In this document: one piece after another, positions 1 to 64,000 of the stretch
Layout: each line of letters starts with the position of its first letter
How positions within the stretch are numbered: position 1 is the first letter of the stretch
Virus record (IMG/VR): IMGVR_UViG_3300028586_000020
Coordinates: 15,149 to 79,148 of that record
Strand: one strand, 5' to 3'
DNA length: 64,000 nucleotides
Source: a virus
Taxonomy: Duplodnaviria > Caudoviricetes
Position numbers and translations under genes: made by a program
Notes under the pieces: model-generated
The model's input: the letters and a program-made list of their open reading frames with translations, nothing else
Told to the model about the DNA's origin: nothing
Databases searched by the model: none

Positions 1-256
1 TAGGATCATCATTGATCCATGCGACATCCGAATCACGCACTTCTTTGTTTTGCTGGTTATTACCAACCGAACCCGATTGGAACACCAGCATTTCGCCGAG
101 TTCGATGATTTTCTTGCATTCATCGCGATCAGCGTTGTAAACGGCGGGCTCGCCTTCTTTCTCGACAGCCCAGCCGTTACCGAATGCGTTGAAGAGTTCA
201 CAGTGCGACACGTAGGGGAACACGCGCACTGGGATGCCGTAACGAGGTTGGTTCAT
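1..256 (-). CDS. Partial gene running off the left edge: putative 2OG-Fe(II) oxygenase (prolyl-4-hydroxylase-like), N-terminal 85 aa
   Basis: Not in the ORF track. Manual translation from ATG at 256 (AAGGA RBS upstream) is open to the window edge: MNQPRYGIPVRVFPY...DECKKIIELGEMLVFQSGSVGNNQQNKEVRDSDVAWINDDP. The 'ECxxII.LG' and 'VRDSxVxWI' blocks resemble the N-terminal part of P4H-like 2OG-Fe(II) oxygenases. The catalytic HxD...H residues would lie outside the window. Confidence 0.6.
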   Translation of the reverse strand, partial: MNQPRYGIPVRVFPYVSHCELFNAFGNGWAVEKEGEPAVYNADRDECKKIIELGEMLVFQSGSVGNNQQNKEVRDSDVAWINDDP

Positions 257-280
257 GATGCTTTCCTTAGTGGACAATTA

Positions 281-3184
281 TTAGAATTGTTGCTTGACGA
301 TGACTTGAGCGCCCGGACCCACATTGACCGGGTATTTGCCATCTACGCTTGTTTCAAGGGTGGCCAAGGTATCTGCCACATAGTTCCCTGGCGCACCACC
401 AGCAGCGCCTGGGAAGGTTACTCCCAAAGCAGCAAACGGTGAAGAAGGCCCGCCTGAGGTAGGTGGGTTATACGCAACTGTGCCTGGCACCGCAGGGTTA
501 TAATTGGCCGTGCCTGGTACAGTAGGATTGTACGAAGCATTGCCGGGTGTATCAGGGTTGTAATTGGCTGTCCCTGGAACCGCTGGATTATAATTGGCTG
601 TACCGGGAGCCGGTGGGTTGTAGTTGGCATTGCCAGGAATCGACGGATTATACGTTGTCGGATTCACATAGCTCGGATTGGTGTACGCTGGATTGTACAC
701 GGCTGGGTTGGTCGAAGATGGATTCGTCGTTGGCGGGTTGCTGTATTCTGCTGCGTACGATCCTGGATTGGTGTTACCTGGTATCCAGGAAGGTGGATTC
801 ACATTGCCCGGTGTGAAGGTGCCTGGATTGGTGATGGTGGCCCCAGGGAATACACAGAACATTGAATACTGCCAGCCCTGGTCATTGGTCAGCCATTCTG
901 GATACGATCCTTCAGGACAGCTTAAGTCACCAGGGTGGCTACCATAAGGCGCAGAGATGTAGCCATCTGGACCTAATTGATAACGGTACCCTTCTTCATA
1001 CGTCGTGTTGCCCGGTGTGAAGGTGCCGGGGTTGGTGGCGCCTGGTGCGTAATTGCCTGGATTGCTATTACCCGGTGTGTACACCGCCGGCACATAGTTA
1101 CCAGGCGTGGTATTGCCGGGCACCGTGTTACCAGGGATATACGAAGCAGGAACAGGGTTGCCAGGCACATAGTTGCCTGGAATTGCCGTGCCGGGCGTAC
1201 TCGGGTTGGTATTGGCATACGTTCCCGGTGTCGGTGGGTTGTACCCGGTAAGGTTTCCGCCGCTGTTGGGATTGTATCCTGCCACATTGCCTGGGGTGGC
1301 CGGATTGTACCCAATCAAATTTCCACCTGTTGGCGGATTATACCCTGCAATCTCCGCCGGTTTTGACGGGTTATACACAACATTTCCTGGCGATGGTAAA
1401 TTATAATTTGCATTCCCAGGTATTACGGGATTGTAATTGGCATTACCGCCGGAAGGGCTATTGTAGACAGGTGTGCCTGGTACGATAGGGTTGTAGTTGG
1501 CATTTCCGCCTGTGGGCGGATTGTAGTTCGCGTTACCGGGCGTAGGTGGATTGTAATTCGCATTGCCCGGAATCGTCGGATTGTAATTCGCATTGCCACC
1601 TGTCGGTGGGTTATAGTTCACATTGCCCGGTGTGCTTGGGTTTTGCGAGAAGGTCGGTGGGTTGGTGTACGACGCGTTCGATGGCCCAGGGGTGTACACG
1701 TACGTATAGTTCACCTCGTAGTAGCTACCGCCCCGACCACCAAAGCGTGGTGGATCATACACGGTGTACGGCGCCAGTTCAGGATTACCTGGCACGCTCC
1801 AACCTTCATACGCCCAACCCTCTTCTTGCTCTTCATAGAGCGAATTGTTGCGATAGAAGGAGTTGGCCCAACCTTCTTTGGTGCCAGGATTGGCATAACC
1901 TGCAACGAAGTTACCAGGATGGGTGACGACGTTCCCGCCTGTGGGCGGATTGGTATTGGCGTACGTGCCAGGGATAGTGGGGTTGTAGTTGGCTACATTC
2001 CCACCTGTAGGCGGATTGGTGCTGACGTAGTTCCCTGGCGTACTCGGGTTATAGTTCGCCAACGTACCTGGTACCGGAGGATTGTAGTTCGCTACGTTCC
2101 CTGGAGTTGGCGCGTTGACAATTGGATTGCCTCCCGCAGAAGGGTTGTAACCCGACACAGTGCCCACCACTGGCGGATTGTAGTTTGCGTTACCCGGCAC
2201 TACTGGGTTATAGTTCGCGTTGCCACCAGAAGGCGGATTATACGCGACAGTCCCTGGTGTGTACGACGGCGGATTGGTGTAGGCTGGTACTGCCGTTGGT
2301 GGGTTGGTGTACGTTGTGCCCGCAGTATACGTCGGTGGGTTGTAATACGCAGGCGAATAGTTGCCCGGATTCGCTCCGTTGTTACCTGGCGTGTACGTGC
2401 CTTGGTTGGTACCAGGGTTGCCGGGTGTGTACGTGCCCGGATTGGTATTGCCCGGTTGGAACGTCGTACATACCCGATGTGGCTTACCAGCGTCGTCGGT
2501 ATCGTAACCGGCAAACGACCATCCCACCGGACAGGCTTGCATACCACCTGGTCCATACCCCGTGAAGATTTCTTGATAATCACCTGGATTGGTGTTACCT
2601 GGCGTATAGGTCGATGGGTTGGTATAAGGATTGCCGGGCGTGAACGTAGGTGGGTTGCTATACGGATTACCAGGCGTATAAGCCGCCGGCACCAGTGTGC
2701 CCGGAGCGTAGTAGTTCGGGTTGCTGCCGCTGTTACCCGGAATGTTGTAGGCTGGCGAATAGTTCCCTGGCGTGTACACCGGTGGATTGGTGTATTGGGC
2801 GCCTGGCACTACGGGATTGTAGTTTGCAACGTTGCCGCCACCGGGCGGGTTGTAGTTGGCGACCGTTCCAGGAACAGACGGATTGTAATTGGCATTACCG
2901 GGGATTGTCGGATTGTAATTCGCATTGCCCGGTACCACCGGGTTATACCCCACGATGTTGCCAGGCGTGTTGGGATTGTAGCCCGAAATGGTGCCATTGT
3001 TGGAAGGATTGTACATGATGTTGCCGGGAACGGTGGAGTTCCCTGGCGAACCAGTACCGGAGACGAGCACGGACGATTTGCCGTATTCCAATGTGACTGT
3101 ACCTGGCGCATTAAAAATGGAGGTACTTGGAACAATACGGGCATTCGTTCGTTCACGCCGAAGCTTTTGCGTTAAACGAGTCAT
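281..3184 (-). CDS. 967-aa Pro/Gly/Asn/Tyr/Thr-rich repeat protein, probable tail-fibre-associated virion protein
   Basis: Dozens of about 10-aa PGNANYNPxx and 5-aa YxPGN repeats. The N-terminus (IFNAPGTVTLEYGKSSVLVSGTGSPG) and C-terminus (GVTFPG...YPVNVGPGAQVIV) resemble the two halves of the phage glycine-rich fibre-associated domain. Lies directly downstream of a fibre-like gene. Confidence 0.7.
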   Translation of the reverse strand: MTRLTQKLRRERTNARIVPSTSIFNAPGTVTLEYGKSSVLVSGTGSPGNSTVPGNIMYNPSNNGTISGYNPNTPGNIVGYNPVVPGNANYNPTIPGNANYNPSVPGTVANYNPPGGGNVANYNPVVPGAQYTNPPVYTPGNYSPAYNIPGNSGSNPNYYAPGTLVPAAYTPGNPYSNPPTFTPGNPYTNPSTYTPGNTNPGDYQEIFTGYGPGGMQACPVGWSFAGYDTDDAGKPHRVCTTFQPGNTNPGTYTPGNPGTNQGTYTPGNNGANPGNYSPAYYNPPTYTAGTTYTNPPTAVPAYTNPPSYTPGTVAYNPPSGGNANYNPVVPGNANYNPPVVGTVSGYNPSAGGNPIVNAPTPGNVANYNPPVPGTLANYNPSTPGNYVSTNPPTGGNVANYNPTIPGTYANTNPPTGGNVVTHPGNFVAGYANPGTKEGWANSFYRNNSLYEEQEEGWAYEGWSVPGNPELAPYTVYDPPRFGGRGGSYYEVNYTYVYTPGPSNASYTNPPTFSQNPSTPGNVNYNPPTGGNANYNPTIPGNANYNPPTPGNANYNPPTGGNANYNPIVPGTPVYNSPSGGNANYNPVIPGNANYNLPSPGNVVYNPSKPAEIAGYNPPTGGNLIGYNPATPGNVAGYNPNSGGNLTGYNPPTPGTYANTNPSTPGTAIPGNYVPGNPVPASYIPGNTVPGNTTPGNYVPAVYTPGNSNPGNYAPGATNPGTFTPGNTTYEEGYRYQLGPDGYISAPYGSHPGDLSCPEGSYPEWLTNDQGWQYSMFCVFPGATITNPGTFTPGNVNPPSWIPGNTNPGSYAAEYSNPPTTNPSSTNPAVYNPAYTNPSYVNPTTYNPSIPGNANYNPPAPGTANYNPAVPGTANYNPDTPGNASYNPTVPGTANYNPAVPGTVAYNPPTSGGPSSPFAALGVTFPGAAGGAPGNYVADTLATLETSVDGKYPVNVGPGAQVIVKQQF
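290..3050 (-). repeat. Degenerate coding tandem repeats (about 30-nt and 15-nt units) within the 967-aa ORF
   Basis: Recurrent + strand words such as ggattgtaattcgcattgcc and gggttgtagttggc. They are diverged at synonymous positions, so the repeat is maintained at the protein level. Confidence 0.85.
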
Positions 3185-3199
3185 TCTACCCTGCCTTCA

Positions 3200-4435
3200 T
3201 TAACGGGTGTTCTTGTTCGACAGCGAACCAGTCCAGGTTGCCATGTTGTCTTCCGACCAGAAGTACCAGACGTCTTTGGCGCCCGCTGCGGTGGTGCGCG
3301 CTGGTGTGACACCATCGACCCACTTGACATTGCTTGGCCAAGCAATAGCGAAAGCAGTCGGCACGTTGGCGTTGATGGTACTGACCGAGAACTCGACGAC
3401 TTGACCTGCCATATCACCGACATTACGGATATCAAAGCCGATGGCGCCATTGGCACTGACGGTCACTTGGTAAGCGCCGGCTTGGCTAATATCGATGGCG
3501 ATGGTGCCATTCATCGGGATCTTCACCAGATTTTGCGAACCCAGTCCAGTGAACTTTGGACGATCCATATTGGCCTTTTGATTGACCACGGCGATCAATG
3601 CTTTGTGTAACGCTTGCAGTTTGCACAGCGCGCTTAACACGCTATCGGTTTCCGACAGGTTTTCTGGCTCGACTTCGGTGAGGCTGGTAAGTTTGGCAGC
3701 CAACGCACGCGATTCAGTGAAATACTTGTTGATCTCACCTTCTGGTACGTTGTCTGTGGTGCGGGTTAAGTTCAACAACGCTTGTTCGACGTAGAGCTCC
3801 ATTTGCTCGACTGTCGGCACGCCCAGGTCAACAGCAGTGAGGTTGTGGGCATTGCCTTGCTGGTTGATGTGCTGCGTCATTGCTGAGCTGGCTTGGGTCA
3901 GAATCGCATCGACCATGCGGTTAAGGGCAGCCAACACACTGCTCATGCCGACCATGTCCTTCAGATTCCACTCATGGGGCACGGGTGGGAAGATGTCCGG
4001 GTAACCTGCCACTTGGTCCCAGCTGGTGGTACGGGGGTTGTAGACTTTGTCTGCCAGGATTTCTGCTGTCTTGTTGGCATCGACCGTCCACTCGCCACCG
4101 AGCGTTTGGTAAGGGTTAAAGATGACGGTACCACGCAGCTCATTGTTGAGCATGGTGATCGAACCCTTCACCGGTTTTTGGCATGCCTTACTGGCGCCGA
4201 TGAAATGGTGTGAGAAATAAAAATCTACTCCTTCCACGAGTGGGCGAATGTCCCCCTGCAACGACTTGAAGTTGAGCGTCATGCTTTCAGCAAAGAACGG
4301 CGTCGCTTTCGGAATCAGGAAAATGAAGTTCTCATCGCTCCCGCCGAGCAAAGGTTGCAGTTCGCCAACGACCCTGTTCGTCGCAGCTTGACCGGTAGGA
4401 TCGAAAGGATATTGCGGGCTTGTGATAGTAGACAT
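3200..4435 (-). CDS. Putative tail fibre / baseplate-attached virion protein
   Basis: The N-terminal YPFDPTG...N...E motif is typical of phiKZ-like virion fibre/baseplate proteins. The C-terminus IAWPSNVKWVDGVTPARTTAAGAKDVWYFWSED..TWTG resembles a common phage tail-fibre C-terminal domain. Start moved to ATG 4435 (AAGG RBS). Confidence 0.7.
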   Translation of the reverse strand: MSTITSPQYPFDPTGQAATNRVVGELQPLLGGSDENFIFLIPKATPFFAESMTLNFKSLQGDIRPLVEGVDFYFSHHFIGASKACQKPVKGSITMLNNELRGTVIFNPYQTLGGEWTVDANKTAEILADKVYNPRTTSWDQVAGYPDIFPPVPHEWNLKDMVGMSSVLAALNRMVDAILTQASSAMTQHINQQGNAHNLTAVDLGVPTVEQMELYVEQALLNLTRTTDNVPEGEINKYFTESRALAAKLTSLTEVEPENLSETDSVLSALCKLQALHKALIAVVNQKANMDRPKFTGLGSQNLVKIPMNGTIAIDISQAGAYQVTVSANGAIGFDIRNVGDMAGQVVEFSVSTINANVPTAFAIAWPSNVKWVDGVTPARTTAAGAKDVWYFWSEDNMATWTGSLSNKNTR

Positions 4436-4545
4436 GAAAAGCACCTTTTTGAAGGTCGGAGAAATAATGCCGGGATAATGTTATGTTAGGTCCAAGCGAC
4501 TATATTATCTCGGCGTTTCGCCTCTACAAGCAAAGGATTTTCCCC

Positions 4546-5796
4546 ATGTATAACCTGGTTTCTGCCATTGTAAAGCCAGTTGACAGCGGTGGTCGGTGGC
4601 GTAGCATGGGCATTGAAAACGTCCCGCTGAACAACTTGTACAACGATTTTAAACGCGTGATTGTCACGCTCTCCAGCCCGGTCTTAACTGCGCCGGTCAG
4701 TTTAGAGATGGAATTGCTGCGCGCTGAATTAGGCGGGCTGACCCAAACCTTTGGTCAATGGTTACAAGAAAACGGGAACGCAACGCTTCCCACATCCAAT
4801 TCCCTGCCCACGATCAATACCCGTTACGCCCATTTCTCCGACGCCATTCGTTCAGGTTACAAGGCTACCCCTACCCACCCGACGATCTCGCCTTCGAGCC
4901 CGATTCCATTGTCGAGTAAGACCTACGCGATTCTCACCCGTCCTGAAGCAGATTACGAATACATGTATCGTCGCACGCTCGTTAGCGTCAATGGCTTTTA
5001 CCATCAAACCGATTACAGTGTCGAAGGTCTCTTTGTCACTGACGCCATGAAGACGTGCTTGAAAGCGGGACGCAATGAAATCGGGTTGTTGTCGTTTGAA
5101 GCGCTGGGTACATTGCAGTTTTTGCAAATCAAAGACGACATGATTTACACCCATCGTCCTCAGCAAAAGCTGCGTTATAATTGCTACGTGGATACCGGTG
5201 TCGATCTCTCGAACAAGACGGTGATGTTGGTGTTGGGTGGGTATTTACACACGCTTGACAAGCGCACGTTCTACCGGATCAGCGCTACCGCCTTCGGGAT
5301 CGACTTCGGCCAGATTCCTTTGGTGGACCGCTATTACGAATCCTACGACACCATTGATTTGGAGGAATTGGGATTAGAGCGTTCGGACACCAACAGCAGC
5401 CAAGTCGGGATCAACAATCTCTTTAGCGACGAGGTATTGCGGCGTTATTTGCAGTTGTCGCAAAGTTTCTTTGTGGTGCTCGACAACCAAGAAATCTTCA
5501 CCGACGTCGTTGAAGTCAAGCCATCGCCTTTCCCTGGCACCTACACGTCTAGCATCACGCCTGTCTATCCACTGATGGTGGGTCACGGTCGTCATGAAGT
5601 TTTCTGGCCACGTAAAGAGCATGACCGTTTCTCGGTCAACATCAATACGCAGGCTGCCTGGACAGCGCCTAAGAACTACGAGACCGTCCAGACCCGTAGC
5701 GAGAATTCGGTCAGCGATGCCAAGTTCGCTGCTTTGGGTTTCCGCAATTCGCAAGCCCACTTCCAACTCATCGGTACTGACATTTACGTTCCTTAA
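4546..5796 (+). CDS. Conserved jumbo-phage virion structural protein
   Basis: Long ORF; likely start ATG 4546 with AAAGGA RBS. It lies between fibre and spike genes and ends at a hairpin. Confidence 0.6.
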   Translation: MYNLVSAIVKPVDSGGRWRSMGIENVPLNNLYNDFKRVIVTLSSPVLTAPVSLEMELLRAELGGLTQTFGQWLQENGNATLPTSNSLPTINTRYAHFSDAIRSGYKATPTHPTISPSSPIPLSSKTYAILTRPEADYEYMYRRTLVSVNGFYHQTDYSVEGLFVTDAMKTCLKAGRNEIGLLSFEALGTLQFLQIKDDMIYTHRPQQKLRYNCYVDTGVDLSNKTVMLVLGGYLHTLDKRTFYRISATAFGIDFGQIPLVDRYYESYDTIDLEELGLERSDTNSSQVGINNLFSDEVLRRYLQLSQSFFVVLDNQEIFTDVVEVKPSPFPGTYTSSITPVYPLMVGHGRHEVFWPRKEHDRFSVNINTQAAWTAPKNYETVQTRSENSVSDAKFAALGFRNSQAHFQLIGTDIYVP

Positions 5797-5800
5797 ACGG

Positions 5801-5840
5801 CATAGCTCCCTCTACCCTACGGGGTAGAGGGAGGACTATG
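5801..5840. terminator. Bidirectional hairpin with CATAG/CTATG flanks
   Basis: CTCCCTCTACCC-TACG-GGGTAGAGGGAG between convergent genes. The 28-nt core is identical to 27478-27505. Confidence 0.8.
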
Positions 5841-5846
5841 TTTGTG

Positions 5847-6893
5847 TTACAGATCGATACAGATTTTGGGGAAAGTAAACGAGATAAACTTTTTGAGGGT
5901 ATTCTCGATAAAGTCCATGATGGGTTTGAGTAATCCCAACGTCAGGTTGTGCATGATGAGCTTGATCCCCATGGCGATATTCACGTCAGGGAAATTCATG
6001 TTCGGCACGAGTGGATCGGGGATAGCTGGTAGCGGTGGAAAACCAGGGAACGTGATAGATGCTAAGATGGCAGGCAAGTTAATCGATGGCAGTGTAGGCA
6101 TACCAGGGATGGCTGGCAAAGAAGGCCAGTCGATGTTGGGCCACCCAGGAAACTTCGGGATCTCCAAACTCAAGTTCGGTAATTGAATACCTGCAATCGC
6201 ATTGCGCACCGCGTTTTTGACCATGTTTACCACTGAATCGAAACTCGGGAAACTCGGCAGAGCAGGCATCGCTGCAATCTTTAACTTGTCCGTTACTTTC
6301 TTGATTAAGCCAATGACTGCGGTGGTCACGGTTTGCAAGTAGCCGCTCACCAACGCCATCAAGGTGTGGGTAATTTCCAAGTCAGGAATTTTCAATGTTC
6401 CAAAGATGGGAATGGGGATAAACGGCAAATGCACTTTGTCAAGAATAGCTTGCTTAATGGCTGCCACCAACGCTTTGACATTCCCTGATACCAAGTCGAC
6501 CAAATCGAAATTGGGTAGACCAGGTAACTTGGGTAAGAAACTGCCGATGTCCAATCCCAAGAATGAGAGCATGGGTTTGATCATGGCCATCAGCGTGGTT
6601 TGAAATTGAAACGATTGAAGCTGAATCGCGATCGTGACAAATTACAAATTCGGCATACGTAAACTACCGAGCAAAGGACTAGGCAATCCCAAGAGTGCCA
6701 AGGTAAAATCAGGTAACTTTGGGATAGCCGGTAAAGGTGGCCATTGAATATCGGGAATACCTGGAAACTTAGGTATTTCGAAATGGGGCAACTGAAAGTT
6801 CGGCAACGCCGGCGGGAAGGTCAGGAGCGGTCGAAACGCCGCCATGATGCCGTCAAAACTTGGAATGGGGGTGTCAACACAAATGTGTGGCAT
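5847..6893 (-). pseudogene. Pro-rich three-repeat protein (candidate spike-tip protein) interrupted by one in-frame TAA at 6642-6644
   Basis: ORFs 6642..6893 and 5847..6590 share a frame and are joined by 17 open codons. Strong AAGGAG RBS at the 6893 start and none at 6590. Internal repeats run across the stop (GSLRMPNL* versus GTLKIPDLE). Confidence 0.65.
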
Positions 6894-6906
6894 AACGCTA
6901 CTCCTT

Positions 6907-7767
6907 TTACACGACAGTGGTATTGGGGCTAACCATCGTGGCTGCTGTATCGCCCTGGAACGTCACCGTACCACCTTTACCGTGCAATGCTTTGGAAGCG
7001 GTGGTGGTCACTGTCTCGGCTTTGGTGATTGAACTTTGCTGGACCATGTGCACCATGTTCTTCGCTTTTACGGTGTAGGTTTCAGGCACCGTGATGGTTA
7101 AGTTCTTTTTGTTGATGTCGATCGATGTCCCATCGGGGTTTTGCATCGCCATCTGCTTTTCTTTGAAGTCAATGATAAAAACATGGCCAGTGTCATCGCG
7201 GAATTGGAAATGTCCTTCTTTGGTGTTAAGTTGGATATCGACCGTGCAAAATTCACCATTGGCTTTACTGGTATGGAAATTGACTTGCCCTTTGTGGGTC
7301 GACACTTCCATGTAGTAGTAGTTGTCACCGTTGACTTCAGCGCTCTCGTTTTGGGTGCCGCTCCAGGCATAGATCACCGTTTCGAGTTTGCGCAGTTTCA
7401 AGTCATCAAAGAGCCGCACCCAAAAGAAACGGTCTTCGTCAGAAAAGCGATACAACATTACGATCGCGCCACGGCGCACATCAGGCGGGGTAAAGCGGTT
7501 GTCGCTCCCCAAGGGCAACCAGGTCGCCTCGACACTATTGGACGTGCCTGTCTTGATTTGGAACTCACCGCCTAACCGGTCTTGCGATTTGATGCTTTCG
7601 ACAACGGTGCCTGACTTGATCTCGCCATCGAGCATTGGCAAATCTTCGATCGGGGTGACTTCCACGATGCGGCAAGGACCGCCGTCTTTCCCTTTGAGTT
7701 TCTTGTTTTCTGCCACCATGCCGAGGGAATAAGGCTTTAGTTCTGAAAACATTTCCGGCATCAGCAT
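6907..7767 (-). CDS. Baseplate central spike / puncturing protein (phiKZ gp164-like, gpV/gp5-like)
   Basis: OB-fold-like N-terminus with ATWLPLGSDNRFTPPDVRRGAIVMLYRFSDEDRFFW, then a beta-strand-repeat C-terminus. Divergent from sbcC, as expected from phiKZ-like gene order. Confidence 0.75.
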   Translation of the reverse strand: MLMPEMFSELKPYSLGMVAENKKLKGKDGGPCRIVEVTPIEDLPMLDGEIKSGTVVESIKSQDRLGGEFQIKTGTSNSVEATWLPLGSDNRFTPPDVRRGAIVMLYRFSDEDRFFWVRLFDDLKLRKLETVIYAWSGTQNESAEVNGDNYYYMEVSTHKGQVNFHTSKANGEFCTVDIQLNTKEGHFQFRDDTGHVFIIDFKEKQMAMQNPDGTSIDINKKNLTITVPETYTVKAKNMVHMVQQSSITKAETVTTTASKALHGKGGTVTFQGDTAATMVSPNTTVV

Positions 7768-7846
7768 GACTAGCTCCTGATCAGTAAAAATGAAAAATGA
7801 TGGGGACTATCTATGTTCTGTAAGAGGCCCATAATAGAAAGCACCC

Positions 7847-10405
7847 ATGTACCGAATTCTCTCTTTAACGCTAGAAGGTTGCCGGCGCTTGTTGGTTCCT
7901 GAGATCCGGAAAATCACCATCACTCCCCAGTCACCGATCCAACTGATCCTGGGCACCAACGGTTGCGGTAAGAGTTCGCTCATTGACTTACTCACCCCAC
8001 TGCCGGCTGAAAAAGAATCCTTTGTCAAAGGAGGCAGCAAAACCATCCATATCGAAAGCCACGGTCGTCACTATGTTTGCACGACCCGCGTTGAAAAGAG
8101 CGCTGAGCACAGTTTTGTAATGGAAGGTGAAGAACTCAATCCAGGCGGCACTGCCACCGTGCAGCTGGACTTGTGCAAGAAACACTTCAACGTTACCCTT
8201 GAATCTCACGAACTCATGAAGGGAAAGGTAAAGTTTACCGATCTCAAGCCTGCGGAGCGACGTGAGTGGATTATGTCGCTTTGTGAAGGCGACAATGAGT
8301 TTGCGTTAAACGCTTACGATAAAATCAGGCAGCACGCCAACTGGTTAACTGGCGCGCTGAAGATGAATCTCAAAAACCTCGGTAATGAAATTGCCAAGGT
8401 AATGTCAGAAGCTGAAGAAATCAAGTTAGAGCAAGAAGTCAACGCGCTGCGCTCAGAACTCCATATCTTGCAAGCTGAACGCATGCCGCTCGAACAGACG
8501 CCTAGTCAACACGCTAACGCGCGCGAACAAGCTCTGCGTACACTGCAAGAAGTATCGATGCGTTTGCTGCGTTTGAAAGTTGTCGCCCCTTACGAGTACG
8601 AATGCTGGTGGACGGATGTGGAACCAAACAAGCCACCACAACGTGCGCAGTTCCGTTCGCTCACAGAAGTGGATTACGAGATCGATCGTCTCAAGCACAT
8701 CGTCACGAGTAAAGAGACGACACTGGTGAACGTTAACGAGCAATACACCAAGCTGCAACACCAGCACGATGTATTGATCAAAACTGGCGCAGAAGGCGTG
8801 CAAAGCATCGACCGTCAACTGCAAGCGCTGCGCATCGAACGCACGAGTAAAGTCAATCGTCTGCGGCTGGGTTTACATTTCAGTGACGCCAGGAACGCAC
8901 ACCAAGCATTGGCTGCCATCGACACAGCCTTGGTGGATGTATTACGTAATCTACCAGAAAACAGTGACCGCCGGTATGGTCGTGCACAATACGAAACGTT
9001 GCAAAAAGAAATGGTAGTGGCAACGGAGCAGCTTAATTTGCAGGTTGAATTCCTGCACCGTCTGCGAGCGCAGAAAGACCACGCTGATTTGCATCGCGGT
9101 GAAAACAAGCATAGCTGTCCTTCGTGCCACCATAGCTGGGTCGTGGGTATTGACGAGAAACAATACGCGTTGATTGTGGCAGGCATCAAAGATGCGGATG
9201 CGAAGCTGGTGGCAATGCGAGAAAAGCACGCGGAGTTGATGAAGACGTTGGAAACCATCGAAGCGTATTTTGTTCAGTACCGCGAAGTGATGGCTTACAC
9301 GCGCAACATCGTGATCTTGCAACCGTTCTGGGATTACTTGTTGGATTCGAAGTTAATCTTGGAGTCACCCAACGAAGCGGTGAGCGCTGTACAACACCTG
9401 CAACGTGATTTGCTTGTCTCTATCGAAATCCAAGAAATCGAAGAAAAGCTAGAAGAACTGACGAAGCTGCGTGCGCAAGCAGAAGAAGTCGGCGACGCTA
9501 ACTTAACGGAAGTGCGTGCGCAAATGGATGCGGTGGCAGATAAGCTCGGCACACTCACCGCAGAACTCACCCATGTGCAACGCGCCGTCTCAGAGTACAG
9601 TGACTACCGACGTCAACTCAATACGGGCCTTCAGTTGGGCGAAGAACTTCACCGACAGTATAACCTGGCCGAGAAAGAGCAATACGGCTACGTCGAAGCG
9701 TTTCGTCGTGAAAGTATTCAACACTGCCTGCGGGAAGTGGAGAATGCCATGTCGCTCAAAGAAGAGTCGTTGCGGGCAGTAAAACGTCAGAAGGATCTGG
9801 TAACTGCGCTCAAGCAACAGATCGCGAAATTGGAAGTGCAAGAAGCTGCCGCAAAAGCGATGGTGAATACGTTGTCGCCTAAGAACGGGTTGATTGCCCA
9901 AGGACTGATGGGATTTGTGCGTGCCTTTGTGGGACAAATGAATACCTACATCAACCGTATCTGGCGTTATCCTCTGCAAATTATCCCTACTGGTTTTGAT
10001 GTAGAGAACAATGAGCAGACGGTGGATTTGGATTACAAGTTCAAACTCATCGTGGAACGGGAAAACAACATCATCAAAGATGTATCGTTGGGTAGTGAAG
10101 GGATTCAAGAAGTGGTGAACTTGGCGTTTGAGAGGATTGCTGCTAAGTACCTCAATCTCGCTGACGTGCCGCGCTTCTTGGATGAACGTGGTAAAGCATT
10201 TGATGACGAACACCGCAATGCGTTTACCGAAGCGATCAAGTGGGACATGGATAACACCAATTGCCCACAGCTTTTCATGATTAGCCACTATGCCGTAGGT
10301 CATTCTGCGTTTTCGAATGCCGAGGTGTGTGTTATCGATAACCGCAACGTGGTACTGGCATCCGACTTAACCTACAACAAGCACGTTAATATCGTGCATC
10401 TTTAA
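7847..10405 (+). CDS. sbcC: SbcC/Rad50-like SMC ATPase
   Basis: Walker A GTNGCGKS, long coiled coils with central CPSC zinc hook, signature-like SLGSEG, Walker B FLDERG, H-loop ISH. Confidence 0.92.
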   Translation: MYRILSLTLEGCRRLLVPEIRKITITPQSPIQLILGTNGCGKSSLIDLLTPLPAEKESFVKGGSKTIHIESHGRHYVCTTRVEKSAEHSFVMEGEELNPGGTATVQLDLCKKHFNVTLESHELMKGKVKFTDLKPAERREWIMSLCEGDNEFALNAYDKIRQHANWLTGALKMNLKNLGNEIAKVMSEAEEIKLEQEVNALRSELHILQAERMPLEQTPSQHANAREQALRTLQEVSMRLLRLKVVAPYEYECWWTDVEPNKPPQRAQFRSLTEVDYEIDRLKHIVTSKETTLVNVNEQYTKLQHQHDVLIKTGAEGVQSIDRQLQALRIERTSKVNRLRLGLHFSDARNAHQALAAIDTALVDVLRNLPENSDRRYGRAQYETLQKEMVVATEQLNLQVEFLHRLRAQKDHADLHRGENKHSCPSCHHSWVVGIDEKQYALIVAGIKDADAKLVAMREKHAELMKTLETIEAYFVQYREVMAYTRNIVILQPFWDYLLDSKLILESPNEAVSAVQHLQRDLLVSIEIQEIEEKLEELTKLRAQAEEVGDANLTEVRAQMDAVADKLGTLTAELTHVQRAVSEYSDYRRQLNTGLQLGEELHRQYNLAEKEQYGYVEAFRRESIQHCLREVENAMSLKEESLRAVKRQKDLVTALKQQIAKLEVQEAAAKAMVNTLSPKNGLIAQGLMGFVRAFVGQMNTYINRIWRYPLQIIPTGFDVENNEQTVDLDYKFKLIVERENNIIKDVSLGSEGIQEVVNLAFERIAAKYLNLADVPRFLDERGKAFDDEHRNAFTEAIKWDMDNTNCPQLFMISHYAVGHSAFSNAEVCVIDNRNVVLASDLTYNKHVNIVHL

Positions 10406-10420
10406 TCAAAAGGAAAACGC

Positions 10421-10816
10421 ATGAGTGCATTCTCGCAAGAAGTCGAAGCCTTCAAAACCCATCCACTGGAATACGCGCGGTTGACGGGTCGCACGACCAA
10501 TATGCTCAATGCTGCAAAAGCGGTCGCTGAAAGTGGGCGACCTGTCGTCGTTATTTTCAAAGACATGCGCACGGTCGAATCTTGGCAACGTAAATTCGGC
10601 AGCATCAAAAACATGTCGCTGATTCCGATGAAGGTGAAAATGCCGGAACTGGATTGGAATCAACTGAAAATCACCGAAGGTATCCATAAACACAGCCAGA
10701 CCTTCATCGATCACGATGTGATCTATCTGTACCATAAAGACCTGTTCAAAGCGTATCACGCTTATGACCGTCCAATGGATCACTCGCCTTACACCACACC
10801 ACAACAACCTGCGTAA
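10421..10816 (+). CDS. Hypothetical small alpha/beta protein with a P-loop-like RLTGRTT motif
   Basis: 131-aa ORF with AAGGA RBS, co-oriented with sbcC and ending at a hairpin. Confidence 0.6.
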   Translation: MSAFSQEVEAFKTHPLEYARLTGRTTNMLNAAKAVAESGRPVVVIFKDMRTVESWQRKFGSIKNMSLIPMKVKMPELDWNQLKITEGIHKHSQTFIDHDVIYLYHKDLFKAYHAYDRPMDHSPYTTPQQPA

Positions 10817-10826
10817 GGACTAAGCG

Positions 10827-10865
10827 CATACTCCCCCTACCCCGTAAAGGGTAGGGGGAGCTATG
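10827..10865. terminator. Bidirectional hairpin with CATA/CTATG flanks
   Basis: CTCCCCCTACCC...GGGTAGGGGGAG between convergent genes. Confidence 0.8.
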
Positions 10866-10868
10866 ACG

Positions 10869-12308
10869 TTACTTGAAATTACCTTGGGTTGCTTGCTCCA
10901 GATTCGATTCTTGACCGTAATCGATTACGGCGGAATTGATACGTTGCAGGGCGCGGAACAAATCATGGAACAGGGCGCGGTTACGTGCTTCTGCTGCCTG
11001 AATCGCATGGTTCAAATAATTCAGATACATACAGAACTCGTTGAGCTTTGGATTGCCGGACGTGTTCTTGCCTTTCGTTTGCGCTAACAAATGATCCATG
11101 GCGCGTCGAATGTCATTCGATTGATTGACATGCTCTTGCATTGCACGCATCGTTCTGTCAGAGGTGGAAAAGTTCTCCATCCAATCTAAAATCGCATCCA
11201 TGGCTGGCTTCACGTTGCCCTGACTAATCACAGGCACGGTCGCGTTCGGTGGGGTGGTCATATCCGACACCTTCACTTCAAACTTGATCCGACGCAGCGT
11301 TATGAGTTTCTGCTGTAAAGCGAAGACACTCTTAGGACCGCCTGCTTGCGGATCGTAGCTGTATGCCTTGATGTGGAAATCGCCGATGAATTCTTCTTTC
11401 GGCCACGATTCTTGGATACCACCGCCAGCGTTAGGTGGAAAGCCCAGCTTACGCAACACCTTGATCGAATTGTCGCAATAGTTGTCAACGAATTCGTCCA
11501 GAACCGTGGCTGCATTGTCTTGATTGAGCTTTTTGAGCATCTCCAAGATCATATCACCTGATTCCAAGAAAGAATCGGAAAGACTATTAAACATCGTCGA
11601 AGCGAAGTGGTGCAAACGCTTGACTTCAGCCGCCAGTTTATCCGCAGGCACTTTGCCGTTAGGCATGGAGATCAAAGCTAGGTCCAGGGTATGATGTTTA
11701 AACTTAAACGTACCGTCGGACTTAGGTTTCTCTACGTGGACTGGGGCCGCAACCGGCTCAGGCGCTGCCGCGGTAGGCGCTATAATGGCTGCGGGTTCTG
11801 GCGTCGGTGCGGCTTTCGGAAGATGCTTAATCGATTCCTCGATTTTCTTCTCCCCCTCGATGACTTTCTTTGCCTTCACCACCATCGCTTGGTCTTTCAT
11901 CTTGCTTTTGCCGAAGAAGTCTTTAATGCTTTGCCACATCTTCGTGAGGTACGCTTTGATGGCTTCCCACATCTTGCTCAATTGCTCGATGACGGTATTG
12001 ACAAATCCTTCTGTTGACACACCAGCCGTGATCGCGCTAGCGACCTGATCAGGATTGACATCGGTGCCAGCCGTTGCCATGTCGCCCAACGCATCGATCA
12101 GCTCACGCTCTACTTCGCCGACTTCTGGCACTTGCGCGATGACGCTTTGTACGTCAGTGATGATTTCTTGGGTATCACCCACACGATCAAAATCCGCATC
12201 GAGTTCCACCAACGCATTGCTGGTCTGATTCTGGTCATCGGTCAGGATGGCTTCTTCCTCTACCGACAACGTCGGAATATGTACTACAGGTTTCAAATGA
12301 CGTTGCAT
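10869..12308 (-). CDS. Internal head (inner-body/ejection) protein of the phiKZ paralogue family
   Basis: Acidic propeptide-like N-terminus, then VSTEGF (S-X-E prohead-protease site) followed by the amphipathic helix KMWEAIKAYLTKMWQSIKDFF typical of this family. Confidence 0.75.
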   Translation of the reverse strand: MQRHLKPVVHIPTLSVEEEAILTDDQNQTSNALVELDADFDRVGDTQEIITDVQSVIAQVPEVGEVERELIDALGDMATAGTDVNPDQVASAITAGVSTEGFVNTVIEQLSKMWEAIKAYLTKMWQSIKDFFGKSKMKDQAMVVKAKKVIEGEKKIEESIKHLPKAAPTPEPAAIIAPTAAAPEPVAAPVHVEKPKSDGTFKFKHHTLDLALISMPNGKVPADKLAAEVKRLHHFASTMFNSLSDSFLESGDMILEMLKKLNQDNAATVLDEFVDNYCDNSIKVLRKLGFPPNAGGGIQESWPKEEFIGDFHIKAYSYDPQAGGPKSVFALQQKLITLRRIKFEVKVSDMTTPPNATVPVISQGNVKPAMDAILDWMENFSTSDRTMRAMQEHVNQSNDIRRAMDHLLAQTKGKNTSGNPKLNEFCMYLNYLNHAIQAAEARNRALFHDLFRALQRINSAVIDYGQESNLEQATQGNFK

Positions 12309-12314
12309 GATTGA

Positions 12315-12947
12315 TTAAGGGGTTGGAAGTTGATTGGCAAGTACAAAGGCTTCTAGATCACTGTACTTCATTTGGAGCGCATGCAAATCTTCAAGCGCTA
12401 CTCGTAGTTTGGCACCATCGGTTACGATGTTTTCCATGACGGCACGCCGCGCCGCTTCGATGGCTGCCGAGTCTTCAATGGAGATGCTCGTCAAGCGAGA
12501 GGCGAGCATTGCCCGCACTTGCGGGGTTTGGATGCCCAGTAAGTCATGGGCCAACTCGCCCACTTTGGACATGAAATACGACAAACTCAAGTCTTGTGGT
12601 AACGCGCCGAGGTTTACCGTGACGAACATGGTGCCGTAAGGCACGCCTGTAGCCACAGGCAACGATTCCAGATAGCTGTTGGGAACTTGGACAGGTTCGC
12701 CATCCGAGGCGCGGAACGTGACGATACAGACCTTGTTTGCCAAATCTTCACGGTACTTCTCCAGCGGGATTTCAAACGGCTCGTAGTAGAGCGCGTAAGG
12801 ATCTTGACCAGTGCCGGCCGTGGCTTCTAAGGTTTGTAAGCTAATGACTTCGTAGGGGACGTTTTCAGCACAAAGACCCGCGAACGGCTCTTTGAGCTTA
12901 ATCACCCCCGACGAACCAATGCTGGGTTGAATGTAGAGGGTTGCCAT
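12315..12947 (-). CDS. Conserved virion structural protein
   Basis: 210-aa ORF tightly packed in the minus-strand structural operon. Confidence 0.6.
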   Translation of the reverse strand: MATLYIQPSIGSSGVIKLKEPFAGLCAENVPYEVISLQTLEATAGTGQDPYALYYEPFEIPLEKYREDLANKVCIVTFRASDGEPVQVPNSYLESLPVATGVPYGTMFVTVNLGALPQDLSLSYFMSKVGELAHDLLGIQTPQVRAMLASRLTSISIEDSAAIEAARRAVMENIVTDGAKLRVALEDLHALQMKYSDLEAFVLANQLPTP

Positions 12948-12950
12948 GAA

Positions 12951-14255
12951 TTAGCTCAGATTCTTTTTGGCCACAACCAAGTAGTTGACGTTCTTGTAAC
13001 TGCGCGCCAGGTACAAGATCCCATCACGACGCACCTTCATCATATCCGTCGGGATGGTCGTGTATTCACTTGCCGATTCCGCCGCAAACAACATGCGTTC
13101 GATGATGAAGGCCCAGTCGAGCGTATCTTTACTCATGCGATTCGATTCCACAGCAGTCGTGGCGACCGCGATGTAATCCTTGAACATTTCGTTGAGCTTG
13201 TAGACACCGTTACGGTTATCTGGCGAACCAATGGCCAAAATGGCCACCGAACGATACGGGTGCGTGAAGGTGACCAGGTTCGAATCAATATGAGCTTGCG
13301 GGTATTGCTGCGCAAATTGCTTCATCTTGGCCGCTGCGCTCGCATATTGGACGAAAGGCGAATAGATCCCGGTGGCCAATTCGCGGTTGGGAATAGCGTA
13401 TTGGTCTTCGAGGGGCAGTAAGATAAACTCGGTGCGCTTGAAGATGTCGGGGAAGATCTTGATCCAATCATCACGGGTGTGGGCGGTGTTGGCCAGGATA
13501 TAACCCATCAAGGCATCTTTGATCGAATCGACGTTGTCGCCAGCAGGACCATAGATCAACACGCTCCAGTCGGTTGGGATCAGGTGATTGGAGTTTAACG
13601 GATCGATGAAGTTGTAGGTATGGGTGCGGGTAATGGTATCGGGGTATTTGCTTTTGGCCAGTTGGATGCGGTCCATTGTTTCCGAACTCGTCAACGCTTT
13701 GACCAGCAGTTCGACTTCGCTACCGGGCTTGAAGAAATTGTCCAGCACAGTAAACGGCGGCACGACGTAGATTTCATACTCGTCGTATTGTTGCTGGAAG
13801 CTGTTGTCGATAAACCACACTTTGAGGAAGTTCTCTTTGTGGCCATTGTCGGTCAAGCATTTCCACGAGACCCATTCAGGCAACGTATACACGCCATCGG
13901 AAACCATGTTGCCGCATACGAAATCGCTGGCTTTGCCAACGAAATTGGTCAGCAGGTTTTCCAGCAGCACAGTCGGCGGGATGTCCAGTTGGCCGCCAAG
14001 AGTTTGATTGTAGACGAAGTTAGAAACTTCGAGCGTTTGTTCTGCAATCGTCGATGGTACGGGAATGGCGGTGTCGTCATCTTTCGAAATGAACGACATC
14101 AGTGTCAGGTTGGGCGCGGTAACTTTGTTACTGTAAATACCTTTCTCCCGCGAGAAGGTAGCGCCATAAGGGGACAGCTCACCCAGCTTGGCAACGACAC
14201 CTGGCGTGTTGTTAGCGAAGGTGGTGTTAATGATAAAGCTCTTCAGTACGTACAT
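12951..14255 (-). CDS. Conserved virion structural protein
   Basis: Long ORF. The likely start is ATG 14255 (MYVLKSF) after a CAGGAG RBS, not the ORF-track start at 14441. Confidence 0.65.
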   Translation of the reverse strand: MYVLKSFIINTTFANNTPGVVAKLGELSPYGATFSREKGIYSNKVTAPNLTLMSFISKDDDTAIPVPSTIAEQTLEVSNFVYNQTLGGQLDIPPTVLLENLLTNFVGKASDFVCGNMVSDGVYTLPEWVSWKCLTDNGHKENFLKVWFIDNSFQQQYDEYEIYVVPPFTVLDNFFKPGSEVELLVKALTSSETMDRIQLAKSKYPDTITRTHTYNFIDPLNSNHLIPTDWSVLIYGPAGDNVDSIKDALMGYILANTAHTRDDWIKIFPDIFKRTEFILLPLEDQYAIPNRELATGIYSPFVQYASAAAKMKQFAQQYPQAHIDSNLVTFTHPYRSVAILAIGSPDNRNGVYKLNEMFKDYIAVATTAVESNRMSKDTLDWAFIIERMLFAAESASEYTTIPTDMMKVRRDGILYLARSYKNVNYLVVAKKNLS

Positions 14256-14351
14256 CGAATTCTCCTGCCGCGCTGGCTTGGGTGAAGAGATAAAAGGAGA
14301 CCGCGTTACAATGGTCTTATGTCTATAAAATAACTTAAAAAGGAATGAAGG

Positions 14352-14801
14352 ATGTCTTTCTTTATGGTGGTATTTAAGGTCATTCCTTACATCGTGCCGT
14401 TTCTCAAAGAAATGATTATTGGCAAGAAGACGTGGCGCCAAGCATTTAAAGAGAATCGCGGGAAAACCATGTTGGGGTTTGTGTTGGTGATCTCGTTGGT
14501 GTTTAACGTGGTGTTAACTGCGAAGGTCGGTAATTTGGCCTTTAAGTATCTGCATCTTTCGCGTGCCAAAGAAGAATTGGAACAGCGGGTCAAAACGCAG
14601 ACCAACAACACGGATCACATCGAAGGATCGACCCGTCACCCGATCGTCAACAACACGGAAATTGCCGCAGAAGTGCAAAAGAAACCCAAACCGACGCTGG
14701 CGAAAGAAGGCGTTACCGTCAAGCCAGCCAAAGTGTTGGATGACGAAGTACGCGCTGACTTAGAACGCATGCGGCAACGTGAAGCGTCTTCAGAACGTTA
14801 A
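14352..14801 (+). CDS. Membrane protein, candidate i-spanin (or holin)
   Basis: Hydrophobic segment MLGFVLVISLVFNVVLTA followed by charged helical segments; directly upstream of a lipoprotein gene. Confidence 0.5.
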   Translation: MSFFMVVFKVIPYIVPFLKEMIIGKKTWRQAFKENRGKTMLGFVLVISLVFNVVLTAKVGNLAFKYLHLSRAKEELEQRVKTQTNNTDHIEGSTRHPIVNNTEIAAEVQKKPKPTLAKEGVTVKPAKVLDDEVRADLERMRQREASSER

Positions 14802-14826
14802 TCTTTTTACTTAAGGAGAAGTGTCC

Positions 14827-15252
14827 ATGCAACGCAAAACACACATCGTGATCGCCTCGATCATTTTCGTTTTGGGTGGTTGTGGTAGTTTCAATAACAG
14901 TTTCAATACTTACCCGCCGCCCATTCCCAAAGAAAGTCCCATGGAAATGAGTTCGGTGGTGATGGAGCCCGATGAAGACGTCACGGCGCCGGCGATCATC
15001 CCGATCAAGATCGCTCCTAAAGCGACAGAGAACGTTTCCAAGCCCTGTTCGGTTTCTCCGTATCCAACACCAGGTAAATTCCCTGAACTCCCCATCAAGG
15101 CTGCGCAAGGGGCTGAAGGGGACCCTTACGCTTTAGAACGTATCTGGCGCAAGCACGTCGATGAACTGCGCTCGTATATTAGCGAGCGACGACGGTTGCA
15201 GCGGGAAGCGCGTGAAACATTTACGGAAAAGTGCGAGACCGTGGGCAAATAG
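14827..15252 (+). CDS. Lipoprotein, candidate o-spanin
   Basis: Signal peptide with lipobox MQRKTHIVIASIIFV-LGGC; Pro-rich mature region with two further Cys; AAGGAG RBS. Confidence 0.6.
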   Translation: MQRKTHIVIASIIFVLGGCGSFNNSFNTYPPPIPKESPMEMSSVVMEPDEDVTAPAIIPIKIAPKATENVSKPCSVSPYPTPGKFPELPIKAAQGAEGDPYALERIWRKHVDELRSYISERRRLQREARETFTEKCETVGK

Positions 15253-15335
15253 GAAAAGATTGACAGAAGGGGATTTTTATCCCGGTATGTCATCCTTTAG
15301 ACCAGCACGATCTCACAAACACTTTTCCTTAACGG

Positions 15336-16862
15336 ATGGATGTAATGTCAAAGAAAAAAGAAGTTATTGCCAAAGAACCTGGCATGAAAGGGGCAGTTCT
15401 ATTCGCTGATGGTAGCGCGCGTCCCAATCCAGGTTTTGCAGGATGGGGTTTGCATGGCTATATTTACGAAGCTGTCGAACCAACCAAGGGCACGGGCAAT
15501 CCCGACTACGTCCTGACCGAAAACGATTACCTCACCAAAACAGTGAAGGCAACGGTGCCTGACGTCAAACTCGTTACCCCCCTCCATTACGTCGACGGTT
15601 ACGGCGGCGTGCCGATGAGTCTGGCGGCCGATAGTCGTGGCACCAGTAATAACCAAGGCGAACTGATGGGTGCGATTGAAGCGCTGAAGTTTGCCTTGGA
15701 ACACGATTTACAAAAAGTACGGATTTGGACCGACAGCCAATACGTGGTGACCAACATCGGCAATGCGGCAAACTGGCAGCGTCAAGGCTGGCGCCTCTCT
15801 AGCGGTGAAGAAGCCAAGAACGTTCCGCTTTGGAAAGAGTTCTTGGCGTTCTACGAATTGGTCAAAGCCAAGAACATGGACTTTGCCATTAGCTGGACCA
15901 GAGGACACGCGGGCAACTACGGCAATGAAATTGTCGACGGGTTGGCGTTTGTTGGAATGCGTCACGCGACCCATGGGATTTTCGAAAGCAAGGTCACGTT
16001 AAGTCCTCCGGACGGGTATTGGAAATACGAAGCGAACCGCCATCCGTTTATCGGCCATCGGCGCATGTATTACAACACCTTGATGGATGCGAATCTGCCT
16101 GGTGAATACTGTCTGGGCGAGCATGACAAGGACGACGACCTCGCCGGCAAACGTCAAGCCAACGGCGCGTATGCGTATGTGCGTTTGGACCAACCTGAGA
16201 ACGTGTTGGAGAAGGTGCGCCAACATAGCTGCAAACTCGCAGCTGGTCAAGACACGGTGATGATTGCGCGGGTGGACTATATTTACCGCGCTGAAGTCCA
16301 TGAATATCTGGACTCGTATGGCGACGTAGTAATGAACAATCCGCCCGATGCCAAATCCCGCCTCGACGCAGTCATTCGCAACAAGAAAGAACCAGTGACA
16401 ACCGAACACTGGCCACCTTTGTTAATTGGTCGCGCCGTTCAGGAATTGATGCAACTCAAAGACATTCTGGACGACTATTTAAAGGATGAGCCGTCGATGG
16501 TTACGACGGACCTGACTCCTTTAATTTATGAGTCAATTGTGGAAACCAGTAAGAAAGGTGAAGAGAAACACTTTACCAAGCTGCGTCCTGAATTCATCGT
16601 TGGGACGTCAAAAATGGAAGCGAACGTAAATTACCGCCATCCAGACGGTACCGTTCGTCAGGTCAACATCAACCTCCTTTTGGGGCTGGATTTACTGGAT
16701 CGCAATGCGTTACGCCGACTCGAAGATCTGGAACCGGAAGTTCGTCTAGTGACCTGGCCGGAAGAGCCACAAGCCTTCCGATTTGCAACCATCATCAAAG
16801 TGAAGGGCGCAGTAGGGATCTGGGCGGGCACGTATAGTAACCACCGCTTAATCCTCAACTAG
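15336..16862 (+). CDS. rnhA: Ribonuclease HI with C-terminal extension (phiKZ gp155-like)
   Basis: FADGSARPNPG.AGWG, SNNQGELMGAI, IWTDSQYV, WTRGHAGNYGNEIVDGLA catalytic motifs. Confidence 0.93.
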   Translation: MDVMSKKKEVIAKEPGMKGAVLFADGSARPNPGFAGWGLHGYIYEAVEPTKGTGNPDYVLTENDYLTKTVKATVPDVKLVTPLHYVDGYGGVPMSLAADSRGTSNNQGELMGAIEALKFALEHDLQKVRIWTDSQYVVTNIGNAANWQRQGWRLSSGEEAKNVPLWKEFLAFYELVKAKNMDFAISWTRGHAGNYGNEIVDGLAFVGMRHATHGIFESKVTLSPPDGYWKYEANRHPFIGHRRMYYNTLMDANLPGEYCLGEHDKDDDLAGKRQANGAYAYVRLDQPENVLEKVRQHSCKLAAGQDTVMIARVDYIYRAEVHEYLDSYGDVVMNNPPDAKSRLDAVIRNKKEPVTTEHWPPLLIGRAVQELMQLKDILDDYLKDEPSMVTTDLTPLIYESIVETSKKGEEKHFTKLRPEFIVGTSKMEANVNYRHPDGTVRQVNINLLLGLDLLDRNALRRLEDLEPEVRLVTWPEEPQAFRFATIIKVKGAVGIWAGTYSNHRLILN

Positions 16863-16909
16863 AAGGAGCAAGCATCACCAAGACGGGATTGATCCCAAGG
16901 AGTCTAACC

Positions 16910-17311
16910 ATGCTCAGGCATTTTGTCAGCAAAGTTGTAAACGAACGGTTGCCGACCAAAACCAAGCGGCAATTCTTTTTGATGTCGTTTGCAGCACTGC
17001 TGATTGGCGCGACGACGTTTGACAAAGAGACTTTTAAGAAACTGAACCGGGTTTTGGTATTATCAGAATCCGGCGAATCAGCTTTGGCTGTTCCTTTGAT
17101 CCTTTCGAAGGTGATCTGGAATGGCAAGACCTCGTACGAAGTCTGTCAAGAAGATGTCAAGGAAGGTACGTTCAGCGCCGCCCGCATCTCTTCGGTTGTC
17201 GCCAACATTTTGAACAGTATGCCCAAGTGTCTGCATTACGGCAACACAGAAGACATCGAGAAAGATGTTGGTGTCATCTTGAAAGACCGCATCGAACTGT
17301 TAGGCGCCTAA
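16910..17311 (+). CDS. Conserved hypothetical protein
   Basis: ORF with AGGAG RBS before ATG 16910; ends before a hairpin. Confidence 0.6.
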   Translation: MLRHFVSKVVNERLPTKTKRQFFLMSFAALLIGATTFDKETFKKLNRVLVLSESGESALAVPLILSKVIWNGKTSYEVCQEDVKEGTFSAARISSVVANILNSMPKCLHYGNTEDIEKDVGVILKDRIELLGA

Positions 17312-17330
17312 TCTGCGCACCCCCGAACGT

Positions 17331-17375
17331 CATAAGCCCACCTGCTCCCTAATCGGAAGCAGGTGGGGACTTATG
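17331..17375. terminator. Bidirectional hairpin with CATAAG/CTTATG flanks
   Basis: CCCACCTGCT...AGCAGGTGGG stem between convergent genes. Confidence 0.75.
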
Positions 17376-17378
17376 CCT

Positions 17379-18263
17379 TTACTTGGCTTTGTCGTTCTCT
17401 TTCAGGATCGCGCTGACTTTGTTCATGGTGTCGCCGACGGCGGTATTGATCGTCATCGTACGGAAGTAGGTCGCAGCAAAGAATTCCAATTCAGCACCGG
17501 ATTGGTAAGCACCCGCGGCGAGATTGTTGGTCACTTCAGGACCAGCGCCTTCGAACTCGTTGTTTTTGATCTGCTTGATGATCGTACCGAGTTGGGTGTT
17601 GCATTCTTCAGCTTTCTTGTGCAGCGCACTGCGATCGATCGTATTGACCAGGTGATCGATTTCGGTCAGGAGCTTGAATACTTCGGTCCAGTCGCCGTTA
17701 CGGTCGACGACATCGCCGTACGTGCGCTCAGCGCGCGAGGAACCGGGTTTAAAGCACTTTGCAGCGCGTTTGTTCAGTTCGGTGCGGGTCTTCTCCATCT
17801 TCGCGTACAACGCGTCGTGGGGCATCGTGGTGACCTTCAGTTGGCGGTTGGTGATGATCTGCGCCAGGTACACCGAATACTCATTTAACGTTTTGAGGGT
17901 CGTGCTGTGGCAATGCAGGACCAGATCACGCACCACCATCAGGTACTCGATATACGACGCTTCGAGACCTTCCGGAACATATGCCAGCAGTGGAGAAAGA
18001 TTGAGGTAAACCCGCCCATCAATCGTGCGCAGGAATTCACGTTCGTTGCTTTTGAGCTGCACCGCCGGGTTGTCGGATTTGAAGAAACCAGCCACGGTGA
18101 AGTTGTTGATGTAATCTTGGAAGTTCTTCTGCAAACTTGGGATCAGGTTTTGCAGCGAGTTGACGATCCCCGACACCGAGAATGTTTCGTGGCTGATCAT
18201 CCCACGCAGGTGCTCCATCTCTTGGAGCGGATCGAGGGTCAGAATGGGTTGATTGATTTTCAT
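17379..18263 (-). CDS. Probable virion head protein
   Basis: Likely start ATG 18263 (MKINQPIL). Mostly helical; S-H-E candidate processing site near the N-terminus; adjacent to uvsX. Confidence 0.6.
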   Translation of the reverse strand: MKINQPILTLDPLQEMEHLRGMISHETFSVSGIVNSLQNLIPSLQKNFQDYINNFTVAGFFKSDNPAVQLKSNEREFLRTIDGRVYLNLSPLLAYVPEGLEASYIEYLMVVRDLVLHCHSTTLKTLNEYSVYLAQIITNRQLKVTTMPHDALYAKMEKTRTELNKRAAKCFKPGSSRAERTYGDVVDRNGDWTEVFKLLTEIDHLVNTIDRSALHKKAEECNTQLGTIIKQIKNNEFEGAGPEVTNNLAAGAYQSGAELEFFAATYFRTMTINTAVGDTMNKVSAILKENDKAK

Positions 18264-18425
18264 GGTCGTGATCTTTTCACAAAAAAGTTGGCAAACTAGC
18301 AGAATGGACCGAGACCGGAATTGTCGGCATCGGAATTGTACACATAAAATTAAAACCAGAGTCATCATTATCTGGCCAAGGACATTTCAGCGTCCCATCA
18401 TTTCACAAGAAAACGGAGCATCTAC

Positions 18426-20000
18426 GTGAGCTTACTACCCGCTAACCTTCAAGCCGCTGCGTATATCAACCCTTCGATTCCCATCGGAGCGGGATTCGAT
18501 ATCCTGAACGGCACTTTGTACAGGGGGCTGCACCGTCAGTGGATTCTGTCGGGCGGTCTTTCCTACATCATGGGTATCGCTGCCAAAGGCAACGTCGGTA
18601 AATCGACACTGGCTGAATGGATGATTTACACCGCCATGGGGCGTGTGACGCCATGGGATTTCGAAAAGCCCAGCGTCGGGATCTTCTACGATACCGAAAT
18701 TAACAAGAACGAACCACGCATGACGGCGCTACAACTGGCCATCAAAGTGCTGTGCAACCGTGATCTGTTCTCGGCGGCGCGCTTTACGCTGACCAACAAA
18801 GTGCAATACAGCGGTAACAAGTTCTTTGACATGATCAAAGACTGGCTCGACGGCAAACGCAAAGACCGCAAGAACGCTTACGATACGCCGTTCGCTGACC
18901 GCGGCGGCAAGACGTTCTTCCGTAGTTTCGTACCAACGTTCACCGCCGTCGACTCGTTGTCGGAATTCGATACCGACGATATCGACAAAGTACGGGACAA
19001 AACTGAACTCGGTACCGGCGACCAGAACATCCTAAACATGCGGGCTGGTCTGGTCAAAGCCAACTTCCTGACCGAACTGCCGCGCGTCACTATCCAAGCC
19101 AACAACTACACGGTGCTGGTGGCACAGATGGGCAAGAATATGGACGTGGGCGCATCGCCACATGCTCCGAAACCACAGCAATTGAAGAACCTGCCGTCGT
19201 CCGAAGCGATCAAGGGCGCCACGGCCAAATTCACTTACGCCACCCATGATTGCTGGTGGATCGAATCGTCTGCTGCGGAGTGGGACGATGAAATGAAACC
19301 CGAATACCCAATCGAACCGGGTATCGCGCGTATCAAAGATCCAGACCTGCAAAAGACCAAGCTCAAACAGCTGCGTTCCAAAGGCGGACCATCGGGCGTG
19401 TTCCATGAAATCCTGGTGTCGCAAGCCACGGGTATTCTGCCAGAGTTGACCGAATTCCACTACCTGCGTAACCGCAAGAGTTGGGGTATGGAAGTATCGG
19501 GCTCGGGCGGTGCCTTCAAAGCCCTGATGCTGTATCCAGATGTGAAAGTTACCCGCAACACGGTCCGTATGACGATCGATAGCGATCCGCTGTTCTGCCG
19601 TGCTCTGAACTTCACGATGGAAATGAAGCAGATGGAAGAACATTGGCCATGGGTGGTCGACGAAGGTTGGTTTGTGGACCCGGACGAACTCTATCGTGGT
19701 TTGGTGGCGCGCGGCTACGACTGGAAGGTGCTGCTCAATACCCGCGGTTACTGGTGTCTCGGCGAAGGCCCATGTCCAGAACTGTCGACGATGGACCTGT
19801 GGCGCCTCTATCACGGCGCCTACCATCCTTACTGGTACGACAAGCTCGTCGGTAAGGAAGCTGCGGCCAAGGTCAACAAGGGCCCATACGAGGCCGTGTT
19901 GGCGAAGATGGAGTACGGTCCCCTCTGGAGCGATCTGCAAGAAGCCAAAGATATCTACGGCTTTGCCAAACCCCTGCCGCCTGAACTGAAAGCGGCATGA
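18426..20000 (+). CDS. uvsX: UvsX/RecA-like recombinase (phiKZ gp152-like)
   Basis: Walker A AAKGNVGKST, FYDTE, Walker B-like TAVDSLS; GTG start after GGAG RBS. Confidence 0.88.
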   Translation: MSLLPANLQAAAYINPSIPIGAGFDILNGTLYRGLHRQWILSGGLSYIMGIAAKGNVGKSTLAEWMIYTAMGRVTPWDFEKPSVGIFYDTEINKNEPRMTALQLAIKVLCNRDLFSAARFTLTNKVQYSGNKFFDMIKDWLDGKRKDRKNAYDTPFADRGGKTFFRSFVPTFTAVDSLSEFDTDDIDKVRDKTELGTGDQNILNMRAGLVKANFLTELPRVTIQANNYTVLVAQMGKNMDVGASPHAPKPQQLKNLPSSEAIKGATAKFTYATHDCWWIESSAAEWDDEMKPEYPIEPGIARIKDPDLQKTKLKQLRSKGGPSGVFHEILVSQATGILPELTEFHYLRNRKSWGMEVSGSGGAFKALMLYPDVKVTRNTVRMTIDSDPLFCRALNFTMEMKQMEEHWPWVVDEGWFVDPDELYRGLVARGYDWKVLLNTRGYWCLGEGPCPELSTMDLWRLYHGAYHPYWYDKLVGKEAAAKVNKGPYEAVLAKMEYGPLWSDLQEAKDIYGFAKPLPPELKAA

Positions 20001-20203
20001 GCGTTAAAGAAGTAGATGGCCTTCACCCTCACATTGTTGTGGTGGCGGTGAAGGCCGTGGTTGATCCGGTCAATGGTAAAAAGATAGAAGGTTATTCCTT
20101 TACCGTTTACGATATGCGTGTTCGTCCTGATTGGGTCGACCTGACTACTCGTCGTTATGTCCGTCAACTCGAACATTACCTCAAAACTGGAAGAATCGAA
20201 TGA
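19997..20203 (+). CDS. Hypothetical protein (68 aa)
   Basis: ATGA overlap with the uvsX stop codon. Confidence 0.6.
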   Translation: MSVKEVDGLHPHIVVVAVKAVVDPVNGKKIEGYSFTVYDMRVRPDWVDLTTRRYVRQLEHYLKTGRIE

Positions 20204-20254
20204 GTCCTGAAGACGAAATGCACCTGGACGACAATCCCACCAAATACAACTAAC

Positions 20255-20530
20255 ATGATCGAATACAGCCCAGAACTCAAAGCCGTATTAAGTACCGAGG
20301 TCCCGGAACCGATTCTGTTCCCGTTCGAGTCGTTGATTCGCCACAAGAAGACAGGCGGGGTGTACGAGGTCAGGATCACTCCGGACGTCGGTCGCTTGGA
20401 AGCCACTAACACACCTGCTTACGCCTACCGTAGTTTGGACAGTGGACTCGTGTGGTTCCGTTCTCAAGAAGAAATCGAAGACGGTCGTTTCGAACTTACT
20501 CTCCGTCCAGTTACTGCGCTCGGACAATAA
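20255..20530 (+). CDS. DUF1653-like SH3-fold protein
   Basis: IRHKKTGGVYEV...EATNTPAYAYRSLDSGLVWFRSQEEIEDGRF matches the DUF1653 pattern (RHyKGg.Y.V...vvY.......wvRp..eF.dgrF). Confidence 0.7.
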   Translation: MIEYSPELKAVLSTEVPEPILFPFESLIRHKKTGGVYEVRITPDVGRLEATNTPAYAYRSLDSGLVWFRSQEEIEDGRFELTLRPVTALGQ

Positions 20531-20590
20531 ACTTTCTCCTATTTCTTGTCAGAAATAGATTTCTTGTTGTTATTTTTTTGGTAATTAATT

Positions 20591-21076
20591 ATGTCGAATA
20601 TGGATACTGTAGAAGAAGGAATGCCGTCGAACAATGACATCACCGACGTGGAGTTCCGCGAAGTTCCTACAGAACCGGTCGCGGAAGATCAACCGCTGTC
20701 GTTGGCGGAAACCATTACGATGATGATGGAAGAAGCAGGGGTTGTTGATCCGATGTACTGGATGCGTGGTCTGAACCGCGAAGCATTGCTCTCGCCCGAT
20801 CTGAACGTTCAGCGCTACCTCATCAATCGTCACTGGCGCGGTCTGTTAACCCAAGGCTTGACTGTCGATCAAATCAAGCAAACCATCAATGCGCGCGGTT
20901 GCCTGCAAGATGGTCGCTGGGAACTGACGGACTGGATCTCCCACTTCAAGAAAGATGTCCTTCCATGCGCGATCAAAATCGGGGTGCTGACCACCCATCC
21001 GAGCGAACCAGCTCCGGAAGAATCGACAAAGAGCGACTCAGCGAATTCCGATACCGCGTCGTCGTCTTCGGTTTAA
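20591..21076 (+). CDS. Hypothetical protein
   Basis: 161-aa ORF with acidic N-terminus and Ser-rich C-terminal tail. Confidence 0.65.
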   Translation: MSNMDTVEEGMPSNNDITDVEFREVPTEPVAEDQPLSLAETITMMMEEAGVVDPMYWMRGLNREALLSPDLNVQRYLINRHWRGLLTQGLTVDQIKQTINARGCLQDGRWELTDWISHFKKDVLPCAIKIGVLTTHPSEPAPEESTKSDSANSDTASSSSV

Positions 21077-21519
21077 CCACCTTAACAGACAAAGCCCTGT
21101 TTCACCAATGCATGTTGAAGTTTCTGAAAGAGAGCCAACTCAATCGGATACAAGACAAGCCACACCTGGTCTTTCTGACAGGACGTGGTAAAGCAGGGGT
21201 TGATGCATTGTTGTATAACTGGGTTCAAGAACACGGTTACCATTGGGCAGAATTCTATCCCAATTGGAACGACGTCGAAGTTGAAGGCGCCATCGTGAAG
21301 TACCGCGATGGCAAACCTTACAACTGTATCGCTGGGTTTTGGCGCGATGAAGAAATGGCAGAAGTGTGTACTCATGGAGTTACTTTCTATGACGGGGTGC
21401 AATCAAGCACCCGTGACATGATCGATCGTGTAACTGGGGGTGGTAATCCCTGCGCGATCTATCTTGTCACCGTAGACAAGGATGAGGACACACATGCCAA
21501 AGAACAGGCGCGCCGCTGA
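20965..21519 (+). CDS. DUF2493/YspA-like SLOG-family protein (start uncertain, overlaps upstream gene)
   Basis: YRVVVFG..TDKALF; FYPNW...AGFWRDEEMAE..THGVTFYDGVQSSTRDMI matches the DUF2493 pattern (aG..RN.eMa...F.dG.S.GT..MI). Confidence 0.65.
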   Translation: MRDQNRGADHPSERTSSGRIDKERLSEFRYRVVVFGLTTLTDKALFHQCMLKFLKESQLNRIQDKPHLVFLTGRGKAGVDALLYNWVQEHGYHWAEFYPNWNDVEVEGAIVKYRDGKPYNCIAGFWRDEEMAEVCTHGVTFYDGVQSSTRDMIDRVTGGGNPCAIYLVTVDKDEDTHAKEQARR

Positions 21520-22168
21520 GGCAGTAATCTTAAAACGCATCGAACAAATGAGTCCTGGCGGTCCCACGCCAGAGATCTATCGCAAGATGTTTGCGAAGAT
21601 GGATGACGCCGCGTTCGATGCGTTCATGGCAACACTGAAACACCGTCAGGGACGTTTGGCGATTATCGAGTCGAACATGTCTGCCACCAAGCTCACCATC
21701 GAAAATGCGTTAGCGGTGGCCAAAGACATGAACCACGATTTCTATCAACGCATTTGGATCAATCCGAATGATGGTAAATCGCCAGCGTTCCTGACCAACA
21801 AAGCATACCTAGTGCTTGACTTGCCCTACCGCCGCCAAGCACAGCTGTTGGAAAAGAAAGCCCGTATTCCGAAACACAACCGCTCGGTCGATGAGTTAAC
21901 AGGCCAAGCAGCTGGTGATTCGAAAGGCAGTAAACTGTCGTCCCCTGAAATCCAAGTGCTCGCTGCACTGGACTTACCGAACATGATTACGGAACAGATC
22001 AAGTTCCGTGGTGGTGACGTCAAAGGGTTTGATGCCATGAACAACATGATCGACAAAACCGGGTCAGTGTCGATGGAAGCGATCAACCATTTGGCAGGTG
22101 GCGTGGAGTCCACGCGAACATTGTCGACGTATTTGACGGCAATGCACTTGTCGAATTCTTTGGTTTGA
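21494..22168 (+). CDS. rpoB: Virion RNA polymerase beta subunit, C-terminal fragment (phiKZ gp149-like)
   Basis: SVDELTGQAAGDSKGSKLSSPEIQVLAALDLPNMITEQIKFRGGD aligns by eye to bacterial beta YSLVTQQPLGG...RFGEMEVWALEAYGA..TLQEMLTVKSDD. GAGGA RBS. Confidence 0.8.
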   Translation: MPKNRRAAEAVILKRIEQMSPGGPTPEIYRKMFAKMDDAAFDAFMATLKHRQGRLAIIESNMSATKLTIENALAVAKDMNHDFYQRIWINPNDGKSPAFLTNKAYLVLDLPYRRQAQLLEKKARIPKHNRSVDELTGQAAGDSKGSKLSSPEIQVLAALDLPNMITEQIKFRGGDVKGFDAMNNMIDKTGSVSMEAINHLAGGVESTRTLSTYLTAMHLSNSLV

Positions 22169-22175
22169 CCTTTTT

Positions 22176-22751
22176 ATGTCGGAAGTTAAGAAATCAATAA
22201 TGAATAACCCGATCAGTCCGGTTGACGGCAATGGATACGACCTGTCCAAAATCCGTTCTTGCTTTGTCCAGTCCGTTTACCAAACGCTCAACAATTTGTC
22301 CCGTGCGGACAATATTGCGGTGCGCAGTCAACTGATTGCGATTATCGGCGAGGTCACTGTTCCATACATGTTTTCGCAAGACTTTATCGTGGACTTGCGG
22401 GACAGGGTCTTTAATGACGAAGTCTTCCGTGACTGGACGCTTAACACACGCTTTGTGTTCTTCATGAACTTGGCGTGTTTATACGGTCGTGAAATGGTCA
22501 GTTTCATTGTCGAGAACTTGGCCCGTAGCGCTTCGTTGGATTTGGGCGCGAACGAGTTTCTCGACGCAGAAGAACAAGCTGCCGCTACAAACATCATCGA
22601 AGTGCCTGAACAGGTACAAGAAGAACTGCTGGTCTACCGTCCTGCAAAGACGCTGTTGGCTGGCAATACCTGGATGGTGGTCATCATGTTGGCAATAGCC
22701 TTCATGGACCTCGAACATGAAGTATTTAACATGTCATCCAATGAACAATAA
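22176..22751 (+). CDS. Conserved hypothetical / structural protein
   Basis: 191-aa ORF in the operon after the beta-C gene; hydrophobic C-terminal helix. Confidence 0.6.
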   Translation: MSEVKKSIMNNPISPVDGNGYDLSKIRSCFVQSVYQTLNNLSRADNIAVRSQLIAIIGEVTVPYMFSQDFIVDLRDRVFNDEVFRDWTLNTRFVFFMNLACLYGREMVSFIVENLARSASLDLGANEFLDAEEQAAATNIIEVPEQVQEELLVYRPAKTLLAGNTWMVVIMLAIAFMDLEHEVFNMSSNEQ

Positions 22752-22796
22752 AAAAGCAGTTCCCAAAAGACTAGAGACTGAAAGAAGACACGCGCC

Positions 22797-23540
22797 ATGA
22801 GTGCAGTGCCAACACCACCGCTGTCGAGCATTCTCATCTCTTTGGATGTGTTACTCGACACGCGAGCTGGTACCTTAGCGAAAATGCTAGGCCCAGAGAA
22901 AGTAGTTGAAGTATTGAAAGGGAACTATCACAACCGCAAGGATGATAAATTCCCGATGGTTGACGTGGACGCCTATAACGCCATGTATGCACGTCGCGAT
23001 GAAGAGACGCTTTCATTATCATACTTGACTAACGTCGAGGGATTTCTGCGTGAACTCGTTCATACGCTGATCAAGCAAGCACTTGTTAGGCCGTTCCATC
23101 AAGGTGTGCGTGTTGTTGTCAATACGTATCCGTACCAGTTGTCTGACGAAGTTACCCAGCAGATATTGGGAGCTGTAGTCGCTAAGTTACTAGCCGACAT
23201 TGAGGTCGATTTACCTCTGCGAGTCGAAGCCGAACACTTACCCGATGAGATGCTCAATCCAGAGTACTGCAAGCAAACTTACGCAGCCATGCTGATGTAT
23301 GATTACGAGTCCTGGTTATCGATGCACCAGCTCGCGCTTATCAAACGACCGATGCCCGAGGTCACCCTTTTTGCGCCAGCGATCTTTTTTGCTCAGACGC
23401 CTACAGACGAAGAAATACAAGCCGCATTTACTGAATTCCAGATGCACCCATTTGAAGTCCTAAAAAAATCCGTACAAGGCGGTATTGATCTTCAACTCTT
23501 GCCCATTGAGCTATTTAGCATTGTTAAACCAGACAAATGA
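22797..23540 (+). CDS. Conserved hypothetical protein with degenerate HAD-like motif I
   Basis: ILISLDVLLDTRAGTL resembles hhhDxDxxxxDT with the first Asp replaced. Confidence 0.55.
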   Translation: MSAVPTPPLSSILISLDVLLDTRAGTLAKMLGPEKVVEVLKGNYHNRKDDKFPMVDVDAYNAMYARRDEETLSLSYLTNVEGFLRELVHTLIKQALVRPFHQGVRVVVNTYPYQLSDEVTQQILGAVVAKLLADIEVDLPLRVEAEHLPDEMLNPEYCKQTYAAMLMYDYESWLSMHQLALIKRPMPEVTLFAPAIFFAQTPTDEEIQAAFTEFQMHPFEVLKKSVQGGIDLQLLPIELFSIVKPDK

Positions 23541-23551
23541 CGACACACACC

Positions 23552-23581
23552 CCGCTACCCGCTCGCAAGAGCAGGTAGCGG
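23552..23581. terminator. Hairpin between convergent genes
   Basis: CCGCTACC-C-GCTC-GCAA-GAGC-A-GGTAGCGG. Confidence 0.7.
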
Positions 23582-23595
23582 AGTAGAGTAAGTAG

Positions 23596-24126
23596 TTACG
23601 GTTGCGCGTCCTTGGCGAAGCCGTCGTATGACAGATGTGTGGTGCCCATATCGGTTTCCCCTGGTACCAGATTCGGCGCACCGACATCGTCACCCAGGCT
23701 TGGGGGTTTGCGATTCGGGTCCATGTCTTGGGGATCGATCTGGAATGTTTTGGCACTGATCGCGCGCAGAATCGCTGCGCTGTCACGCTGGGACTCTTCC
23801 GCTGTTTTAGCCGACGCTTCTTCGATGCCGACCCGGCGCCGGTTGACCGTGGTCTTGTCCATGTCACTGGCCGCTTTCAACAGCGAGTTCACCAGTTCCG
23901 AATCCACACCTTGCTTTAATGCGTTGTTAATCACACGGATCGCGCCGACACGCAGTTTTTGCGTATAGGTGGCCACGCTATCCATGTCCAGCACATCGTC
24001 TGGTCCTTGGAGGTTATCTGCTGGTCCCTGCATCACGATAGGACCTTCCGTAACGGCCGCAACCGCTTTGGTGACACCGGGGAATTCTTCCTCGACGCCA
24101 TCATGTTCATCAGTATGTTCACCCAT
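23596..24126 (-). CDS. Conserved hypothetical protein
   Basis: 176-aa ORF with GAGGA RBS. Confidence 0.65.
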   Translation of the reverse strand: MGEHTDEHDGVEEEFPGVTKAVAAVTEGPIVMQGPADNLQGPDDVLDMDSVATYTQKLRVGAIRVINNALKQGVDSELVNSLLKAASDMDKTTVNRRRVGIEEASAKTAEESQRDSAAILRAISAKTFQIDPQDMDPNRKPPSLGDDVGAPNLVPGETDMGTTHLSYDGFAKDAQP

Positions 24127-24165
24127 GGGAGTATCCTCGTTAAGTTCAAATAATCAATTCTTCGC

Positions 24166-24189
24166 TAATAAATCTCAAACCTATATCAT
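24166..24189 (+). promoter_or_regulatory. Putative early (virion RNAP) promoter, CTATATCAT
   Basis: TAATAAATCTCAAAC-CTATATCAT; the same motif recurs at 46289-46312 and 62277-62300, each upstream of a + strand gene. Similar to the phiKZ early consensus TATATTAC. Confidence 0.55.
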
Positions 24190-24228
24190 TAAAATGTAGT
24201 ACCCATTCATTCTACAAGGAGGAAGTCA

Positions 24229-24756
24229 ATGTTAGAAAAGCTTTGGCAGGGTGTCAAGGCAATGCTGATGGGAACAACCACCCTAGAACCTACGGAAGAA
24301 GTGGATATGTCCACGCTTTCGATTCTGGAGCGTTGTGCATTGGTGTATGAGCAACTGGACACCAAGCCGTTCTTGTCTTACCGTCAAACCGATGGTAACG
24401 GCAAAGTCGTCTCGGTCGTGCACGAGAATATCGAAGTGTGTCTTGAAGACTTGAGTCACTATATCCAGCGTTTGGAGACGAGTAAGTTTGTTCCCCAAAG
24501 CCGAGACTTCGAACGCATCGTCAAACCCTTTAACCGCTTCTTCATCACCAAAGAAGGCTGTTACTTAGAATCGATCGGCATCACCATCAACGATCTGCGC
24601 ACCGTCGTGCTGGACCTGTGCTCGGCTGTAAACAAAACCAAGGAGAGTGACTACTACAGCTACAACCTGCGCATGCTCAACGCGCTTCTCTTTACTCTGT
24701 ACGATTTGGGTTATCGGCTAACCGATATCGCCAACGAAATCAAACAGCGTTCTTAA
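24229..24756 (+). CDS. Conserved hypothetical protein
   Basis: 175-aa ORF with AGGAGG RBS. Confidence 0.7.
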   Translation: MLEKLWQGVKAMLMGTTTLEPTEEVDMSTLSILERCALVYEQLDTKPFLSYRQTDGNGKVVSVVHENIEVCLEDLSHYIQRLETSKFVPQSRDFERIVKPFNRFFITKEGCYLESIGITINDLRTVVLDLCSAVNKTKESDYYSYNLRMLNALLFTLYDLGYRLTDIANEIKQRS

Positions 24757-24831
24757 TCCTTTTTATTCTATCTTTCTTTTATCTTTTTCTCTTGCAGCAT
24801 TTCTTCGTTTTATTTCACTTGAGGTACGATT

Positions 24832-25377
24832 ATGGCTGAACGTAAACAGCGTCCCATCCAGCAAATCATGGACGACCCAAACAAAGGGGTCACCAAAACC
24901 TACGGATCGTGGGGTTTGTTGTCCAAGCTGTGGCGGATTATTTTGCGGGATAACCACATGAATGGTTATCGTTTTAATGTGTTGATGGATCGCTTTTTGA
25001 AAGATCCGCGCAACAAACCCAAGAAAGACGCCAGCGGCGAACATTTCGATAACCGCGGCAATCTGAACAAAGAGTTCTCGAATCCAACGATGAGCTGGAA
25101 AGTCTTTGTGAAGTGTTTGCATTTCATGGGCTTTTCTGAAGTACGTGTGACAGTCGAATGCCGTCATGAAGATGGTCACATCTCGACGCACCGCACCATG
25201 GTCAATCTGAAGGACAACCTTCTGTTGAACGATCCGCGCTTTGTGCCAGAAGAACTGGAAGAACAAGTCAGTGCGCGTGAGAACGATCCAGAAGCAGAAA
25301 ACATGCCGGTGCCAGATGATCAAGAACCCATCATCTTCTTGGACCCCTATCCTGACGAAAACGATAAGGCTGCCTAA
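24832..25377 (+). CDS. Conserved hypothetical protein
   Basis: 181-aa ORF with GAGG RBS and an acidic C-terminal tail. Confidence 0.7.
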   Translation: MAERKQRPIQQIMDDPNKGVTKTYGSWGLLSKLWRIILRDNHMNGYRFNVLMDRFLKDPRNKPKKDASGEHFDNRGNLNKEFSNPTMSWKVFVKCLHFMGFSEVRVTVECRHEDGHISTHRTMVNLKDNLLLNDPRFVPEELEEQVSARENDPEAENMPVPDDQEPIIFLDPYPDENDKAA

Positions 25378-25380
25378 TTA

Positions 25381-25977
25381 ATGACTTGTCTCTCATTGGC
25401 TTCGATGATGAATAAACCATTTCTCGACAATCTGCCGGTGCCCGACCCGCGCTTAGATAGTCACGAACACATCAACGTACACTACAACGATGCTGTGACT
25501 GCGCTCGGGCGCCAACTCTCCACTTACTACGTGCAGGCTTTCAAACACCCTTACTTTGGACCGTTTCGCTGTGTCGAGGGTTTTATGCGCTATGTGCGCA
25601 CGGGCTGCCGCGATGACGCCTTTCGCGGTTTAACAGGCTCGCAAGCAAAGAGCTATTTCTATCAACAAATCAAAGCAAAGAAACTCATCACGTACGAGAT
25701 TGAGGATGAAGAAAAGGTCTTGATGTTGGCCATGCATGCACGTTTGATCCAACATCCTGTGACAGCAGAACTTTTCGTGAACTCCACCTTGCCGTTTGAG
25801 AACTACTTCCTCTGGGCTGAAGACAAGAAGGTGCCGCGTGAAGAACGCGTTCCTGCCCGCCCAGAAGAATCGGCTATGGTGATTCATTCCTTAACCACAC
25901 TGCGCGAATACATGCAAGCAGGCGAGACGCCTGAACCGCTGAGTCGCGCAGCGTACGCCAAACTGCGTAAGACCTAA
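25381..25977 (+). CDS. NADAR-superfamily (T4 gp30.3-like) protein
   Basis: HINVH...TALGRQLSTYY..AFKHPYFGPFRCVEGFMRY..TG..DDAFRGLTGSQAK resembles the T4 30.3/NADAR pattern. Confidence 0.6.
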   Translation: MTCLSLASMMNKPFLDNLPVPDPRLDSHEHINVHYNDAVTALGRQLSTYYVQAFKHPYFGPFRCVEGFMRYVRTGCRDDAFRGLTGSQAKSYFYQQIKAKKLITYEIEDEEKVLMLAMHARLIQHPVTAELFVNSTLPFENYFLWAEDKKVPREERVPARPEESAMVIHSLTTLREYMQAGETPEPLSRAAYAKLRKT

Positions 25978-25991
25978 TTACCAGTTCGGCA

Positions 25992-26021
25992 GAGCACTCC
26001 TTCGGGGGTGCTCTTTTTTTT
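25992..26021 (+). terminator. Rho-independent terminator
   Basis: GAGCACTCC-TTCG-GGGGTGCTC followed by a T-run. Confidence 0.88.
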
Positions 26022-26036
26022 GTTTAAAGGTACGCC

Positions 26037-27470
26037 ATGATTACCAATCGCGCTCTTGCTCGTACGACCTTTGCAGCACCGCCAGAGGAAGATCTGGCCG
26101 CACCAGACGTTTACGAGATCAAGACTGACGCCGTCATTAACAAACTACCCTTACCCGTTCCTCTGTTAAGTGCAGAAAGCTTGACCAATGAATTCCGGGG
26201 CGGTAAATCCATGTTGGGGGATATCCCTGGTTTAGATGCCTTGAAGTTGACGGTATCAGGCGGCGCCGGTTCCCTCAAAGAGGCTGCTGGTAAGGCCACC
26301 GGCTTCTTAGATAGCGTCAAGCAAATTGGCTCGACCATGTCGAAAGCGGCGGGTGGTATCGCAGGCATCAAAGCCAGTGTCCAAGGTGTTAAAGCACTTG
26401 CCAACATGAGTGGTCCAGACTTAATGTCGCGCCTGGCCACGGGTAACTTAAACGGCGTTCCAGGTTTACAGAACACCAACCTCGGCGCTTTGTCTTCGAC
26501 ACTTATCAGTAGTGTTGTACCCAAAGAAGTCAAGCAGCTGTTTAATACACCGATCCCTGCGGTACTGGGTTCGTACAGCACAGTCGGTAATACCTTGACC
26601 CGGATTGCAGCGGGTAAAACGAATGACTCTTACCAGATGAGTTCGTTGATTAACAACGTGATGGGCAATAACTCCGTCGGCATCATCGACAAAGACAGCA
26701 CAGCGCGGTTAATCACGGGGCTGGCCATGGGCGGTGCCAGCAGTGGTGTGAACAATGCGTTTAGCTCTTTGTTACCATTGGCAGGGGGCGACAAGCAGAT
26801 CCAGATCTCGGCAGCCATGTCGGCGTTGACCTATAGCGCGACCTCGGGCAACATCCATTCCATGAAAGACGTGGTAAAGTCCGTGGGTGCCAACAACCTC
26901 ACCGCACTTGCCACTTCGACGATTCGCAGCATCGCTAACGGTTACAATCCTACCGCTGAGCGCGTGATCTCGAATATGGAACGGCGCTCTGATTTTAATG
27001 CGATGGCTAGTACGTTCACCGAACTCGATCAGCAATGGTTAACATCGTACCGCATGAAACTTGACGATCTGTCGCAATTACCGATGCCTGATTTTAAAGT
27101 CACGGATATTTCCCTGGTGCGTGAGGGTACCGACGACTTCAAGAAAACCATGGTGTTGGGCGCGATCGCATCCGATGATTCGGAATACAAGTACTTGGCG
27201 TCAGTTGCCATGTTCCCGCCGATGAGTCCTGAAGAAGAACTACGAAAGAACTTTCCTTTTACGTTGACCTCGATCAGTAGCAACACCTTAGCCAGCAACA
27301 CGGTCGATACCACCAACACGGAAGAACATCGTCGTGCTCTGAAGAACGTAACGATTGATGGCAAGTATGGTGATATTCGTGACGATGTGCAAATCGATGG
27401 CGTGTCGGCCAATAGCAGATCCGATACTGCCGTTGTCAACCTTAGTAGTTGGTTAGGCTTTGGCGGCTAA
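26037..27470 (+). CDS. Virion structural (tail/baseplate-associated) protein
   Basis: 477-aa Gly/Ala/Ser-rich ORF next to the baseplate-hub and tape-measure genes. Confidence 0.6.
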   Translation: MITNRALARTTFAAPPEEDLAAPDVYEIKTDAVINKLPLPVPLLSAESLTNEFRGGKSMLGDIPGLDALKLTVSGGAGSLKEAAGKATGFLDSVKQIGSTMSKAAGGIAGIKASVQGVKALANMSGPDLMSRLATGNLNGVPGLQNTNLGALSSTLISSVVPKEVKQLFNTPIPAVLGSYSTVGNTLTRIAAGKTNDSYQMSSLINNVMGNNSVGIIDKDSTARLITGLAMGGASSGVNNAFSSLLPLAGGDKQIQISAAMSALTYSATSGNIHSMKDVVKSVGANNLTALATSTIRSIANGYNPTAERVISNMERRSDFNAMASTFTELDQQWLTSYRMKLDDLSQLPMPDFKVTDISLVREGTDDFKKTMVLGAIASDDSEYKYLASVAMFPPMSPEEELRKNFPFTLTSISSNTLASNTVDTTNTEEHRRALKNVTIDGKYGDIRDDVQIDGVSANSRSDTAVVNLSSWLGFGG

Positions 27471-27471
27471 A

Positions 27472-27525
27472 CATAGCCTCCCTCTACCCTACGGGGTAGA
27501 GGGAGGTATGCCGTCTTTTTTTTTT
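27472..27525. terminator. Bidirectional hairpin with CATAG/TATG flanks and + strand T-run
   Basis: The 28-nt core is identical to 5806-5833; lies between convergent genes. Confidence 0.85.
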
Positions 27526-27527
27526 CG

Positions 27528-29513
27528 CTACTGTTTGTCAGTACCGCGATAGAACATCGACATCACCCGTGCTGGGAAGGTGTCGCCTAAGAAGCTGGCC
27601 ATGTGCGCCGGGCTTTTCCAGGTTTCATACGCGGTCATGGTGCGGGTTATGTTCAACTTTAACTTACGCATACCGTAGATCTGGTCATTCAAGGCCATAC
27701 CCGATAACACGGCCAGATAGTCCGAGAAATCGGTATCAGGAGTGAATGCTGCTCCCGTTAAGGTAGCCGCAGCCACTTGACCATTCTCACCTGCCAGTGC
27801 CGAACCCACCGCTTGCGCAATCCCTTGGCCGAAGCTAAAGTTTTCGCTAATGGGCATGTGGATGACTGAAGACATGTCGAGAATACTGAATGTTACGTCA
27901 ACCCCCAAGGCTTTGCCGTCTTGACCGAAACCAACGTTACCCGTGCCCCGTGTAATGCTCACCGAGTCAATCATCCCCAAACGTGTCTGGCAGCGACCTT
28001 GGTCGTACAGTTCCACCAAGAACGGGCTGGTGTACGATTGTGGGCCGGTGTCTTTGGGGAGCACCCCTGCCAGAATCATCGCAAGCGGAATGTCGATGTT
28101 CAGGATTTGGGAAATGGGATTACCGTAAGGCGATACCAAATTGATGGTGTAGGTAGAGCGTCCTAGTGTTGCAGACGAACTTTGCCAGTATTTCGGAATA
28201 TCCGTAAAAGCATTACCCGCCAATGTCGCCAAGCCAGACATCGACACCGAATCCAAGACACCGCTACCGAACGACATCACCGCATCTTTGACTTCCCCTA
28301 CCAACGATCCCAGCGGACCACCCACCAAATTACCTTGACCGAAGTCAAAGCGTTTGCTGCGCATATCGGCCGACATGCCGTTGACCCGAGACGAGAGATT
28401 CGATTCCCCGACCGAATTACTAAACGAGTCTTGAATGGGTCCAGTGGAGTTCACCCGGAACGAAGCAAATGCTGCGCCGTCGTCGAGCTCCGCTTGACCG
28501 AAGTTAATTAAGGAATCGATAAAACCTTGAGGTTTGTCTGTACCTTGTTGGAAGGTGTCTTCGACCGCTTCGGTATTGCTACCGCTATCGGACCCTTCTG
28601 TCTTTGCGGGTGCCGCATCGAACCACGCTTTGAGATACTCAGGCAAACTCGGCTCTTTGCTGCCTGCAACGGGTAATGGCGTCGACATGATTTCACGGGT
28701 GATCTTTTGCAGGTCCGTGATACCAAGTTTCTCGGCCGCCTCTAGGCGCGCTTCAAGCATTTTCATGCGCTGACGTTCCAAGCGTTTGGCCCGGTTCACC
28801 AATGCATACACGTCAATACTACCTTTCGGTCCAAAAATGGTCGGCATGTATTTGTGCATGATCGGACCAGCAGCGGCGCCCGTGTAACCTTCTTCCAGTA
28901 CTTCGCTTGCGTTGCCAAAGACACGCGGCACCACACCACGGTTGACCGCCATGTGGTTGACCATGGTGGTAACAGCGTTCCAATACAGCGGCATGGCTGG
29001 CTTAGAATAGTAGAACTTGGTGTGTGGTACTTTATTTAAGAACTTAATGGCTGCGCCCAGGAAGTGCACCATTAGCAGTTTCCATGATGCTAACTGCACC
29101 ACGAATCCGCCTACTTTTCCTAGCGCATAAAAGAACTGGTTACCCATGCGCCCTGTATTGGCAACTTGGGCTGCTGAGCTATTGTAAAAGCCCGTAAAGA
29201 AACGCGTTAGTGAATTGTGTTGCGCGATACCAAAGCGCAGGTGAATGATTTGCGCGTTGTCATCGAGGATTTCTTTGTAAGCCCGTCCTTTCCCGAGGCT
29301 ACCCGTTAAAGCGCCCTTGATACGAATGTCGGCAAAGCGACACCGGGATGCCGGCGGGTTGACGCAAGTGCTACCACCTGGACGTGTATCGGTATAATCG
29401 ATGACAGCGGACGTGTAGAAGCGCCGCTGAAAGTCTTGTGATTGGGGGTCAAGTTCGTCCTTCTTCACTAAGAAGGCACGACGCACCCATGAAGAGTCTG
29501 GTTTGACTGCCAT
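27528..29513 (-). CDS. Baseplate/tail-tip structural protein (phiKZ gp182-like position)
   Basis: 661-aa ORF directly downstream of the tape measure gene. The C-terminal part (LVSPYGN..SQILNI.IPL..ILAG.LP..TG.QSYTSPFLV..YDQGR....GMIDSVSITRG) resembles tube-initiator/hub proteins. Confidence 0.65.
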   Translation of the reverse strand: MAVKPDSSWVRRAFLVKKDELDPQSQDFQRRFYTSAVIDYTDTRPGGSTCVNPPASRCRFADIRIKGALTGSLGKGRAYKEILDDNAQIIHLRFGIAQHNSLTRFFTGFYNSSAAQVANTGRMGNQFFYALGKVGGFVVQLASWKLLMVHFLGAAIKFLNKVPHTKFYYSKPAMPLYWNAVTTMVNHMAVNRGVVPRVFGNASEVLEEGYTGAAAGPIMHKYMPTIFGPKGSIDVYALVNRAKRLERQRMKMLEARLEAAEKLGITDLQKITREIMSTPLPVAGSKEPSLPEYLKAWFDAAPAKTEGSDSGSNTEAVEDTFQQGTDKPQGFIDSLINFGQAELDDGAAFASFRVNSTGPIQDSFSNSVGESNLSSRVNGMSADMRSKRFDFGQGNLVGGPLGSLVGEVKDAVMSFGSGVLDSVSMSGLATLAGNAFTDIPKYWQSSSATLGRSTYTINLVSPYGNPISQILNIDIPLAMILAGVLPKDTGPQSYTSPFLVELYDQGRCQTRLGMIDSVSITRGTGNVGFGQDGKALGVDVTFSILDMSSVIHMPISENFSFGQGIAQAVGSALAGENGQVAAATLTGAAFTPDTDFSDYLAVLSGMALNDQIYGMRKLKLNITRTMTAYETWKSPAHMASFLGDTFPARVMSMFYRGTDKQ

Positions 29514-29524
29514 GAAACATCCTT

Positions 29525-29553
29525 AAAAAAGAAGAGGGGGCCGAAGCCCCCTC
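29525..29553 (-). terminator. Rho-independent terminator of the tape measure gene
   Basis: Minus strand GAGGGGGC-TTCG-GCCCCCTC followed by TTCTTTTTT. Confidence 0.85.
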
Positions 29554-29555
29554 GC

Positions 29556-32500
29556 TTAGCCGTACGGTCGCTGCGGACGCGCCACACTCACAGGCGCGCG
29601 AGGCAGTTCGCTATTACGGCGCTCTGCGGTTCTTGCGTCTTGCGAGGTTGGTGTCACGTTGGTGGGATCAGGTTGCATGCCTTTGACCAGCCCCGGCAAC
29701 TTCACCAGATTGTCACGAATCTCTTTCAGGACCACAACTGACTCGCGGTGTACTTTCAGCGAATCGGTCAAGATGGTATTCGTGCTTTCCATGTTCGCTG
29801 CCCGCGCATCGTTCTGCTGACGCGCGGTGCTCATCTGGTCTTGCGTTGACCGCGGCGGCATGAAGCCACCAGCCAACACACCAATCGGTACACCGTTGTT
29901 AGACGGAGCACTTGGCGTTGGTTGCGCCATCGGTGCAGCAGTAGGAGCCAATTTAGTATCGGTCGGTTTCGGCGGCGTTAATCCAACTGGAGCAACGGGG
30001 GTTTTCTCCGCATTCGCATCCTTAGGTTCCGGCGCAGCCGCTTTACTACCTGGTGGTGTAGGGGTCGTTGGGGCTGATGGCGTCACCATGCTTTCGCCAC
30101 CATCGTTAATCAACTTCCTTGCTTTACCTTGCAGACGACCGTTTAACAACTGGTACACCTGACCCACCGTTTGCGGCGTGCCATTCTTGGCGTAAAAGAT
30201 GCTGCGGTTAACGGCTGCGGCATCGGGCATCACCTGCGCTGCAATGGCGTTTGGATCGGCTGTCAAGAACTTCCTGGCGCCACCTGGTCCCAAGAAGTGT
30301 GAGAAGTAAATATCGGTATCGGTGATAGGTCGACCGAGTCTTCCTTCTAAGGCGTTCACACTTTCTTTGAGATACTCCGCACCCATTAATGCATTGGCAC
30401 GTGGATCAGTTGGTGGCGTACCTGGCGCAATACCGTATTTGGCGCCATGCTTTTTGAGCATGTAGTTCCAAGTATCTGTCACGAACTGGAACAAACCGGT
30501 AGCAGAACTGGTTTTGGCTTTAATGGTGTAATCAAAGCCTGACTCAATCGCCGCCATCGCCGCCATCAACTTGCCATCCACCCCCACCATCTGCGCTGCA
30601 CCCAAAATGGTGTCTTTCAGGGCAGACCAGGATTTATTGCCTTTTGGCAGAGGGATAGAATTGATATCGCCACCCGTACCACGACCCGGATGAGTCATGG
30701 CGTTGCCGCCCGACATACTGCTTGGCACAGTCGCCCCGTAAGGATTGTTGCCCACTTGTGGTGTGGTTGGGGCGGTGGCAGGCGCACTCGACGACCCACC
30801 AAAGAAACTCTTGGTGCGGTCCCAGAAACTACTCAACCCACCCATGATGCCGCCAGGCTTTGCAGCTTGTCCTGGGTTTTCGGTATTCGCAGCACTCTTG
30901 CCTGCGGTAGGCTGGTTAGCGCCTTTGCCATTGGGTTCAACCAACACGGCTGTTTTGGACATGTCTTTCAAGCCTTGCATGTTACCGTCAGTCGAACGCA
31001 CATCGCTGTTAAGCTCGTAGTCCGCCCACGGCGACACACTGACATTCCAAACACTACCACTCATGCTGCTGGTGGTATAGAGCGCGGTGGCCACGTCAAC
31101 AGCCTGCGCCGCCTTCAGCGCAATCTTACCGTCTTCCGGTTTCTCTTTACCGGTCTGCGCTTTCATCAAGGTCGCGTAGTTCAAGAACACCGGCAAGAAC
31201 CGTTGGTTGAACCAGCTGATCCAGTTAGCTGTCATGTTGTCGTTCGAGGAATCAACCCCAAACGCTGGGCCGTTATCCAGCAAGACTTGCTCTACCGAAC
31301 CAGACCAACTTGCCACATCCTTGTTATAGATCAGTTTGGGTGCCAAATACGTTTCCAGGGCTTTCAAGGCTTTCACCTTGTCCACTTCCATTTTGACCAG
31401 ACCGTAGGTTTTCAGACGCACCACATCCACGCCATCTAACCGGTCCACACCCAAGCTGTTCAGAATGGTGGACGACCCTGCTGCCATGACTTGGGCGCCC
31501 TTGGCTGGCATGGCCGATGCTGGCGCAGTGGCTGCTGCCAGCGCTTTCGCGCTCACCGCCTTACCACCCGCAGTACCAGCGGGGGCTTTGTTGGCCCCGG
31601 AGACTGCCGCGCCTGCTGCTACCGCTCCCGCAGCCACCCCAGCGACTTTGGCTTTGTCGTCAGGTGCCTTCTTCTTCAGCTCCATGTCAGCGATCTGAAT
31701 GATGGCTTTGACATCACCCCCACCACTTGGCAGTTTCTTCAAGTCTTTAAATGGCGAAGTATCCACACTGTACGGTCCTTCTGGGAATCGTACCAAGTTC
31801 AAATACTTCAACGCAGTTGGCGCTTCGAGGTTATCGACATCACTTAACCATTTATCACCAGCAGTAGCTTTCAGTGCCGTGACGTGGGTCAAGAAGACAG
31901 GGCGGAAACGGGTGGCGAACCATTGAAGCCAGTTGTTCATGGCTTCCGCGTCTTTCTCTTCTACATCAAAATCTTTGAAGAGAGACGTTGGGTCGACCCG
32001 CTTCGGATCAAGCTTAGCCCCTTCTTTGCCGTAGATAATGGCGTCTTTGAGTTTGTCTTCCAGACCAAACACGGTGGCCAGATGGTCTTTGTCAGTTGGT
32101 GCAAAACCATACTGCACGTAACGCACCCGTGAGAGCAGACCGAGTGTCTTACGGGTATAGAGACGGTACGCCCCATAAGCCAATGCGCCCACCACCAACG
32201 CTCCAATTACCACCGGCGAAGCCAGCACGCCAGCGACGGCAGTACCCGCAGCGAGCAACGCACCACCAACAGCAGTAGCGCCCGCAGCGATGGCACCACC
32301 TGCGCCTGCCAAAGCACCACTGCCAATACCCAAACCACCCATACTCAACGCCGCCGCGCCCAAGCGCAGTCCCCACTTACCTGCGGTTTTGGCAGCGCCC
32401 CAACCTTGCTTACCGAGGAACTTGGCTTTGCCTTTCCAACCTTGAGAGGTAGCCCAGCTACCGCCAGGTCGACGGGCTAAGCGACGCTTACGGCGCGCAT

Positions 32501-35500
32501 CGCGGGACTTGTCCTTGTCCTTGTCCCCGCCTTCGACGTTGATGATGTTGCCATCTTCATCGGTCTCTTCTTCTTTCCCACGCAGCTTGTTCCAGAGCGA
32601 CATGGCGCCGCCTTTGAGACCCGAACCGACACCAGGTTTGTTTTGGGCAGCCGCTTTCTCCGCTTCTGCTTTCTGTTTCATCTGGTCTTCGTAACTGCCG
32701 TCACGGTCACCATCGCCGTCACTGTCGAGTGCGCCCAAGTTCTTACGCTTAGGTAGGCGCTCTTTGAGCAAGTCACGAATCTCTTTCAGATACGACGTTT
32801 GCTCTGTTTGAAGCGCAACTGCTTTCTTCGTGATTTCAGCTGACGGACCTTGTTTGAACGGATTCTTACCCCGCAAAATGTCAAGCGTTCCGCCACTCAA
32901 ACCGATCGCAGCGTTCACCCCTTTCTTGCCGAGTTTCCACCCACCTTTGATCAAACCCACACCAGCGTCGTTGACCAGCTTACCGGCCTTCCACGCCAAC
33001 TTCGCCACACGCTTCACGTTACCAAAAGCGAAGTTCCATAGTTTCGAGAAACCAGTACGGATGGGTTTGTTGTTCTTGTCCACCAATCCCTTGCGCAGAT
33101 CGTCGTGGGTCAGAACGGTTTCGTCACCTGACAACACTGGACCGTCAATTTGCGAAGGACGCTTGATGATGTTGCCAGTTACTGCGGAATGGTAACCACC
33201 AGCACGCATCACCCGCGCCGTCATGGCGGGACTATCGAGACGGTCTTTGATGAAGATGTCTTGGGCCATGTCGAGCAGACCCCACGCTTTCTTAGCCACC
33301 CAGAAGGCTGCTTTAAAGACGGGCGGAATACCAGCGGTCATCGTGCCAAAGATCTTCTTACCGATCCCGTACGCGCCTTTGATACCAGCACCCAATGCTT
33401 TCAGACTCTTCTTAACGGGACCGACTTTCTGCCAAGCGTGTTCGATTTCATCCGCGCTTAACACAACGATCTCTTCACCGTTTTTGTCTTTGCGCATCAC
33501 ATCGCCAACGATGTCTTTCAAACGCCGAATTGGTTTCCCACTTTCTTTGTCAAAGTAGACATTGCCTTCTTGTAGCATGCGACCGAAAAGACGTGGCTTA
33601 CGTTCGTTACCAACGTAGATATCGACAAAGCCACGGGCACGGCGGTATTGGGACGATGCAGCAAAACCCAACCCATCACCCACCAGACCTGCGGTGCCTT
33701 TGATCGCACCCCAACCCAGTCGAGCAGAACCACCGACAAGACCATTGACCGCGCCAGCTGCCAAGCGCACCGACCCGGTAGCCAAACCAAAGCCGCCTTT
33801 GACAACATCAGTCAAACGCATGTTCAATTTTGACAAACCACGACGTGTAGCACCACCCACCCGACGAAGAGAACCGCGCAGACGTCCTTCGGGCACACCA
33901 CCCGTCGTGATGATACCATCTTCTAAACGATCATGGATCGCAGTTAAGATGTCTTTGATTTCTGCGAGGATACCTTTGTCACGCTCACCGTCACCCCGCC
34001 CTGCATTACGACGACGCATTTCTTCGGTCGCGTTTTGGATGTTGGCGTGAAGCGCGCCGCCAACGGTACGCACTTGGTTGCGCGCATCGCCGTAAGCTGC
34101 TCCGGCCCGATTACGCATGGCATCCATCCGGTTACGCATTTGTTCACGGAACGCGTCACTGTGCAGATGGTCGTAAGCGCCGCTAGCACGGCTTTGCAGT
34201 TGCCCCCAGCGGTTACGCAGCATATCGCCCAGGTCACCCATGCTAGGACGATTACCCCACAGCTCTCGGGCTTGTTGCCCGTAATCGCCCATCATCTCTT
34301 GCGCTTGGTCGATCTGTGGTTGATAACGTTGACGCAGGCGACCAGCTTGTACAACAGCTTGACGTTGCAAACGTTTAGCCTGTCGCTGGGCTTGCTTACG
34401 GGCCTCGTCGAGTTGTGCTTGGTGTTGTCGACGCAAGCGTTCTGTAGCCACCAAGGTTTGCCGTTGTAGACGACGGGCGCCACGGGTGGATGCGCCAGCC
34501 ACACTACCCGCACCACTGATCAAACGGTCCAACGTCGAAGGACCGCCCTGACCGCCTGGCTGACCCATTTGCGCTTGCATGGCAATCAAGATATCTTTGA
34601 TGTCCGACACCAACGGTTTAGTGTTTTGCAGTTCGATCAGTTCAATCAGCCGTTTAATTTCTTCTGCCACAGTCGAACCAGACGCAGTATCATTCGCCGC
34701 TGGCAACAGTGGAATTTGAACCGGTGGTAATTGCGCGCCGCCGCCGCCGAGATGTCGTAAGCCACCCGCAGCGTAATTGCCTTTGGCGTTATATTGCGTA
34801 CCGCCGAAGTAACGCTGTACCCGTTCCATGTCGATTTGACGCGAGCCTGGTTTTAAGAGGCCCATGTCTTCTAACATGTCACGTGGATACACGTCGAGCA
34901 GATCTTGGATTTCGTTTTGACGGGTAGCGGACGAACGTCCCATGTTGCGGAACTTACCAGCAAAGTCGTTTTCCAGATTACCTTCGGCTGCCTTGTTCTT
35001 TTCTGCCAAGGCTTGGAAGAGTTTGGCAAACTTCTTCCCGTTCTTCGAACCGTTGAAGTTACCCTCATTGAGGTAATTGGAAATCTTCCCGGTCTGATAA
35101 CCAACGCGCCCACCCATGTTGTCATTCATGAGTAACTGGGCCAACTCTTCCCGTTGTTTGGCGTTGAGCTTTTTACCGGTTGGATCGAGCATTTCCAACA
35201 TCGTGTTCTTTTCCCGCGCTACACCGTCACGCGAGGTCTTATCGAACAAGCGTTCAAACACCGCTTTGCGCAGTGCCTTGGTTGAGGTGAACGAACCGCG
35301 GGTAAAGTCGTACTGCGTCAAGTCAATCGACGTATCACCCGTGCGGGTAATTTGCAGCTCTTGGTAAATGCGGGCCAAGTAGCCTGGAATGACTTCGACT
35401 AACGACTTGTGGGCTTGGTTACTGAACTGGGTCGGAGCGTAGAGGTCAGCAATGCCTTTCTCTTTCACCGTGGTGTCCGTGGCGTTAGCACGGCGCACCG

Positions 35501-36845
35501 TACCTTTGAGCAGATCGGTCAAGGGGTTGCCAACGAAGCCGGCCGCTTTACTCAAGAAACTCTTTAACCCATCTGGCAAGCGGCTGTTGTCGAGCGCATC
35601 CCGGACCGAGTCTTCCACGTTCGTGTGACGGTTAGACCAATCGGTGGCGATCTGCGGCGCATTCTCACTGAAATGCTGAAGGCGGTTCCCAACCCGGCGC
35701 ACCGTTTTACCGGCTTGACCATTGGAACCCATGAGCTTCTTGCCTACCTTCGAGCCTGCCAGACCACCTAACCACTGGGTTGTTTGCGAGCCGACGATAT
35801 TACCTGCGGTACGGAACCGGTCCATCCCCATCTCTTCGGCCATCTGCGCCGAGTCAGCCGCCATCTCTAAACCACTGATCCCGTCACGCATGCCGCCAGC
35901 AAAAGTGCGTAAGCTTCCCATGGCTTGTTCACGGAATGCTTTGCCCAGATTTTGCATGAAGTTTGCGCGCTGGCCAAAGATGCCGTCTTGCAAGCCATTC
36001 ATGACACGGTTACGCAACATGTCCTTGAACTTCTCGGACGTCGTCATCTTCAGCAAGTCGGGCAGGGAAGTATTACGCAAGATCCCGGCCATCATTTCGC
36101 TGGAGCGTACATTGTTGCGTTTGGTCTCGTTGAGTAAGTCGAGCGTAACGTAATACTGGCGCGCTTGCAGTTCCAGAGATTTCTTATGGAAGCTGTATTC
36201 AATCCGGCGCTGGTAAGAAGCCATCGACACAACACTACGACGAATGCCATCTAACTGTGCCTGGCTGTCGTTGTGGCGGTTATTCGCTACCGTATCTCGA
36301 ATTGCTTCACGAACATCATTCTTCGCTTCTTGACGGGCGTTATCTTGAGCGTTGTATTTGAACGTCTCCGTCATGAGGGCAGCAACAGCCATGTCTGTGG
36401 CATTGTTGGCACCAATGCCGAGTTCGGGTTTATCGCGGTACTTGTCTGCGAAACCCTTCAGCACTTTCTCAGCCGACTTAGGCACATACTTGCTCGATGC
36501 CGGCATCATTTTGTCGATCATTCGACCGACATCTTTGAACAATGGCTTGGTTTCCTTCTGGCCTTCATTGTATAGCTCACGGACGGACGTCGCCCCTTGA
36601 TCAGCCAGATCAACGATATTCCCGAAGCCGCGCGGTAGCGCTTTCTTGATGAATTCACGGAAGAACGAAGGGCTTTTCAGCGTGTCCTTCGCGCCTTCCC
36701 ATGCGCCTCCACCGATTCGTTCGATGGCTTCGCGCTTATTCTTGGGTGGCTTTGGCTCCAAACTGAATTCTTCGAAATCGTCGAATTCACTGCCAAAGTC
36801 ATAATCGTCCAGATTAAGCTGTTTATTGCTTTCTGATTTCGCCAT
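29556..36845 (-). CDS. Tail tape measure protein with C-terminal lytic transglycosylase domain (phiKZ gp181-like)
   Basis: 2429 aa, helical. SLT motifs AMAAIESGF...SSATGLFQFVTDTW...ANALMGAEYL...YFSHFLGPGGA. Hydrophobic Gly/Ala segment near the middle. Confidence 0.92.
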   Translation of the reverse strand: MAKSESNKQLNLDDYDFGSEFDDFEEFSLEPKPPKNKREAIERIGGGAWEGAKDTLKSPSFFREFIKKALPRGFGNIVDLADQGATSVRELYNEGQKETKPLFKDVGRMIDKMMPASSKYVPKSAEKVLKGFADKYRDKPELGIGANNATDMAVAALMTETFKYNAQDNARQEAKNDVREAIRDTVANNRHNDSQAQLDGIRRSVVSMASYQRRIEYSFHKKSLELQARQYYVTLDLLNETKRNNVRSSEMMAGILRNTSLPDLLKMTTSEKFKDMLRNRVMNGLQDGIFGQRANFMQNLGKAFREQAMGSLRTFAGGMRDGISGLEMAADSAQMAEEMGMDRFRTAGNIVGSQTTQWLGGLAGSKVGKKLMGSNGQAGKTVRRVGNRLQHFSENAPQIATDWSNRHTNVEDSVRDALDNSRLPDGLKSFLSKAAGFVGNPLTDLLKGTVRRANATDTTVKEKGIADLYAPTQFSNQAHKSLVEVIPGYLARIYQELQITRTGDTSIDLTQYDFTRGSFTSTKALRKAVFERLFDKTSRDGVAREKNTMLEMLDPTGKKLNAKQREELAQLLMNDNMGGRVGYQTGKISNYLNEGNFNGSKNGKKFAKLFQALAEKNKAAEGNLENDFAGKFRNMGRSSATRQNEIQDLLDVYPRDMLEDMGLLKPGSRQIDMERVQRYFGGTQYNAKGNYAAGGLRHLGGGGAQLPPVQIPLLPAANDTASGSTVAEEIKRLIELIELQNTKPLVSDIKDILIAMQAQMGQPGGQGGPSTLDRLISGAGSVAGASTRGARRLQRQTLVATERLRRQHQAQLDEARKQAQRQAKRLQRQAVVQAGRLRQRYQPQIDQAQEMMGDYGQQARELWGNRPSMGDLGDMLRNRWGQLQSRASGAYDHLHSDAFREQMRNRMDAMRNRAGAAYGDARNQVRTVGGALHANIQNATEEMRRRNAGRGDGERDKGILAEIKDILTAIHDRLEDGIITTGGVPEGRLRGSLRRVGGATRRGLSKLNMRLTDVVKGGFGLATGSVRLAAGAVNGLVGGSARLGWGAIKGTAGLVGDGLGFAASSQYRRARGFVDIYVGNERKPRLFGRMLQEGNVYFDKESGKPIRRLKDIVGDVMRKDKNGEEIVVLSADEIEHAWQKVGPVKKSLKALGAGIKGAYGIGKKIFGTMTAGIPPVFKAAFWVAKKAWGLLDMAQDIFIKDRLDSPAMTARVMRAGGYHSAVTGNIIKRPSQIDGPVLSGDETVLTHDDLRKGLVDKNNKPIRTGFSKLWNFAFGNVKRVAKLAWKAGKLVNDAGVGLIKGGWKLGKKGVNAAIGLSGGTLDILRGKNPFKQGPSAEITKKAVALQTEQTSYLKEIRDLLKERLPKRKNLGALDSDGDGDRDGSYEDQMKQKAEAEKAAAQNKPGVGSGLKGGAMSLWNKLRGKEEETDEDGNIINVEGGDKDKDKSRDARRKRRLARRPGGSWATSQGWKGKAKFLGKQGWGAAKTAGKWGLRLGAAALSMGGLGIGSGALAGAGGAIAAGATAVGGALLAAGTAVAGVLASPVVIGALVVGALAYGAYRLYTRKTLGLLSRVRYVQYGFAPTDKDHLATVFGLEDKLKDAIIYGKEGAKLDPKRVDPTSLFKDFDVEEKDAEAMNNWLQWFATRFRPVFLTHVTALKATAGDKWLSDVDNLEAPTALKYLNLVRFPEGPYSVDTSPFKDLKKLPSGGGDVKAIIQIADMELKKKAPDDKAKVAGVAAGAVAAGAAVSGANKAPAGTAGGKAVSAKALAAATAPASAMPAKGAQVMAAGSSTILNSLGVDRLDGVDVVRLKTYGLVKMEVDKVKALKALETYLAPKLIYNKDVASWSGSVEQVLLDNGPAFGVDSSNDNMTANWISWFNQRFLPVFLNYATLMKAQTGKEKPEDGKIALKAAQAVDVATALYTTSSMSGSVWNVSVSPWADYELNSDVRSTDGNMQGLKDMSKTAVLVEPNGKGANQPTAGKSAANTENPGQAAKPGGIMGGLSSFWDRTKSFFGGSSSAPATAPTTPQVGNNPYGATVPSSMSGGNAMTHPGRGTGGDINSIPLPKGNKSWSALKDTILGAAQMVGVDGKLMAAMAAIESGFDYTIKAKTSSATGLFQFVTDTWNYMLKKHGAKYGIAPGTPPTDPRANALMGAEYLKESVNALEGRLGRPITDTDIYFSHFLGPGGARKFLTADPNAIAAQVMPDAAAVNRSIFYAKNGTPQTVGQVYQLLNGRLQGKARKLINDGGESMVTPSAPTTPTPPGSKAAAPEPKDANAEKTPVAPVGLTPPKPTDTKLAPTAAPMAQPTPSAPSNNGVPIGVLAGGFMPPRSTQDQMSTARQQNDARAANMESTNTILTDSLKVHRESVVVLKEIRDNLVKLPGLVKGMQPDPTNVTPTSQDARTAERRNSELPRAPVSVARPQRPYG

Positions 36846-36919
36846 GACGTCTTACTCCTAATTAGTATACTCGCCTCTTACCTTGAGGCTTCATAGTTTT
36901 AGATCAACAAGGACCTAGC

Positions 36920-38539
36920 ATGCAACGTTCGATGCTGCCGTTTAATGTGTCGCTTTTGCACATGACTCCTGCGAAGTTGGCTGGTTTAGCGCCAATCACG
37001 TCGCTGTCGATGTATGAAGGCATTACCAACATCTTCCATCCAGAAGGATTATTTTCGACCAAGATCTTCGGCCGTGTGGGTGATGATATCCGCGCCCGTC
37101 GTTATGCGTACATCGATATCAAAGTGTCGGTGTTCCATCCCGTCATCTACAGTACCCTGTTGTCGCTCAAGCGTCTTTATGGCGGCATCATGTCTGGTCA
37201 AGAGTATGCTGTCTGGAACCCCGAGAAGAAAGACTTCGATCGTTCCGATGTCATGAATGGCGAGACCGGCTACCATTTCTTCATGACGTATTGGGACAAA
37301 ATCGAATTCACCAAAACCAATAGCGACAAACGTGACATCGCGATCCAGCTCATTGAAAAGTATAAGAAGGAAGCGACAACGACCAAGATCGTGGTGTTGC
37401 CTGCCGGTCTTCGCGACGTTGAGATTGGTGGTGACGGCCGTCCTCGCGAAGATGAAATCAATCCGTTGTACCGTCAGTTGCTGGGCGTGGCCAACACCCT
37501 GTCAGATATTGCGATCCGCTCCACCCCGGAGTTGATCGATCGGGCCCGCTTTAAACTTCAAACTACTTTCGTCAATATTTACGAAATGTTTGAACGCCTG
37601 ATCTACGGCAAGAACAAACTGATCCAAGGCAAGTGGGCTAGCCGCCGCATCATGAACGGCACTGGTAACGTCATTACTGCGTTGCCAGTAGAAACGCCTT
37701 ACTTGGGCGCCGAAGGGGCTGTAGGGTTTAATGATACTGCCATTGGTTTATTCCAACTAATCAAAGGCGTGTTGCCAATTGCGCTCTACAAACTCAAGCA
37801 TGGTTGGTTGCGCCAGGTGTTTCCCGACTACAGTCTGCCAGCGATCTTGGTCAACAAGAAAACGCTCAAAGCTGAACCGGTAACATTAAAGACGGAATAC
37901 TACGATCGTTTCCAAACCAACGAAGGCTTAGAGAAAGTCGTCAATGCTTTCCGAGAAGAGTCGATCCGTGATCAGCCCATGGAAATCGAAGGCTACTACG
38001 TTGGCTTGATTTACAAAGGACCGGACGACACGTTCAAGATCTTTAACGACATTGACGAGTTGCCTCCCAACCGTAACCGCGCCGACGTTTATCCATTAAC
38101 GTTTTGTGAACTGGTGTATTTATCAGGCTACCGCGTCTGGAATACCTATCCGGCCACTGTGACGCGTTACCCTGTTACGGGGGTGGGATCGATCTATCCG
38201 ACGAATCTGTACGTGCGCACCACCACAGTAGCCGAGCGTCGTAAAGAACTCGGCCGTAACTGGGAACCACTTGACGACAGTTACACTGCCCTAGAATTTC
38301 CGATTCCTGGTCCGTACATGAAATCGATGTCGCCGCATCCGACTAAACTGGCCAAGCTTGACGCCGACTTCGATGGTGACATGATGAACTGTAACATCGT
38401 GTATTCAGAAGAAGCAATCGAAGAAGTGAAAAATTACTTCACGAAACGGCGCGCGTATGTCGGCACCAATGGCGAATTCATTTCTAGTACCGCAGTCCAT
38501 ACCGCCAATCTCGTCCTCCACAATCTCACAGGTGATTAA
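36920..38539 (+). CDS. rpoC: Virion RNA polymerase beta-prime subunit, catalytic fragment (phiKZ gp180-like)
   Basis: GLFSTKIFGRVG, VVLPAGLRD, RRIMNGTGNVI, RYP, and catalytic DADFDGDMMN. Confidence 0.95.
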   Translation: MQRSMLPFNVSLLHMTPAKLAGLAPITSLSMYEGITNIFHPEGLFSTKIFGRVGDDIRARRYAYIDIKVSVFHPVIYSTLLSLKRLYGGIMSGQEYAVWNPEKKDFDRSDVMNGETGYHFFMTYWDKIEFTKTNSDKRDIAIQLIEKYKKEATTTKIVVLPAGLRDVEIGGDGRPREDEINPLYRQLLGVANTLSDIAIRSTPELIDRARFKLQTTFVNIYEMFERLIYGKNKLIQGKWASRRIMNGTGNVITALPVETPYLGAEGAVGFNDTAIGLFQLIKGVLPIALYKLKHGWLRQVFPDYSLPAILVNKKTLKAEPVTLKTEYYDRFQTNEGLEKVVNAFREESIRDQPMEIEGYYVGLIYKGPDDTFKIFNDIDELPPNRNRADVYPLTFCELVYLSGYRVWNTYPATVTRYPVTGVGSIYPTNLYVRTTTVAERRKELGRNWEPLDDSYTALEFPIPGPYMKSMSPHPTKLAKLDADFDGDMMNCNIVYSEEAIEEVKNYFTKRRAYVGTNGEFISSTAVHTANLVLHNLTGD

Positions 38540-38544
38540 GCTTT

Positions 38545-41500
38545 ATGCTGCTTGACTTTAATCTCTTTTATCGCAACTACGGCTTGCGGCGCGTCGAACA
38601 ATTGATGGCGCCACGCTTTGGTCACTTGGAAAACTTCCAACTGCCCCGTCGTGCGATTTTCCATAGTGCGCACGGAAGCCCTAACCAGTATGGTCCGTCC
38701 GATAACGACGTGGCGCTGCAAGGATTTTCAGCTGCGATCATGAAAGACAACCGGGTCGTGCAGAAAGCGCAAGCGCGCAACATCTGGATGCACCACGTGT
38801 TAAAGCTCGCGCCGGGCTATCTGGGACAGCCACAAAACCAATCGACCCAGCCCGCAGCGTTGATTCGCCAATACCACCAACATTACCGTCGCTTCCGCAA
38901 CTCGCAAGATGAGAAAGCGCTGGCCGATGTGAACAGTTTGATGGTGTACAACTACAATGTCTTGCCGCACTTGCTGCGCTACCCGCGCGGTCAGTTCAAT
39001 CAGTACCTGGAATGGTACAACATTGAGCGCACGATGTGGTCGGAAATTGCCCGGTTAGCCCAGATCAGTGACCGACCGCAATTCGTGTTGTGTCATGTGC
39101 CACAAGTATTGCCCCCGCGCTCGATCCTGCAACAATACGATACCATGGAGCCGAGCAAACCGCTCGCCCGTGTTACCAAAGTGTTCTATTCGAACGATCA
39201 CTTGTTCTTAGGGGAAGTGTGGAAATGGTTTGGTGAAAACCGCCGTCAGTCGCTCATCGGGCTAGTGCCACGCAAATACCTGAACCGGGTTAACTTGGTG
39301 TTCTTGGAGTCGGGTCAGTGGACAACGGTGAACTTGGGGATGCTCGATTCGTGGCGTAAACCGCAGCCCGATGAAATGTTCCCCAACGAAGAAGTGCGTC
39401 CGAACTTGATTGCGCCTCTCACCTTCCAAAACCGCATTCTGCGTTTCTTCATGTCAGTCACGCAGTTGCGTTCGGTCGCCCCTGCCGAAATAACCGACCT
39501 CAATACCCACCAGGTATTGGATGCCGACGACAAAGAAGAGTTAAAGAAAGAGTTGGCGACGATTACCAAAGTCGACAGTGGCCCGGCGGTGACGAACGCT
39601 ACCACGGGCACCACCTCGATCGCCACGACCCAACTCAAAGCACAGCTCAATAGTCCTGCCGACGATAAACCGGACGATACCGCTGAGAGCGTCAAGGTCG
39701 ATGCCAATCTCGACGCTTCGATCGATGCGGAATTGGCGGAGATGGAAAAGGCGCTAGCAACCCCCGAAGACGAGAGCGATGCAACAGCGCAAAACATTTT
39801 GGCCAAGCGCGAAGCTTGGATCACCACACCGCAAGCCGTGGACGCAGTCATTCCACCGCTCGAACGACCTTCGCACGAAGAAGCGCTGTTGCGTATTGCC
39901 AAGAACAACTTGGCCAGCGGTGCCATTACGGCTGCCCAGTATCGTAACTACGAACGCGTGGCCCATGCGTATAAGTCGATGAAGGCACCAGAAGGCAACA
40001 TGTCGCTGGAGCAGTTCATCAACATCTCGCCTGAGTCGCTCTTGATCAGCGAATCGAAAGCGATGCCCGACATCGAGACTGTGCCGGATAAATCGATGCT
40101 CAAGTCATCGCTGCTGGACTTCGATCAACGCTATACCAAAGAGATCATGCAGCGTGACGTGGCATCGATGGTGATGTGCTTTGCACAAGCTGGCTACGGC
40201 GTAACGGAATACGAGGTGGAGAAAGTAGACAGCCTGATGGGGGCGTACAACATGTACACGGTGCGGGTTCTCCCAACCGACGGCGCAGCTTCCACGGTAC
40301 GCTTTAAGTTGCCCATCATCGAGCCCGACGGCAGTTACATGGCCAATGGGGTGAAGTACACCATGCGTAAGCAGCGTGGTGATATCCCAATTCGTAAAAC
40401 GGCGCCAGACACAGTCTCACTCACGAGCTACTACGGCAAAGCGTTTGTGCGGCGTAGTGAAAAGAAAGTCAACAACTACGCCATGTGGTTGACGAACAAC
40501 CTGATGGCCAAGATGTTGGACGATGCCGACAACAGCATCACCAATGGTCACCCAGGCGACATGTCAGACAACACAGCCAAGGTGCCACGTCTGTATTCGA
40601 TTATCGCATCGGCCTTCAACGGTTTCACGCTGACAACGAGTGCGCTTTCAGGACCCATCGGCGCTACCGCTTTCCAAATGTCGTTTGACCATACCAAGCG
40701 TGAAGAATTGTTTGGTAAAGATGCCATGGCCAAATACGAGAAAGATGGCGCTATTTTGGCCGGAGTCTCATCCACCAAGTCGCATTACTTCTTGATCGGT
40801 AAAGCAGGTCTCTGTACGTTAGTCGGTCCGACCTTAACGGGCGAAGACCAAGTTACGGAAATGGCGTTTGAACAGATCGTGGGGTTGGACCGGATGAAAG
40901 CGCCGGTCGACATTGCCGTCATGAAAGTGTCGGGCAGTGCCATTCCGCTGGGTGTGATCTTGGCGTATGAAATGGGCCTTGATCCAATGCTCGCATTACT
41001 GAAGTCAAAGATTCGCCGTGTCCCTGCGGGAACGCGGATGAATTTGGGACTCAATGAAGAAGCGGTGATCTTCAACGATGAAGCAGTGATCTTTGATAAG
41101 AACGATCGTTTGACGGGTTTGTTCTTGGGGGGTTTTAACGAGTACCACCGTCACATCCGTCGCTACAACGTGCACCTGTTCAATAGCAAAGAAGTCTACC
41201 TGAACGTGCTCGAAGCCGACGGCTTGGGCGTACGCTATATCCGCGAGATGAACTTGTTTTACCAAATGTTCATTGACCCGATTACACGTGACATCTTGAC
41301 CGAGATGAAAATGCCAACGGACATGCGGGCGCTGCTCGTGGTCGCTGGCACGATGCTCATGACAGATGACCACCCGGATGAACTGGACGGCGCATTCATG
41401 CGCTTGAAAGGGTATGAACGGATGGCCGGTGCCGTGTACTCGGAGATGGTCAAATCAATCCGTCAGCACAATAGCAGCGCAGGCAAATCGCGTTCGGCGT

Positions 41501-42978
41501 TGAACATGGACCCGTTCGCTGTCTTCACCGCCATCCAGACCGACCCATCGAAAGCGCTCGTTAACGAAATCAATCCGATCCAAAACCTGAAGGAACAGGA
41601 AGCTGTCACGTACAACGGCACCGGCGGTCGTAATAGCCGGACGATGACGAAGAAGACCCGTACGTACCACAAGAACGACATGGGCCTTATTTCGAGCGAT
41701 ACAGTCGATAGCTCGGATGTCGCGATCAACACTTCGACGTCGGCTGACCCACAGTTCACCTCACTGCGTGGACTAACGCGTCGTTACGATGATAGCATGG
41801 GTCGTACGGCTCTGTTGTCGACAGCGGTGTTGTTAGCGCCTGGCACCAGTAGCGATGACATGAAGCGCGCTAACTTTATCGGTATTCAGCACTCCCACAG
41901 CGTAGCGTGTGCCGGCTATCATCAAATGCCCGTAAGAACCGGTTACGAGCAAGTTGTAGCGCAGCGTACTGGTGACATGTTTGCCGCTGCCGCTACTCAA
42001 GATGGTAAAGTCATTTCGGTCGCACCAACCGGTGTGATTGTGCAGTATGCCGATGGCACCAAACAAGGCTATGAAGTCGGCCGCCGTTTTGGTAACGCAG
42101 CAGGTCTGGTGATTCCGCATGAAATCCGTGCGAACGTCAAGTTGGGAGACGAGTTCAAGAAGGGACACATTCTGATCTACAACACAGGCTTCTTCGAGCC
42201 TGATATGCTCAATCCGAACAATGTGGTATGGAAGGCAGGGTTGTTGGTAAAGACCGTGCTCATGGAAGTTCCAGAAACCTTGGAAGACTCTTCTGCCATC
42301 TCTGCGCGGATCACCGACCGCTTGACAACGAAAGTTGCTAAGCCGGTAGAAGTGGTCGTGACGTTCGACCAAGCCATCTCAAAACTGGTCAAAGAAGGGC
42401 AAGCCGTTTCGAGCGAAGATATTTTATGCATAATCGAGGACGCTGTCACCAGTCAGGCTAACCTGTTTGATGAGAATTCGCTCAACACCCTGAAGCTGCT
42501 GAGTAACTATGCTCCGCAAGCCAAAGTCAAAGGGATCGTTGAACGTATCGAAGTGTACTACCACGGTGAGAAGGAAGACATGAGCGATTCGCTGCGTGCG
42601 ATTGCAAATGCTGCCGACAAAACTTTGGCAGAACGTTTCAAGTCAACAGGACGCAAAGTCTTGACCGGTAGTGTCGATGAGGCATTCCGCGTAGGGGGCG
42701 AACCCTTGCAATTCGAGCATCTCTGTATTCGCTTTTACATCACCTCCGAAGTGGAAATGGGTGAAGGCGATAAAGGCGTATTTGCCAATCAAATGAAAAC
42801 CGTTGTTGGTAAGAAAATGGTTAGCGAATACAAAACAGAGAAAGGGGAAACCATCGATGCGGTATTCGGTGCGCAAAGTATCGATAACCGGATTGTGCTT
42901 TCGCCGTACATCATCGGTATGTACAACGTTCTCTTAGACCTGGCAGGCCAAGAAGCGGTCGCAGCATACGAGTCTTAA
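38545..42978 (+). CDS. rpoB: Virion RNA polymerase beta subunit, large N-terminal fragment (phiKZ gp178-like)
   Basis: SSDDMKRANFIGIQHSH, LEDSSAIS, GDKGVFANQMKTVV and IDAVFGAQSIDNRIV correspond to conserved beta regions. Confidence 0.93.
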   Translation: MLLDFNLFYRNYGLRRVEQLMAPRFGHLENFQLPRRAIFHSAHGSPNQYGPSDNDVALQGFSAAIMKDNRVVQKAQARNIWMHHVLKLAPGYLGQPQNQSTQPAALIRQYHQHYRRFRNSQDEKALADVNSLMVYNYNVLPHLLRYPRGQFNQYLEWYNIERTMWSEIARLAQISDRPQFVLCHVPQVLPPRSILQQYDTMEPSKPLARVTKVFYSNDHLFLGEVWKWFGENRRQSLIGLVPRKYLNRVNLVFLESGQWTTVNLGMLDSWRKPQPDEMFPNEEVRPNLIAPLTFQNRILRFFMSVTQLRSVAPAEITDLNTHQVLDADDKEELKKELATITKVDSGPAVTNATTGTTSIATTQLKAQLNSPADDKPDDTAESVKVDANLDASIDAELAEMEKALATPEDESDATAQNILAKREAWITTPQAVDAVIPPLERPSHEEALLRIAKNNLASGAITAAQYRNYERVAHAYKSMKAPEGNMSLEQFINISPESLLISESKAMPDIETVPDKSMLKSSLLDFDQRYTKEIMQRDVASMVMCFAQAGYGVTEYEVEKVDSLMGAYNMYTVRVLPTDGAASTVRFKLPIIEPDGSYMANGVKYTMRKQRGDIPIRKTAPDTVSLTSYYGKAFVRRSEKKVNNYAMWLTNNLMAKMLDDADNSITNGHPGDMSDNTAKVPRLYSIIASAFNGFTLTTSALSGPIGATAFQMSFDHTKREELFGKDAMAKYEKDGAILAGVSSTKSHYFLIGKAGLCTLVGPTLTGEDQVTEMAFEQIVGLDRMKAPVDIAVMKVSGSAIPLGVILAYEMGLDPMLALLKSKIRRVPAGTRMNLGLNEEAVIFNDEAVIFDKNDRLTGLFLGGFNEYHRHIRRYNVHLFNSKEVYLNVLEADGLGVRYIREMNLFYQMFIDPITRDILTEMKMPTDMRALLVVAGTMLMTDDHPDELDGAFMRLKGYERMAGAVYSEMVKSIRQHNSSAGKSRSALNMDPFAVFTAIQTDPSKALVNEINPIQNLKEQEAVTYNGTGGRNSRTMTKKTRTYHKNDMGLISSDTVDSSDVAINTSTSADPQFTSLRGLTRRYDDSMGRTALLSTAVLLAPGTSSDDMKRANFIGIQHSHSVACAGYHQMPVRTGYEQVVAQRTGDMFAAAATQDGKVISVAPTGVIVQYADGTKQGYEVGRRFGNAAGLVIPHEIRANVKLGDEFKKGHILIYNTGFFEPDMLNPNNVVWKAGLLVKTVLMEVPETLEDSSAISARITDRLTTKVAKPVEVVVTFDQAISKLVKEGQAVSSEDILCIIEDAVTSQANLFDENSLNTLKLLSNYAPQAKVKGIVERIEVYYHGEKEDMSDSLRAIANAADKTLAERFKSTGRKVLTGSVDEAFRVGGEPLQFEHLCIRFYITSEVEMGEGDKGVFANQMKTVVGKKMVSEYKTEKGETIDAVFGAQSIDNRIVLSPYIIGMYNVLLDLAGQEAVAAYES

Positions 42979-42981
42979 ATC

Positions 42982-43023
42982 CACAGGGCGGCTAACGCCG
43001 TCCTGTGTTTCCGTCTTCTTTTT
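42982..43023 (+). terminator. Rho-independent terminator
   Basis: CACAGGGCGGC-TAAC-GCCGTCCTGTG followed by a T-rich tract. Confidence 0.8.
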
Positions 43024-43041
43024 TAGTAACCAAAGGAAATC

Positions 43042-43239
43042 ATGAAAAACCTCTCATCGTTGCAAACCGTGGTAACGCTCGCCAATGCGGCTGAGCTTAC
43101 CGCAGGCATTGCAAAAGAAGTGCTCGGCAACGACGTCGCCGATTCGATCGAAGGCAGTGAACTGACCTCCGACGTCGTACGCGATATCGCCCTGGCCCAA
43201 ATCCAGACAAACCTGTCCACCCACAACGGGAGCGTTTAA
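43042..43239 (+). CDS. Small conserved protein (65 aa)
   Basis: AAGGA RBS; abuts the next gene. Confidence 0.65.
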   Translation: MKNLSSLQTVVTLANAAELTAGIAKEVLGNDVADSIEGSELTSDVVRDIALAQIQTNLSTHNGSV

Positions 43240-44667
43240 ATGCTCAGCACCAGCGCGATCTACAAAGCCATTGCCTTGGCTGACCAATTCGATGCTCGCA
43301 ACATCATCCTAAAACCCCTGGGCGGTTCGCCCCTGCACCACGTCATCGAAGCATGCTCGATCAAGCCGGAGATGGCTTCGAAGAACGAAGGCGGTACCGT
43401 CGACATCGACTTCTTCCGTATCGACCAAGCGGCTAATGCCAAAGAAGGCGTGTTCGATCGTTCGCGTCACGATTACGCCATGGCTGACTTCGTGAACCTG
43501 GGCGCCGAGACGGTGCGTCGTCAACTGAACGTGGCCCGTAACCTGGTTGCCCCGCGCGTGCGTAGCCTGCTCGAACTGACCACCATGCGTCTGGCCAATG
43601 CTCCGGTGTCGGATCTGTCGAAACTGCGCATCAGCGAAGAAGAAGACTGCCCAGCCATTTACGGTCCGAACCTGCGCAAACTCGTCGACCAGTACGCCAA
43701 TTACCACAACGCCGAACCAGCGCTGTCGATCACCGGTTCCGAACTCGGCACGGCCGACATCCTGAAATACCTGGAAACGGGCATCTCGTCGATCGATGAA
43801 GATCTGATCCCATGGGCCGCGTCCCAACCAGAATCGGTCCTGCAAGATGCATACCGCAGCTTCTTCACTATCCTGAATGGGCGCGATGGTCGTGGCTACT
43901 ACGGCCGCATCAACAAGTCGGTCGTGAAGATGGTGCTGGTGTATTGCATCGCCCGTCACCTGCTGGAAAACGACATCGTCCTCGACGGCGTGACCCAGGG
44001 CCTGAAAGAATACCGCGCCGCCCTGACTGCCATCATGGCCCAAAGCGCCCACCTCTTGACCATCGAGATGGAAAAGAATGATTCGGCAATCCAAAACGGC
44101 AGCTTGGTGCGTTCGATCACGGGCACCGAAATCCGTGTCTTCCCGCCAGTCTACCGCGAATGGCTGAAGAACGGCGGCAACACGGACGTGCTGTATGGCA
44201 TGGCCAATTCGGGCGAACCCAAGTTCACCGTCGATGCCATCAGCGAAAACGCCGACAAGTACATGAAGTCGTGGAACAACTACGCTTCGCTTGTCACCGC
44301 GCGTGACAGTCTCTCGCGGATGAACTTCCTGCGCGAGCAACTGATCCTGTCCTACGAAAGCATCATCGCTGCGCCGAACGAAGAGGGCGTCATGCCTGAC
44401 CCGATCGCCGTGCAAAACGAAATGAACGACTTCCGCGCTGTGCTGCGCACGATGTCGTCGATCGATGCCGAAGACCTGGAACTGATGTGCCTGAAGCTGG
44501 TCTGCCGTGCATCCTTCGCTGAAACCCCAGCGGAGATGATCCTGACCAAGATGGACGAAGAAACCAAGAAGAACCCGAAACTGTCGCCGCGTGAAGCTGG
44601 TGCGCTGGCAGTGATCTGGTACGTAGCAGCCTGGGTGTCGTCGCTCATCGAGCTCGACAACGCTTAA
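43240..44667 (+). CDS. Conserved virion head protein
   Basis: 475 aa with strongly C-ending codons (high-expression style); lies between the vRNAP beta and protease genes. Confidence 0.7.
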   Translation: MLSTSAIYKAIALADQFDARNIILKPLGGSPLHHVIEACSIKPEMASKNEGGTVDIDFFRIDQAANAKEGVFDRSRHDYAMADFVNLGAETVRRQLNVARNLVAPRVRSLLELTTMRLANAPVSDLSKLRISEEEDCPAIYGPNLRKLVDQYANYHNAEPALSITGSELGTADILKYLETGISSIDEDLIPWAASQPESVLQDAYRSFFTILNGRDGRGYYGRINKSVVKMVLVYCIARHLLENDIVLDGVTQGLKEYRAALTAIMAQSAHLLTIEMEKNDSAIQNGSLVRSITGTEIRVFPPVYREWLKNGGNTDVLYGMANSGEPKFTVDAISENADKYMKSWNNYASLVTARDSLSRMNFLREQLILSYESIIAAPNEEGVMPDPIAVQNEMNDFRAVLRTMSSIDAEDLELMCLKLVCRASFAETPAEMILTKMDEETKKNPKLSPREAGALAVIWYVAAWVSSLIELDNA

Positions 44668-44680
44668 ACGGTCAATCAAC

Positions 44681-45394
44681 GTGGATTATAGTAAACTGAT
44701 CCATGATGGCGAAAAGGCCAAGTCCGTTCTTGTTGAAATCGGTGATAAGTTGGTAACGAAGAAAAGTGTGAAAATCGTTATCCCTGCCCGGTTTGCAGAA
44801 CGAGGCTTGGCCTATGTGGGCATCGACACGAGTATTGTTGGCATCTTCGCGATTATCGTGGAAGACCAGTATTACGGTGTCTCGCTCGCCAACGCCATGA
44901 TGCGTATTACCCCAAGCTCCACCACCAAAGTCACTTACGACGATGATGAGTATTACGAGTTCACGTTTGACGCCGGAGCGACGGTTGTGCCATCGCTCCA
45001 ACTGGTGAAGATCGACACACTCGTGTACCAAATCTACGATGAGATCATTTCCAAAGGCCGCGTGCCTTGGTACTTGTCGTACGAACTAATGGGTATGCTC
45101 TTCGATACCGCCAAAGAACACGCTGGCGCCAACATCGGGCAGCAACAAGAAGTGACTGAACTCATGGTCTCTTTGATTGCGCGCGATGCAGAAGACCGTA
45201 CCAAGTATTATCGTCAAGTGATCGGTGAAGATCCCAAAAAGAAACTCGCCTTTATCCCGCTCCGGAGTGTGGCCTATGCTGCAACCAACACCCTCAACAA
45301 ACTCGCTGGCAGTTATGCGAAAGATGGTTTGGTTTCTGCGCTGGTCATGCCGACTGAACGGGTGGAGCGCCTTGAAGATTTACTGAGAAGGTGA
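44681..45394 (+). CDS. Conserved protein upstream of prohead protease (phiKZ gp176-like; possible additional vRNAP component)
   Basis: 237-aa ORF with GTG start; assignment by synteny only. Confidence 0.55.
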   Translation: MDYSKLIHDGEKAKSVLVEIGDKLVTKKSVKIVIPARFAERGLAYVGIDTSIVGIFAIIVEDQYYGVSLANAMMRITPSSTTKVTYDDDEYYEFTFDAGATVVPSLQLVKIDTLVYQIYDEIISKGRVPWYLSYELMGMLFDTAKEHAGANIGQQQEVTELMVSLIARDAEDRTKYYRQVIGEDPKKKLAFIPLRSVAYAATNTLNKLAGSYAKDGLVSALVMPTERVERLEDLLRR

Positions 45395-45437
45395 TAAATT
45401 TATCCCTAATTACGAAAAGCGAGAGTGATAAATAACC

Positions 45438-46238
45438 ATGTTTGGAAATCCTAACTCCGTAATTTTCGCCTGTACCTCACTTACTGGCGTTAACAAAGTT
45501 GGCACCTTAAAGAAGACGCCAGAAGGCTACTACCCGATGGTGGTGGGTGCGCTGAACGTCTTTAACTCCGGTGGTCAATTCTATCCCATCAATAACGAAG
45601 TGCGCGCGCTGTTCGAAGAATCGAGTTCGTTCATGCGTCGCGTGCAGCGTGGCGCGTTGCGGGGCGAGATGGGTCACCCCAAACCCCCACCGCGCAGTCT
45701 CAATCAGCAAGAACAGCGTCTGCTTGACCAAGAGTTCGTACGACGCAATCTGTCGATCTACGAAGAGCGGGTGTGTTGTCACCACATGAAAATTTGGCTG
45801 GACTTCGATTCTGTCAAAGACAAAGAGGGCAAACCTGTCATCTCAATCATGTCGCTCGTCAAGCCCAGTGGTGAACTTGGCCATGTGCTGGAAAAGCAAC
45901 TGGAAAATCCTTACGAAAACGTGTGCTTCTCGATCCGTTCGTTTACCGACAACCGCACCCGTTTCGGTGTGGAAGAACGTACCCTGAAAGAAATCGTCAC
46001 GTTTGATAACGTCAACGAACCCGGTATCGCAACTGCGGAACGTTGGACCTCGCCTTCGCTGGAAAGCGGATTTGAAATGGAAATGAGTCGTGGTCTGCTC
46101 GACAGCGCAATCATGATGAACCGCCCAGCTGGTATTTCGGCTGAGTCGATTATCGTTTCCCCAGCAGCATTGTACAATGCGCTGAACTGGTCACTCCCGA
46201 ACGAAAAAGCGCAGCGGCGCCCTTCGCAAGGTTGGTAA
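45438..46238 (+). CDS. Prohead (head maturation) protease (phiKZ gp175-like)
   Basis: RGEMGHP (His), CFSIRSF (Ser), IVTFDNVNEPG; C-terminal SLE/SAE self-cleavage-type sites. Confidence 0.9.
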   Translation: MFGNPNSVIFACTSLTGVNKVGTLKKTPEGYYPMVVGALNVFNSGGQFYPINNEVRALFEESSSFMRRVQRGALRGEMGHPKPPPRSLNQQEQRLLDQEFVRRNLSIYEERVCCHHMKIWLDFDSVKDKEGKPVISIMSLVKPSGELGHVLEKQLENPYENVCFSIRSFTDNRTRFGVEERTLKEIVTFDNVNEPGIATAERWTSPSLESGFEMEMSRGLLDSAIMMNRPAGISAESIIVSPAALYNALNWSLPNEKAQRRPSQGW

Positions 46239-46246
46239 ACCTACTA

Positions 46247-46277
46247 CCCCTCATCCTGCGGGATGGGGGGTCTTATG
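46247..46277 (+). terminator. Hairpin followed by TATG after the protease gene
   Basis: CCCC-T-CATCC-TGCG-GGATG-GGGGG then TCTTATG. Confidence 0.65.
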
Positions 46278-46288
46278 CCGTATGGTAC

Positions 46289-46312
46289 TAAATAGTTTTG
46301 ACACTATATCAC
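46289..46312 (+). promoter_or_regulatory. Putative early promoter, CTATATCAC
   Basis: TAAATAGTTTTGACA-CTATATCAC; one of three copies of the motif. Confidence 0.55.
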
Positions 46313-46419
46313 TATTTTGAATTGCAATAGTAGTTGTCATTATGCAAAAAAGCAATACAGAAATATCGGTCATCCACCTGCTATAGAGCAGATCCACCAT
46401 TCAAAGTAGAGGAATCAAA

Positions 46420-47007
46420 TTGGGTACTCCCGTCAATCCCCTGTGGGATAAAGTTCTGGTTGTGTTCAAAGGCCATGAGCACAAGCTGTCCAATGTGCTC
46501 GCCAAAGCCACACCTGGTACGGTCGAAATGGAACTCGACAAAATCGATCTGGACGCAACGACTGCTGAAGTACGTTACGACGACGCTGTCGAATGTGAAG
46601 ACATTGGCCGTGGCATGCCAATCTTCTACAAACACGAAGGCAAGTTTATCGTGTTCACTGGCCGGCAAACCGTGGAAACGGTGAAGACCCACGCCAAACC
46701 AAAACCTGACGGCAAACCCATTACCGTTACCGGCCGGCTGTTGTCGTCAGTGGCACTCAAGTCGATTCGCATTGTGAAAGACGTGCCTGTCGAACCAACG
46801 CCTGCCGCTGCACCGTTTAACCCGCCGCGCTTTACTGGTAGCATCAACCCACGCCCTACCGAGCGCCGCGTGCCTTACCAAGACCGTCCTCGCCCGACGA
46901 GTTCGAGCATGTATCCCCCGCAGTCCAGTTCGTCGCGTTACGATTCACCCTATCCTGGTCAAACTGCCCGTACGCCCTACGGTAAGTCGACCAAAAAACC
47001 GCAGTAA
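46420..47007 (+). CDS. Hypothetical protein, possibly with a degenerate ParB/Srx-like fold and a disordered Pro/Arg/Ser/Tyr tail
   Basis: TTG start with AGAGGA RBS. PIFYKHEGKFIVFTGRQTV resembles ParB-type P....G.y.i.dG..R. Confidence 0.6.
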   Translation: MGTPVNPLWDKVLVVFKGHEHKLSNVLAKATPGTVEMELDKIDLDATTAEVRYDDAVECEDIGRGMPIFYKHEGKFIVFTGRQTVETVKTHAKPKPDGKPITVTGRLLSSVALKSIRIVKDVPVEPTPAAAPFNPPRFTGSINPRPTERRVPYQDRPRPTSSSMYPPQSSSSRYDSPYPGQTARTPYGKSTKKPQ

Positions 47008-47026
47008 TCTTTGTAGTACCGTTTAT

Positions 47027-47162
47027 GCTAGAGGTGGCCGAGTGGCTGAAGGCAGGTCCGCTGAACCGAGAAAGATGAAAATCCTATCGGAGGTAGATAC
47101 CTGGAAGGGTGAGTTAATCTCACCGGAGTAAGGCATGGGTTCGAATCCCATCCTCTAGCGCC
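47027..47162 (+). tRNA. Atypical tRNA-like element (Ser-type D arm, 8-bp acceptor stem, expanded anticodon region)
   Basis: GCTAGAGG/CCTCTAGC acceptor stem, G discriminator then CC; TG-GCC-GAGTGGCTGAA-GGC D arm; ATGGG-TTCGAAT-CCCAT T arm. About 80 nt separate the D and T arms and no canonical anticodon arm is present. Confidence 0.65.
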
Positions 47163-47204
47163 TTGTTTTAACCCGTAGTACATACCACCAAAAAGGAAAC
47201 CAGT

Positions 47205-47714
47205 ATGAGTACCGATAAAGCCGACATCAAGCTGAACCCAGCCGTCGAAGAAATGTCCAGCAAGATCCGCGAAGCCATCAGCGTCACGATCACCGGTAAA
47301 GGCGGCGACGTCGCTAACGCCGAGAACATCTACGAAAGCCTGCTGCCTGCTGACATCCCTGCCGACCTGGTCAAGCGCATCAATACCCACAACGAAATGT
47401 TCATGGCTGCCGCCGTCGACGCCGTCGGCGATACCTCGCGCGACTCCGCTTCCCAGAACGCCGACCTGACCGTCGTCAACGCCAGCTTCAACATGACCGG
47501 CCGCAACAAGTTCGATGTCCAATGGGACCGCGAAGTCGAACGCAACGCCGGCATCGCCGAAAAGGGCAAAGTCGCACCGAAGAAAACCGTCTACGGCGCC
47601 ATGTCGGCCAAGCTGACCGTGGCAGGCACCGATAGCGGCACCGGCGAAATGAACAAGGTCATGCGTCGCCAGAAACAAGCCGCCCACGACCTGTTCTCGA
47701 CCGCCACCGCCTAA
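47205..47714 (+). CDS. Hypothetical protein with high-expression codon usage
   Basis: 169 aa, AAGGA RBS, strongly C-ending codons. Confidence 0.8.
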   Translation: MSTDKADIKLNPAVEEMSSKIREAISVTITGKGGDVANAENIYESLLPADIPADLVKRINTHNEMFMAAAVDAVGDTSRDSASQNADLTVVNASFNMTGRNKFDVQWDREVERNAGIAEKGKVAPKKTVYGAMSAKLTVAGTDSGTGEMNKVMRRQKQAAHDLFSTATA

Positions 47715-48156
47715 GCATCGCCGGCCTGGGCCACACGGCAAGCATGAAAGCTCACCAGGCACACCCATGCAAGCCCAACGGCTAAGCCAAAAAATCTGGC
47801 GTACTCCGCAGCGTCTACCAAACGGTACGGAGTACGCTAGTAAAAGGAACTAGGGTCATCCTTGTCTTGTATTACATACATCGATGTACCAGGCACACAG
47901 ACAGAGTATTGCCTGGTACAGAAGGTGTCACTGTAAGACGAAGTTCTCTTTAAGAGAACATTCCCTCATCTCTTTCGAAACATACCTCTTAGCCTGACGG
48001 GGCAAACACATGGGGCGCATTGGTCCTCATCGAAAGAGATGTAAGTAGTCCATGTCCGCTACCGTAAGGGAAGTTGGCAAACAACAGACATGGTTGTGAC
48101 CAGGCTCTCGCTCCTTCGGGAGCGAGAGCCTGAGTTATGATGTCTCTTTTTTTTTT
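47715..48156 (+). ncRNA. Candidate structured non-coding RNA (about 440 nt)
   Basis: No credible ORF. Consecutive stems at 47724-29/47755-60, 47796-808/47828-840, 47885-895/47910-920, 47943-959, 47967-978/48030-041 and 48050-056/48087-093, then a 14-bp terminator hairpin. Confidence 0.5.
48101..48156 (+). terminator. Rho-independent terminator
   Basis: CAGGCTCTCGCTCC-TTCG-GGAGCGAGAGCCTG, then TTATG and a 10-T run. Confidence 0.85.
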
Positions 48157-48262
48157 CATTTTTAAACACAGCCTCTGTGAGGCGTTTATTTCCTATGGAC
48201 ACAAGAATCTACTCAGCCACAGAAACAAACGCTCCTAGGGGCCTTATAGACCGTTTTGACAG

Positions 48263-48306
48263 CATACTACCCATCCATCCCCGCTGTGGAGATGGATGGG
48301 AGTATG
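48263..48306 (-). terminator. Hairpin with CATACT/AGTATG flanks downstream of the tail tube gene
   Basis: CCCATCCATC...GATGGATGGG stem. Confidence 0.75.
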
Positions 48307-48313
48307 ACGTTGT

Positions 48314-49204
48314 TTAGACGTTGATTTGACGATTGGCGATGCTTTGCACGCTGGCATCGAAACCGACACCACCAGCTGCGCGTACATCTGCGCTGATCTG
48401 GTTGATCATGGCCTGTTTCATCATCGGGTTAGCACCGACGTAGTTGACCGTGTTCAGGATCTGCTGCGCGAACGCGTCGACACCGGGGCCGACTTGGTGC
48501 AGGGCGGTGAACGACAGATCGAGCTGGACCGTTTGCATGTCCTGGGTCTTGTCTGCCGAACCGACGATGTCGCCCGTGCCTTCTGGGAACATGTTGAAGC
48601 AGAGCCAGGATTGCTGGACTTTGCGACCGAATGCATCCGGCTCGATGTAGAGCACGGTCATCGTGGTTTGGTCGGCGAGCAGATCAGGCGCTTGGCCGCT
48701 GTTGTAGGCCGCTTGAAACGCTGGCAGGGTGGTCACCATAGGGAACTTGGTGTCCGGGTCCATGCCCGCATACAGCATCCAGGTTTCGATCAGGCGTTGG
48801 ATCGGGCGACCGAAGCGTTCGATGTACGAGTGCTTCGGCTGCGATTCAGCGCGCTTGATGTTCGACAGGTCTTTCTGCGTTTGACCGGAGCCGCCGAAAG
48901 CGTTTTCGGTAAAGCTGGCCGAGAGGCCGCGGTTCAGACCATCGATGTTCAGCCATTGCGTCTCGATCAGAGCGCGCAGCGCCGAAACGTATTTTGGGCT
49001 GTTCGGGAAATACTGGAACAGCTTGGGGGCCTCGATCAGGATGGGGATGAGGTGACGACGGATGTGCGCTTGGTTGTTGACAAACGCAGCATGGTCCGGC
49101 GCCCAACCCATCTGGCCGCCGTAGGTCAGATCGACCATCGGCGCATTGGCACCCAGACCGTAAGCTGTGCCAGGTTGCAGAATGGCACCAGTAGGACGAG
49201 TCAT
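48314..49204 (-). CDS. Tail tube protein (phiKZ gp30-like)
   Basis: 296 aa directly downstream of the sheath gene; WLCFNMFPEGTG motif and highly biased codons. Confidence 0.85.
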   Translation of the reverse strand: MTRPTGAILQPGTAYGLGANAPMVDLTYGGQMGWAPDHAAFVNNQAHIRRHLIPILIEAPKLFQYFPNSPKYVSALRALIETQWLNIDGLNRGLSASFTENAFGGSGQTQKDLSNIKRAESQPKHSYIERFGRPIQRLIETWMLYAGMDPDTKFPMVTTLPAFQAAYNSGQAPDLLADQTTMTVLYIEPDAFGRKVQQSWLCFNMFPEGTGDIVGSADKTQDMQTVQLDLSFTALHQVGPGVDAFAQQILNTVNYVGANPMMKQAMINQISADVRAAGGVGFDASVQSIANRQINV

Positions 49205-49273
49205 GTTTATACCTTTTTGGGAAAGCGATCTAGGTAGCCTGCGCTACCTAGATCTAGTGTCGATGTGCCGCGA

Positions 49274-51364
49274 TTAAACGGCCTGGGTTTGGAGGTCTTC
49301 CGAACGATACGACTCGATCGTCAGCGACTGGACCGTACGCATTGGCGATGCGCCCAGCTTGATCTTGGTCGTCCAGCTATAACCACGCAGATCATCGTCG
49401 GCTGTGAATTCCGTTTCCACGATGAATTCGAAGCGGTTATCGAACTTACCATCGACCGCGGCGAGGATGGCGCTGTTAATGCGTTCCACGAGTTGGTCTT
49501 TGGTCAGGTCTTGACGACCCGTCATGTCACGGTGGACCTTGTCGCCGATACGCACCAGCTGCGCGCACGCGAAGGCGGTGATGGCTCCGTTCAGCACCGA
49601 GGTGTCGTCTGGGAAGACGGTCTGGTGTTGTGGGAAATACATCATGTCCATCGTGTACGGCTCTGGCCAGACCATGCCGGCGTCCCAGTCCTTGTAACGC
49701 GCGTTGGCAGGGCGGAACACCACGTTCATGTCGCGCAGCAGGCTAACGACGTTGTTCGGGTTGACGTCGGGTTTGTAGTTCGGTACCCACTTGCCGTTCG
49801 CTGCGCCCATGTAGAGCGACCAGGCGTTTGCGCGGTCGATCGAAGAAGGCACTGCTGCGGTATAGTTACTGTTGAGCAGATAGCCCGAACCAGCGATGAT
49901 GCAACCACGCACGGTCGGCGTTGCGTAGTAATCCGATTCCGGATAGCTTTGCAGCGCTTGTGCCAGGGAGATGGCCACCGAACGTTCTTGCTCGTCAGTC
50001 AGGTTGGGACCACCGACGACGTGGGTCGAACCCATCACAAAGGTGTCTTTGCGCACGCCGATGAAGTTACCCAAGACGCGCTTGACATCCAGCGGGAAGC
50101 CCGAATCCCAGAACATGTTTTCTGGGTGGTTGACAGCATCTTGACGGAAGCTGTTCTTGTCACCGTATTCTTGCAACTTGGCTTTCACCAGGTTCGAGAA
50201 TACTTCGTCGTTCATGGTGCCATCCGAACCGCCGCTGGCATACATCACACCCGTTTCGTTCAGGCGGACGCTGTTGTTGGCGCCGGTGACGAGCTGGAAG
50301 GTGTGGTACGGCGCGCCGTAGGACGACACTGCGGTGAACGGGTTGATGCGGTAGATCTCGTCTTGCTCGCCTTGAATGTCGCTGAAGACATCGATGGTTG
50401 GCAGTTCGGCCTGGTAGATCATGTTCAGCACGGTCTTGACGTTGTTGTCGTAGACCTTGATGCGATCGAAGTCGCCGATGGTAGGCGACATGCCTGGCGT
50501 CGACGCGTCGTGGTATGCTTTGACGAAAATATCGCCCAGGTACATCTGCGCACCGGTGGCGCGGTCACGCATGCCTGGCTTCAGGGTGAAGGTCAGTTCT
50601 GGCGTGCCGCCCAGGGTTGACACGGTTTGTGCGGTGGTCAGGTTATCAGGACGCGATTTGACAGCCAGCTGGAACGGATAGGCTTTCTGGTCCGTGATCA
50701 GTTTGGTGTTGACCACGTTTTGGGTCAGTTGGGTCAGCACCCACAGGGCGATGCCTTTGTCGTTACCCCACTCGCCTTCCGAGCTGACCATGAAGTCCAT
50801 GATCGGGTAGCGGTCCGACTGAGTCGAACTTTGGACATCGGTCTGGTCGCCTTTGGTGACGGTGCCGACGCCGAATTGACGAACGCCTTCGAAGACCGAA
50901 ATCGGTTCGACGACCCATTTGCCCAGATAACCATCGACCTTGGCGCCGAGTGGCGTCTTGATGCCATCCAGGCCCAGCTTGTACGAGCCGTCGGTGTTGC
51001 GCTCGAAGTCTTGGATTTGGGTTTCCAGCAGATCGAGCGACAGGCGGAAAGCTGCCGGCGGCGCGATGTCTTCTGGAACGATGCGTTCGACCATCGAGGC
51101 GTTGCCGGCCCGGTTGAACACGTTGTTGAATGCGGTTGCGTGGTTGAAGTACTTGCCCAGCTCATCGAACGTCTCTGCGCCGAAGATGGCCGTGCGGCTG
51201 TCGCCAACAACGAGATAGTTCTTGCCTGGTTTGCCTTTGCGGGCGAACAAAAACGATTTTGGCAGGTGGGACGGCTGGTCGAGTGCTTGAGGAGCCAGCG
51301 TCCGACCAGACACATCGTGGATGCCGCGATTGTACGTCATCGGTACGGCGTTAGGGATGTTCAT
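49274..51364 (-). CDS. Tail sheath protein (phiKZ gp29-like)
   Basis: 696 aa; FWDSGFPLDVK, YPESDYY.TP..RG.I..GSG and the C-terminal DDLRGYSWTTKIKL are typical of jumbo-phage sheaths. Confidence 0.9.
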   Translation of the reverse strand: MNIPNAVPMTYNRGIHDVSGRTLAPQALDQPSHLPKSFLFARKGKPGKNYLVVGDSRTAIFGAETFDELGKYFNHATAFNNVFNRAGNASMVERIVPEDIAPPAAFRLSLDLLETQIQDFERNTDGSYKLGLDGIKTPLGAKVDGYLGKWVVEPISVFEGVRQFGVGTVTKGDQTDVQSSTQSDRYPIMDFMVSSEGEWGNDKGIALWVLTQLTQNVVNTKLITDQKAYPFQLAVKSRPDNLTTAQTVSTLGGTPELTFTLKPGMRDRATGAQMYLGDIFVKAYHDASTPGMSPTIGDFDRIKVYDNNVKTVLNMIYQAELPTIDVFSDIQGEQDEIYRINPFTAVSSYGAPYHTFQLVTGANNSVRLNETGVMYASGGSDGTMNDEVFSNLVKAKLQEYGDKNSFRQDAVNHPENMFWDSGFPLDVKRVLGNFIGVRKDTFVMGSTHVVGGPNLTDEQERSVAISLAQALQSYPESDYYATPTVRGCIIAGSGYLLNSNYTAAVPSSIDRANAWSLYMGAANGKWVPNYKPDVNPNNVVSLLRDMNVVFRPANARYKDWDAGMVWPEPYTMDMMYFPQHQTVFPDDTSVLNGAITAFACAQLVRIGDKVHRDMTGRQDLTKDQLVERINSAILAAVDGKFDNRFEFIVETEFTADDDLRGYSWTTKIKLGASPMRTVQSLTIESYRSEDLQTQAV

Positions 51365-51598
51365 TATGTCAGGTTCCTGTCGCTAATAATGAATGGTATG
51401 GTTTCGGTATTGTTTCGAAGTCGATGCCCAGCATCATAGTAATCGTAAAAAAATACTGGCAGGATCGGCGAAAAGACCTACCTGTAATGTTAAAACAACC
51501 TGAGCGGACTCGACATTGGTTTAACATAGAATGTCGGGCGTATAAGGGAAGGTAATATTTTTATCTTTCTATTCGTCAGAAACTAAGGATCAGTCAAA

Positions 51599-52570
51599 AT
51601 GACAATCTGCAAAACAGCATACGACACGACCGCCTGCGCAGGGTTCCGCATGGCCGCCATTGTCGACGCAATCCAAGAAGCGCGGGCGCGTGATTATCTC
51701 ACCGCCGCCGATAACGTGGCGTATGTGGAAGTGTCCACCGGCGCCTCTGGCCAAGTCAAGGCATTCAAGCACGCGCTCTACATCCACAAGTGGACCAATC
51801 CAAAGGACTGGCAAGGCGCACGCGCTGGTAACGACGATCCCATCTTGGCCATGGATGTGCGCGCCGCTGGCCGCTTCGATGCCACCACAGGTCGCTTTAA
51901 AGTGACCAACTCGACCATGTACAAAAACCTGGTTTACCGTGCGGGCTTGACCTCGGTCTGGTTGACCAACGGCGCAGCCGCTTTCCGCAACATCACACCG
52001 ATGGCCACCGGTATCTTCGCCTCGTGGCTGGCCGAAGCAATCGGTTTCAAGTACGCGCTCGATCCGAAATCGAAAATCGAACTGATGATCGTTGCCGGTT
52101 TGTTCTACCAATCGAACCACGTAGAAGGCGTCGAGTTCGACAAAGGCAATGAATCGCGTTACTTGGCCTCGGTCGCTAACGCACTGCGTTTGAACGTTAC
52201 CGAAGTGGCGCGCGTCTACCAGCAAACCCAAGCCATCGTTTCGCTCGAAGACTTCTGCACCAAAGCCAAACAAGTGCTTAACAATGTGCGCCTGGAAAAC
52301 CTGAACGGCGGTGTGTTGATTTCGATGATGGGTTCGACTTGGACTGGCGACAACGCGCCAGAACTGGTGGCGGTGGCCCTCGAACACCCACCGACCTGGA
52401 TCTCACTGGTCTATGAAGCAGCCACCAACATGGCACTCAAGAAAGTGGGTCTGTCAAAGATCGTTGAGCGTAGCCAGTATAAAGATGGTCTGGACCGCTT
52501 AAAGCAAATGCTCAGGACGCTGGCTCCGGAATCGACTGAGAAAGTCGAAAACGTCCCATCGCTGTACTGA
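51599..52570 (+). CDS. Virion structural protein (phiKZ gp28-like position)
   Basis: 323-aa ORF divergent from the sheath gene, first of the run leading to terminase. Confidence 0.7.
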   Translation: MTICKTAYDTTACAGFRMAAIVDAIQEARARDYLTAADNVAYVEVSTGASGQVKAFKHALYIHKWTNPKDWQGARAGNDDPILAMDVRAAGRFDATTGRFKVTNSTMYKNLVYRAGLTSVWLTNGAAAFRNITPMATGIFASWLAEAIGFKYALDPKSKIELMIVAGLFYQSNHVEGVEFDKGNESRYLASVANALRLNVTEVARVYQQTQAIVSLEDFCTKAKQVLNNVRLENLNGGVLISMMGSTWTGDNAPELVAVALEHPPTWISLVYEAATNMALKKVGLSKIVERSQYKDGLDRLKQMLRTLAPESTEKVENVPSLY

Positions 52571-52581
52571 CCGCAAAGCTA

Positions 52582-52619
52582 ACTACCATCTGGATCGAGC
52601 AATCGGTCTGGATGGTAGT
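52582..52619 (+). terminator. Long hairpin with GCAA tetraloop
   Basis: ACTACCATCTGGATCGA-GCAA-TCGGTCTGGATGGTAGT followed by a T-rich tract. Confidence 0.7.
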
Positions 52620-52648
52620 AACTTATATTTCTTTTTTTAAGGATCACC

Positions 52649-55216
52649 ATGGCTGACTTCCTTGTTAAGCATGCCATCCAGAATGTGTGGTGTACTCCCG
52701 AACAAGATCAACAGTCCAACTTCAAGTTGGGGAAGATCACACGTTACGGTGGTGTCTACACGAAAGTGGATGTCATGTGGCGCCAGTATCCACTTCCTGT
52801 GGCGGGCGTTTTGTTTCACTGCTACCAAGTTGGTAACATCGGCCCGCGTCACCTGGGCTGGGTCAATCCGCCGTTGCCTGGTGTCTGGATGCGTTTACCA
52901 GAAGTGTGCGAACTCGAAGAAACCATCGTTGACTTGTACACCGTCAATGGTCGGCAATCGCCACGCATCTTGGCATGGTACACCGTCACGGATGATAACG
53001 CCTTGGTCATCGCCATCCAAAAGCATGACCGGGTAGCAATTAACTACGACACCGAAGCGTTGTACCTGCGCGTTTACCACAACGCCTACTTCGGCTCGGT
53101 CCGTCGTGATGTCACCCACGACTTCATTGAAGTTAAGGGGGCAATCCCACGTAACGTCGAAGAGATCCTTGCGCTTCAAAACAAATTCATCGCTGCCAAC
53201 GAACGCGGTGTGGCTTATGCATTCGTCAACGGTTTCATGGTCGACAAAATCGATCTGTTGACAGTGGCTATTGACGATGTGGTGGAGTTTGTCTACGACG
53301 GCTCCATCTACGCGGTTGAAGATTTGGTAATCGGAAGCATTCCGGTATTCGATAGCACCATGGATGCCAAGCGCAAATACTTGATCCATTCGAGCCAAGC
53401 GCTGAAAACCAACATCACTTACCACGATGACGTGGATGTGTTTGTGTTCAAGAAGAGTCCACAAGGACGCTTTAACGGTCTGTATTTCCACCGCAACGAA
53501 CGCGACGCCGTACGTCAAGTTACGCACGCTGACTTCTCGATCGCCATCCCGTATTTGGATTCGTTCTTAAATACCCTGCCCGACTGGACAGACCTGAACG
53601 AACTGACACTCCGGATACACCTGCGACACTCGGGTTATCGTCGACCCTTGGCAGGCGAAGCGAACCGCATCAAAGAACTCTACAAACTGCCTGACGCAGA
53701 CATCATCAAAGCGATGGTGGGTGTGGATGCAGTCGTACCAGAATGGCAGGCGGCGCATTTGGAAGCGTCGGCCTACACCAAGATCATGCGTGCTAGCACC
53801 ATGGAGATCACACCAGCGCTGGTACAAGAAGCCTTCGGTTACAATGCCATGAGTCAAATCCTGGCACCCACGCCCCAGTTCGTGAAGAACGTCTCGACCA
53901 TCGGTGTCGTGGACATTCCGCCTAATCTGCAATACCGAAGCGCGGTGTTCGAATACGATTTCGATGGTCATTTGCTGGGGTGGTATAACCACACGCTGGG
54001 CGCGCAATGGATCGTGCGTAACCCTGCTGCGCGCATGGTGCAGATCTTGGCAGGCTTTGGTGTAAAGCGGCTCGATGAGCGTTACGGCATGCAAAGCGCT
54101 ACCATCGACCCTAACCTCGATTACCGAATGTACAACTGCACCATCGTCAATGGTCAGCCCGACAACATCTGGCGCGACGTCACCGACACCGGCGCTTATG
54201 CGGTATCGGGCACGGGACTCGATTGGTTAACGCCAGCGTCGACCACGTTTACCTTGGTGCGCAGTAATCTGGACTTCTTGTGCTACGACTTGGATCTGCC
54301 GGTTCAAGGGGGCATTTTGGACTTAACCCTCACCTCCGAACAAGATCGTGGCACTGGGTACAAGAACGCCATCATGCAAATTCAGATGGGTGAACTCGAT
54401 CTCTGGCTTAACCAGAAAGCATTGGTGGAAGGCATCGATTACATCGTCAACTTCCCCCGCATCGTGATCATCAATAAGAAGTACATCGACCACAGCAAAC
54501 CGAACCAGAAAATCACCATTCGCTTCTGCGGCCATGCCAAGGCAGACTTGAGCCGGGCGGTGTTGGGCGACCGCGGCTTTGTAAGCCATGGTGTTTTATC
54601 GAATAACAACAAGTTCGATATCCGGGACGACAAGGTGCTCCATATCGCAGTCGGTGGTGGTGTGTATGATCGCAGCGAACTCGTCTTTGCAGAAGAGCAC
54701 AGCGGCGTCAATGTCCAAGGCGTTCCCAATGGCTCGCCGTATGTGGTGCGTGATGTTGTCGTGCCTATGCGTGGAACGACCAATGCAAAAACGTATGAGC
54801 TACGCGACAAGGCGTTGGTGACAGATCAGCATGTGTCGGATTACTTGACCATGAAACTGCCGCCGCCGACTTACACAGAAGTGAGCCCGATCAGTGAGCG
54901 CTATCCAGTCTACAGCCCATTTGTGTCGGCGCTGATCGACGATTTGCACAGCAAAGCGTTTACCGATGAACGCATGTTCGGTCACTACGACGCCAACACG
55001 CTACGGGACATGTGTGCGTACTACGAACCGCTTCTGGCGTTTGAACCCACCCGTGCCCCGAATCTAGCAGATGAGCGGTATGTGAGTGTGCAGCCGTTCT
55101 ACAAGGACGTTGTCACTAACCTGGGCTTGTTCGAATACCGTTTCTTGTCGCGTGCGGTATCGCTTTATTTAAACGATGCAGTGAAGTTGTCACACTTCGT
55201 GACCGTCACTGCGTAA
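52649..55216 (+). CDS. Virion structural / baseplate protein (phiKZ gp27-like position)
   Basis: 855-aa ORF, AAGGA RBS; N-terminus HAIQNVWCTPEQD; synteny. Confidence 0.7.
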   Translation: MADFLVKHAIQNVWCTPEQDQQSNFKLGKITRYGGVYTKVDVMWRQYPLPVAGVLFHCYQVGNIGPRHLGWVNPPLPGVWMRLPEVCELEETIVDLYTVNGRQSPRILAWYTVTDDNALVIAIQKHDRVAINYDTEALYLRVYHNAYFGSVRRDVTHDFIEVKGAIPRNVEEILALQNKFIAANERGVAYAFVNGFMVDKIDLLTVAIDDVVEFVYDGSIYAVEDLVIGSIPVFDSTMDAKRKYLIHSSQALKTNITYHDDVDVFVFKKSPQGRFNGLYFHRNERDAVRQVTHADFSIAIPYLDSFLNTLPDWTDLNELTLRIHLRHSGYRRPLAGEANRIKELYKLPDADIIKAMVGVDAVVPEWQAAHLEASAYTKIMRASTMEITPALVQEAFGYNAMSQILAPTPQFVKNVSTIGVVDIPPNLQYRSAVFEYDFDGHLLGWYNHTLGAQWIVRNPAARMVQILAGFGVKRLDERYGMQSATIDPNLDYRMYNCTIVNGQPDNIWRDVTDTGAYAVSGTGLDWLTPASTTFTLVRSNLDFLCYDLDLPVQGGILDLTLTSEQDRGTGYKNAIMQIQMGELDLWLNQKALVEGIDYIVNFPRIVIINKKYIDHSKPNQKITIRFCGHAKADLSRAVLGDRGFVSHGVLSNNNKFDIRDDKVLHIAVGGGVYDRSELVFAEEHSGVNVQGVPNGSPYVVRDVVVPMRGTTNAKTYELRDKALVTDQHVSDYLTMKLPPPTYTEVSPISERYPVYSPFVSALIDDLHSKAFTDERMFGHYDANTLRDMCAYYEPLLAFEPTRAPNLADERYVSVQPFYKDVVTNLGLFEYRFLSRAVSLYLNDAVKLSHFVTVTA

Positions 55217-55226
55217 TGGAGAAAAC

Positions 55227-56939
55227 ATGGCAACTACTGTTGAAAGCGCCAATGCGCCAAAGTTAGCGCTTAGTACCGTCGGCATTGTCGGTACCGATGG
55301 CGAGGTGCCGGTGTATGATCCCGATGCCCGTTGGACGACCTGGGCATTGCATGAAATCTACACTGGCCAAGAAGGCGCAAACCGTTACGTGCCGAAGGTA
55401 AAAGACTGGGTGGTTGATCTGCCAGCTGCGAAGTATTACGAGGTGATCGATGTCGATGTCACCACGTTGATTCCGCGGATGAAATCGATCAAGCCTTTGT
55501 CGCAAGACCAAGAGTTCAGCAACACGGACTTGATCCTGGGCGTGGGTCCAGGTGGTATTTCCGATACGTTCCGTGTCTACCTGAACACGAACGTGTTGCC
55601 GCACACCCTGACGGTCGAAGCCCGGCTGCACACCTACTCCTCGGAAGCGGAAAGCTTTACCATTTTCCGTGGCACCGATGTAGAAGGCACTGCCAAACCG
55701 ATTAGCCAAATGTTTAACCAATCCAACGAATTGATTGGCACTGCCATTCCGCTGACGTTGGCTGCAATCGATGGTGACAACCGCACGGTGAAATCGTTCC
55801 CGGTGTGCTACACCACGGAAGACATCCCCGATGGTGAGAAGGTAGTGCTGATCGCGTACTCGGATGCTGGTCACCAAGTATCGAAGGTAGAACTGCTGGT
55901 GGAAAACACCCAGTTCGTACCAAACGCCGATGGTTCGCTCAAATACATCACCAATATCAGTTTGGAGTCGCCGTTCATTTCGCCTTCGGACCCGAACGTG
56001 TTGAGCTTCCCGCTGAACGTCATGCAAAACGGGCTGTCGTTGATGGGTGTGGTGCACTACAGCGATGGCAGCAAAGTACGTCTGCCGGTGAACAATACCC
56101 GGTTCTCGCTGCGTGGTTTGGATAACTTCATTTCCACCTACGCTGGTCAAAAGTTTGACCTGGTGCTCGACTACAAACTGGCGGACGGCGAAATCACCAT
56201 GGGGATGCAAACCACCCCTGCCAAGTCGATCACACGGCTGTACCAAGGCATCACGACCAACTTCGAGGGCATGTACTCGCCGAAGCTCTACGGCTTCCCA
56301 GTCTGGATCAACTCCGTCTCGGGTTACCGTCTGGAATGGTGGCTGTACGACATGGAACGCCGTATGGCGCAATTGGTGACGCCGTTTGTGAAAGTCAACA
56401 CCAACTCGCGGCCATTTGATCCACTCGGCTTTGGTTTCAAACAAGCACTCGGCGTTTCGATCAATCTGAAAGACGTCAACCCAAGTGGTCTGGCGCTCAA
56501 TCACGTGCAAACGATCGATATCGTACTGCGTCAACCTGGCACTGCCCGTAGCACCAACTGGGCCATTGGTTTTGTGCCCAACCAAGACGTGCTCTTCGGT
56601 GAAGGTAACTTTGCCAAGATGAACCTCATCAACCAGAACCAGATGAAGTTGGACATCACGTGTGGTGAAACCAACCAAGCCCTGTGGCTGGAACGCCTCT
56701 ACCGACTGGTCAAACCTCTGTCGGACCAAGGGCGCGAGATCAAGGCACCGGAACCGACGTATTTCTCGGTCTGCACACCAGAATGGGAAGTGTCGTATCC
56801 AATCGGCCAATGGAACAAAGTGTTGACGCTGGGTCATACCGTGGCTAACAACAGCACGATCTTCATCAAGTTCTTTGTCCGCACAGCTGACACGGATATT
56901 CACCTGGCTGTCGCAGGTATGCCCGTCTATCAGCAGTAA
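55227..56939 (+). CDS. Virion structural / baseplate protein (phiKZ gp26-like position)
   Basis: 570-aa beta-rich ORF directly upstream of terminase. Confidence 0.7.
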   Translation: MATTVESANAPKLALSTVGIVGTDGEVPVYDPDARWTTWALHEIYTGQEGANRYVPKVKDWVVDLPAAKYYEVIDVDVTTLIPRMKSIKPLSQDQEFSNTDLILGVGPGGISDTFRVYLNTNVLPHTLTVEARLHTYSSEAESFTIFRGTDVEGTAKPISQMFNQSNELIGTAIPLTLAAIDGDNRTVKSFPVCYTTEDIPDGEKVVLIAYSDAGHQVSKVELLVENTQFVPNADGSLKYITNISLESPFISPSDPNVLSFPLNVMQNGLSLMGVVHYSDGSKVRLPVNNTRFSLRGLDNFISTYAGQKFDLVLDYKLADGEITMGMQTTPAKSITRLYQGITTNFEGMYSPKLYGFPVWINSVSGYRLEWWLYDMERRMAQLVTPFVKVNTNSRPFDPLGFGFKQALGVSINLKDVNPSGLALNHVQTIDIVLRQPGTARSTNWAIGFVPNQDVLFGEGNFAKMNLINQNQMKLDITCGETNQALWLERLYRLVKPLSDQGREIKAPEPTYFSVCTPEWEVSYPIGQWNKVLTLGHTVANNSTIFIKFFVRTADTDIHLAVAGMPVYQQ

Positions 56940-56947
56940 GTTCTCTT

Positions 56948-56994
56948 CCCCGCTACCCTGTGGTAGCGGGGTGTTGAGGCTTATGACCTTTTTC
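56948..56994 (+). terminator. Hairpin followed by CTTATG and a T-run
   Basis: CCCCGCTACC-CTGT-GGTAGCGGGG ... CTTATGACCTTTTT. Confidence 0.65.
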
Positions 56995-57005
56995 GAAAGT
57001 GTATT

Positions 57006-59207
57006 ATGATTTTATTTGAAGAAGATTGGCTCAAGTACCCGACAGCGATTATCCACACGACCACACAGAACGATTCATGGTTTGAGATGGCAAAGAAGTA
57101 CAAGGCGATGGGGATCAAAAACCATGCGTTTTTACTTGCTCTGATCAATCCCCTGCTTCAGTTCGTCAACCCGCATTCACCGAACCTTACCCAAGAACAA
57201 AAGGACATGGTTCTGGCAGAATGCAAAATCAATCCGTGGTATTACTTCCGGGAAGTAGCACGTATTCCGGCAGGGGTGGGTTTGCCAGCGGAACGGGTCA
57301 GGGCCAATCGCGGTAACATTGCAGCATGGTGGTGTTTCTTTAACCACGTCACCATCACCATGATTCAACCGCGACAAACGGGTAAGTCGTACACGATTTA
57401 CGAGTTGGATGTGTACTTGATGACAGTGCTGTGTCAGGGCACCAACATGAACCTGTACACCAAAGACGAAAAGCTGCGCAAAGATGCGATCGACATTATC
57501 AAGAAAGTCTTTGATACCTTGCCCGATTACATCGATTTGCGTAACAAGCGTACGGATGCCAACAATACCGAAGAGATCACGGTCAATCTGTTAGAAAACA
57601 AACTGCGCACATTCGTGCCACGTTCGTCGGAGAAAGACGCCAACAACGTCGGTCGTGGTTTCGGTTCGCCTATCAACCACTGCGATGAGGGTCCATTTTG
57701 TCCGAATGCCCACATCTCGATGCCTGCCTTGTTCTCGGCAGGTAACGCCAAACGCGATATGGCCAAACGCGCTGGCGCGCCGTACTGCAACATCATCACC
57801 ACAACGGCAGGTAAGCTCGATACACCAGAAGGCAAGTTCGTCTACGAGAACTATATCCTCGCAGCCATGCCGATGTCGGAACACATCTACGATCAGAAGA
57901 ACGAAGCCGCACTGGAAGAATTCGTCAAACGCAATGCGGGGGGCAACTACCAGATTTCGATCGTCATGAGTCACCGTCAACTCGGTTACACCGACGAATG
58001 GCTTTGGGAAAAGATGCGCGAGACGAAAACGTTTGGCGATGCAGCTGACCGTGATTACTTCAACGTCTGGACGTCGGGTACGGAAACGCATCCACTCTCG
58101 CCTGCTTTGTTAAAACGCATTGTCGCATCCGCTAACGATGTGACCTACGATCAGTTCTTCCCACAACAGAAGTACATGATCCGTTGGAACGTCGAAGAGA
58201 AGAACTTCGCTTCCTACATGTCGCACGCCAAACTCATTTTGGGTGTCGATGCGTCGTCCGCCAACGGCAACGATGATATCGCGCTTGTGTGGGTGGATGC
58301 TGCCACGCTCGATGTGGTCGGTAGTGCGACCGTGAACGATACCAACATCCTGATGTTTGGTAATTGGTTGGCGGTGCATCTGGTAGAGAACAAGAACGTG
58401 ACGTTGGTCATTGAAACTAAATCGACCGGCGAAGCGATTCGGGATATGTTGCTCAGTATCTTGCCGTCCTTTGGTGAAGATCCTTACAAGCGCATGTTCA
58501 ACACCATCGTGCAAGACAAAGACGATTACGCAGAACGTTACGATGTAGTGAAGTTGCCGATGAGTCGTCGCGACAACACCATGTACACGCTCAACAAGTC
58601 GGCCTTTGGTTTTTGCACGTCGGCCAGTGGTCGCTTTGCCCGTAGTGAACTCTACGGCAATACGCTGCAAAATGCGGCCAAGCGGGGCGGTAACAAAGTG
58701 TATGACAAACGTCTTATCAACCAGATTTCCAGTCTGGTGCGCAAGAACGATCGGGTTGATCACCAGAACGGTAAGCATGATGACATGGTGGTGGCATGGC
58801 TGCTTTGCCATTGGTTCCTCTGGTACGGTAAACACATGACGGTATACGGTATCAACGACGTCATGACGCAAGTGGGGGACCAGAAAGAACTGACGTACGA
58901 GGAATACTTGGCAGTAGAACGTCAGAAGAGCTTGCGCGAACAGATCGCTGACTTGAGCGCCCAACTCGAAGAATGCGCTGATCCGTATCTGGCAGATAAG
59001 CTGGAACACCAGATCCGTGTTTCGGCACAAGGCTTGGTGCACCAAGAGGGCGACCTCACCAACGTCGACCAGATGCTTGCTGACATTCGTGAGCGCAAGA
59101 AGAAGCGTAGCCAGACAGCCTCGGTCCGGCGCGATGAAGAAGCGGTCAACGACCATGACTTCTACCGCAAGATGATGGGTTACAGTAACCGCAGTTTTTA
59201 CGGTTAA
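57006..59207 (+). CDS. terL: Terminase large subunit (phiKZ gp25-like)
   Basis: Walker A QPRQTGKS, Walker B HCDEGPF, coupling motif TTTAG, nuclease GVDAS..D and HQNGKHDDMVVAWLL. No intein or intron seen. Confidence 0.95.
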   Translation: MILFEEDWLKYPTAIIHTTTQNDSWFEMAKKYKAMGIKNHAFLLALINPLLQFVNPHSPNLTQEQKDMVLAECKINPWYYFREVARIPAGVGLPAERVRANRGNIAAWWCFFNHVTITMIQPRQTGKSYTIYELDVYLMTVLCQGTNMNLYTKDEKLRKDAIDIIKKVFDTLPDYIDLRNKRTDANNTEEITVNLLENKLRTFVPRSSEKDANNVGRGFGSPINHCDEGPFCPNAHISMPALFSAGNAKRDMAKRAGAPYCNIITTTAGKLDTPEGKFVYENYILAAMPMSEHIYDQKNEAALEEFVKRNAGGNYQISIVMSHRQLGYTDEWLWEKMRETKTFGDAADRDYFNVWTSGTETHPLSPALLKRIVASANDVTYDQFFPQQKYMIRWNVEEKNFASYMSHAKLILGVDASSANGNDDIALVWVDAATLDVVGSATVNDTNILMFGNWLAVHLVENKNVTLVIETKSTGEAIRDMLLSILPSFGEDPYKRMFNTIVQDKDDYAERYDVVKLPMSRRDNTMYTLNKSAFGFCTSASGRFARSELYGNTLQNAAKRGGNKVYDKRLINQISSLVRKNDRVDHQNGKHDDMVVAWLLCHWFLWYGKHMTVYGINDVMTQVGDQKELTYEEYLAVERQKSLREQIADLSAQLEECADPYLADKLEHQIRVSAQGLVHQEGDLTNVDQMLADIRERKKKRSQTASVRRDEEAVNDHDFYRKMMGYSNRSFYG

Positions 59208-59211
59208 ACGG

Positions 59212-59268
59212 CATAGTCTCCCAGAGCCCTTGCGGGCTCTGGGAGCTATTTTGATATGCCGTTTTTAT
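59212..59268. terminator. Bidirectional hairpin with CATAG/CTAT flanks
   Basis: CTCCCAGAGCCC-TTGC-GGGCTCTGGGAG between convergent genes. Confidence 0.8.
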
Positions 59269-59659
59269 TTTCCTGCGCTAAACGATGCTCTAACAAATCC
59301 AAGTATGCATTGACTTGTTGACGCCGTACAACGCTATCAAAATTCCAGCGATGCAAAAGCGGTGGCAAATGAACATCGAGTTCACAAGCTTTGCGCAATG
59401 CATCAGGAGCGCCAACACCGACTACCGAAAAGACATGGTAGGCAAACAAAGTTCGATTGCGAATATACCAACGATTGTACATCACGCGGTATTCTCGGCG
59501 GTGGCAATAAATGGCGATTTCAAAACCACGTACTGTAAACCCTCGTAAACCCCCCAAGGCATTATCAGGGCGTTGTACTTCTATTATCGTCTTGGGACCA
59601 CGTAATTGGTTTACCAGGAAAAGCACGCTAGCAACTACAAACTTCAGGGCTCTTAGCAT
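59246..59659 (-). CDS. Hypothetical protein
   Basis: 137-aa ORF with hydrophobic N-terminus; its stop overlaps the hairpin. Confidence 0.55.
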   Translation of the reverse strand: MLRALKFVVASVLFLVNQLRGPKTIIEVQRPDNALGGLRGFTVRGFEIAIYCHRREYRVMYNRWYIRNRTLFAYHVFSVVGVGAPDALRKACELDVHLPPLLHRWNFDSVVRRQQVNAYLDLLEHRLAQENKNGISK

Positions 59660-59689
59660 AATGCTTCCCCAATGAAGAGGAGGTTACTG

Positions 59690-60937
59690 CTATACGGAAC
59701 GCATTGATGCTTGTTCGGTATAATGCCGTTTAGCCAAGCTACGTAAAACAATGTACAGGAGTACCCCGGTGCGAATTGGTGGCAGAAGACTCACGTTTCG
59801 TGTGCCGGTTGCTTGCTTAACCAAATCTTCCGTCTGACGACGAATGTCCATCAGAATGGGATCGGTCGAACGGGCTGCCGTATACACACCACGCAACCGC
59901 GACAACAGACCGGGTAGGTCATGTGGGTTTTGTAATGAATCTGTGTTATGGGACAAATAATCAAAACAATGCACCATGATTTCCTTGGTCAACGCTTGCA
60001 ACTTGTGCGCATGCTGGCCTTGGAAATGTTCCGACAACCATTCCAGTGTGCCCCGGAATAAAGTTGGCGGCATTGTCTGAACCATGCCTTCTACGACAGT
60101 CAAGAGTTCTTCTCGCAGGAAGCTGGACTTGTCAGGGATAATGGCTTGGATATACCGGGTGTAGTTGGCAAGACTCTTGGTTTTATCCTTGAGAATTTCT
60201 TTGCCATCATGCTCCACGGTTTGGGATACGGCGATAATGCGTTTACCAGATGCGTTGATCTGGTAATGGGTACCGGCGATTAAGCGCAGGGTTTTACGTA
60301 GACGGGTTTGGATGTCGTTAACGATCTTCTCGATCTCACGGTCGTCGCCCATCTTTTGGAAATGCTTAAAGCGCGGCGCTTTCTCATCGAGAATGTCTTC
60401 GGCGCGTTTACGTAGATAACCACCCCAACTACCCGCCTGTTTTAAGTCGAACTTCATGGACAGCGAAGCATACGTCGCTTCGGCCACTGCTTTGTTCGCT
60501 GGATAGGGAAAGTGACGTCCCAGTCGACTGGTGAGGAACTTGTACTGCATAATCAACATCACCGAAATCAACGCGTCGTGCTTGAGTGTATCTGGGATAT
60601 TGGGAGCGTTGATCAACAGGTGTGTCAGCCAGATGCACGACAAGTTCATCGCGTTCGACGCCACCTTGTGCTCTTCATGCACTGTCGGCAATTTGAAGAG
60701 TTCTTGTTGCAGCGTATCTTGGTCAACGTGGAGGATTTCATCAAACCACACCAACTGATCTGATTCAGTAAAACGGACGATTTGAACACCAGTTAAGTGA
60801 CCGCCAAAGAACTTAACGTGTTCATCGTTTTTCGCTACGAATGCGAGCTGGTAAGCTACAATTTTCTTAGCCAGGATAGAGTCAACGATTACATCGGAAC
60901 ACTCCTGCTCAAATACATTCCTTATTAACAAACTCAT
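59690..60937 (-). CDS. Conserved jumbo-phage protein (probable head-associated)
   Basis: Likely start ATG 60937 (MSLLIRNVF) after an AAGGA RBS; conserved position beyond terminase. Confidence 0.65.
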   Translation of the reverse strand: MSLLIRNVFEQECSDVIVDSILAKKIVAYQLAFVAKNDEHVKFFGGHLTGVQIVRFTESDQLVWFDEILHVDQDTLQQELFKLPTVHEEHKVASNAMNLSCIWLTHLLINAPNIPDTLKHDALISVMLIMQYKFLTSRLGRHFPYPANKAVAEATYASLSMKFDLKQAGSWGGYLRKRAEDILDEKAPRFKHFQKMGDDREIEKIVNDIQTRLRKTLRLIAGTHYQINASGKRIIAVSQTVEHDGKEILKDKTKSLANYTRYIQAIIPDKSSFLREELLTVVEGMVQTMPPTLFRGTLEWLSEHFQGQHAHKLQALTKEIMVHCFDYLSHNTDSLQNPHDLPGLLSRLRGVYTAARSTDPILMDIRRQTEDLVKQATGTRNVSLLPPIRTGVLLYIVLRSLAKRHYTEQASMRSV

Positions 60938-61051
60938 GCTAGTTTCCTTTTGAGGCAAGGTTTCACAAGATGAGGCACCTTGTCCTTGAGGCGGCATAAA
61001 GCTCTGCCGAGCGAACCCGGCAGAGCGATACATTCAAACGTCGATCAACGC

Positions 61052-61738
61052 TTAGGCAGCTTTACGCGCTGCGCGGGCTTTGACGTAGTCGCCGAAGTTA
61101 CGCACGACCTTGCCACCCATGGCGATGACCATCGATTCCATGGCCACGACCAGTTCTGGGTTGTTGCTGATGACGGTAGGGCTTTCCGAGTCGAGCACCT
61201 GGTCAGGCACGACGTCGTCGATCAGGACGGTGACGTTTTCTGGGGCATCGGTTTCGGCCAGGATCTGGGTCACGTCTTTGACAGCGTCTGGGGTGACTTG
61301 GGTTTCGTCGATCGCATACAGGGTTTCGTACGCGGCGTCGTCTTGTGGCGGCACTTCCGACAGCGAGTTGGCCAGGCTGGAAGCGACTGCTGAGTCGATG
61401 GCTTGCGATTCCAGGACGATGTTGCCGACTTCGGAAATGATGGCAGCTTCCACCGTTTCTTGGGTCTGGCCTTCAGCCGGTTGCAAGTTGCTGGTATCGA
61501 CTTCTGCTTTTGCTTCTTCGCCCGTAGCGGCGCCTTCGGCTGGGGTTGCTGGGTCTTCCGCTGGCGCGTTCTTGTCGAACACTTTGCCCAGGGCTTCCGA
61601 GTACACGTCAGCCAGCGGGCCTTTCATGACGACGGTGGTGTCTTCGGTGGCTGGGTTGGCAGCATTCGGATCGAATTCTTCCATGGCCATGTGGAAGCGA
61701 TGACGGGTACCGAACAGTTGGCGCAGGGTCTTGCTCAT
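61052..61738 (-). CDS. Acidic protein with candidate prohead-protease sites (probable head/scaffold-type protein)
   Basis: 228 aa, very acidic; AMEEF and AMESM (A-X-E) plus VLESQ; strong codon bias. Confidence 0.65.
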   Translation of the reverse strand: MSKTLRQLFGTRHRFHMAMEEFDPNAANPATEDTTVVMKGPLADVYSEALGKVFDKNAPAEDPATPAEGAATGEEAKAEVDTSNLQPAEGQTQETVEAAIISEVGNIVLESQAIDSAVASSLANSLSEVPPQDDAAYETLYAIDETQVTPDAVKDVTQILAETDAPENVTVLIDDVVPDQVLDSESPTVISNNPELVVAMESMVIAMGGKVVRNFGDYVKARAARKAA

Positions 61739-62233
61739 GGTGAGTTTCCTTCACTTGAATAAAAGAGGTGTGAGTCAACGCGTGGTTGTTTCACAGTATG
61801 GTTAAACACAGGATGAGAATTCGGTGAAGTATTGTAAAAAAGACAACGCGCGCCCTTTACATACATTTACTTTTCTTTTTTCCAAACGCTGCGCTATTTG
61901 GGTGAATCTCTTCCAAATTATTACCCCTTGCTTTTTCTCTTTTTTAAAATCCTAAAGAGTCCATAAGCGCCCGGAGAGGCGCGTCTTCTGGGAGTCTATT
62001 GAGATCAAAAAGTTTCCTACTGTAAAAAAATATTCAGTATACGGGTATTATGCGACTTAGTGAGCAGAGCGAACGAGCAGTGGGTACCGAAACGAAGCGG
62101 GAGCGGAGTTGAAGGTAGCTGAGAAAGAGGTAGAAATGGGGGAGTGGGGGGCAACCTTAACCCAGGACCCGCGTAGCGGGGACTCTATCTAATGAAACTC
62201 GTTTTATGGGGGGGACAACCACTCTTTTTATTG

Positions 62234-62257
62234 CCCACCTTCGGGTGGGGATGTATG
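62234..62257 (+). terminator. UUCG hairpin followed by TATG
   Basis: CCCACC-TTCG-GGTGGG-GATGTATG just upstream of the promoter-like motif. Confidence 0.5.
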
Positions 62258-62276
62258 CCCTCAAAACGCCCGGTAA

Positions 62277-62300
62277 TAGATAATTTCAACTCTATATCAC
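62277..62300 (+). promoter_or_regulatory. Putative early promoter, CTATATCAC
   Basis: TAGATAATTTCAACT-CTATATCAC, about 55 nt upstream of ATG 62355 (AAGGAG RBS). Confidence 0.6.
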
Positions 62301-62354
62301 TTGCCTGAATACCCAACGAAGTACTTTTACAATTAACAACATAAAGGAGTTACC

Positions 62355-63158
62355 ATGCAACATGCTCAGTTTGTTACCACCGTTACCGTTGTTTGCCCAA
62401 CATGCAATCAAGATTCGAAGATCAAGGTCGCCCGTCTCTTCCCCACAAAGGACGACTGGGCGCATAAATTGGCCAATGATTCTTCTCTCTTCAATAAGAA
62501 GCAGCAGGCTTCGCAGAAGTGCATGTGCGAAGCCTGCGGTATGGGCATCAAAGCAACCCTCGAATTTCATCGCGGTGTGTTTACGCACTTGGTCGAACCA
62601 GACGACAGCGAGTACAAGAAAGACATCATGACGCTGGTGGTATTGCCCCCGCAGACCGAACCGGTTTACTTCCTGATGAATTCGACTGGTTACCATTTCG
62701 CTAGCCACAACAATGGTCCCGGCATCGATCTGGACCGGGACTTCATGATCAACGAAAACTCCTGCCCAACGAACTGGTTCGGAGACTTCGAAAGAATCCA
62801 GATCGGTCACGATGCTGATCCTCACGGCATGATCCTGCATGTACGTTCGATGCTCACGGAAGATTTCGAAGCAATCGAAAAGCAGGTTCGTAAAGAAATG
62901 GGGATGGAAAAATACGGCGGCTCGACTACCGAATTGGACCGCGCGATTATGGAGCGTGCTTTCCCAGAAGTGGCGCAGCGTTTCATCCCTGACGGTTATG
63001 ACTTCGAAGCATATACCGACAAGGAAGAGGTGGTACTGGAACAACACATGCGTGAAGTATCCGATCGTCCATATCGTCAGAAATCATTTTACGGCGAAGA
63101 AGATTACTTCTTTGCTAACATTAAACCAACGCCCGTCGTTCGTTTTATCGATCAATAA
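62355..63158 (+). CDS. Hypothetical zinc-ribbon protein
   Basis: CPTC...CEAC pair, followed by an ENSCPTNW...DADPHG block. Confidence 0.7.
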   Translation: MQHAQFVTTVTVVCPTCNQDSKIKVARLFPTKDDWAHKLANDSSLFNKKQQASQKCMCEACGMGIKATLEFHRGVFTHLVEPDDSEYKKDIMTLVVLPPQTEPVYFLMNSTGYHFASHNNGPGIDLDRDFMINENSCPTNWFGDFERIQIGHDADPHGMILHVRSMLTEDFEAIEKQVRKEMGMEKYGGSTTELDRAIMERAFPEVAQRFIPDGYDFEAYTDKEEVVLEQHMREVSDRPYRQKSFYGEEDYFFANIKPTPVVRFIDQ

Positions 63159-63183
63159 TCAATAACAGAAAAGGAAAAGCATC

Positions 63184-63801
63184 ATGATCACCAAACTCGA
63201 CCAACGCCACATCAGCATCGTTAAATTCGAAAACGGCATGTGGTTCGCTGTTCGCCCGATGCAGCAAAGCGATTACTCGGGTATTCACATGGAGCCCGTA
63301 CCACTTAACTGTGCGGACAAGCGTGTCATGTACGAAGGCGAATGGCATGCAGCCGATTTGCTGATCGCGCCACTCCAGCCAGAAGACCGTGAGCGTTTCA
63401 CCATGACCGAAGCGCGTTTCGAAGAAATCAACAAAGGCATCGTTGATCAAACTCAAAAGTTGGCTGCTGAAAGCAAAGGGCGCGTGATGAACCAGCAACC
63501 GCGATTAGCTGTTAAAGCTCGTTTCTACGCCGAATTCATCGAGCGTGAATTGCTGGCCGCGGGTTCGGTGACACATCTCTCGATCTTCCGCCCTAGTCAA
63601 CAAACTCTTGAGGCGTTGAACAAACTCACGACCGGTCAATACATCGAGTATCTGGAACTCGGCCAAGGTACTCATGGCGAAAAGGTAGAACGTTATTACT
63701 TGCTTTACGAAGTCGTGCTCTGTTTGGCTGATAGCGCTCGCGACGACGTGTTCTATCTGCTCCTGAAAAACGTCGATGTCAAGCCGGTGGAAAAAGCATG
63801 A
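63184..63801 (+). CDS. Hypothetical protein
   Basis: 205-aa ORF with AAGGA RBS. Confidence 0.7.
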   Translation: MITKLDQRHISIVKFENGMWFAVRPMQQSDYSGIHMEPVPLNCADKRVMYEGEWHAADLLIAPLQPEDRERFTMTEARFEEINKGIVDQTQKLAAESKGRVMNQQPRLAVKARFYAEFIERELLAAGSVTHLSIFRPSQQTLEALNKLTTGQYIEYLELGQGTHGEKVERYYLLYEVVLCLADSARDDVFYLLLKNVDVKPVEKA

Positions 63802-64000
63802 GTATCCACTCCGGTAAACGACTGTCAGATGTGCCGTTTGATGAGATCTTCGTAGGTATGGAAGTCATCGATACGGTGATCTGCATGGAAGGTAAAGTCG
63901 ACAGGGTTTGGGTACGAGATGATATCGTGGAGGATACCAAAGAGAACTGGTTGTCAATCAAATGGCAAAATCGTTTTAATCCCTACGGCCCACATCACGT
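63798..64000 (+). CDS. Partial hypothetical protein running off the right edge
   Basis: ATGA overlap with the previous stop; MSIHSGKRLSDVPFDEIFVGMEVIDT... is open to the window end. Confidence 0.6.
   Translation, partial: MSIHSGKRLSDVPFDEIFVGMEVIDTVICMEGKVDRVWVRDDIVEDTKENWLSIKWQNRFNPYGPHH

What the first reader, a model, noticed from the sequence alone, without database searches (positions are those of the whole stretch)
1..3184. Prolyl-hydroxylase-like oxygenase gene directly behind a Pro/Asn-repeat virion protein: a possible phage-encoded fibre modification system
Seen in sequence: a gene absent from the ORF track starts at 256 (minus strand, AAGGA RBS), 24 nt after the stop of the 967-aa PGN/YNP repeat protein, in the same apparent operon as a tail-fibre-like gene. 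Its 85 visible residues contain DECKKIIELG and EVRDSDVAWI. Established: these blocks resemble the N-terminus of P4H-type 2OG-Fe(II) dioxygenases, a family that hydroxylates Pro (and, in other members, Asn/Asp) in repeat proteins; the chlorovirus PBCV-1 encodes a P4H acting on Pro-rich repeats. Inference: this phage may hydroxylate, and perhaps then glycosylate, its own Pro/Asn-rich fibre. I know of no such description for phiKZ-like phages.
Basis: partly seen in the sequence, partly recalled or inferred. Interest (0 to 1): 0.8.

Follow-up and report, generated by a model that had tools for sequence, protein, structure and literature searches.

The report
Phage tail-fibre protein hydroxylation cassette
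An uncultured jumbo phage keeps a prolyl-hydroxylase-type enzyme locked next to a proline/asparagine/tyrosine-rich tail-fibre-associated repeat protein, and in related phages the same cassette also carries a hydroxyproline-type sugar transferase, so phages probably chemically mature a fibre protein in a way so far known mainly from eukaryotes and giant viruses.

Summary
The truncated minus-strand ORF starting at window 256 is the start of a 221-aa gene that continues left of the window.

The full protein is a PF13640 (P4H-family) 2OG-Fe(II) oxygenase. H136-x-D138...H198 and R208 are invariant in 24 relatives.

It sits in one uninterrupted array: fibre, 967-aa repeat protein, oxygenase, two DUF6065 paralogues, then a tail-fibre chaperone. 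The linkage holds in both directions:
- All 27 loci of this oxygenase subfamily have DUF6065 next door, and most have a repeat-protein gene just upstream.
- Seven of eight repeat-family members sampled independently have the oxygenase in the same operon.
- These oxygenases form one well-supported clade, separate from cyanophage accessory oxygenases.

In about half of the distant relatives the cassette ends with a PF11397 glycosyltransferase, the family of the Skp1 hydroxyproline GlcNAc-transferase. The window's own lineage has no detectable glycosyltransferase.

DUF6065 has a dUTPase-like fold, not a cupin fold, and its role is unknown. The repeat protein is a split beta-domain carrying one long excursion rich in X-Pro-Gly and Asn-Pro.

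Best reading: a dedicated protein (probably prolyl) hydroxylase maturing a fibre-associated protein. This is not proven biochemically. Other first-stage readers flagged the same stretch of this contig, but none had checked it.

The parts
1..256 (-). 5' part (codons 1-85) of the 221-aa 2OG-Fe(II) oxygenase gene. The gene continues left of the window to G000:C1:14739 (L001:1091-1756, minus strand).
   Evidence: ORF and sequence. PF13640 at 78 bits, E 1e-21. phrog_61, E 1e-36. H136, D138, H198 and R208 invariant in 24 homologues. Sequence matches to solved PKHD/PiuC, PPHD and B. anthracis P4H structures.
264..268 (-). AAGGA ribosome-binding site, 7 nt before the oxygenase ATG, inside the 24-nt spacer after the repeat gene's stop codon.
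   Evidence: Read directly from the sequence.
281..3184 (-). 967-aa Pro/Asn/Gly/Thr/Tyr repeat protein. N-terminal residues 1-60 and C-terminal residues 908-967 are the conserved halves of one beta-domain. Between them lie YNP-type decapeptide and TPGN-type arms in a mirrored order, around two islands each with a C-x20-C pair (Cys 218/239 and 756/777) and a central Trp/Tyr/Glu-rich island (434-509).
   Evidence: Searches give the anatomy. The AF2 model of the 276-aa homologue L086 has its N and C segments packed into one domain at pLDDT above 90, with the repeats below 50. The family comprises 174 representative clusters, always with the half-domain at the extreme C-terminus. No Pfam, PHROG or NCBIfam model matches.
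3200..4444 (-). Tail-fibre-like protein 1 (414 aa), first gene of the array. Its C-terminal ~100 aa recur at the end of the gene that precedes the repeat protein in distant loci.
   Evidence: phrog_2163, 13857, 9017 and 7760. tblastn matches to the C-terminal region in L087, L088, L096, L098, L101 and L103. PF26209 (Phage_phiTE_241_C) is precomputed on the equivalent gene in L096.

Best explanation
The gene encodes an active, dedicated 2-oxoglutarate/Fe(II) protein hydroxylase of the prolyl-4-hydroxylase family. It belongs to a conserved tail-fibre maturation cassette.

The most likely substrate is the product of the gene just upstream. This is a fibre-associated protein built from a split beta-domain 'base' and a long out-and-back excursion made of X-Pro-Gly and Asn-Pro-rich decapeptides. 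The enzyme would convert some of these prolines to hydroxyproline in the infected cell, before or during fibre assembly. That would stiffen or stabilise the extended Pro-rich arms.

In many related phages a Gnt1/GT60-type transferase encoded at the end of the same cassette would then glycosylate the new hydroxyl groups. This phage's own lineage has no such transferase, so hydroxylation would be the end point here, unless the two DUF6065 proteins add a further step. Those two proteins have a dUTPase-like fold and are always co-encoded with the oxygenase.

Shown: enzyme family, catalytic residues, operon structure, two-way conserved linkage, a dedicated oxygenase clade, and the glycosyltransferase in relatives.

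Inferred: the substrate, the target residue, the timing, and the structural consequence.
For: Enzyme:
- PF13640 at 78 bits.
- HxD...H plus Arg invariant in 24 sequences.
- Homology to solved PPHD, P4H and PKHD enzymes.

Operon:
- Spacers are 15, 24 and 17 nt, followed by two 4-nt overlaps.
- The only strong hairpin terminator comes after Tfa.

Forward linkage:
- All 27 loci of the subfamily have DUF6065 directly downstream.
- Most have a P/N/G/T/Y repeat ORF directly upstream.
- About 55 cyanophage-type oxygenase loci have neither.

Reverse linkage:
- Seven of eight repeat-family members sampled from an independent 1.84-billion-protein search carry the oxygenase in the same operon.

Clade:
- Support of 99/96 for 30 rows: 28 with the module, plus 2 truncated contigs.
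- Each complete relative has only this one PF13640 gene.

Pathway logic:
- A PF11397 GlcNAc-transferase (85-115 bits) sits right after DUFb in L008-L014, L016 and L020, and in L096, L102 and L103.
- Its family acts on hydroxyproline made by the P4H PhyA in the Skp1 pathway (PMC3515798).

Residue:
- PG is present in 115 of 118 family members, and PGN in 94.
- Lys has a median of 0%.
- X-Pro-Gly is the collagen P4H motif (10.1101/2023.06.28.546674).
Against: - There is no biochemical or proteomic evidence. No cultured phage carries the cassette, so it is not known whether the repeat protein is in virions.
- The oxygenase is not specifically closest to collagen-type P4Hs. Its best named relatives are PKHD/YbiX/PiuC enzymes of unknown substrate, and it falls far below their cutoffs.
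- GT60 enzymes can also glycosylate Ser or Thr directly (own knowledge), and the repeats are Thr-rich. The glycosyltransferase therefore does not by itself prove that hydroxyproline is made.
- A few family members have only 4-7% Pro but plenty of Asn and Tyr.
- The linkage stems from a single clade, so the number of loci is not a count of independent events.
- The DUF6065 pair is unexplained, and its nucleotide-enzyme fold hints at chemistry this model does not include.
Confidence: 0.6

Rival explanations
1. The oxygenase does modify the repeat protein, but on a residue other than proline. Candidates are Asn (beta-hydroxylation) or Tyr/Thr-linked chemistry. The conserved YN and NYN motifs would then be the real target.
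For: Asn and Tyr are as enriched as Pro across the family, each with a median near 13%. Some members have only 4-7% Pro. YN is present in 111 of 118 members.
Against: Characterised PF13640-type protein hydroxylases act on Pro. Known Asn hydroxylases belong to the JmjC/FIH or AspH families (own knowledge). PG is the most universal dipeptide, found in 115 of 118 members. The associated PF11397 family is tied to hydroxyproline (PMC3515798).
Confidence: 0.12
2. The oxygenase acts on another product of the cassette, such as the fibre proteins, Tfa or the DUF6065 proteins. Alternatively it serves non-catalytically as an assembly factor, and the repeat protein is merely co-located.
For: The fibre C-terminal domain, DUF6065 and often Tfa co-occur with the oxygenase as consistently as the repeat protein does. 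In Xanthomonas phage PhiXhv-12 a distant homologue sits in the baseplate block with no P/N repeat protein.
Against: The catalytic residues are invariant, which argues against a purely structural role. The repeat protein is by far the most Pro-rich product of the cassette and always sits directly upstream. Where tandem paralogues of the repeat protein expand, the oxygenase stays behind them.
Confidence: 0.1
3. The oxygenase and the two dUTPase-fold DUF6065 proteins form a nucleotide, nucleotide-sugar or DNA-modification pathway that merely resides in the fibre operon.
For: DUF6065 has a dUTPase fold: Z 10.4 with 121 of 129 residues aligned. A motif III-like G-x-VD-x-[DE] is invariant. In HF1 and cyanophage S-RIM4, DUF6065 lies next to ribonucleotide reductase. 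There is a weak Tet_JBP hit at E 0.03.
Against: The genes are translationally coupled between structural genes. The linkage to the repeat-protein family holds in both directions. The partner enzymes in relatives are protein- or glycan-modifying: GT60, a sulfotransferase and a methyltransferase. The Tet_JBP score of 14 bits is far below its cutoff of 34.9. dUTPase similarity at sequence level is not significant, with hhalign probability 2%.
Confidence: 0.08
4. It is an accessory or host-directed hydroxylase like those of cyanophages. It might act on a host translation factor or simply consume 2OG. On this view it was inserted as a moron into the variable fibre region.
For: The nearest isolate-phage homologues are cyanophage and pelagiphage 2OG-Fe(II) oxygenases at 33-37% identity, which the literature treats as metabolic or DNA-repair genes (PMC3037559). 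Pseudomonas PPHD, which targets EF-Tu, is among the PDB hits.
Against: The cassette oxygenases form a separate, well-supported clade. Position and order are fixed across 37-75% identity and across different phage backbones. The gene is present once per genome.
Confidence: 0.05

Closest known systems
Skp1 prolyl-hydroxylation/glycosylation pathway of Dictyostelium and Toxoplasma (PhyA P4H, then Gnt1 GlcNAc-transferase)
   Same: A cytoplasmic P4H-family 2OG oxygenase is paired with a PF11397/GT60 transferase that acts on the new hydroxyproline (PMC3515798). The same two families sit in one operon in many relatives of this cassette.
   Different: The presumed substrate is a viral repeat protein with dozens of candidate sites, not a single Pro of Skp1. 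The window's own lineage lacks the transferase. Two DUF6065 proteins are added. The context is bacterial and viral.
Chlorovirus PBCV-1 prolyl 4-hydroxylase, and mimivirus collagen hydroxylase/glycosyltransferase
   Same: A virus-encoded 2OG oxygenase presumed or shown to hydroxylate Pro-rich or collagen-like viral repeat proteins (own knowledge; PBCV-1 P4H is mentioned in PMC7019647).
   Different: Those are giant viruses of eukaryotes. Here the virus is a tailed phage, the gene is embedded in a tail-fibre operon, and the substrate family is different, with a 10/11-residue period rather than PAPK or G-X-Y.
Plant extensins and Pro-rich cell-wall proteins (P4H plus Hyp-O-glycosylation)
   Same: Pro/Tyr-rich short-repeat structural proteins that are hydroxylated by P4Hs and then O-glycosylated on Hyp (PMC3355594). 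The composition and the pathway logic are similar.
   Different: There is no sequence homology. Extensins use Ser-Pro(n) motifs and secretory-pathway enzymes. Tyr cross-linking was not tested here.
Cyanophage and pelagiphage 2OG-Fe(II) oxygenases (phrog_61)
   Same: Same Pfam and PHROG family, at 33-37% identity.
   Different: They fall in different clades. They usually occur in several copies inside accessory-gene islands, with no linked repeat protein or DUF6065 pair, and are interpreted as metabolic or repair genes (PMC3037559).
Mycobacteriophage virion glycosylation
   Same: Phage-encoded enzymes that post-translationally decorate the phage's own virion proteins (own knowledge; the phrase 'virion glycosylation' occurs in 24 papers of the library).
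   Different: That system uses direct Ser/Thr glycosylation of capsid and tail-tube proteins, with no hydroxylase and no fibre-tip repeat protein.
Trimeric dUTPase / dCTP deaminase superfamily (for DUF6065)
   Same: The fold matches at Z 8-10.4 over the whole dUTPase core. A motif III-like G-x-VD-x-[DE] is present.
   Different: There is no significant sequence similarity: no PF00692 hit, and hhalign probability is 2%. DUF6065 has extra N- and C-terminal helices. A conserved K-x-C-x-P-x-x-D block is absent from dUTPases. The context is a fibre operon.

Membership tests
PF13640 2OG-FeII_Oxy_3 (P4H-type 2OG-Fe(II) oxygenases) | Profile score above Pfam's gathering threshold across the whole catalytic domain | tested here: met
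   78 bits against a cutoff of 27, E 1.1e-21, residues 122-214 on profile positions 1-96 of 98. Also detected in six-frame search of the contig.
PF13640 2OG-FeII_Oxy_3 (P4H-type 2OG-Fe(II) oxygenases) | Fe(II) facial triad His-x-Asp ... His | tested here: met
   H136, D138 and H198 are invariant in 24 cassette oxygenases. They align with HID...H of the solved PKHD hydroxylase 3dkq.
PF13640 2OG-FeII_Oxy_3 (P4H-type 2OG-Fe(II) oxygenases) | Basic residue about 10 positions after the distal His that binds the C5 carboxylate of 2-oxoglutarate | tested here: met
   R208 is invariant and aligns with the Arg of 3dkq in the G-x-R block.
PF13640 2OG-FeII_Oxy_3 (P4H-type 2OG-Fe(II) oxygenases) | Double-stranded beta-helix fold | tested here: inconclusive
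   No model of the oxygenase was built, because both fold jobs went to the unknown proteins. The fold is implied by sequence homology to solved DSBH enzymes 3dkq, 4iw3, PiuC and 5c5t, at E 1e-9 to 4e-4.
PF13640 2OG-FeII_Oxy_3 (P4H-type 2OG-Fe(II) oxygenases) | Peptidyl-proline 4-hydroxylase activity | not testable with these tools
   This needs an enzyme assay or mass spectrometry.
PKHD-type hydroxylase YbiX/PiuC (NCBIfam NF003972-NF003975) | Score at or above the equivalog cutoff | tested here: not met
   Best score is 62 bits against a cutoff of 143; the others are 43-51 bits against 180-399. It is related to this family but not a member.
P4H + GT60 (Skp1-type) hydroxylation-glycosylation pathway | A PF11397 GlcNAc-transferase encoded together with the P4H | tested here: not met
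   Absent from the window's contig and from two complete relatives. The positive control detected it in 4 of 4 known loci. It is present in the cassette of distant relatives at 85-115 bits. The feature is therefore met for the cassette family but not for this phage.
DUF6065 (PF19541) | Profile score above the gathering threshold | tested here: met
   DUFa scores 27.3 bits against 26.6 and 27.4 bits in six-frame search. DUFb is not reached by Pfam, but it matches phrog_7084 at E 5e-22 and aligns with DUFa with shared invariant residues.
dUTPase / dCTP deaminase superfamily | Jelly-roll dUTPase fold | tested here: met
   The AF2 model has pLDDT 88.7. VIA-align gives Z 10.4, rmsd 3.4 and 121 of 129 residues aligned to 3h6x, and many dUTPases score Z 8-10, against Z 4.7 or less for unrelated folds. 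Foldseek E is about 4e-4.
dUTPase / dCTP deaminase superfamily | The five conserved dUTPase sequence motifs, including the C-terminal Gly-rich motif V | tested here: inconclusive
   There is no dUTPase Pfam hit at E up to 1. hhalign against E. coli Dut gives probability 2%, although it aligns the PGxS, GxVDxD and AGTPL blocks to motifs II, III and IV. No motif V-like segment is seen in alignment A1.
Phage tail assembly chaperone (PF16778) for the 160-aa gene | Profile score above the gathering threshold | tested here: inconclusive
   24.4 bits against 26.6. PHROG tail-fibre and tail-fibre-assembly families match at E 3e-10 to 9e-6. The positional equivalent in L015 scores 37.3 bits.
Collagen-like (G-X-Y) proteins | Gly at every third residue over long runs | tested here: not met
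   The repeat period is 10 or 11 residues (23 and 14 units), not 3.

The most novel reading that the evidence does not exclude
The cassette is a complete, previously undescribed maturation pathway for a new class of phage adhesin.

- The adhesin is an extensin-like, hydroxyproline-containing hairpin protein anchored on the fibre tip by a split beta-domain.
- The two DUF6065 proteins are a new enzyme type built on the dUTPase fold. They would act on the hydroxylated protein, for example as a nucleotide- or nucleotide-sugar-dependent transferase or cross-linker.
- That would explain why they are retained even where the GT60 transferase is absent.
- Because the hydroxylase depends on oxygen and 2-oxoglutarate, fibre maturation, and therefore infectivity or host range of the progeny, would report the physiological state of the infected cell.
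Probability: 0.15. Interest if true: 0.9.

Novelty: new variant of a known kind. Interest (0 to 1): 0.72.

Why it matters
Receptor-binding fibres decide phage host range. They are generally treated as products of sequence alone.

A conserved, phage-encoded hydroxylase, in relatives joined by a glycosyltransferase, sulfotransferase or methyltransferase, would add a chemical layer to fibre structure. Genome-based host-range prediction and fibre engineering do not account for such a layer.

It would also extend protein prolyl hydroxylation from eukaryotes, a few bacteria and giant viruses to tailed phages. It would give the abundant but unexplained phage 2OG-Fe(II) oxygenases one concrete and testable role.

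It defines two new protein families to study: the split-domain P/N/Y repeat protein and the dUTPase-fold DUF6065 pair. It also suggests a link between host oxygen and 2OG status and virion maturation.

The hypothesis is directly testable by co-expressing two genes and running mass spectrometry.

Tried and rejected
- **DUF6065 as a second cupin or DSBH oxygenase.** Rejected. Cupins score only about Z 3, against Z 10.4 for dUTPases.
- **Repeat protein as collagen-like.** Rejected. The period is 10 or 11 residues, not 3.
- **Lysyl hydroxylation.** Rejected. Lys has a median of 0% in the family's repeat regions, and there are 7 Lys in 967 aa here.
- **tblastn of the repeat protein against 50,697 isolate phages.** No match. 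The low-complexity filter may contribute to that.
- **Whole-protein search of the 5.8-billion-protein database.** Low-complexity words swamped it and it gave a single hit, so it is uninformative.
- **Pattern-based locus searches with divergent alignments A2 and A1.** These failed because no stretch was conserved enough. A profile of the C-terminal half-domain replaced them.
- **Fold search of the split beta-domain.** The best Z is 5.9 and the BFVD hits have E above 0.03. No fold assignment is claimed. Many of the weak BFVD hits were phage 'glycine-rich domain' or virion proteins, which is a lead only.
- **hhalign of DUF6065 against E. coli Dut.** Probability 2%.
- **ESM Atlas and NCBIfam for DUF6065 and the repeat protein.** Nothing beyond viral hypothetical clusters.
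- **Literature.** There are no papers on DUF6065. None links a prolyl hydroxylase to a phage tail fibre; the single hit was a general annotation paper.
- **Glycosyltransferases in the window's own lineage.** None of PF11397, PF00535 or PF00534 was found. Other GT families were not searched.


Full report
**Observation.** On the minus strand the 967-aa repeat gene ends with TAA at window 283-281. A 24-nt spacer follows, containing AAGGA at 268-264, and an ATG sits at 256-254. The 85 codons visible before the window edge include DECKKIIELG and EVRDSDVAWI. The window is positions 15149-79148 of a 79,148-bp IMG/VR viral contig with CheckV completeness 29%, so the missing part could be fetched. The complete ORF is 221 aa from that ATG. 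An upstream TTG would give 228 aa, but close relatives begin at the equivalent Met.

**What the gene is.** The protein matches PF13640 (2OG-FeII_Oxy_3) at 78 bits, E 1e-21, over the whole profile, and phrog_61 '2OG-Fe(II) oxygenase' at E 1e-36. By sequence it matches several solved enzymes: the PKHD-type hydroxylase 3dkq, the Pseudomonas prolyl hydroxylase PPHD (4iw3), PiuC, and the Bacillus anthracis P4H 5c5t. In an alignment of 24 cassette homologues, H136, D138, H198 and R208 are invariant, as are the RKLS and YEGGEL blocks. The iron triad and the 2OG-binding arginine are therefore intact. NCBIfam reaches only the YbiX/PiuC models and far below their cutoffs, at 62 bits against 143. The protein is thus a member of the P4H-type superfamily but of no named equivalog.

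**Genomic setting.** PHROG matches elsewhere on the contig point to a phiKZ-like jumbo phage: a 1477-aa phage RNA polymerase beta-like subunit, a tail sheath, a baseplate protein and a large terminase. Close relatives are 226-272 kb. I did not compare directly with phiKZ, so this remains an inference. On the minus strand the genes run as follows:
- fibre-like protein 1 (414 aa)
- repeat protein (967 aa)
- oxygenase (221 aa)
- DUF6065 paralogue a (267 aa; PF19541 at 27.3 bits; phrog_7084 at E 7e-41)
- DUF6065 paralogue b (259 aa; phrog_7084 at E 5e-22)
- a 160-aa tail-fibre-assembly-like protein
- fibre-like protein 2 (369 aa)

The spacers are 15, 24 and 17 nt, followed by two 4-nt overlaps. 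The only strong terminator-like hairpin on this strand, with a 15-bp stem, lies between the chaperone gene and fibre 2. The first six genes therefore look like one transcription unit.

**Is the linkage conserved?** Starting from the oxygenase, 80 IMG/VR loci were fetched and searched with all cassette proteins.
- All 27 loci with an oxygenase of this type (37-75% identity) have DUF6065 genes immediately downstream wherever the contig continues.
- Most have a Pro/Asn/Gly/Thr/Tyr-rich ORF immediately upstream.
- About 55 loci with cyanophage-type oxygenases have neither. Weak DUF6065 matches in L028 and L074 are the only exceptions.

Seven close jumbo contigs keep the entire order seen in the window. 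Two of them, L007 and L084, add a second repeat-protein gene behind fibre 2.

For the reverse test I built a profile of the repeat protein's conserved C-terminal half-domain and searched 1.84 billion representative proteins. Only 174 clusters matched, always at the extreme C-terminus. Of eight members sampled across the score range, seven have a PF13640 oxygenase in the same operon. One of these lies behind three tandem paralogues, and one is cut by the contig end. The eighth contig ends 474 nt after the gene and is uninformative.

A maximum-likelihood tree of 75 oxygenases places 28 module-linked sequences in one clade with 99/96 support. The two truncated contigs L100 and L104 fall in the same clade, and the cyanophage types lie outside it. 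Each complete relative has only this one PF13640 gene.

One caveat applies. Because the association traces to a single clade, the number of loci is not a count of independent events. What argues for a functional tie is that adjacency and order persist down to about 37% identity while everything around them changes.

**The relatives reveal the pathway.** In L008-L014, L016 and L020/L021, and in L096, L102 and L103, the gene directly after DUF6065b belongs to PF11397 'Glycosyltransferase (GlcNAc)' at 85-115 bits against a cutoff of 21. This is the family of Gnt1. Gnt1 adds GlcNAc to the hydroxyproline of Skp1 after hydroxylation by the P4H PhyA (PMC3515798; the family-to-Gnt1 link is my own knowledge).

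Other modification-type enzymes also appear in the cassette:
- In L008 the transferase is fused to a SAM methyltransferase.
- L020/L021 add a PF03567 sulfotransferase.
- L010-L014 add a PF13759 oxygenase.

The cassette therefore recruits protein- or glycan-modifying enzymes, which fits a protein substrate. In the window's own lineage a chaperone gene follows DUF6065b instead. PF11397, GT2 and GT1 are all undetectable in the contig and in two complete 271-272-kb relatives, and the PF11397 search found 4 of 4 known copies in a positive control. Glycosylation is therefore not supported for this phage.

**The presumed substrate.** The 967-aa protein is 17.4% Pro, 15.4% Asn, 13.4% Gly, 10.8% Thr and 9.4% Tyr. 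It has 23 ten-residue and 14 eleven-residue units ending in NP, with the consensus x-x-P-G-N-A-N-Y-N-P, plus Y-T-P-G-N-type units. It contains 67 PG and 65 NP dipeptides. At DNA level the repeats are degenerate, matching at 62-81%, so they are old and not a recent expansion.

The segments are ordered like a mirror:
- base
- YNP arm, then TPGN arm
- island with C218-x20-C239
- TPGN arm, then YNP arm
- a Trp/Tyr/Glu-rich middle island
- YNP arm, then TPGN arm
- island with C756-x20-C777
- TPGN arm, then YNP arm
- base

An AlphaFold2 model of a 276-aa family member, L086, packs the N-terminal (~14-60) and C-terminal (~205-276) segments into one beta-domain at pLDDT above 90. The repeats come out below 50. 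The chain must therefore leave this base and return to it. The base domain has no convincing structural relative: the best Z is 5.9 and the BFVD hits are not significant.

Across 118 family members the repeat region has medians of 13% Pro, 13% Asn, 13% Tyr, 12% Gly, 10.5% Thr and 0% Lys. PGN occurs in 94 members, YNP in 88 and PG in 115. X-Pro-Gly is the classical collagen P4H site (10.1101/2023.06.28.546674), so Pro is the most likely target. Asn or Tyr cannot be excluded.

The gene in front of the repeat protein ends with a conserved fibre C-terminal domain even in distant loci. This suggests that the base domain docks on the fibre tip. That is an inference.

**DUF6065.** A confident model of DUF6065a (pLDDT 88.7; alignment) matches dUTPases at Z 10.4, with 121 of 129 residues aligned. 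Many dUTPases score Z 8-10 and dCTP deaminases Z 6-7. Unrelated folds score 4.7 or less, and cupins about 3.

Sequence-level similarity is not significant: hhalign probability is 2%. Even so, the alignment it proposes puts PGxS, G-x-VD-x-[DE] and AGTPL on dUTPase motifs II, III and IV. Polar residues are invariant across both paralogues even though the two are only about 18% identical: C89, D94, D107, S164, D187, N196 and Y258. That pattern suggests an active or binding site.

DUF6065 is not confined to fibre cassettes:
- In halovirus HF1 and cyanophage S-RIM4 it lies beside ribonucleotide reductase.
- In cyanophage P-TIM40 it lies in an island of halogenases, oxygenases and a cupin, after a tail-fibre-assembly gene.

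Its role here is unknown. I keep a nucleotide-pathway rival at low probability, because the genes are translationally coupled between structural genes and their partners are protein- or glycan-modifying enzymes.

**Comparison with what is known.** Phage 2OG-Fe(II) oxygenases have been discussed as metabolic or DNA-repair accessory genes (PMC3037559). I found no paper on DUF6065 and none linking a prolyl hydroxylase to a phage fibre. No cultured phage in the 50,697-record collection carries the cassette. A distant oxygenase homologue lies in the baseplate block of Xanthomonas jumbo phage PhiXhv-12, flanked by two paralogous Asn/Gly/Ser-rich proteins.

The closest known systems are:
- the Skp1 PhyA/Gnt1 pathway
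- the chlorovirus P4H and the mimivirus collagen-modifying enzyme
- plant extensin maturation (PMC3355594)
- mycobacteriophage virion glycosylation

The cassette combines known enzyme families in a new setting, with a new substrate family and two unexplained partners. I therefore rate it a new variant of a known kind.

**Verdict.** The enzyme-substrate link, the target residue and the structural effect still need a simple co-expression and mass-spectrometry experiment. Other first-stage readers noted the same cassette, the mirrored repeat layout and the DUF6065 pair on this same contig. Those notes were unchecked and count as agreement only, not as independent evidence.

Noticed in passing
window 5847-6893 (minus strand): A Pro-rich 'P-x-I-P' gene in the baseplate region is split by a single in-frame TAA into an 83-aa ORF and a 247-aa ORF. 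The homologue in Xanthomonas phage PhiXhv-12 is one 311-aa ORF that covers both parts. The close jumbo relatives L005, L006 and L083-L085 show no match to this gene in the stretches fetched.
   Followed up: partly
L009:3919-9013: This contig carries a second, differently ordered module. A 1245-aa protein with 39% Gly has N- and C-termini resembling those of the repeat family. It is followed by DUF6065 and then a cyanophage-type oxygenase. This hints that the family grades into the phage 'glycine-rich domain' proteins.
   Followed up: partly
L021:1909-8336 (same contig as L020): The fibre gene here is collagen-like, with G-X-Y runs over 1136 aa. Between the 517-aa repeat-family protein (22% Asn, 4% Pro) and the oxygenase lie a 251-aa protein of unknown function and a PF03567 sulfotransferase.
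   Followed up: partly
L008:11963-13516: The cassette's PF11397 glycosyltransferase is fused to a C-terminal SAM-dependent methyltransferase domain (PF08242, PF13649).
   Followed up: no
L092 (Cyanophage P-TIM40, record 36-44 kb): A cultured cyanophage has an enzyme island right after a tail-fibre-assembly gene. It holds two tryptophan-halogenase-like genes, a DUF6065-like gene, several 2OG-Fe(II) oxygenases and a cupin. This may be a broader theme of modification enzymes sitting beside fibre genes.
   Followed up: no
L090 (Halophage HF1, record 48119-49003) and L093 (Cyanophage S-RIM4, record 158324-159118): In these two unrelated viruses, DUF6065 homologues lie next to ribonucleotide reductase genes, with no oxygenase nearby. 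This is compatible with a nucleotide-related activity for the family.
   Followed up: no
L091 (Xanthomonas phage PhiXhv-12, locus 5048-7922): A distant oxygenase homologue (28-30% identity) sits in the baseplate block between two paralogous proteins that share an M-x-VSNPPTL N-terminus. A 226-aa protein follows whose C-terminus resembles the end of a 2OG oxygenase.
   Followed up: no
window 281-3184 (protein residues 218/239 and 756/777): Both non-repeat islands carry a Cys pair with identical C-x20-C spacing, each starting with C-P. Most family members have one such C-P...C island in mid-protein. These could be disulfide-bonded or metal-binding tip modules.
   Followed up: partly
G003 (IMGVR_UViG_3300031134_000001, 271 kb): In this complete relative with terminal repeats, the cassette straddles the record's ends. 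The oxygenase is at 207-485 and DUF6065 at 270306-270821.
   Followed up: no
control genomes: PF19541 (DUF6065) scores above its cutoff in the Caulobacter vibrioides control genome, so cellular members exist. Their gene context was not examined.
   Followed up: no

Follow-up and report, generated by a model that had tools for sequence, protein, structure and literature searches.

The stretch at 46289-48156 of the DNA analysed here (the window, 64 kb in all) is one bounded, conserved transcription unit of an uncultured phiKZ-like jumbo phage, as judged from its sequence and from that of its relatives. The reading that we favour, with somewhat better than even confidence, is that a single operon transcript would be processed at a tRNA-like element and that the 3' end of its ORF-B message would have a stabilising or partner-binding role. 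A preceding sequence-only reading had listed the parts of this unit, all of which are indeed present in the sequence (Table 1), and had joined them into one RNA-protein machine. That proposal is partly supported: the parts exist and are in part new, and the joint machine finds no support in the analysis.

In the favoured scheme, transcription would start at the early-type promoter (46296-46312), run across ORF-A, the tRNA-like element, ORF-B and a structured 3' region of about 440 nt, and stop at the phage-type terminator (48101-48156). Recognition of the tRNA-like element by RNase P of the host, together with a 3' tRNA-processing nuclease, would lead to cuts that set free a stable species of about 133 nt and part the messages of ORF-A and ORF-B. 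The ORF-B message would retain its conserved leader, and its 3' end, with M1, M2 and the terminator, would serve for stabilisation or for the binding of a partner. If this is true, an mRNA of a nucleus-forming-type jumbo phage contains a tRNA-shaped module that the phage puts to use, a kind of processing or mimicry for which most demonstrated cases come from eukaryotes, organelles and RNA viruses. It would also mean that a whole class of over-long tRNA-type genes escapes the standard tRNA finders, so that the tRNA repertoires of these phages are under-annotated.

Table 1. Features of the unit and of its neighbours (window positions)
Feature	Position	Strand	Basis or remark
Prohead protease gene, upstream neighbour	45438-46238	+	PHROG 3014, E 5e-76
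Protease gene terminator: G+C-rich hairpin, then TATGCCGT	46247-46281	+	Stem covariation across 8 relatives
Promoter-like motif, phiKZ-type early class: TTTTGACA and CTATATCAC	46296-46312	+	
Second conserved motif, CTATAGAG, in ORF-A leader	46381-46388	+	TATAGAG core (46382-46388) invariant in 8 relatives
ORF-A, 195 aa: putative ParB/sulfiredoxin-like N-terminal domain and disordered Pro/Arg/Ser-rich tail	46420-47007	+	Conserved in relatives
GTAGTAC heptamer, copy 1	47013-47019	+	7 nt upstream of tRNA-like element
tRNA-like element: 8-bp acceptor stem, Ser-type D arm, canonical T arm, 3' tail G-CC	47027-47162	+	Rfam RF00005
ORF-B leader, conserved: second GTAGTAC and ribosome-binding site	47175-47204	+	Alignment of relatives
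ORF-B, 169 aa: conserved in jumbo phages, codon usage strongly optimised	47205-47714	+	phrog_9746, E 8e-9
M1 hairpin, invariant loop core ACCAGGCRCRCC	47738-47774	+	24 nt past ORF-B stop
Strong hairpin, window lineage only	47797-47840	+	Fold; absent from L004, L043 and other relatives
Lineage-specific hairpin	47886-47919	+	5' arm repeats M1 loop core; second exact ACCAGGCACAC at 47888
M2: conserved GAAACAUWCC and UGGUCCYCAUC enclosed by a 12-bp stem	47967-48041	+	
Unit terminator: 14-bp stem, UUCG loop, TATGATGT, ten T	48101-48156	+	Direct sequence reading
Tail tube gene, downstream neighbour	48314-49204	-	
Sheath gene	49274-51364	-	

Borders, signals and conservation of the unit

The description of this stretch as self-contained is borne out by an upstream terminator, an invariant promoter motif and a downstream UUCG terminator that belongs to a recurrent class. 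The terminator of the protease gene, whose TATGCCGT tail is conserved among the eight relatives compared, is a member of a genome-wide class in which a hairpin is joined to the word TATG[AC][CT]GT. This word has 14 sites in the window, mostly directly 3' of a G+C-rich hairpin, and one of them is the unit terminator. In the latter the stem arms occupy 48101-48114 and 48119-48132 and the T-run ends at 48156; hairpin, TATG word and T-run are all conserved in relatives.

At the opposite end, the promoter motif CTATATCAC (46304-46312) contains a ACTATATCACT core that is invariant in eight relatives, and the TATATCAY core has four copies in the 64 kb, every one on the + strand and upstream of a gene. 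The published consensus of the phiKZ early promoters is TATATTAC (PMC7058600 Table 2). The octamer TATATCAC at 46305-46312 is one base away from it, in agreement with the promoter claimed from sequence only, and is accompanied by the A/T-rich stretch that characterises promoters of the phiKZ early type. These positions are accordingly described here as a putative phage-polymerase promoter of that type.

Two further signals lie between the reading frames. The heptamer GTAGTAC recurs at 47175-47181, inside an ORF-B leader that is near-identical in the window, L043, L004 and L041, with or without the tRNA-like element, and related GYAGYAC words are repeated in the ORF-A/ORF-B spacer of relatives. 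The copies upstream of the tRNA-like element and of ORF-B might be separate promoters, in which case processing would not be needed to split the two messages. A TTGACNNYATAYYAC motif was rejected as a part of the unit: its two copies flank the unit, and the second reads as the reversed tail of the tube terminator or as an antisense promoter.

The order protease, ORF-A, ORF-B, long gene-free spacer, tube (-) and sheath (-) is kept in 12 metagenomic lineages, and all close relatives are metagenomic. A search of phages at the DNA level with a 2.1-kb stretch gave no match, and at the protein level only Burkholderia phage FLC9 matched. This cultured phage keeps ORF-A and ORF-B and is without the tRNA-like element, M1 and M2.

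The tRNA-like element and its kin

The tRNA-like RNA proposed between the two reading frames was confirmed by Rfam model RF00005, which it matches with 36.4 bits (cut-off 29) over model positions 1-71. The acceptor, D and T arms are full-length, and every conserved position of the top half fits the tRNA model with high posterior probability. The element begins 19 nt past the ORF-A stop, ends 42 nt ahead of the ORF-B start and has a fold z-score of -2.3. Its acceptor stem has 8 bp (47027-47034 paired with 47152-47159), the extension known from tRNA-Sec and allo-tRNAs, and its D stem has 3 bp and an 11-nt loop. Where a tRNA has a 17-nt anticodon arm, the element has about 75 nt (75-78 nt with the L043 homologue included). 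An intact acceptor/T-arm helix and D/T-loop elbow within a longer predicted transcript is the arrangement looked for in punctuation of the RNase P/Z type. The homologue (L043:2320-2458) scores 36.1 bits against RF00005; its acceptor and T stems show compensatory changes relative to the window element, and its outermost acceptor pair is A.C.

The expectation that the four parts would occur together in relatives failed at this element, which lies between ORF-A and ORF-B only in the window lineage and in L043/L044. Relative to L004 it is a clean insertion. The nine other relatives with a measurable ORF-A/ORF-B gap have 43-77 nt there and no tRNA-like element, and none was found in the L045 sequence upstream of ORF-B. 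The relatives that manage without it show processing at this spacer to be dispensable, which, like the lack of the RNA parts in FLC9, counts against the favoured scheme. The best explanation of the sequence comparisons is that the element descends from a class II (Ser-type) tRNA, that its decodable anticodon was lost and that it entered the spacer in one sub-lineage.

Moreover, tRNA-like RNAs with an 8-bp acceptor and a 5-bp T stem (8/5) are found elsewhere in the ORF-B unit of four further lineages; 8/5 elements occur in L041, L006 and L052, with 0.28 expected from shuffles. One pair of these (the b-type, L041b and L006a) shows 12 compensatory pairs, including the outermost eighth acceptor pair, which passes from G-C to A-U, and the compensatory changes extend to the stems closing a three-hairpin junction. 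L041 also gives a weak tRNA-Sec match (25 bits, cut-off 47), in an element other than the window's. These RNAs are best explained as a set that would have been placed repeatedly in the ORF-B unit of this phage clade. A bolder reading, tentative and on balance doubtful, is that they are a clade-wide family of non-decoding 8/5 tRNA-like RNAs, with a canonical top half and a multi-hairpin body for the anticodon arm, recurrent in one highly expressed early operon beside M1 and M2. Together these could make up a phage RNA system of a new kind, such as a GOLLD/ROOL-like assembly, or a decoy or sponge that draws off tRNA-directed host factors or defence nucleases, and would be neither tRNAs nor plain processing signals.

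The element could also be a functional tRNA whose anticodon region is expanded or holds an intron; the removal of about 38 nt would then produce a decoding class II tRNA, which would ride on the expression of a strongly transcribed spacer. Introns in phage tRNAs have been published (PMC6784885), and the tRNA clusters of relatives hold 7/5 tRNAs that end in CCA and carry anticodon-loop inserts of 46-62 nt; G001:190957-191076 reads as Gly(UCC) after insert removal. The canonical top half, the Ser-type D arm, a long hairpin resembling a variable arm and the G-CC tail would all suit such a tRNA. ARAGORN, which by default calls no tRNA at 47027-47162, does yield one in both the window and L043 when introns are allowed. 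However, the two calls disagree, with Gln(CTG) for the window element vs Gly(ACC) for the homologue; the proposed introns (38-39 nt) have different splice points, and both anticodon stems contain mismatches. In neither homologue does a clean 5-bp anticodon stem with a 7-nt loop appear to be restored, and no anticodon common to the two was found. The 8-bp acceptor and the absent CCA are likewise unlike the intron-bearing cluster tRNAs, and we know of no bacterial splicing enzyme for such inserts. On this balance a working tRNA seems unlikely.

The insert itself (47063-47100) has neither a TTCRANY T loop nor a CCA end and is therefore not tRNA-shaped. Other candidates were discarded. The loop at 47113-47117 (UUAAU; CUAGU in L043), read as a Leu or nonsense-suppressor anticodon, has 5 nt and misfits at positions 32, 33, 37 and 38. 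Within the extra arm, a sarcin-ricin or kink-turn motif is contradicted by the key G, which is C in L043. A pattern search for long-insert Ser-type tRNAs returned only a normal tRNA-Ser adjoining a stray T arm, and an 18-nt word from a conserved block of the insert matched only in unrelated coding DNA.

The structured 3' region and the two proteins

The region 47715-48156 had been taken for one large structured RNA, a view that stands in part. Its 442 nt fold at z = -8.5 (0 of 100 shuffles as good) and contain no + strand ORF longer than 37 aa, and the M1 and M2 modules are shared and covary. The rest of the region is not shared: between M1 and M2 lie lineage-specific hairpins, of which 47797-47840 and 47886-47919 are the strongest of the window.

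M1 was recovered from 12 of 14 lineages, and each genome, two complete ones of 271-272 kb included, has a single strong copy. Its stem sequence is fully replaced around an invariant loop. In a sample of at most 12 related sequences, 13 of its 14 pairs changed on both sides, and the covariation score of 0.418 (vs 0.215 for shuffles) was reached in 0 of 500 shuffles. The loop core, invariant over 12 nt, suggests a specific trans-acting partner. The 3' arm of the 47886-47919 hairpin is complementary to the M1 loop; a pairing partner for this loop was found only in that hairpin of the window and not in relatives. M2 is present in 7 of 13 lineages (the window, L004, L043, L045, L005, L007 and L052), where 9 of its 14 predicted pairs stay paired via two-sided changes. 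In Rfam, tRNA alone reaches the gathering score over the whole window, and at E up to 5 no relevant family was found in 46200-48350, GOLLD, ROOL, small ribozymes, YrlA and tmRNA included; the same holds for the relatives. M1, M2 and the 8/5 elements are RNA motifs absent from Rfam, and M1, with its invariant loop, freely covarying stem and single strong copy, would, if the favoured reading is true, offer a clear handle for finding an RNA-binding partner.

These patterns of conservation weigh on a further alternative, namely a decaying tRNA gene or neutral mobile passenger next to a convergent-gene spacer that gathers terminators and hairpins and functions only in termination. The lineage-specific nature of the strongest hairpins would be in line with it, as would the variable presence and position of the tRNA-like elements, the visibly damaged copy of L007 and the cargo taken up by the spacer elsewhere: L041 and L047 have acquired Hcp-Rap1a-Tae4 genes there, and L043 an additional ORF. 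It is nevertheless distinctly unlikely in view of the acceptor and T stems kept by compensation between the window and L043, the junction stems kept in the same manner by the b-type pair, the covarying closing stem of M2 and an M1 loop that stays invariant over a fully replaced stem in 12 lineages. In addition, every lineage has the gene-free spacer, with a length of 0.5-1.2 kb.

ORF-A is modelled by AF2 with a pLDDT of 85-94 over most of residues 11-120 and below 50 past residue 140, in a long, basic and disordered tail. A VIA structure search gave 10 matches with Z 2.2-4.5, the best (Z 4.5) having an rmsd of 3.4 over 66 residues, and all 10 chains with Z of at least 2 are presumably ParB/Srx-type domains. 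Among the BFVD matches are ParB/Srx proteins from phages EL and Psa21 (E 5e-4 to 3e-2), and there was no Pfam match. The predicted N-terminal fold is tentatively ParB/sulfiredoxin-like, with low scores (Z <=4.5). Domains of this type bind nucleotides or DNA.

The C-ending codon bias reported for ORF-B was found again, C3 being 0.61 vs 0.44 for the tube gene and 0.47 for the sheath gene; ORF-A and the protease have 0.32-0.34. ORF-B has 21 metagenomic homologues in a large protein index, and scans of viral and metagenome contigs yielded only four relatives. Its AF2 model (pLDDT 86.7) has a fold that recurs in phiKZ-like phages, as shown by BFVD matches (E from 1e-9 to 1e-3) to uncharacterised proteins. 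No convincing PDB fold was found (best Z 5.8), a wide search returned only pilin-like arrangements (Z <=5.8) and the protein atlas gave no usable match. A coat-protein-like RNA binder was also considered and rejected, the levivirus coat-protein matches having TM 0.13-0.21 and E >0.1. One or both proteins had been put forward as RNA partners; neither looks like an RNA binder, and RNA binding is suggested by neither predicted fold.

A dedicated ribonucleoprotein system formed by the processed structured RNA with one or both proteins is very improbable, for although M1 lies 24 nt past the ORF-B stop and is found with that gene in 12 of 14 lineages, as a single strong copy in each genome, and its 12-nt loop core and the basic ORF-A tail would fit, ORF-A resembles ParB/Srx domains, ORF-B matches no RNA-binding fold, FLC9 retains both ORFs without M1 or M2, and the tRNA-like part fails to co-occur with the other parts.

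Comparison with known systems

The signals of the unit resemble those of phages phiKZ and 201phi2-1 (PMC11512511; PMC7058600 Table 2) in two ways: the terminator hairpin goes with a conserved word, and the A/T-rich early promoter has a TATATTAC-like octamer at its end. They differ in their words, which are clade-specific (TATG[AC][CT]GT 3' of the hairpin, and TATATCAY) and are regarded as putative signals.

With class II tRNAs (tRNA-Ser type, RF00005) the tRNA-like element shares the acceptor stem, U8-G9, a T arm with a TTCGAAT loop and a stem of 5 bp and, ahead of this arm, a long extra hairpin, and its D arm is identical to that of a phage tRNA-Ser of L008. The differences are the approximately 75 nt that replace the anticodon arm, with no anticodon common to homologues, an acceptor of 8 bp instead of 7, a CCA that is not encoded and a position inside an mRNA spacer, outside the tRNA cluster. 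The tRNAs of Lak megaphages carry "enigmatic" introns (Devoto et al. 2019, PMC6784885). These are likewise over-long tRNA genes of large phages missed by standard bacterial finders, and similarly interrupted tRNAs occur in the tRNA clusters of relatives of this phage. In contrast, removing the insert of the 8/5, CCA-less element does not appear to restore a standard anticodon loop.

Allo-tRNAs have 8/4 and 9/3 configurations (Mukai et al., PMC5389517). Together with the bacterial tRNA-Sec (8/5), they resemble the element in the 8-bp acceptor and 5-bp T stem (a 13-bp branch), the long extra arm and a discriminator base that is a purine (G in the window element, A in L043). The D stem of 3 bp, where tRNA-Sec has 6 bp with a 4-nt loop, and the lack of UCA or any other fixed anticodon set the element apart from tRNA-Sec, whose model RF01852 did not match 46200-48350 with E allowed up to 5.

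Processing signals of tRNA-like shape have been demonstrated experimentally in eukaryotic and organellar systems, namely mascRNA at the 3' end of MALAT1 and mitochondrial tRNA punctuation. In these, as here, a tRNA-shaped module with the top half intact for RNase P/RNase Z-type enzymes stands between functional RNA segments; here, in contrast, cleavage is only predicted, and relatives manage without the module. Finally, GOLLD and ROOL are reportedly large phage-associated RNAs, described by Weinberg and colleagues. The likeness lies in a long, gene-free structured RNA region of phage DNA that is repeatedly linked to, or contains, tRNA-type elements. Besides the lack of an Rfam match at E up to 5, the region described here differs in presenting two short conserved modules in place of a large ornate core, and in forming the 3' part of an mRNA unit.

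Genome setting and boundaries of the unit

The window's source is a 79-kb IMG/VR contig, estimated to represent 29% of the genome, and PHROG matches identified in the window a phiKZ-like structural module (prohead protease, tail tube and sheath; see table). The sole cultured relative found by protein search was the Burkholderia phage FLC9 (~30% identity). Close relatives were metagenomic throughout: loci L004-L007 came from viral contigs, and proteins P0001-P0021 and loci L037-L047 and L052-L054 from a large protein index combined with contig look-ups. These metagenomic relatives all share the gene order protease, ORF-A, ORF-B, long gene-free spacer, tube and sheath, the last two on the minus strand. 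The spacer is retained in every lineage (0.5-1.2 kb), and in some relatives cargo genes have landed in it. One cargo of three genes, with Pfam matches to T6SS Hcp, Rap1a and Tae4, lies 3' of ORF-B, within the jumbo-phage structural module (L041:3848-5189, L042, L047:3694-5021), and an extra predicted ORF of 136 aa (L043:3358-3768; 111 aa in L044) follows M2 in the spacer of that lineage only.

The promoter and terminator proposed as limits of the unit in the sequence-only reading hold, given the motif conservation, the placement before genes, the terminator class and the similarity to phiKZ. Directly 3' of the protease gene stands a G+C-rich hairpin with the word TATGCCGT, a layout that recurs at the unit's own terminator. 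The word TATG[AC][CT]GT has 14 copies in the window, the majority directly 3' of G+C-rich hairpins at gene ends, and its combination with a hairpin is, as judged from this arrangement, the putative terminator class of the phage itself; sequence-motif terminators are known for phiKZ and 201phi2-1 (PMC11512511). When eight relatives were aligned, the stretch from the protease terminator to ORF-A showed invariant blocks, ACTATATCACT among them. All four copies of TATATCAY in the 64 kb are on the + strand, 50-110 nt upstream of a start codon, and the word is one base off the published phiKZ early-promoter word (PMC7058600 Table 2); the label "early" for the promoter seems reasonable. A second TTGACNNYATAYYAC copy (48252-48270, +), kept in relatives, lies, in + strand direction, directly before the tube gene's terminator hairpin and could be either a promoter of the early type, giving RNA antisense to tube and sheath, or the minus-strand terminator tail seen in reverse.

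Coordinates of the features (window positions unless a relative's genome or locus is named)
Feature	Position	Strand	Description
Prohead protease	45438-46238	+	PHROG match
M1	47738-47774	+	hairpin, 24 nt downstream of the ORF-B stop
M2	47967-48041	+	8-12-bp closing stem round two conserved single-stranded words
Unit terminator	48101-48156		14-bp stem, UUCG loop, then TATGATGT, then ten T
Tail tube	48314-49204	-	PHROG match
Sheath	49274-51364	-	PHROG match
7/5 CCA-ending tRNAs with inserts	G001:190957-191076 and 191436-191553; G003 (L015:1170-1308)
7/5 CCA-ending tRNA with insert	G002 (L016)	-
~155-nt element in a relative's tRNA cluster	L015:618-774		8-bp acceptor stem, no CCA, long structured body
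~155-nt element in a relative's tRNA cluster	L016:1323-1481	-	8-bp acceptor stem, no CCA, long structured body

The two proteins and the 3' modules

Both proteins are conserved among relatives. In the predicted structure of ORF-A, the N-terminal domain is modelled well and the Pro/Arg/Ser-rich tail is disordered. A wide structural search returned only ten PDB representatives with Z of at least 2 (best Z 4.5), all of which we take to be ParB/sulfiredoxin-type domains (PadC, KorB, sulfiredoxin, the serine kinase SerK, SbnI, a pNOB8-like ParB-N domain, Osa and BrxU). Among the matches in BFVD were ParB/Srx proteins from phages EL and Psa21, and assignment of the modelled domain to the ParB/sulfiredoxin type is consistent but weak. 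ORF-B (model pLDDT 86.7) matched uncharacterised BFVD proteins in many phiKZ-like phages (E 1e-9 to 1e-3), and structural searches found no convincing PDB fold for it. Its codon bias, asserted earlier, was confirmed and exceeds that of the tube and sheath genes, with C at 0.61 of third positions versus 0.47 in sheath, 0.44 in tube and 0.34 in ORF-A. As far as the models indicate, neither protein resembles an RNA binder.

Downstream of ORF-B, 47715-48156 has no + strand ORF longer than 37 aa and folds far more strongly than its shuffles (z = -8.5). The supposed 442-nt structured RNA stands as a fold but not as a conserved whole, since conservation is limited to parts and the two strongest hairpins (47797-47840 and 47886-47919) are unique to the window lineage. 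A third 3' module, common to seven relatives, is absent from the window. Covariance model R1 recovered M1 in 12 of 14 lineages. Each genome, among them two complete ones of 271-272 kb, has a single strong copy. The M1 loop core ACCAGGCRCRCC never varies, whereas the stem sequence differs wholly among lineages. In the model alignment 13 of its 14 pairs have changed on both sides, and its covariation score of 0.418 compares with 0.215 in shuffles and was reached by none of 500. M2, present in 7 of 13 lineages, shows compensatory change in 9 of 14 predicted pairs. These covariation tests draw on about a dozen related sequences. The 5' arm of one window-specific hairpin (47888-47898) repeats the M1 loop core, so that its 3' arm (47910-47917) could instead base-pair with the loop of M1, a possible alternative pairing observed in this lineage only.

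The tRNA-like element and the reading of the unit

All 71 positions of the Rfam tRNA model aligned to 47028-47159 (36.4 bits), the anticodon arm being replaced by 75 nt; neither a T loop nor CCA occurs in the insert, and default ARAGORN called no tRNA here. Eight base pairs can be assigned to the acceptor stem (47027-47034 with 47152-47159), after which comes G-CC, and the D arm exactly matches that of a true phage tRNA-Ser. A homologue occupies exactly the same site in L043/L044 (36.1 bits). Compensatory changes between window and L043 replace U-A by C-G in the acceptor stem and A-U by G-C in the T stem, and the anticodon-side sequences diverge. With introns allowed, ARAGORN proposed Gln(CTG) and an intron of 38 nt for the window but Gly(ACC) and an intron of 39 nt for L043, in each case on stems that contain mismatches. 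From these stem changes, the divergent anticodon side and the discordant calls, we conclude that selection acts on the top half and that no decodable anticodon is conserved. Relative to L004, whose flanks match almost base for base, the element is a clean ~150-nt insertion. None was found in the 43-77-nt ORF-A/ORF-B gap of L004-L007, L041, L046, L047, L052-L054 and FLC9, or upstream of ORF-B in L045; the element is an accessory insertion.

The analysis confirms the unit, whose RNA parts are in part conserved and structured, beyond chance and beyond a plain terminator-filled spacer. The expected co-occurrence of its four parts was not found, the tRNA-like element being accessory and FLC9 carrying both ORFs without the RNA modules. 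Because the parts do not travel together and the proteins are unlike RNA binders, the proposed ribonucleoprotein is unsupported. We prefer to regard the tRNA-like element as a tRNA-derived module, and its intact top half makes it a candidate substrate for tRNA end-processing enzymes. Cutting there would uncouple the ORF-A message from that of ORF-B and free a stable small RNA, and a message expressed at a very high level would carry, in M1, M2 and the terminator, a 3' end that protects it or binds a partner. All three steps, namely transcription, cleavage and stabilisation, are inferred. Alternatively, separate promoters could be marked by GTAGTAC, which is duplicated, with one copy before the tRNA-like element and one before ORF-B. 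At 24171-24202, GTAGTAC lies 6 nt downstream of the promoter-like word TATATCAT and ahead of a strong ribosome-binding site; from this position, GTAGTAC may mark transcription starts in this phage.

Related tRNA-type elements in other phages

A custom scan that demanded a D arm and a T arm together with an acceptor stem of 8 bp also detected 8/5 elements (8-bp acceptor stem, 5-bp T stem) in L041, L006 and L052, within the ORF-B unit, with 0.28 expected in shuffles. L041 has a further tRNA-Sec-like element (25 bits, under the cut-off), of which L007 carries a damaged copy. All these elements lie downstream of ORF-B, directly 5' of M2 in L006 and L007 and ~140 nt 5' of it in L052. The pair L041b/L006a differs by 12 compensatory pairs, including the outermost, eighth acceptor pair and pairs in the stems that close a junction of three hairpins in place of the anticodon arm; such insert structures derive from sequence pairs.

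The relatives' tRNA clusters contain two over-long kinds. The 8/5 elements without CCA include two ~155-nt copies differing by five compensatory pairs (L015 and L016). Within one cluster, L015:902-1006 gave a weak match to Rfam YrlA (Y RNA-like; 31 bits against a cut-off of 69). The other kind comprises 7/5 tRNAs with a CCA end and structured anticodon-loop inserts of 46-62 nt, which default ARAGORN misses. Two of these, although different tRNAs, have a common insert of three hairpins with a loop-to-tail pseudoknot that, by eye, seems to covary. The published description of introns in phage tRNAs goes no further than "enigmatic" (Devoto et al. 2019, PMC6784885).

What the first reader, a model, noticed from the sequence alone, without database searches (positions are those of the whole stretch)
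47027..47162. tRNA-like element with an 8-bp acceptor stem and about 58-nt structured insert in the anticodon loop
Seen in sequence: acceptor GCTAGAGG(47027-34)/CCTCTAGC(47152-59), G discriminator, then CC (full CCA not encoded). The D arm is nearly the same as bacterial tRNA-Ser(GCT) (GAGGTGGCCGAGxGGCTGAAGGC) and the T arm is canonical. GGTCC(47055-59) can pair imperfectly with GGAGT(47125-29), leaving a 5-nt variable loop AAGGC. Removing 47066-47123 (58 nt) at the canonical 37/38 position gives a loop GC-TGA-AC with a Ser anticodon, but with C33 and no long V arm. The insert itself folds (CCGA/TCGG around a GAAA tetraloop hairpin, AGGT/ACCT, GGTGAG/CTCACC). Established: an 8+5 acceptor/T domain is characteristic of bacterial tRNA-Sec; bacterial tRNA introns are much larger self-splicing introns; host anticodon nucleases target anticodon loops. 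Inference: a spliced tRNA of unusual type, a non-translating tRNA mimic or decoy (SerRS substrate, anticodon-nuclease decoy), or a processing module.
Basis: partly seen in the sequence, partly recalled or inferred. Interest (0 to 1): 0.8.

Follow-up and report, generated by a model that had tools for sequence, protein, structure and literature searches.

The report
Anticodon-less tRNA look-alike in jumbo phage
An uncultured giant phage carries a small RNA gene that keeps the whole upper body of a serine tRNA but has a conserved three-hairpin module where the anticodon loop should be, so it most likely makes a stable tRNA-shaped RNA that does not read codons. Related phages, including the cultured Ralstonia phage RP12, carry several other unannotated RNAs built the same way.

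Summary
The element is real. Rfam's tRNA model scores 47028-47159 at 36.4 bits (cut-off 29), with 75 nt where the 17-nt anticodon arm belongs. ARAGORN without introns finds nothing.

One homologue exists at the same intergenic site in a related jumbo phage (L018/L019, 83% identical). It shows two compensatory changes (acceptor 2-71, T stem 49-65). It repairs the window's G x G mismatch in the anticodon-stem remnant. Its H2-GGAAG-H3 head is almost unchanged.

The eighth acceptor pair is not kept (A x C), so there is no tRNA-Sec-like 8/5 design.

The element is a discrete ~158-nt accessory module: a near-identical phage (L007) lacks exactly it.

No group I core, BHB motif, splicing endonuclease or known Rfam family fits the insert. 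ARAGORN in intron mode gives homologues different anticodons.

Relatives hold at least six other families of tRNA bodies with structured inserts. Two keep the alanine G3:U70 pair while neighbouring pairs covary.

Best reading (0.5): a non-decoding tRNA-chassis RNA, cut out by tRNA-processing enzymes, whose head is the working part. The target is unknown. A spliced tRNA remains a rival.

This scan has noted similar phage tRNA mimics on other DNA. The nearest in print are the 'enigmatic introns' of Lak phage tRNAs.

The parts
47008..47026 (+). 5' leader between the stop codon of the 195-aa ORF and the element. It ends in ...CCGTTTAT, and U is at -1 of the 8-position reading.
   Evidence: CCGTTT..TAT precedes the element in both homologues and belongs to the ~158-nt indel that L007 lacks.
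47027..47162 (+). The whole tRNA-like RNA gene (136 nt, counting the G-CC tail).
   Evidence: Rfam RF00005 36.4 bits. Model R1 scores 173 bits here and 178 bits on L018. There is one copy in the 79-kb record.
47027..47034 (+). Acceptor stem, 5' strand. There are 7 conserved pairs from 47028; position 47027 pairs only in the window.
   Evidence: Pair 47029/47157 changes U-A to C-G. Pair 47034/47152 changes G-C to G-U. Pair 47027/47159 is G-C here and A x C in L018.
47035..47054 (+). U8, G9, then a Ser-type (class II-like) D arm with G18 G19, then A26.
   Evidence: There is one change (D loop C47046 to T) between the homologues. It is one mismatch away from the D arm of the Ser-like element L060(-)1501-1615.
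47055..47059 (+). Anticodon-stem remnant, 5' strand (pairs with 47125-47129).
   Evidence: The G56 x G128 mismatch of the window is G-C in L018, and C59-G125 becomes U-G.
47060..47065 (+). Junction strand GCUGAA (ACCGAA in L018). This is the remnant of the 5' half of a Ser anticodon loop, with C at position 33.
47066..47090 (+). Hairpin 1, the variable part of the head.
   Evidence: The inner GAU/AUC stem is kept. The outer stem is lost in L018, which also has a 4-nt indel and a loop change from GAAA to UACA.
47091..47102 (+). Hairpin 2 (AGGU AGAU ACCU), invariant.
47103..47107 (+). Single-stranded junction GGAAG, invariant.
47108..47124 (+). Hairpin 3 (6-bp stem). The loop is UUAAU here and CUAGU in L018; both hold a self-complementary 4-mer.
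47125..47134 (+). Anticodon-stem remnant, 3' strand (GGAGU), and the 5-nt variable loop AAGGC, where C48 can pair with G15.
47135..47151 (+). T arm (5-bp stem, loop UUCGAAU).
   Evidence: Pair 47135/47151 changes A-U to G-C.
47152..47162 (+). Acceptor stem 3' strand, then G (A in L018) and CC. The final A of CCA is not encoded.
   Evidence: A CCA-adding-type enzyme (PF01743) is encoded in two complete relatives.

Best explanation
The element is a phage gene for a tRNA-shaped RNA that does not decode. It is derived from a serine-type tRNA. The acceptor, D and T arms (the 'chassis') are kept intact. A short remnant of the anticodon stem carries a 65-nt, three-hairpin head in place of the 7-nt anticodon loop.

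Inferred mechanism:
1. The element is transcribed as part of the + strand unit 46290-48150, between the 195-aa and 169-aa ORFs.
2. The intact tRNA body lets host RNase P cut at its 5' end (U at -1, R-C-C after the stem).
3. 3' trimming plus a CCA-adding enzyme finish the 3' end, releasing a stable RNA of about 135 nt.
4. The conserved module hairpin 2 - GGAAG - hairpin 3 is the working part, probably a docking site for a protein or RNA (host or phage). It may act as a pair through its self-complementary loop.

The element is an accessory module, present or absent between near-identical phages. That is the pattern expected of host-interaction or counter-defence cargo.

Shown: the fold, its conservation, the presence/absence pattern, and the existence of sister families.

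Inferred: expression, processing, any aminoacylation, and the target.
For: 1. Rfam tRNA is over its cut-off in the window and in the homologue, each time with a 75-78-nt gap at the anticodon arm.

2. The homologue L018/L019 lies at the same site and is 83% identical. The neighbouring non-coding DNA and the tail of the upstream gene are only 20-57% identical per 100 columns.

3. Of 64 pair cells, 98.4% form a standard pair, against 31-48% when partners are slid. There are two double compensatory changes, and the G x G mismatch is repaired in L018.

4. The 34 nt of hairpin 2 - GGAAG - hairpin 3 differ at only 2 positions, both in the hairpin 3 loop. The 6-nt 'anticodon' strand differs at 2.

5. 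Position 33 is C in both homologues. The variable loop is 5 nt although the D arm is Ser-type.

6. ARAGORN in intron mode gives different anticodons to homologues: Gln versus Gly here, and Gly versus Asn in the AlaA family.

7. No tRNA-splicing endonuclease was found in four related records or RP12. RtcB and an RNA ligase are present only in RP12. PF01743 is present in two complete relatives.

8. The same architecture recurs with different heads in relatives. In the AlaA family (A7), G3:U70 is kept while pairs 4-69, 5-68, 7-66 and 27-43 covary. One head hairpin covaries. The 5' junction differs (CUUC versus AAAG), so no anticodon is conserved.

9. L018 and L007 are near-identical around the site but differ by exactly this ~158-nt module.
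Against: - Only two distinct sequences of this family exist, so covariation is thin. The shuffle control is not significant (118 of 500).
- The stems of hairpins 2 and 3 never vary, so they are supported by conservation only.
- There are no expression data.
- The fold z-scores are weak.
- An alternative helix (47056-62 with 47092-98) is 7 bp in L018 and is chosen by RNAalifold.
- The function of the head is a guess. No partner was identified.
Confidence: 0.5

Rival explanations
1. It is a tRNA-Ser gene with an intron. The 58-nt (62-nt in L018) insert after position 37 is removed by an unknown protein-dependent route (endonuclease plus ligase), and the spliced tRNA reads UCN codons. This would be the same kind of thing as the 'enigmatic introns' of Lak megaphage tRNAs.
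For: - The insert sits exactly at the canonical 37/38 position.
- After removal, ARAGORN calls tRNA-Ser(tga) in the window and tRNA-Ser(cga) in L018.
- Phage tRNA genes with conserved, present-or-absent inserts have been published as introns (PMC6784885).
- RP12, which carries two insert-bearing tRNA-likes, encodes RtcB and an RNA ligase.
Against: - There is no group I or other ribozyme match, and 58 nt is far below self-splicing size.
- I found no bulge-helix-bulge: positions 32-35 do not pair with the 4 nt before the last two intron bases (read).
- PF01974 is absent from all five records searched. RtcB and the ligase are absent from the three closer relatives.
- The product would have C33, a G x G mismatch, and a Ser-type D arm without the long variable arm that bacterial SerRS needs (established knowledge).
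- Any base at position 34 of NGA is Ser, so the 'kept' isotype carries no information.
- The insert core is more conserved than the anticodon strand.
- Sister families have no recoverable anticodon.
Confidence: 0.15
2. It is a cis-acting punctuation element. The tRNA-like body serves only to make RNase P and 3' nucleases cut the operon transcript between the 195-aa and 169-aa genes. This sets mRNA ends and stability, as with MALAT1-mascRNA or mitochondrial tRNA punctuation. The released RNA would have no job of its own.
For: - It lies 19 nt after one stop codon and 42 nt before the next start, on the coding strand, inside one transcription unit bounded by terminators.
- The tRNA body is intact.
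Against: - Relatives express the same two genes without it.
- A plain tRNA or a hairpin would do the job, so this does not explain the conservation of the hairpin 2 - GGAAG - hairpin 3 head.
- Sister elements sit in tRNA clusters, not between protein genes.
Confidence: 0.15
3. It is a decaying tRNA-Ser pseudogene that picked up a junk insertion and has no function.
For: - C33, a stem mismatch, no CCA and no long variable arm.
- Hairpin 1 is already diverging.
- The element is dispensable in many relatives.
Against: - Every tRNA helix is kept, with compensatory or wobble changes and no disruptive ones, across a divergence at which the neighbouring protein is only 68% identical.
- It is much better conserved than the flanking non-coding DNA.
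- The same design recurs in at least six other conserved families.
Confidence: 0.1

Closest known systems
'Enigmatic' introns in tRNA genes of Lak megaphages (Devoto et al. 2019, PMC6784885; read)
   Same: These are phage tRNA genes interrupted in the anticodon region by conserved inserts. The inserts are present or absent between close variants and match no Rfam family. One Lak insert itself looks like a tRNA, as does the head of L059:1060-1219 here.
   Different: The Lak cases were called by tRNAscan-SE in eukaryote mode, with a recognisable anticodon and tRNA type, in Prevotella megaphages. Here the would-be anticodon loop has C33, the body and the variable loop do not match any one isotype, and homologues of sister families share no anticodon. 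Splicing has been shown in neither case.
Canonical bacterial and phage tRNA-Ser (Rfam RF00005)
   Same: Acceptor, D and T arms, the tertiary-pair nucleotides (U8, G15:C48, G18 G19, T loop UUCGAAU) and the Ser-type D loop.
   Different: A 65-nt three-hairpin head replaces the 7-nt loop. There is no long variable arm. Position 33 is C. The acceptor has 8 positions in the window. CCA is incomplete.
YrlA-type Y RNAs, tRNA mimics bound by Ro60 (Chen et al. 2014, PMC4201824; Rfam RF02553)
   Same: A non-decoding RNA that keeps a tRNA-like D/T elbow next to a functional module, found in bacteria and phages.
   Different: In YrlA the RNA ends lie at the anticodon-stem side and the acceptor stem is capped; here the ends are at the acceptor stem. 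There is no RF02553 match on the element. No TROVE/Ro60 gene was found in the related records. Only a relative's nested element gives a weak YrlA hit (31 bits against a cut-off of 69).
tmRNA tRNA-like domain
   Same: A tRNA-like RNA without an anticodon that is still handled by tRNA enzymes. The Ala-type sister families share its G3:U70 pair.
   Different: There is no tag reading frame and no pseudoknots, and a full D arm is present. ARAGORN and Rfam find no tmRNA.
tRNA-like processing handles and scaffolds: MALAT1-mascRNA (PMC8457004). From my own memory: engineered 'tRNA scaffolds', in which an RNA of interest replaces the anticodon loop.
   Same: A tRNA body is used so that RNase P and 3' enzymes cut out and stabilise an RNA. 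The cargo sits where the anticodon loop was.
   Different: Those are eukaryotic or man-made. This would be a natural phage use.
Phage T4 stable RNAs RNAC and RNAD (function unknown; PMC9697503)
   Same: Small stable phage RNAs of unknown function made late in infection. From memory, they lie in the tRNA gene region.
   Different: No sequence relation was tested. Their tRNA-likeness is from memory only.

Membership tests
tRNA (RF00005), as a decoding tRNA | Cloverleaf with acceptor, D and T arms scoring over the Rfam gathering score | tested here: met
   36.4 bits against 29. The homologue scores 36.1 bits.
tRNA (RF00005), as a decoding tRNA | 5-bp anticodon stem closing a 7-nt loop with U33 and a purine at 37 | tested here: not met
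   The loop is 65 nt with three hairpins. Even after the proposed splice, position 33 is C in both homologues. ARAGORN without introns finds nothing.
tRNA (RF00005), as a decoding tRNA | Aminoacylation and use on the ribosome | not testable with these tools
   Needs acid-urea gels, tRNA-seq or in vitro charging.
Bacterial tRNA-Ser | Long variable arm between the anticodon stem and the T stem (a SerRS determinant; established knowledge) | tested here: not met
   The variable loop is AAGGC, 5 nt, in both homologues.
Bacterial tRNA-Sec (RF01852) | 8-bp acceptor plus 5-bp T stem, conserved | tested here: not met
   The eighth pair is G-C in the window but A x C in L018.
Bacterial tRNA-Sec (RF01852) | 6-bp D stem with a 4-nt loop, long variable arm, anticodon UCA | tested here: not met
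   The D stem is 3-4 bp with a 9-10-nt loop. There is no variable arm and no UCA. Rfam keeps tRNA, not tRNA-Sec, as the best model of the clan.
Group I intron in a tRNA anticodon loop | Catalytic core (P3-P9) detectable by Rfam Intron_gpI, and a size of about 200 nt or more | tested here: not met
   The insert is 58-65 nt. Only tRNA and two chance-level matches appear at E up to 10.
Archaeal/eukaryal protein-spliced tRNA intron | Bulge-helix-bulge at the exon-intron borders | tested here: not met
   Positions 32-35 (47060-63) do not pair with 47118-21. The only 4-bp helix near the 3' border (47068-71 with 47118-21) leaves 8 unpaired nt on the 5' side (read).
Archaeal/eukaryal protein-spliced tRNA intron | A splicing endonuclease (PF01974) available | tested here: inconclusive
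   None in G000, three related records or RP12. However, G000 is only 29% complete and the host is unknown.
YrlA / Y RNA (RF02553) | Match to the family model, and a Ro60 (TROVE) partner | tested here: not met
   No RF02553 match on the element. No PF05731 in five records.
tmRNA (RF00023) | tRNA-like domain plus a tag-peptide reading frame | tested here: not met
   ARAGORN and Rfam find none.
Clade-specific 'tRNA chassis with structured head' RNAs (defined here) | Intact acceptor, D and T arms, with the anticodon loop replaced by a conserved multi-hairpin domain | tested here: met
   This element and L018 (A4), together with:
- AlaA: L061:703-829 and L059:1361-1491 (A7);
- AlaB: L061:1185-1302 and L059:1060-1219;
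- the 155-nt family (A8);
- L015_t2 and L009_t (A5);
- L015_t1, L010 and L017;
- two elements in RP12.

The most novel reading that the evidence does not exclude
RP12-like jumbo phages (phiKZ relatives) use tRNA bodies as a general chassis for a set of swappable RNA heads. The bodies chosen are Ser-, Ala- and Leu-like, the types whose synthetases ignore the anticodon. The resulting RNAs would be processed, CCA-tailed and perhaps aminoacylated like tRNAs, but would act off the codon. They could be decoys or sponges for host tRNA-directed defences or tRNA-binding factors, or carriers of amino acids for a non-ribosomal reaction. This element would be one accessory member of that system.
Probability: 0.3. 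Interest if true: 0.85.

Novelty: new variant of a known kind. Interest (0 to 1): 0.6.

Why it matters
Phage tRNA genes are usually read as codon-usage helpers or as replacements for tRNAs cut by host defences. This element shows a tRNA body kept under selection while the decoding part is replaced by another conserved RNA module. Relatives show the same design at least six more times, including two unannotated genes in the cultured phage RP12.

If these RNAs are made and stable, they are a natural version of the 'tRNA scaffold' trick. They would be a new class of phage small RNAs whose targets could be host defence or translation factors.

Standard annotation (ARAGORN, tRNAscan-SE in bacterial mode) misses them, so they are probably under-counted in phage genomes. 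The cultured relatives make the question testable at the bench.

Tried and rejected
- Known RNA families: Rfam at the gathering score over the window, and at E up to 10 over 46950-47250, gave only tRNA. No ribozyme, riboswitch, Y RNA or tmRNA matched.
- Hammerhead core: CUGANGA...GAAA does not fit (CUGAACC here, CCGAACC in L018).
- Bulge-helix-bulge: not present.
- More homologues:
  - blastn against 50,697 phage records found only generic tRNA-Ser pieces.
  - Exact and stem-degenerate patterns of the head gave 0 hits in viral, metagenome and genome collections.
  - A pattern of Ser D loop, long gap and T loop gave unrelated oddities only.
  - Model R1 found no second copy in the record or in four related records.
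- Synteny: the element is absent at this site in L007-L010, L015-L017, L020 and RP12.
- A tree of the 169-aa protein was unresolved. The protease tree showed that presence of the element does not follow phylogeny.
- Promoter motifs: GTAGTAC flanks the element on both sides but is not enriched in the window (6 found against 3 expected). CTATATCAC is not enriched either. There is no sigma-70-like site next to it.
- Flanking proteins gave no functional clue in Pfam or PHROGs.
- Resemblances of the head to the sarcin-ricin loop (ACCGGAGU) and to the SRP RNA motif GGAAGG were dropped, because the first is not conserved in L018.
- Literature searches found no description of these RNAs.

Full report
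**What is there**

The window is part of a 79-kb IMG/VR virus record, about 29% complete. It is syntenic with the phiKZ-related Ralstonia jumbo phages RP12 and RP31 and with Burkholderia phage FLC9. The shared gene order is RNA polymerase beta, two hypothetical genes, a virion protein, the prohead protease, a hypothetical gene, then the 169-aa gene, with the tail tube and sheath genes on the other strand.

The element lies on the coding strand, 19 nt after the stop of a 195-aa ORF and 42 nt before the start of the 169-aa ORF. Rfam's tRNA model matches 47028-47159 at 36.4 bits (gathering score 29). It aligns the acceptor, D and T arms and the variable loop, and leaves 75 nt where the 17-nt anticodon arm belongs. 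ARAGORN without introns finds no tRNA or tmRNA in the whole window. At E up to 10, no other Rfam family fits the region.

- a stem remnant GGUCC/GGAGU with a G x G mismatch;
- a 6-nt strand GCUGAA;
- hairpins at 47066-90, 47091-102 and 47108-24, with the last two separated by GGAAG.

**A homologue, and what it shows**

The 169-aa neighbour has only eleven relatives in 5.8 billion proteins. I fetched their contigs. One lineage (L018 and L019, two samples; neighbour protein 68% identical) has the element at the same site, 83% identical.

The differences are informative:
- Acceptor pair 47029/47157 changes from U-A to C-G.
- T-stem pair 47135/47151 changes from A-U to G-C.
- Two pairs change to G-U.
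- The G x G mismatch of the stem remnant becomes G-C.
- No tRNA helix is broken.

With only two sequences the shuffle control is not significant (118 of 500). The register is specific, though: 98% of cells pair, against 31-48% when the partners are slid.

The 34 nt of hairpin 2, GGAAG and hairpin 3 differ at two positions only, both in the hairpin 3 loop. That loop changes from UUAAU to CUAGU, so its self-complementary 4-mer is kept. Hairpin 1 is loose: its outer stem is lost, it has a 4-nt indel, and its GAAA loop becomes UACA.

The element stands out against its surroundings. Per 100 alignment columns, it is about 80% identical between the two phages. The tail of the upstream gene is 20-50% identical, and the non-coding DNA after the 169-aa gene is 32-57% identical.

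**The 8-bp stem**

G47027-C47159 is A x C in L018, so the eighth pair is not a conserved feature and the tRNA-Sec analogy fails. tRNA-Sec also needs a 6-bp D stem, a long variable arm and UCA, and none of these is present. Two things do fit a mature 5' end at 47027: U at -1, and purine-C-C right after the eighth position, in both homologues. These are the contexts that bacterial RNase P prefers (established knowledge). I leave the exact 5' end open.

**An accessory module**

By the protease gene, L018 is nearly identical to L007, which lacks the element. The window is closest to L015/L017, which also lack it. Aligned, L018 and L007 differ here by one clean indel of about 158 nt: the leader CCGTTTTACCTAT, the element, and ACCTA. 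The indel lies between the stop codon and the conserved leader of the 169-aa gene. So the element has been gained, lost or exchanged recently as a unit. It is also absent at this site in L008-L010, L020 and RP12. The slot just downstream is a cargo hot spot. It holds a ~430-nt structured non-coding stretch in the window. In L015-L017 it holds Hcp, Rap1a and Tae4 genes plus two tRNA-like elements.

**Intron or mimic?**

The same cut in L018 gives tRNA-Ser(cga). This is weak support, because any base at position 34 of NGA is Ser.

Evidence against a spliced decoding tRNA:
- Position 33 is C in both homologues.
- The body has a Ser-type D arm but a 5-nt variable loop, so the SerRS determinant is missing.
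- The insert core is better conserved than the anticodon strand.
- 58 nt has no known self-splicing chemistry and no Rfam ribozyme match.
- There is no bulge-helix-bulge.
- No splicing endonuclease is encoded in the record, in three related records or in RP12.
- RtcB and an RNA ligase occur only in RP12.
- ARAGORN in intron mode gives homologues different introns and anticodons: Gln against Gly here, and Gly against Asn in a sister family.

Two complete relatives do encode a CCA-adding-type enzyme. That fits tRNA-like RNAs whose CCA is not fully encoded.

**The wider picture in this clade**

A covariance model of the element (R1) and Rfam tRNA searches of related genomes turned up many tRNA bodies with large structured inserts. 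ARAGORN misses them and RefSeq does not annotate them.
- They form families conserved between genomes.
- In the AlaA family (L061:703-829 and L059:1361-1491), CCA is encoded and G3:U70, the alanine identity pair, is kept while pairs 4-69, 5-68, 7-66 and 27-43 covary.
- In AlaA the anticodon loop is replaced by three hairpins, one of which covaries. The strand where an anticodon would sit differs completely (CUUC against AAAG).
- A second Ala-type family carries, in one genome, a head that is itself a circularly permuted tRNA-like cloverleaf. It gives a weak YrlA hit of 31 bits.
- No Ro60 gene is present in these genomes.
- RP12, reported to have a single tRNA (PMC5468394), has two such elements flanking its tRNA-Asn.
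- The bodies are Ser-like, Ala-like or Leu-like. These are the isotypes whose synthetases do not read the anticodon (established knowledge). That hints, no more, that charging may matter.

**Interpretation**

The best-supported reading is a non-decoding tRNA-chassis RNA. The body supplies processing and stability, and the head supplies function. I put this at about 0.5. The rivals are a protein-spliced 'enigmatic intron' tRNA (0.15), a pure mRNA punctuation element (0.15) and a decaying pseudogene (0.1). What the head binds is unknown.

The self-complementary hairpin 3 loop suggests pairing between two copies. The invariant GGAAG junction, and two further GGA motifs at helix ends, could be protein sites. 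An alternative helix (47056-62 with 47092-98; 7 bp in L018, weaker here) is unexplained.

**Relation to what is known**

In print, the nearest are the conserved, present-or-absent 'enigmatic introns' of Lak megaphage tRNAs, one of which looks like a tRNA itself (PMC6784885). A 2023 catalogue of viral structured RNAs mentions tRNA-like candidates without this architecture (PMC10690425).

This scan has already noted several other phage tRNA mimics with replaced anticodon loops on other DNA. Those are unverified notes. One of them lost part of its claim on a later check, which is a reason for caution about function.

I rate the element a new variant of a known but barely characterised kind.

Noticed in passing
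window 47715-48150: About 430 nt of non-coding, strongly paired sequence follows the 169-aa gene and ends in a 14-bp UUCG-capped terminator. Its 5' hairpin (GCCTGG...CCAGGC) and a 3' block (about 47955-48100) are shared with L007 and L018. The middle is unrelated in L015-L017. There is no Rfam match at E up to 10.
   Followed up: partly
L049 (RP12, NC_041911.1) minus strand, 1616-1501 and 1402-1288: Two unannotated tRNA-like genes flank the only annotated tRNA (Asn) of the cultured phage RP12. One is 116 nt, has a Ser-type D arm, an encoded CCA and two hairpins instead of an anticodon arm. The other is 115 nt and has a 37-nt 'anticodon loop'. RP12 also encodes RtcB and an RNA ligase.
   Followed up: partly
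L061:703-829 and 1185-1302; L059:1361-1491 and 1060-1219: Two families of Ala-type (G3:U70) tRNA bodies with 48-100-nt structured heads lie in the tRNA clusters of two complete relatives. In L059:1060-1219 the head is a circularly permuted tRNA-like cloverleaf (T arm, GNRA-capped acceptor-like stem, D arm) nested in the outer anticodon loop.
   Followed up: partly
L015:3929-4032 and 4044-4207; L009:3793-3949; L010:3759-3861; L017:4098-4199: Further tRNA-like elements with about 100-nt three-hairpin heads sit downstream of the 169-aa gene homologue in relatives, just before a terminator. The closing stem of the head covaries between L015 and L009 (GCAG/CUGC against AAGGG/CCCUU).
   Followed up: partly
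L015-L017: 4348-5754: In some relatives the variable slot between the 169-aa gene and the tail tube gene carries T6SS-type genes (Hcp, Rap1a immunity, Tae4 amidase). L017 also has an I-TevI-like homing endonuclease gene in front of the protease gene.
   Followed up: no
L002:3509-3580, L003:4357-4480, L004:2237-2299, L006:49-111 (unrelated viral contigs): One tRNA-like gene occurs in three states: with a 5-nt 'anticodon loop', with a 52-nt insertion in it, and with the loop and part of the stem deleted. Next to it is a 107-nt Ser-type tRNA-like gene with a 15-nt loop.
   Followed up: no
L030, L035, L047 and L041 (metagenome contigs, one from TARA): A Ser-type tRNA gene with a normal long variable arm carries a conserved ~49-nt insert in the anticodon loop. 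The source organisms are unknown.
   Followed up: no
window 47013-47019 and 47175-47181: GTAGTAC occurs on both sides of the element. Relatives without the element have one GTAG(T/C)AC about 35-45 nt before the 169-aa gene start. This may be a duplicated promoter or leader motif, but it is not enriched in the window (6 found against 3 expected).
   Followed up: partly
window 47056-47062 with 47092-47098: An alternative helix competes with the anticodon-stem remnant and hairpin 2. The three substitutions that separate L018 from the window all strengthen it in L018 (7 bp). It could mark a conformational switch or be chance.
   Followed up: partly
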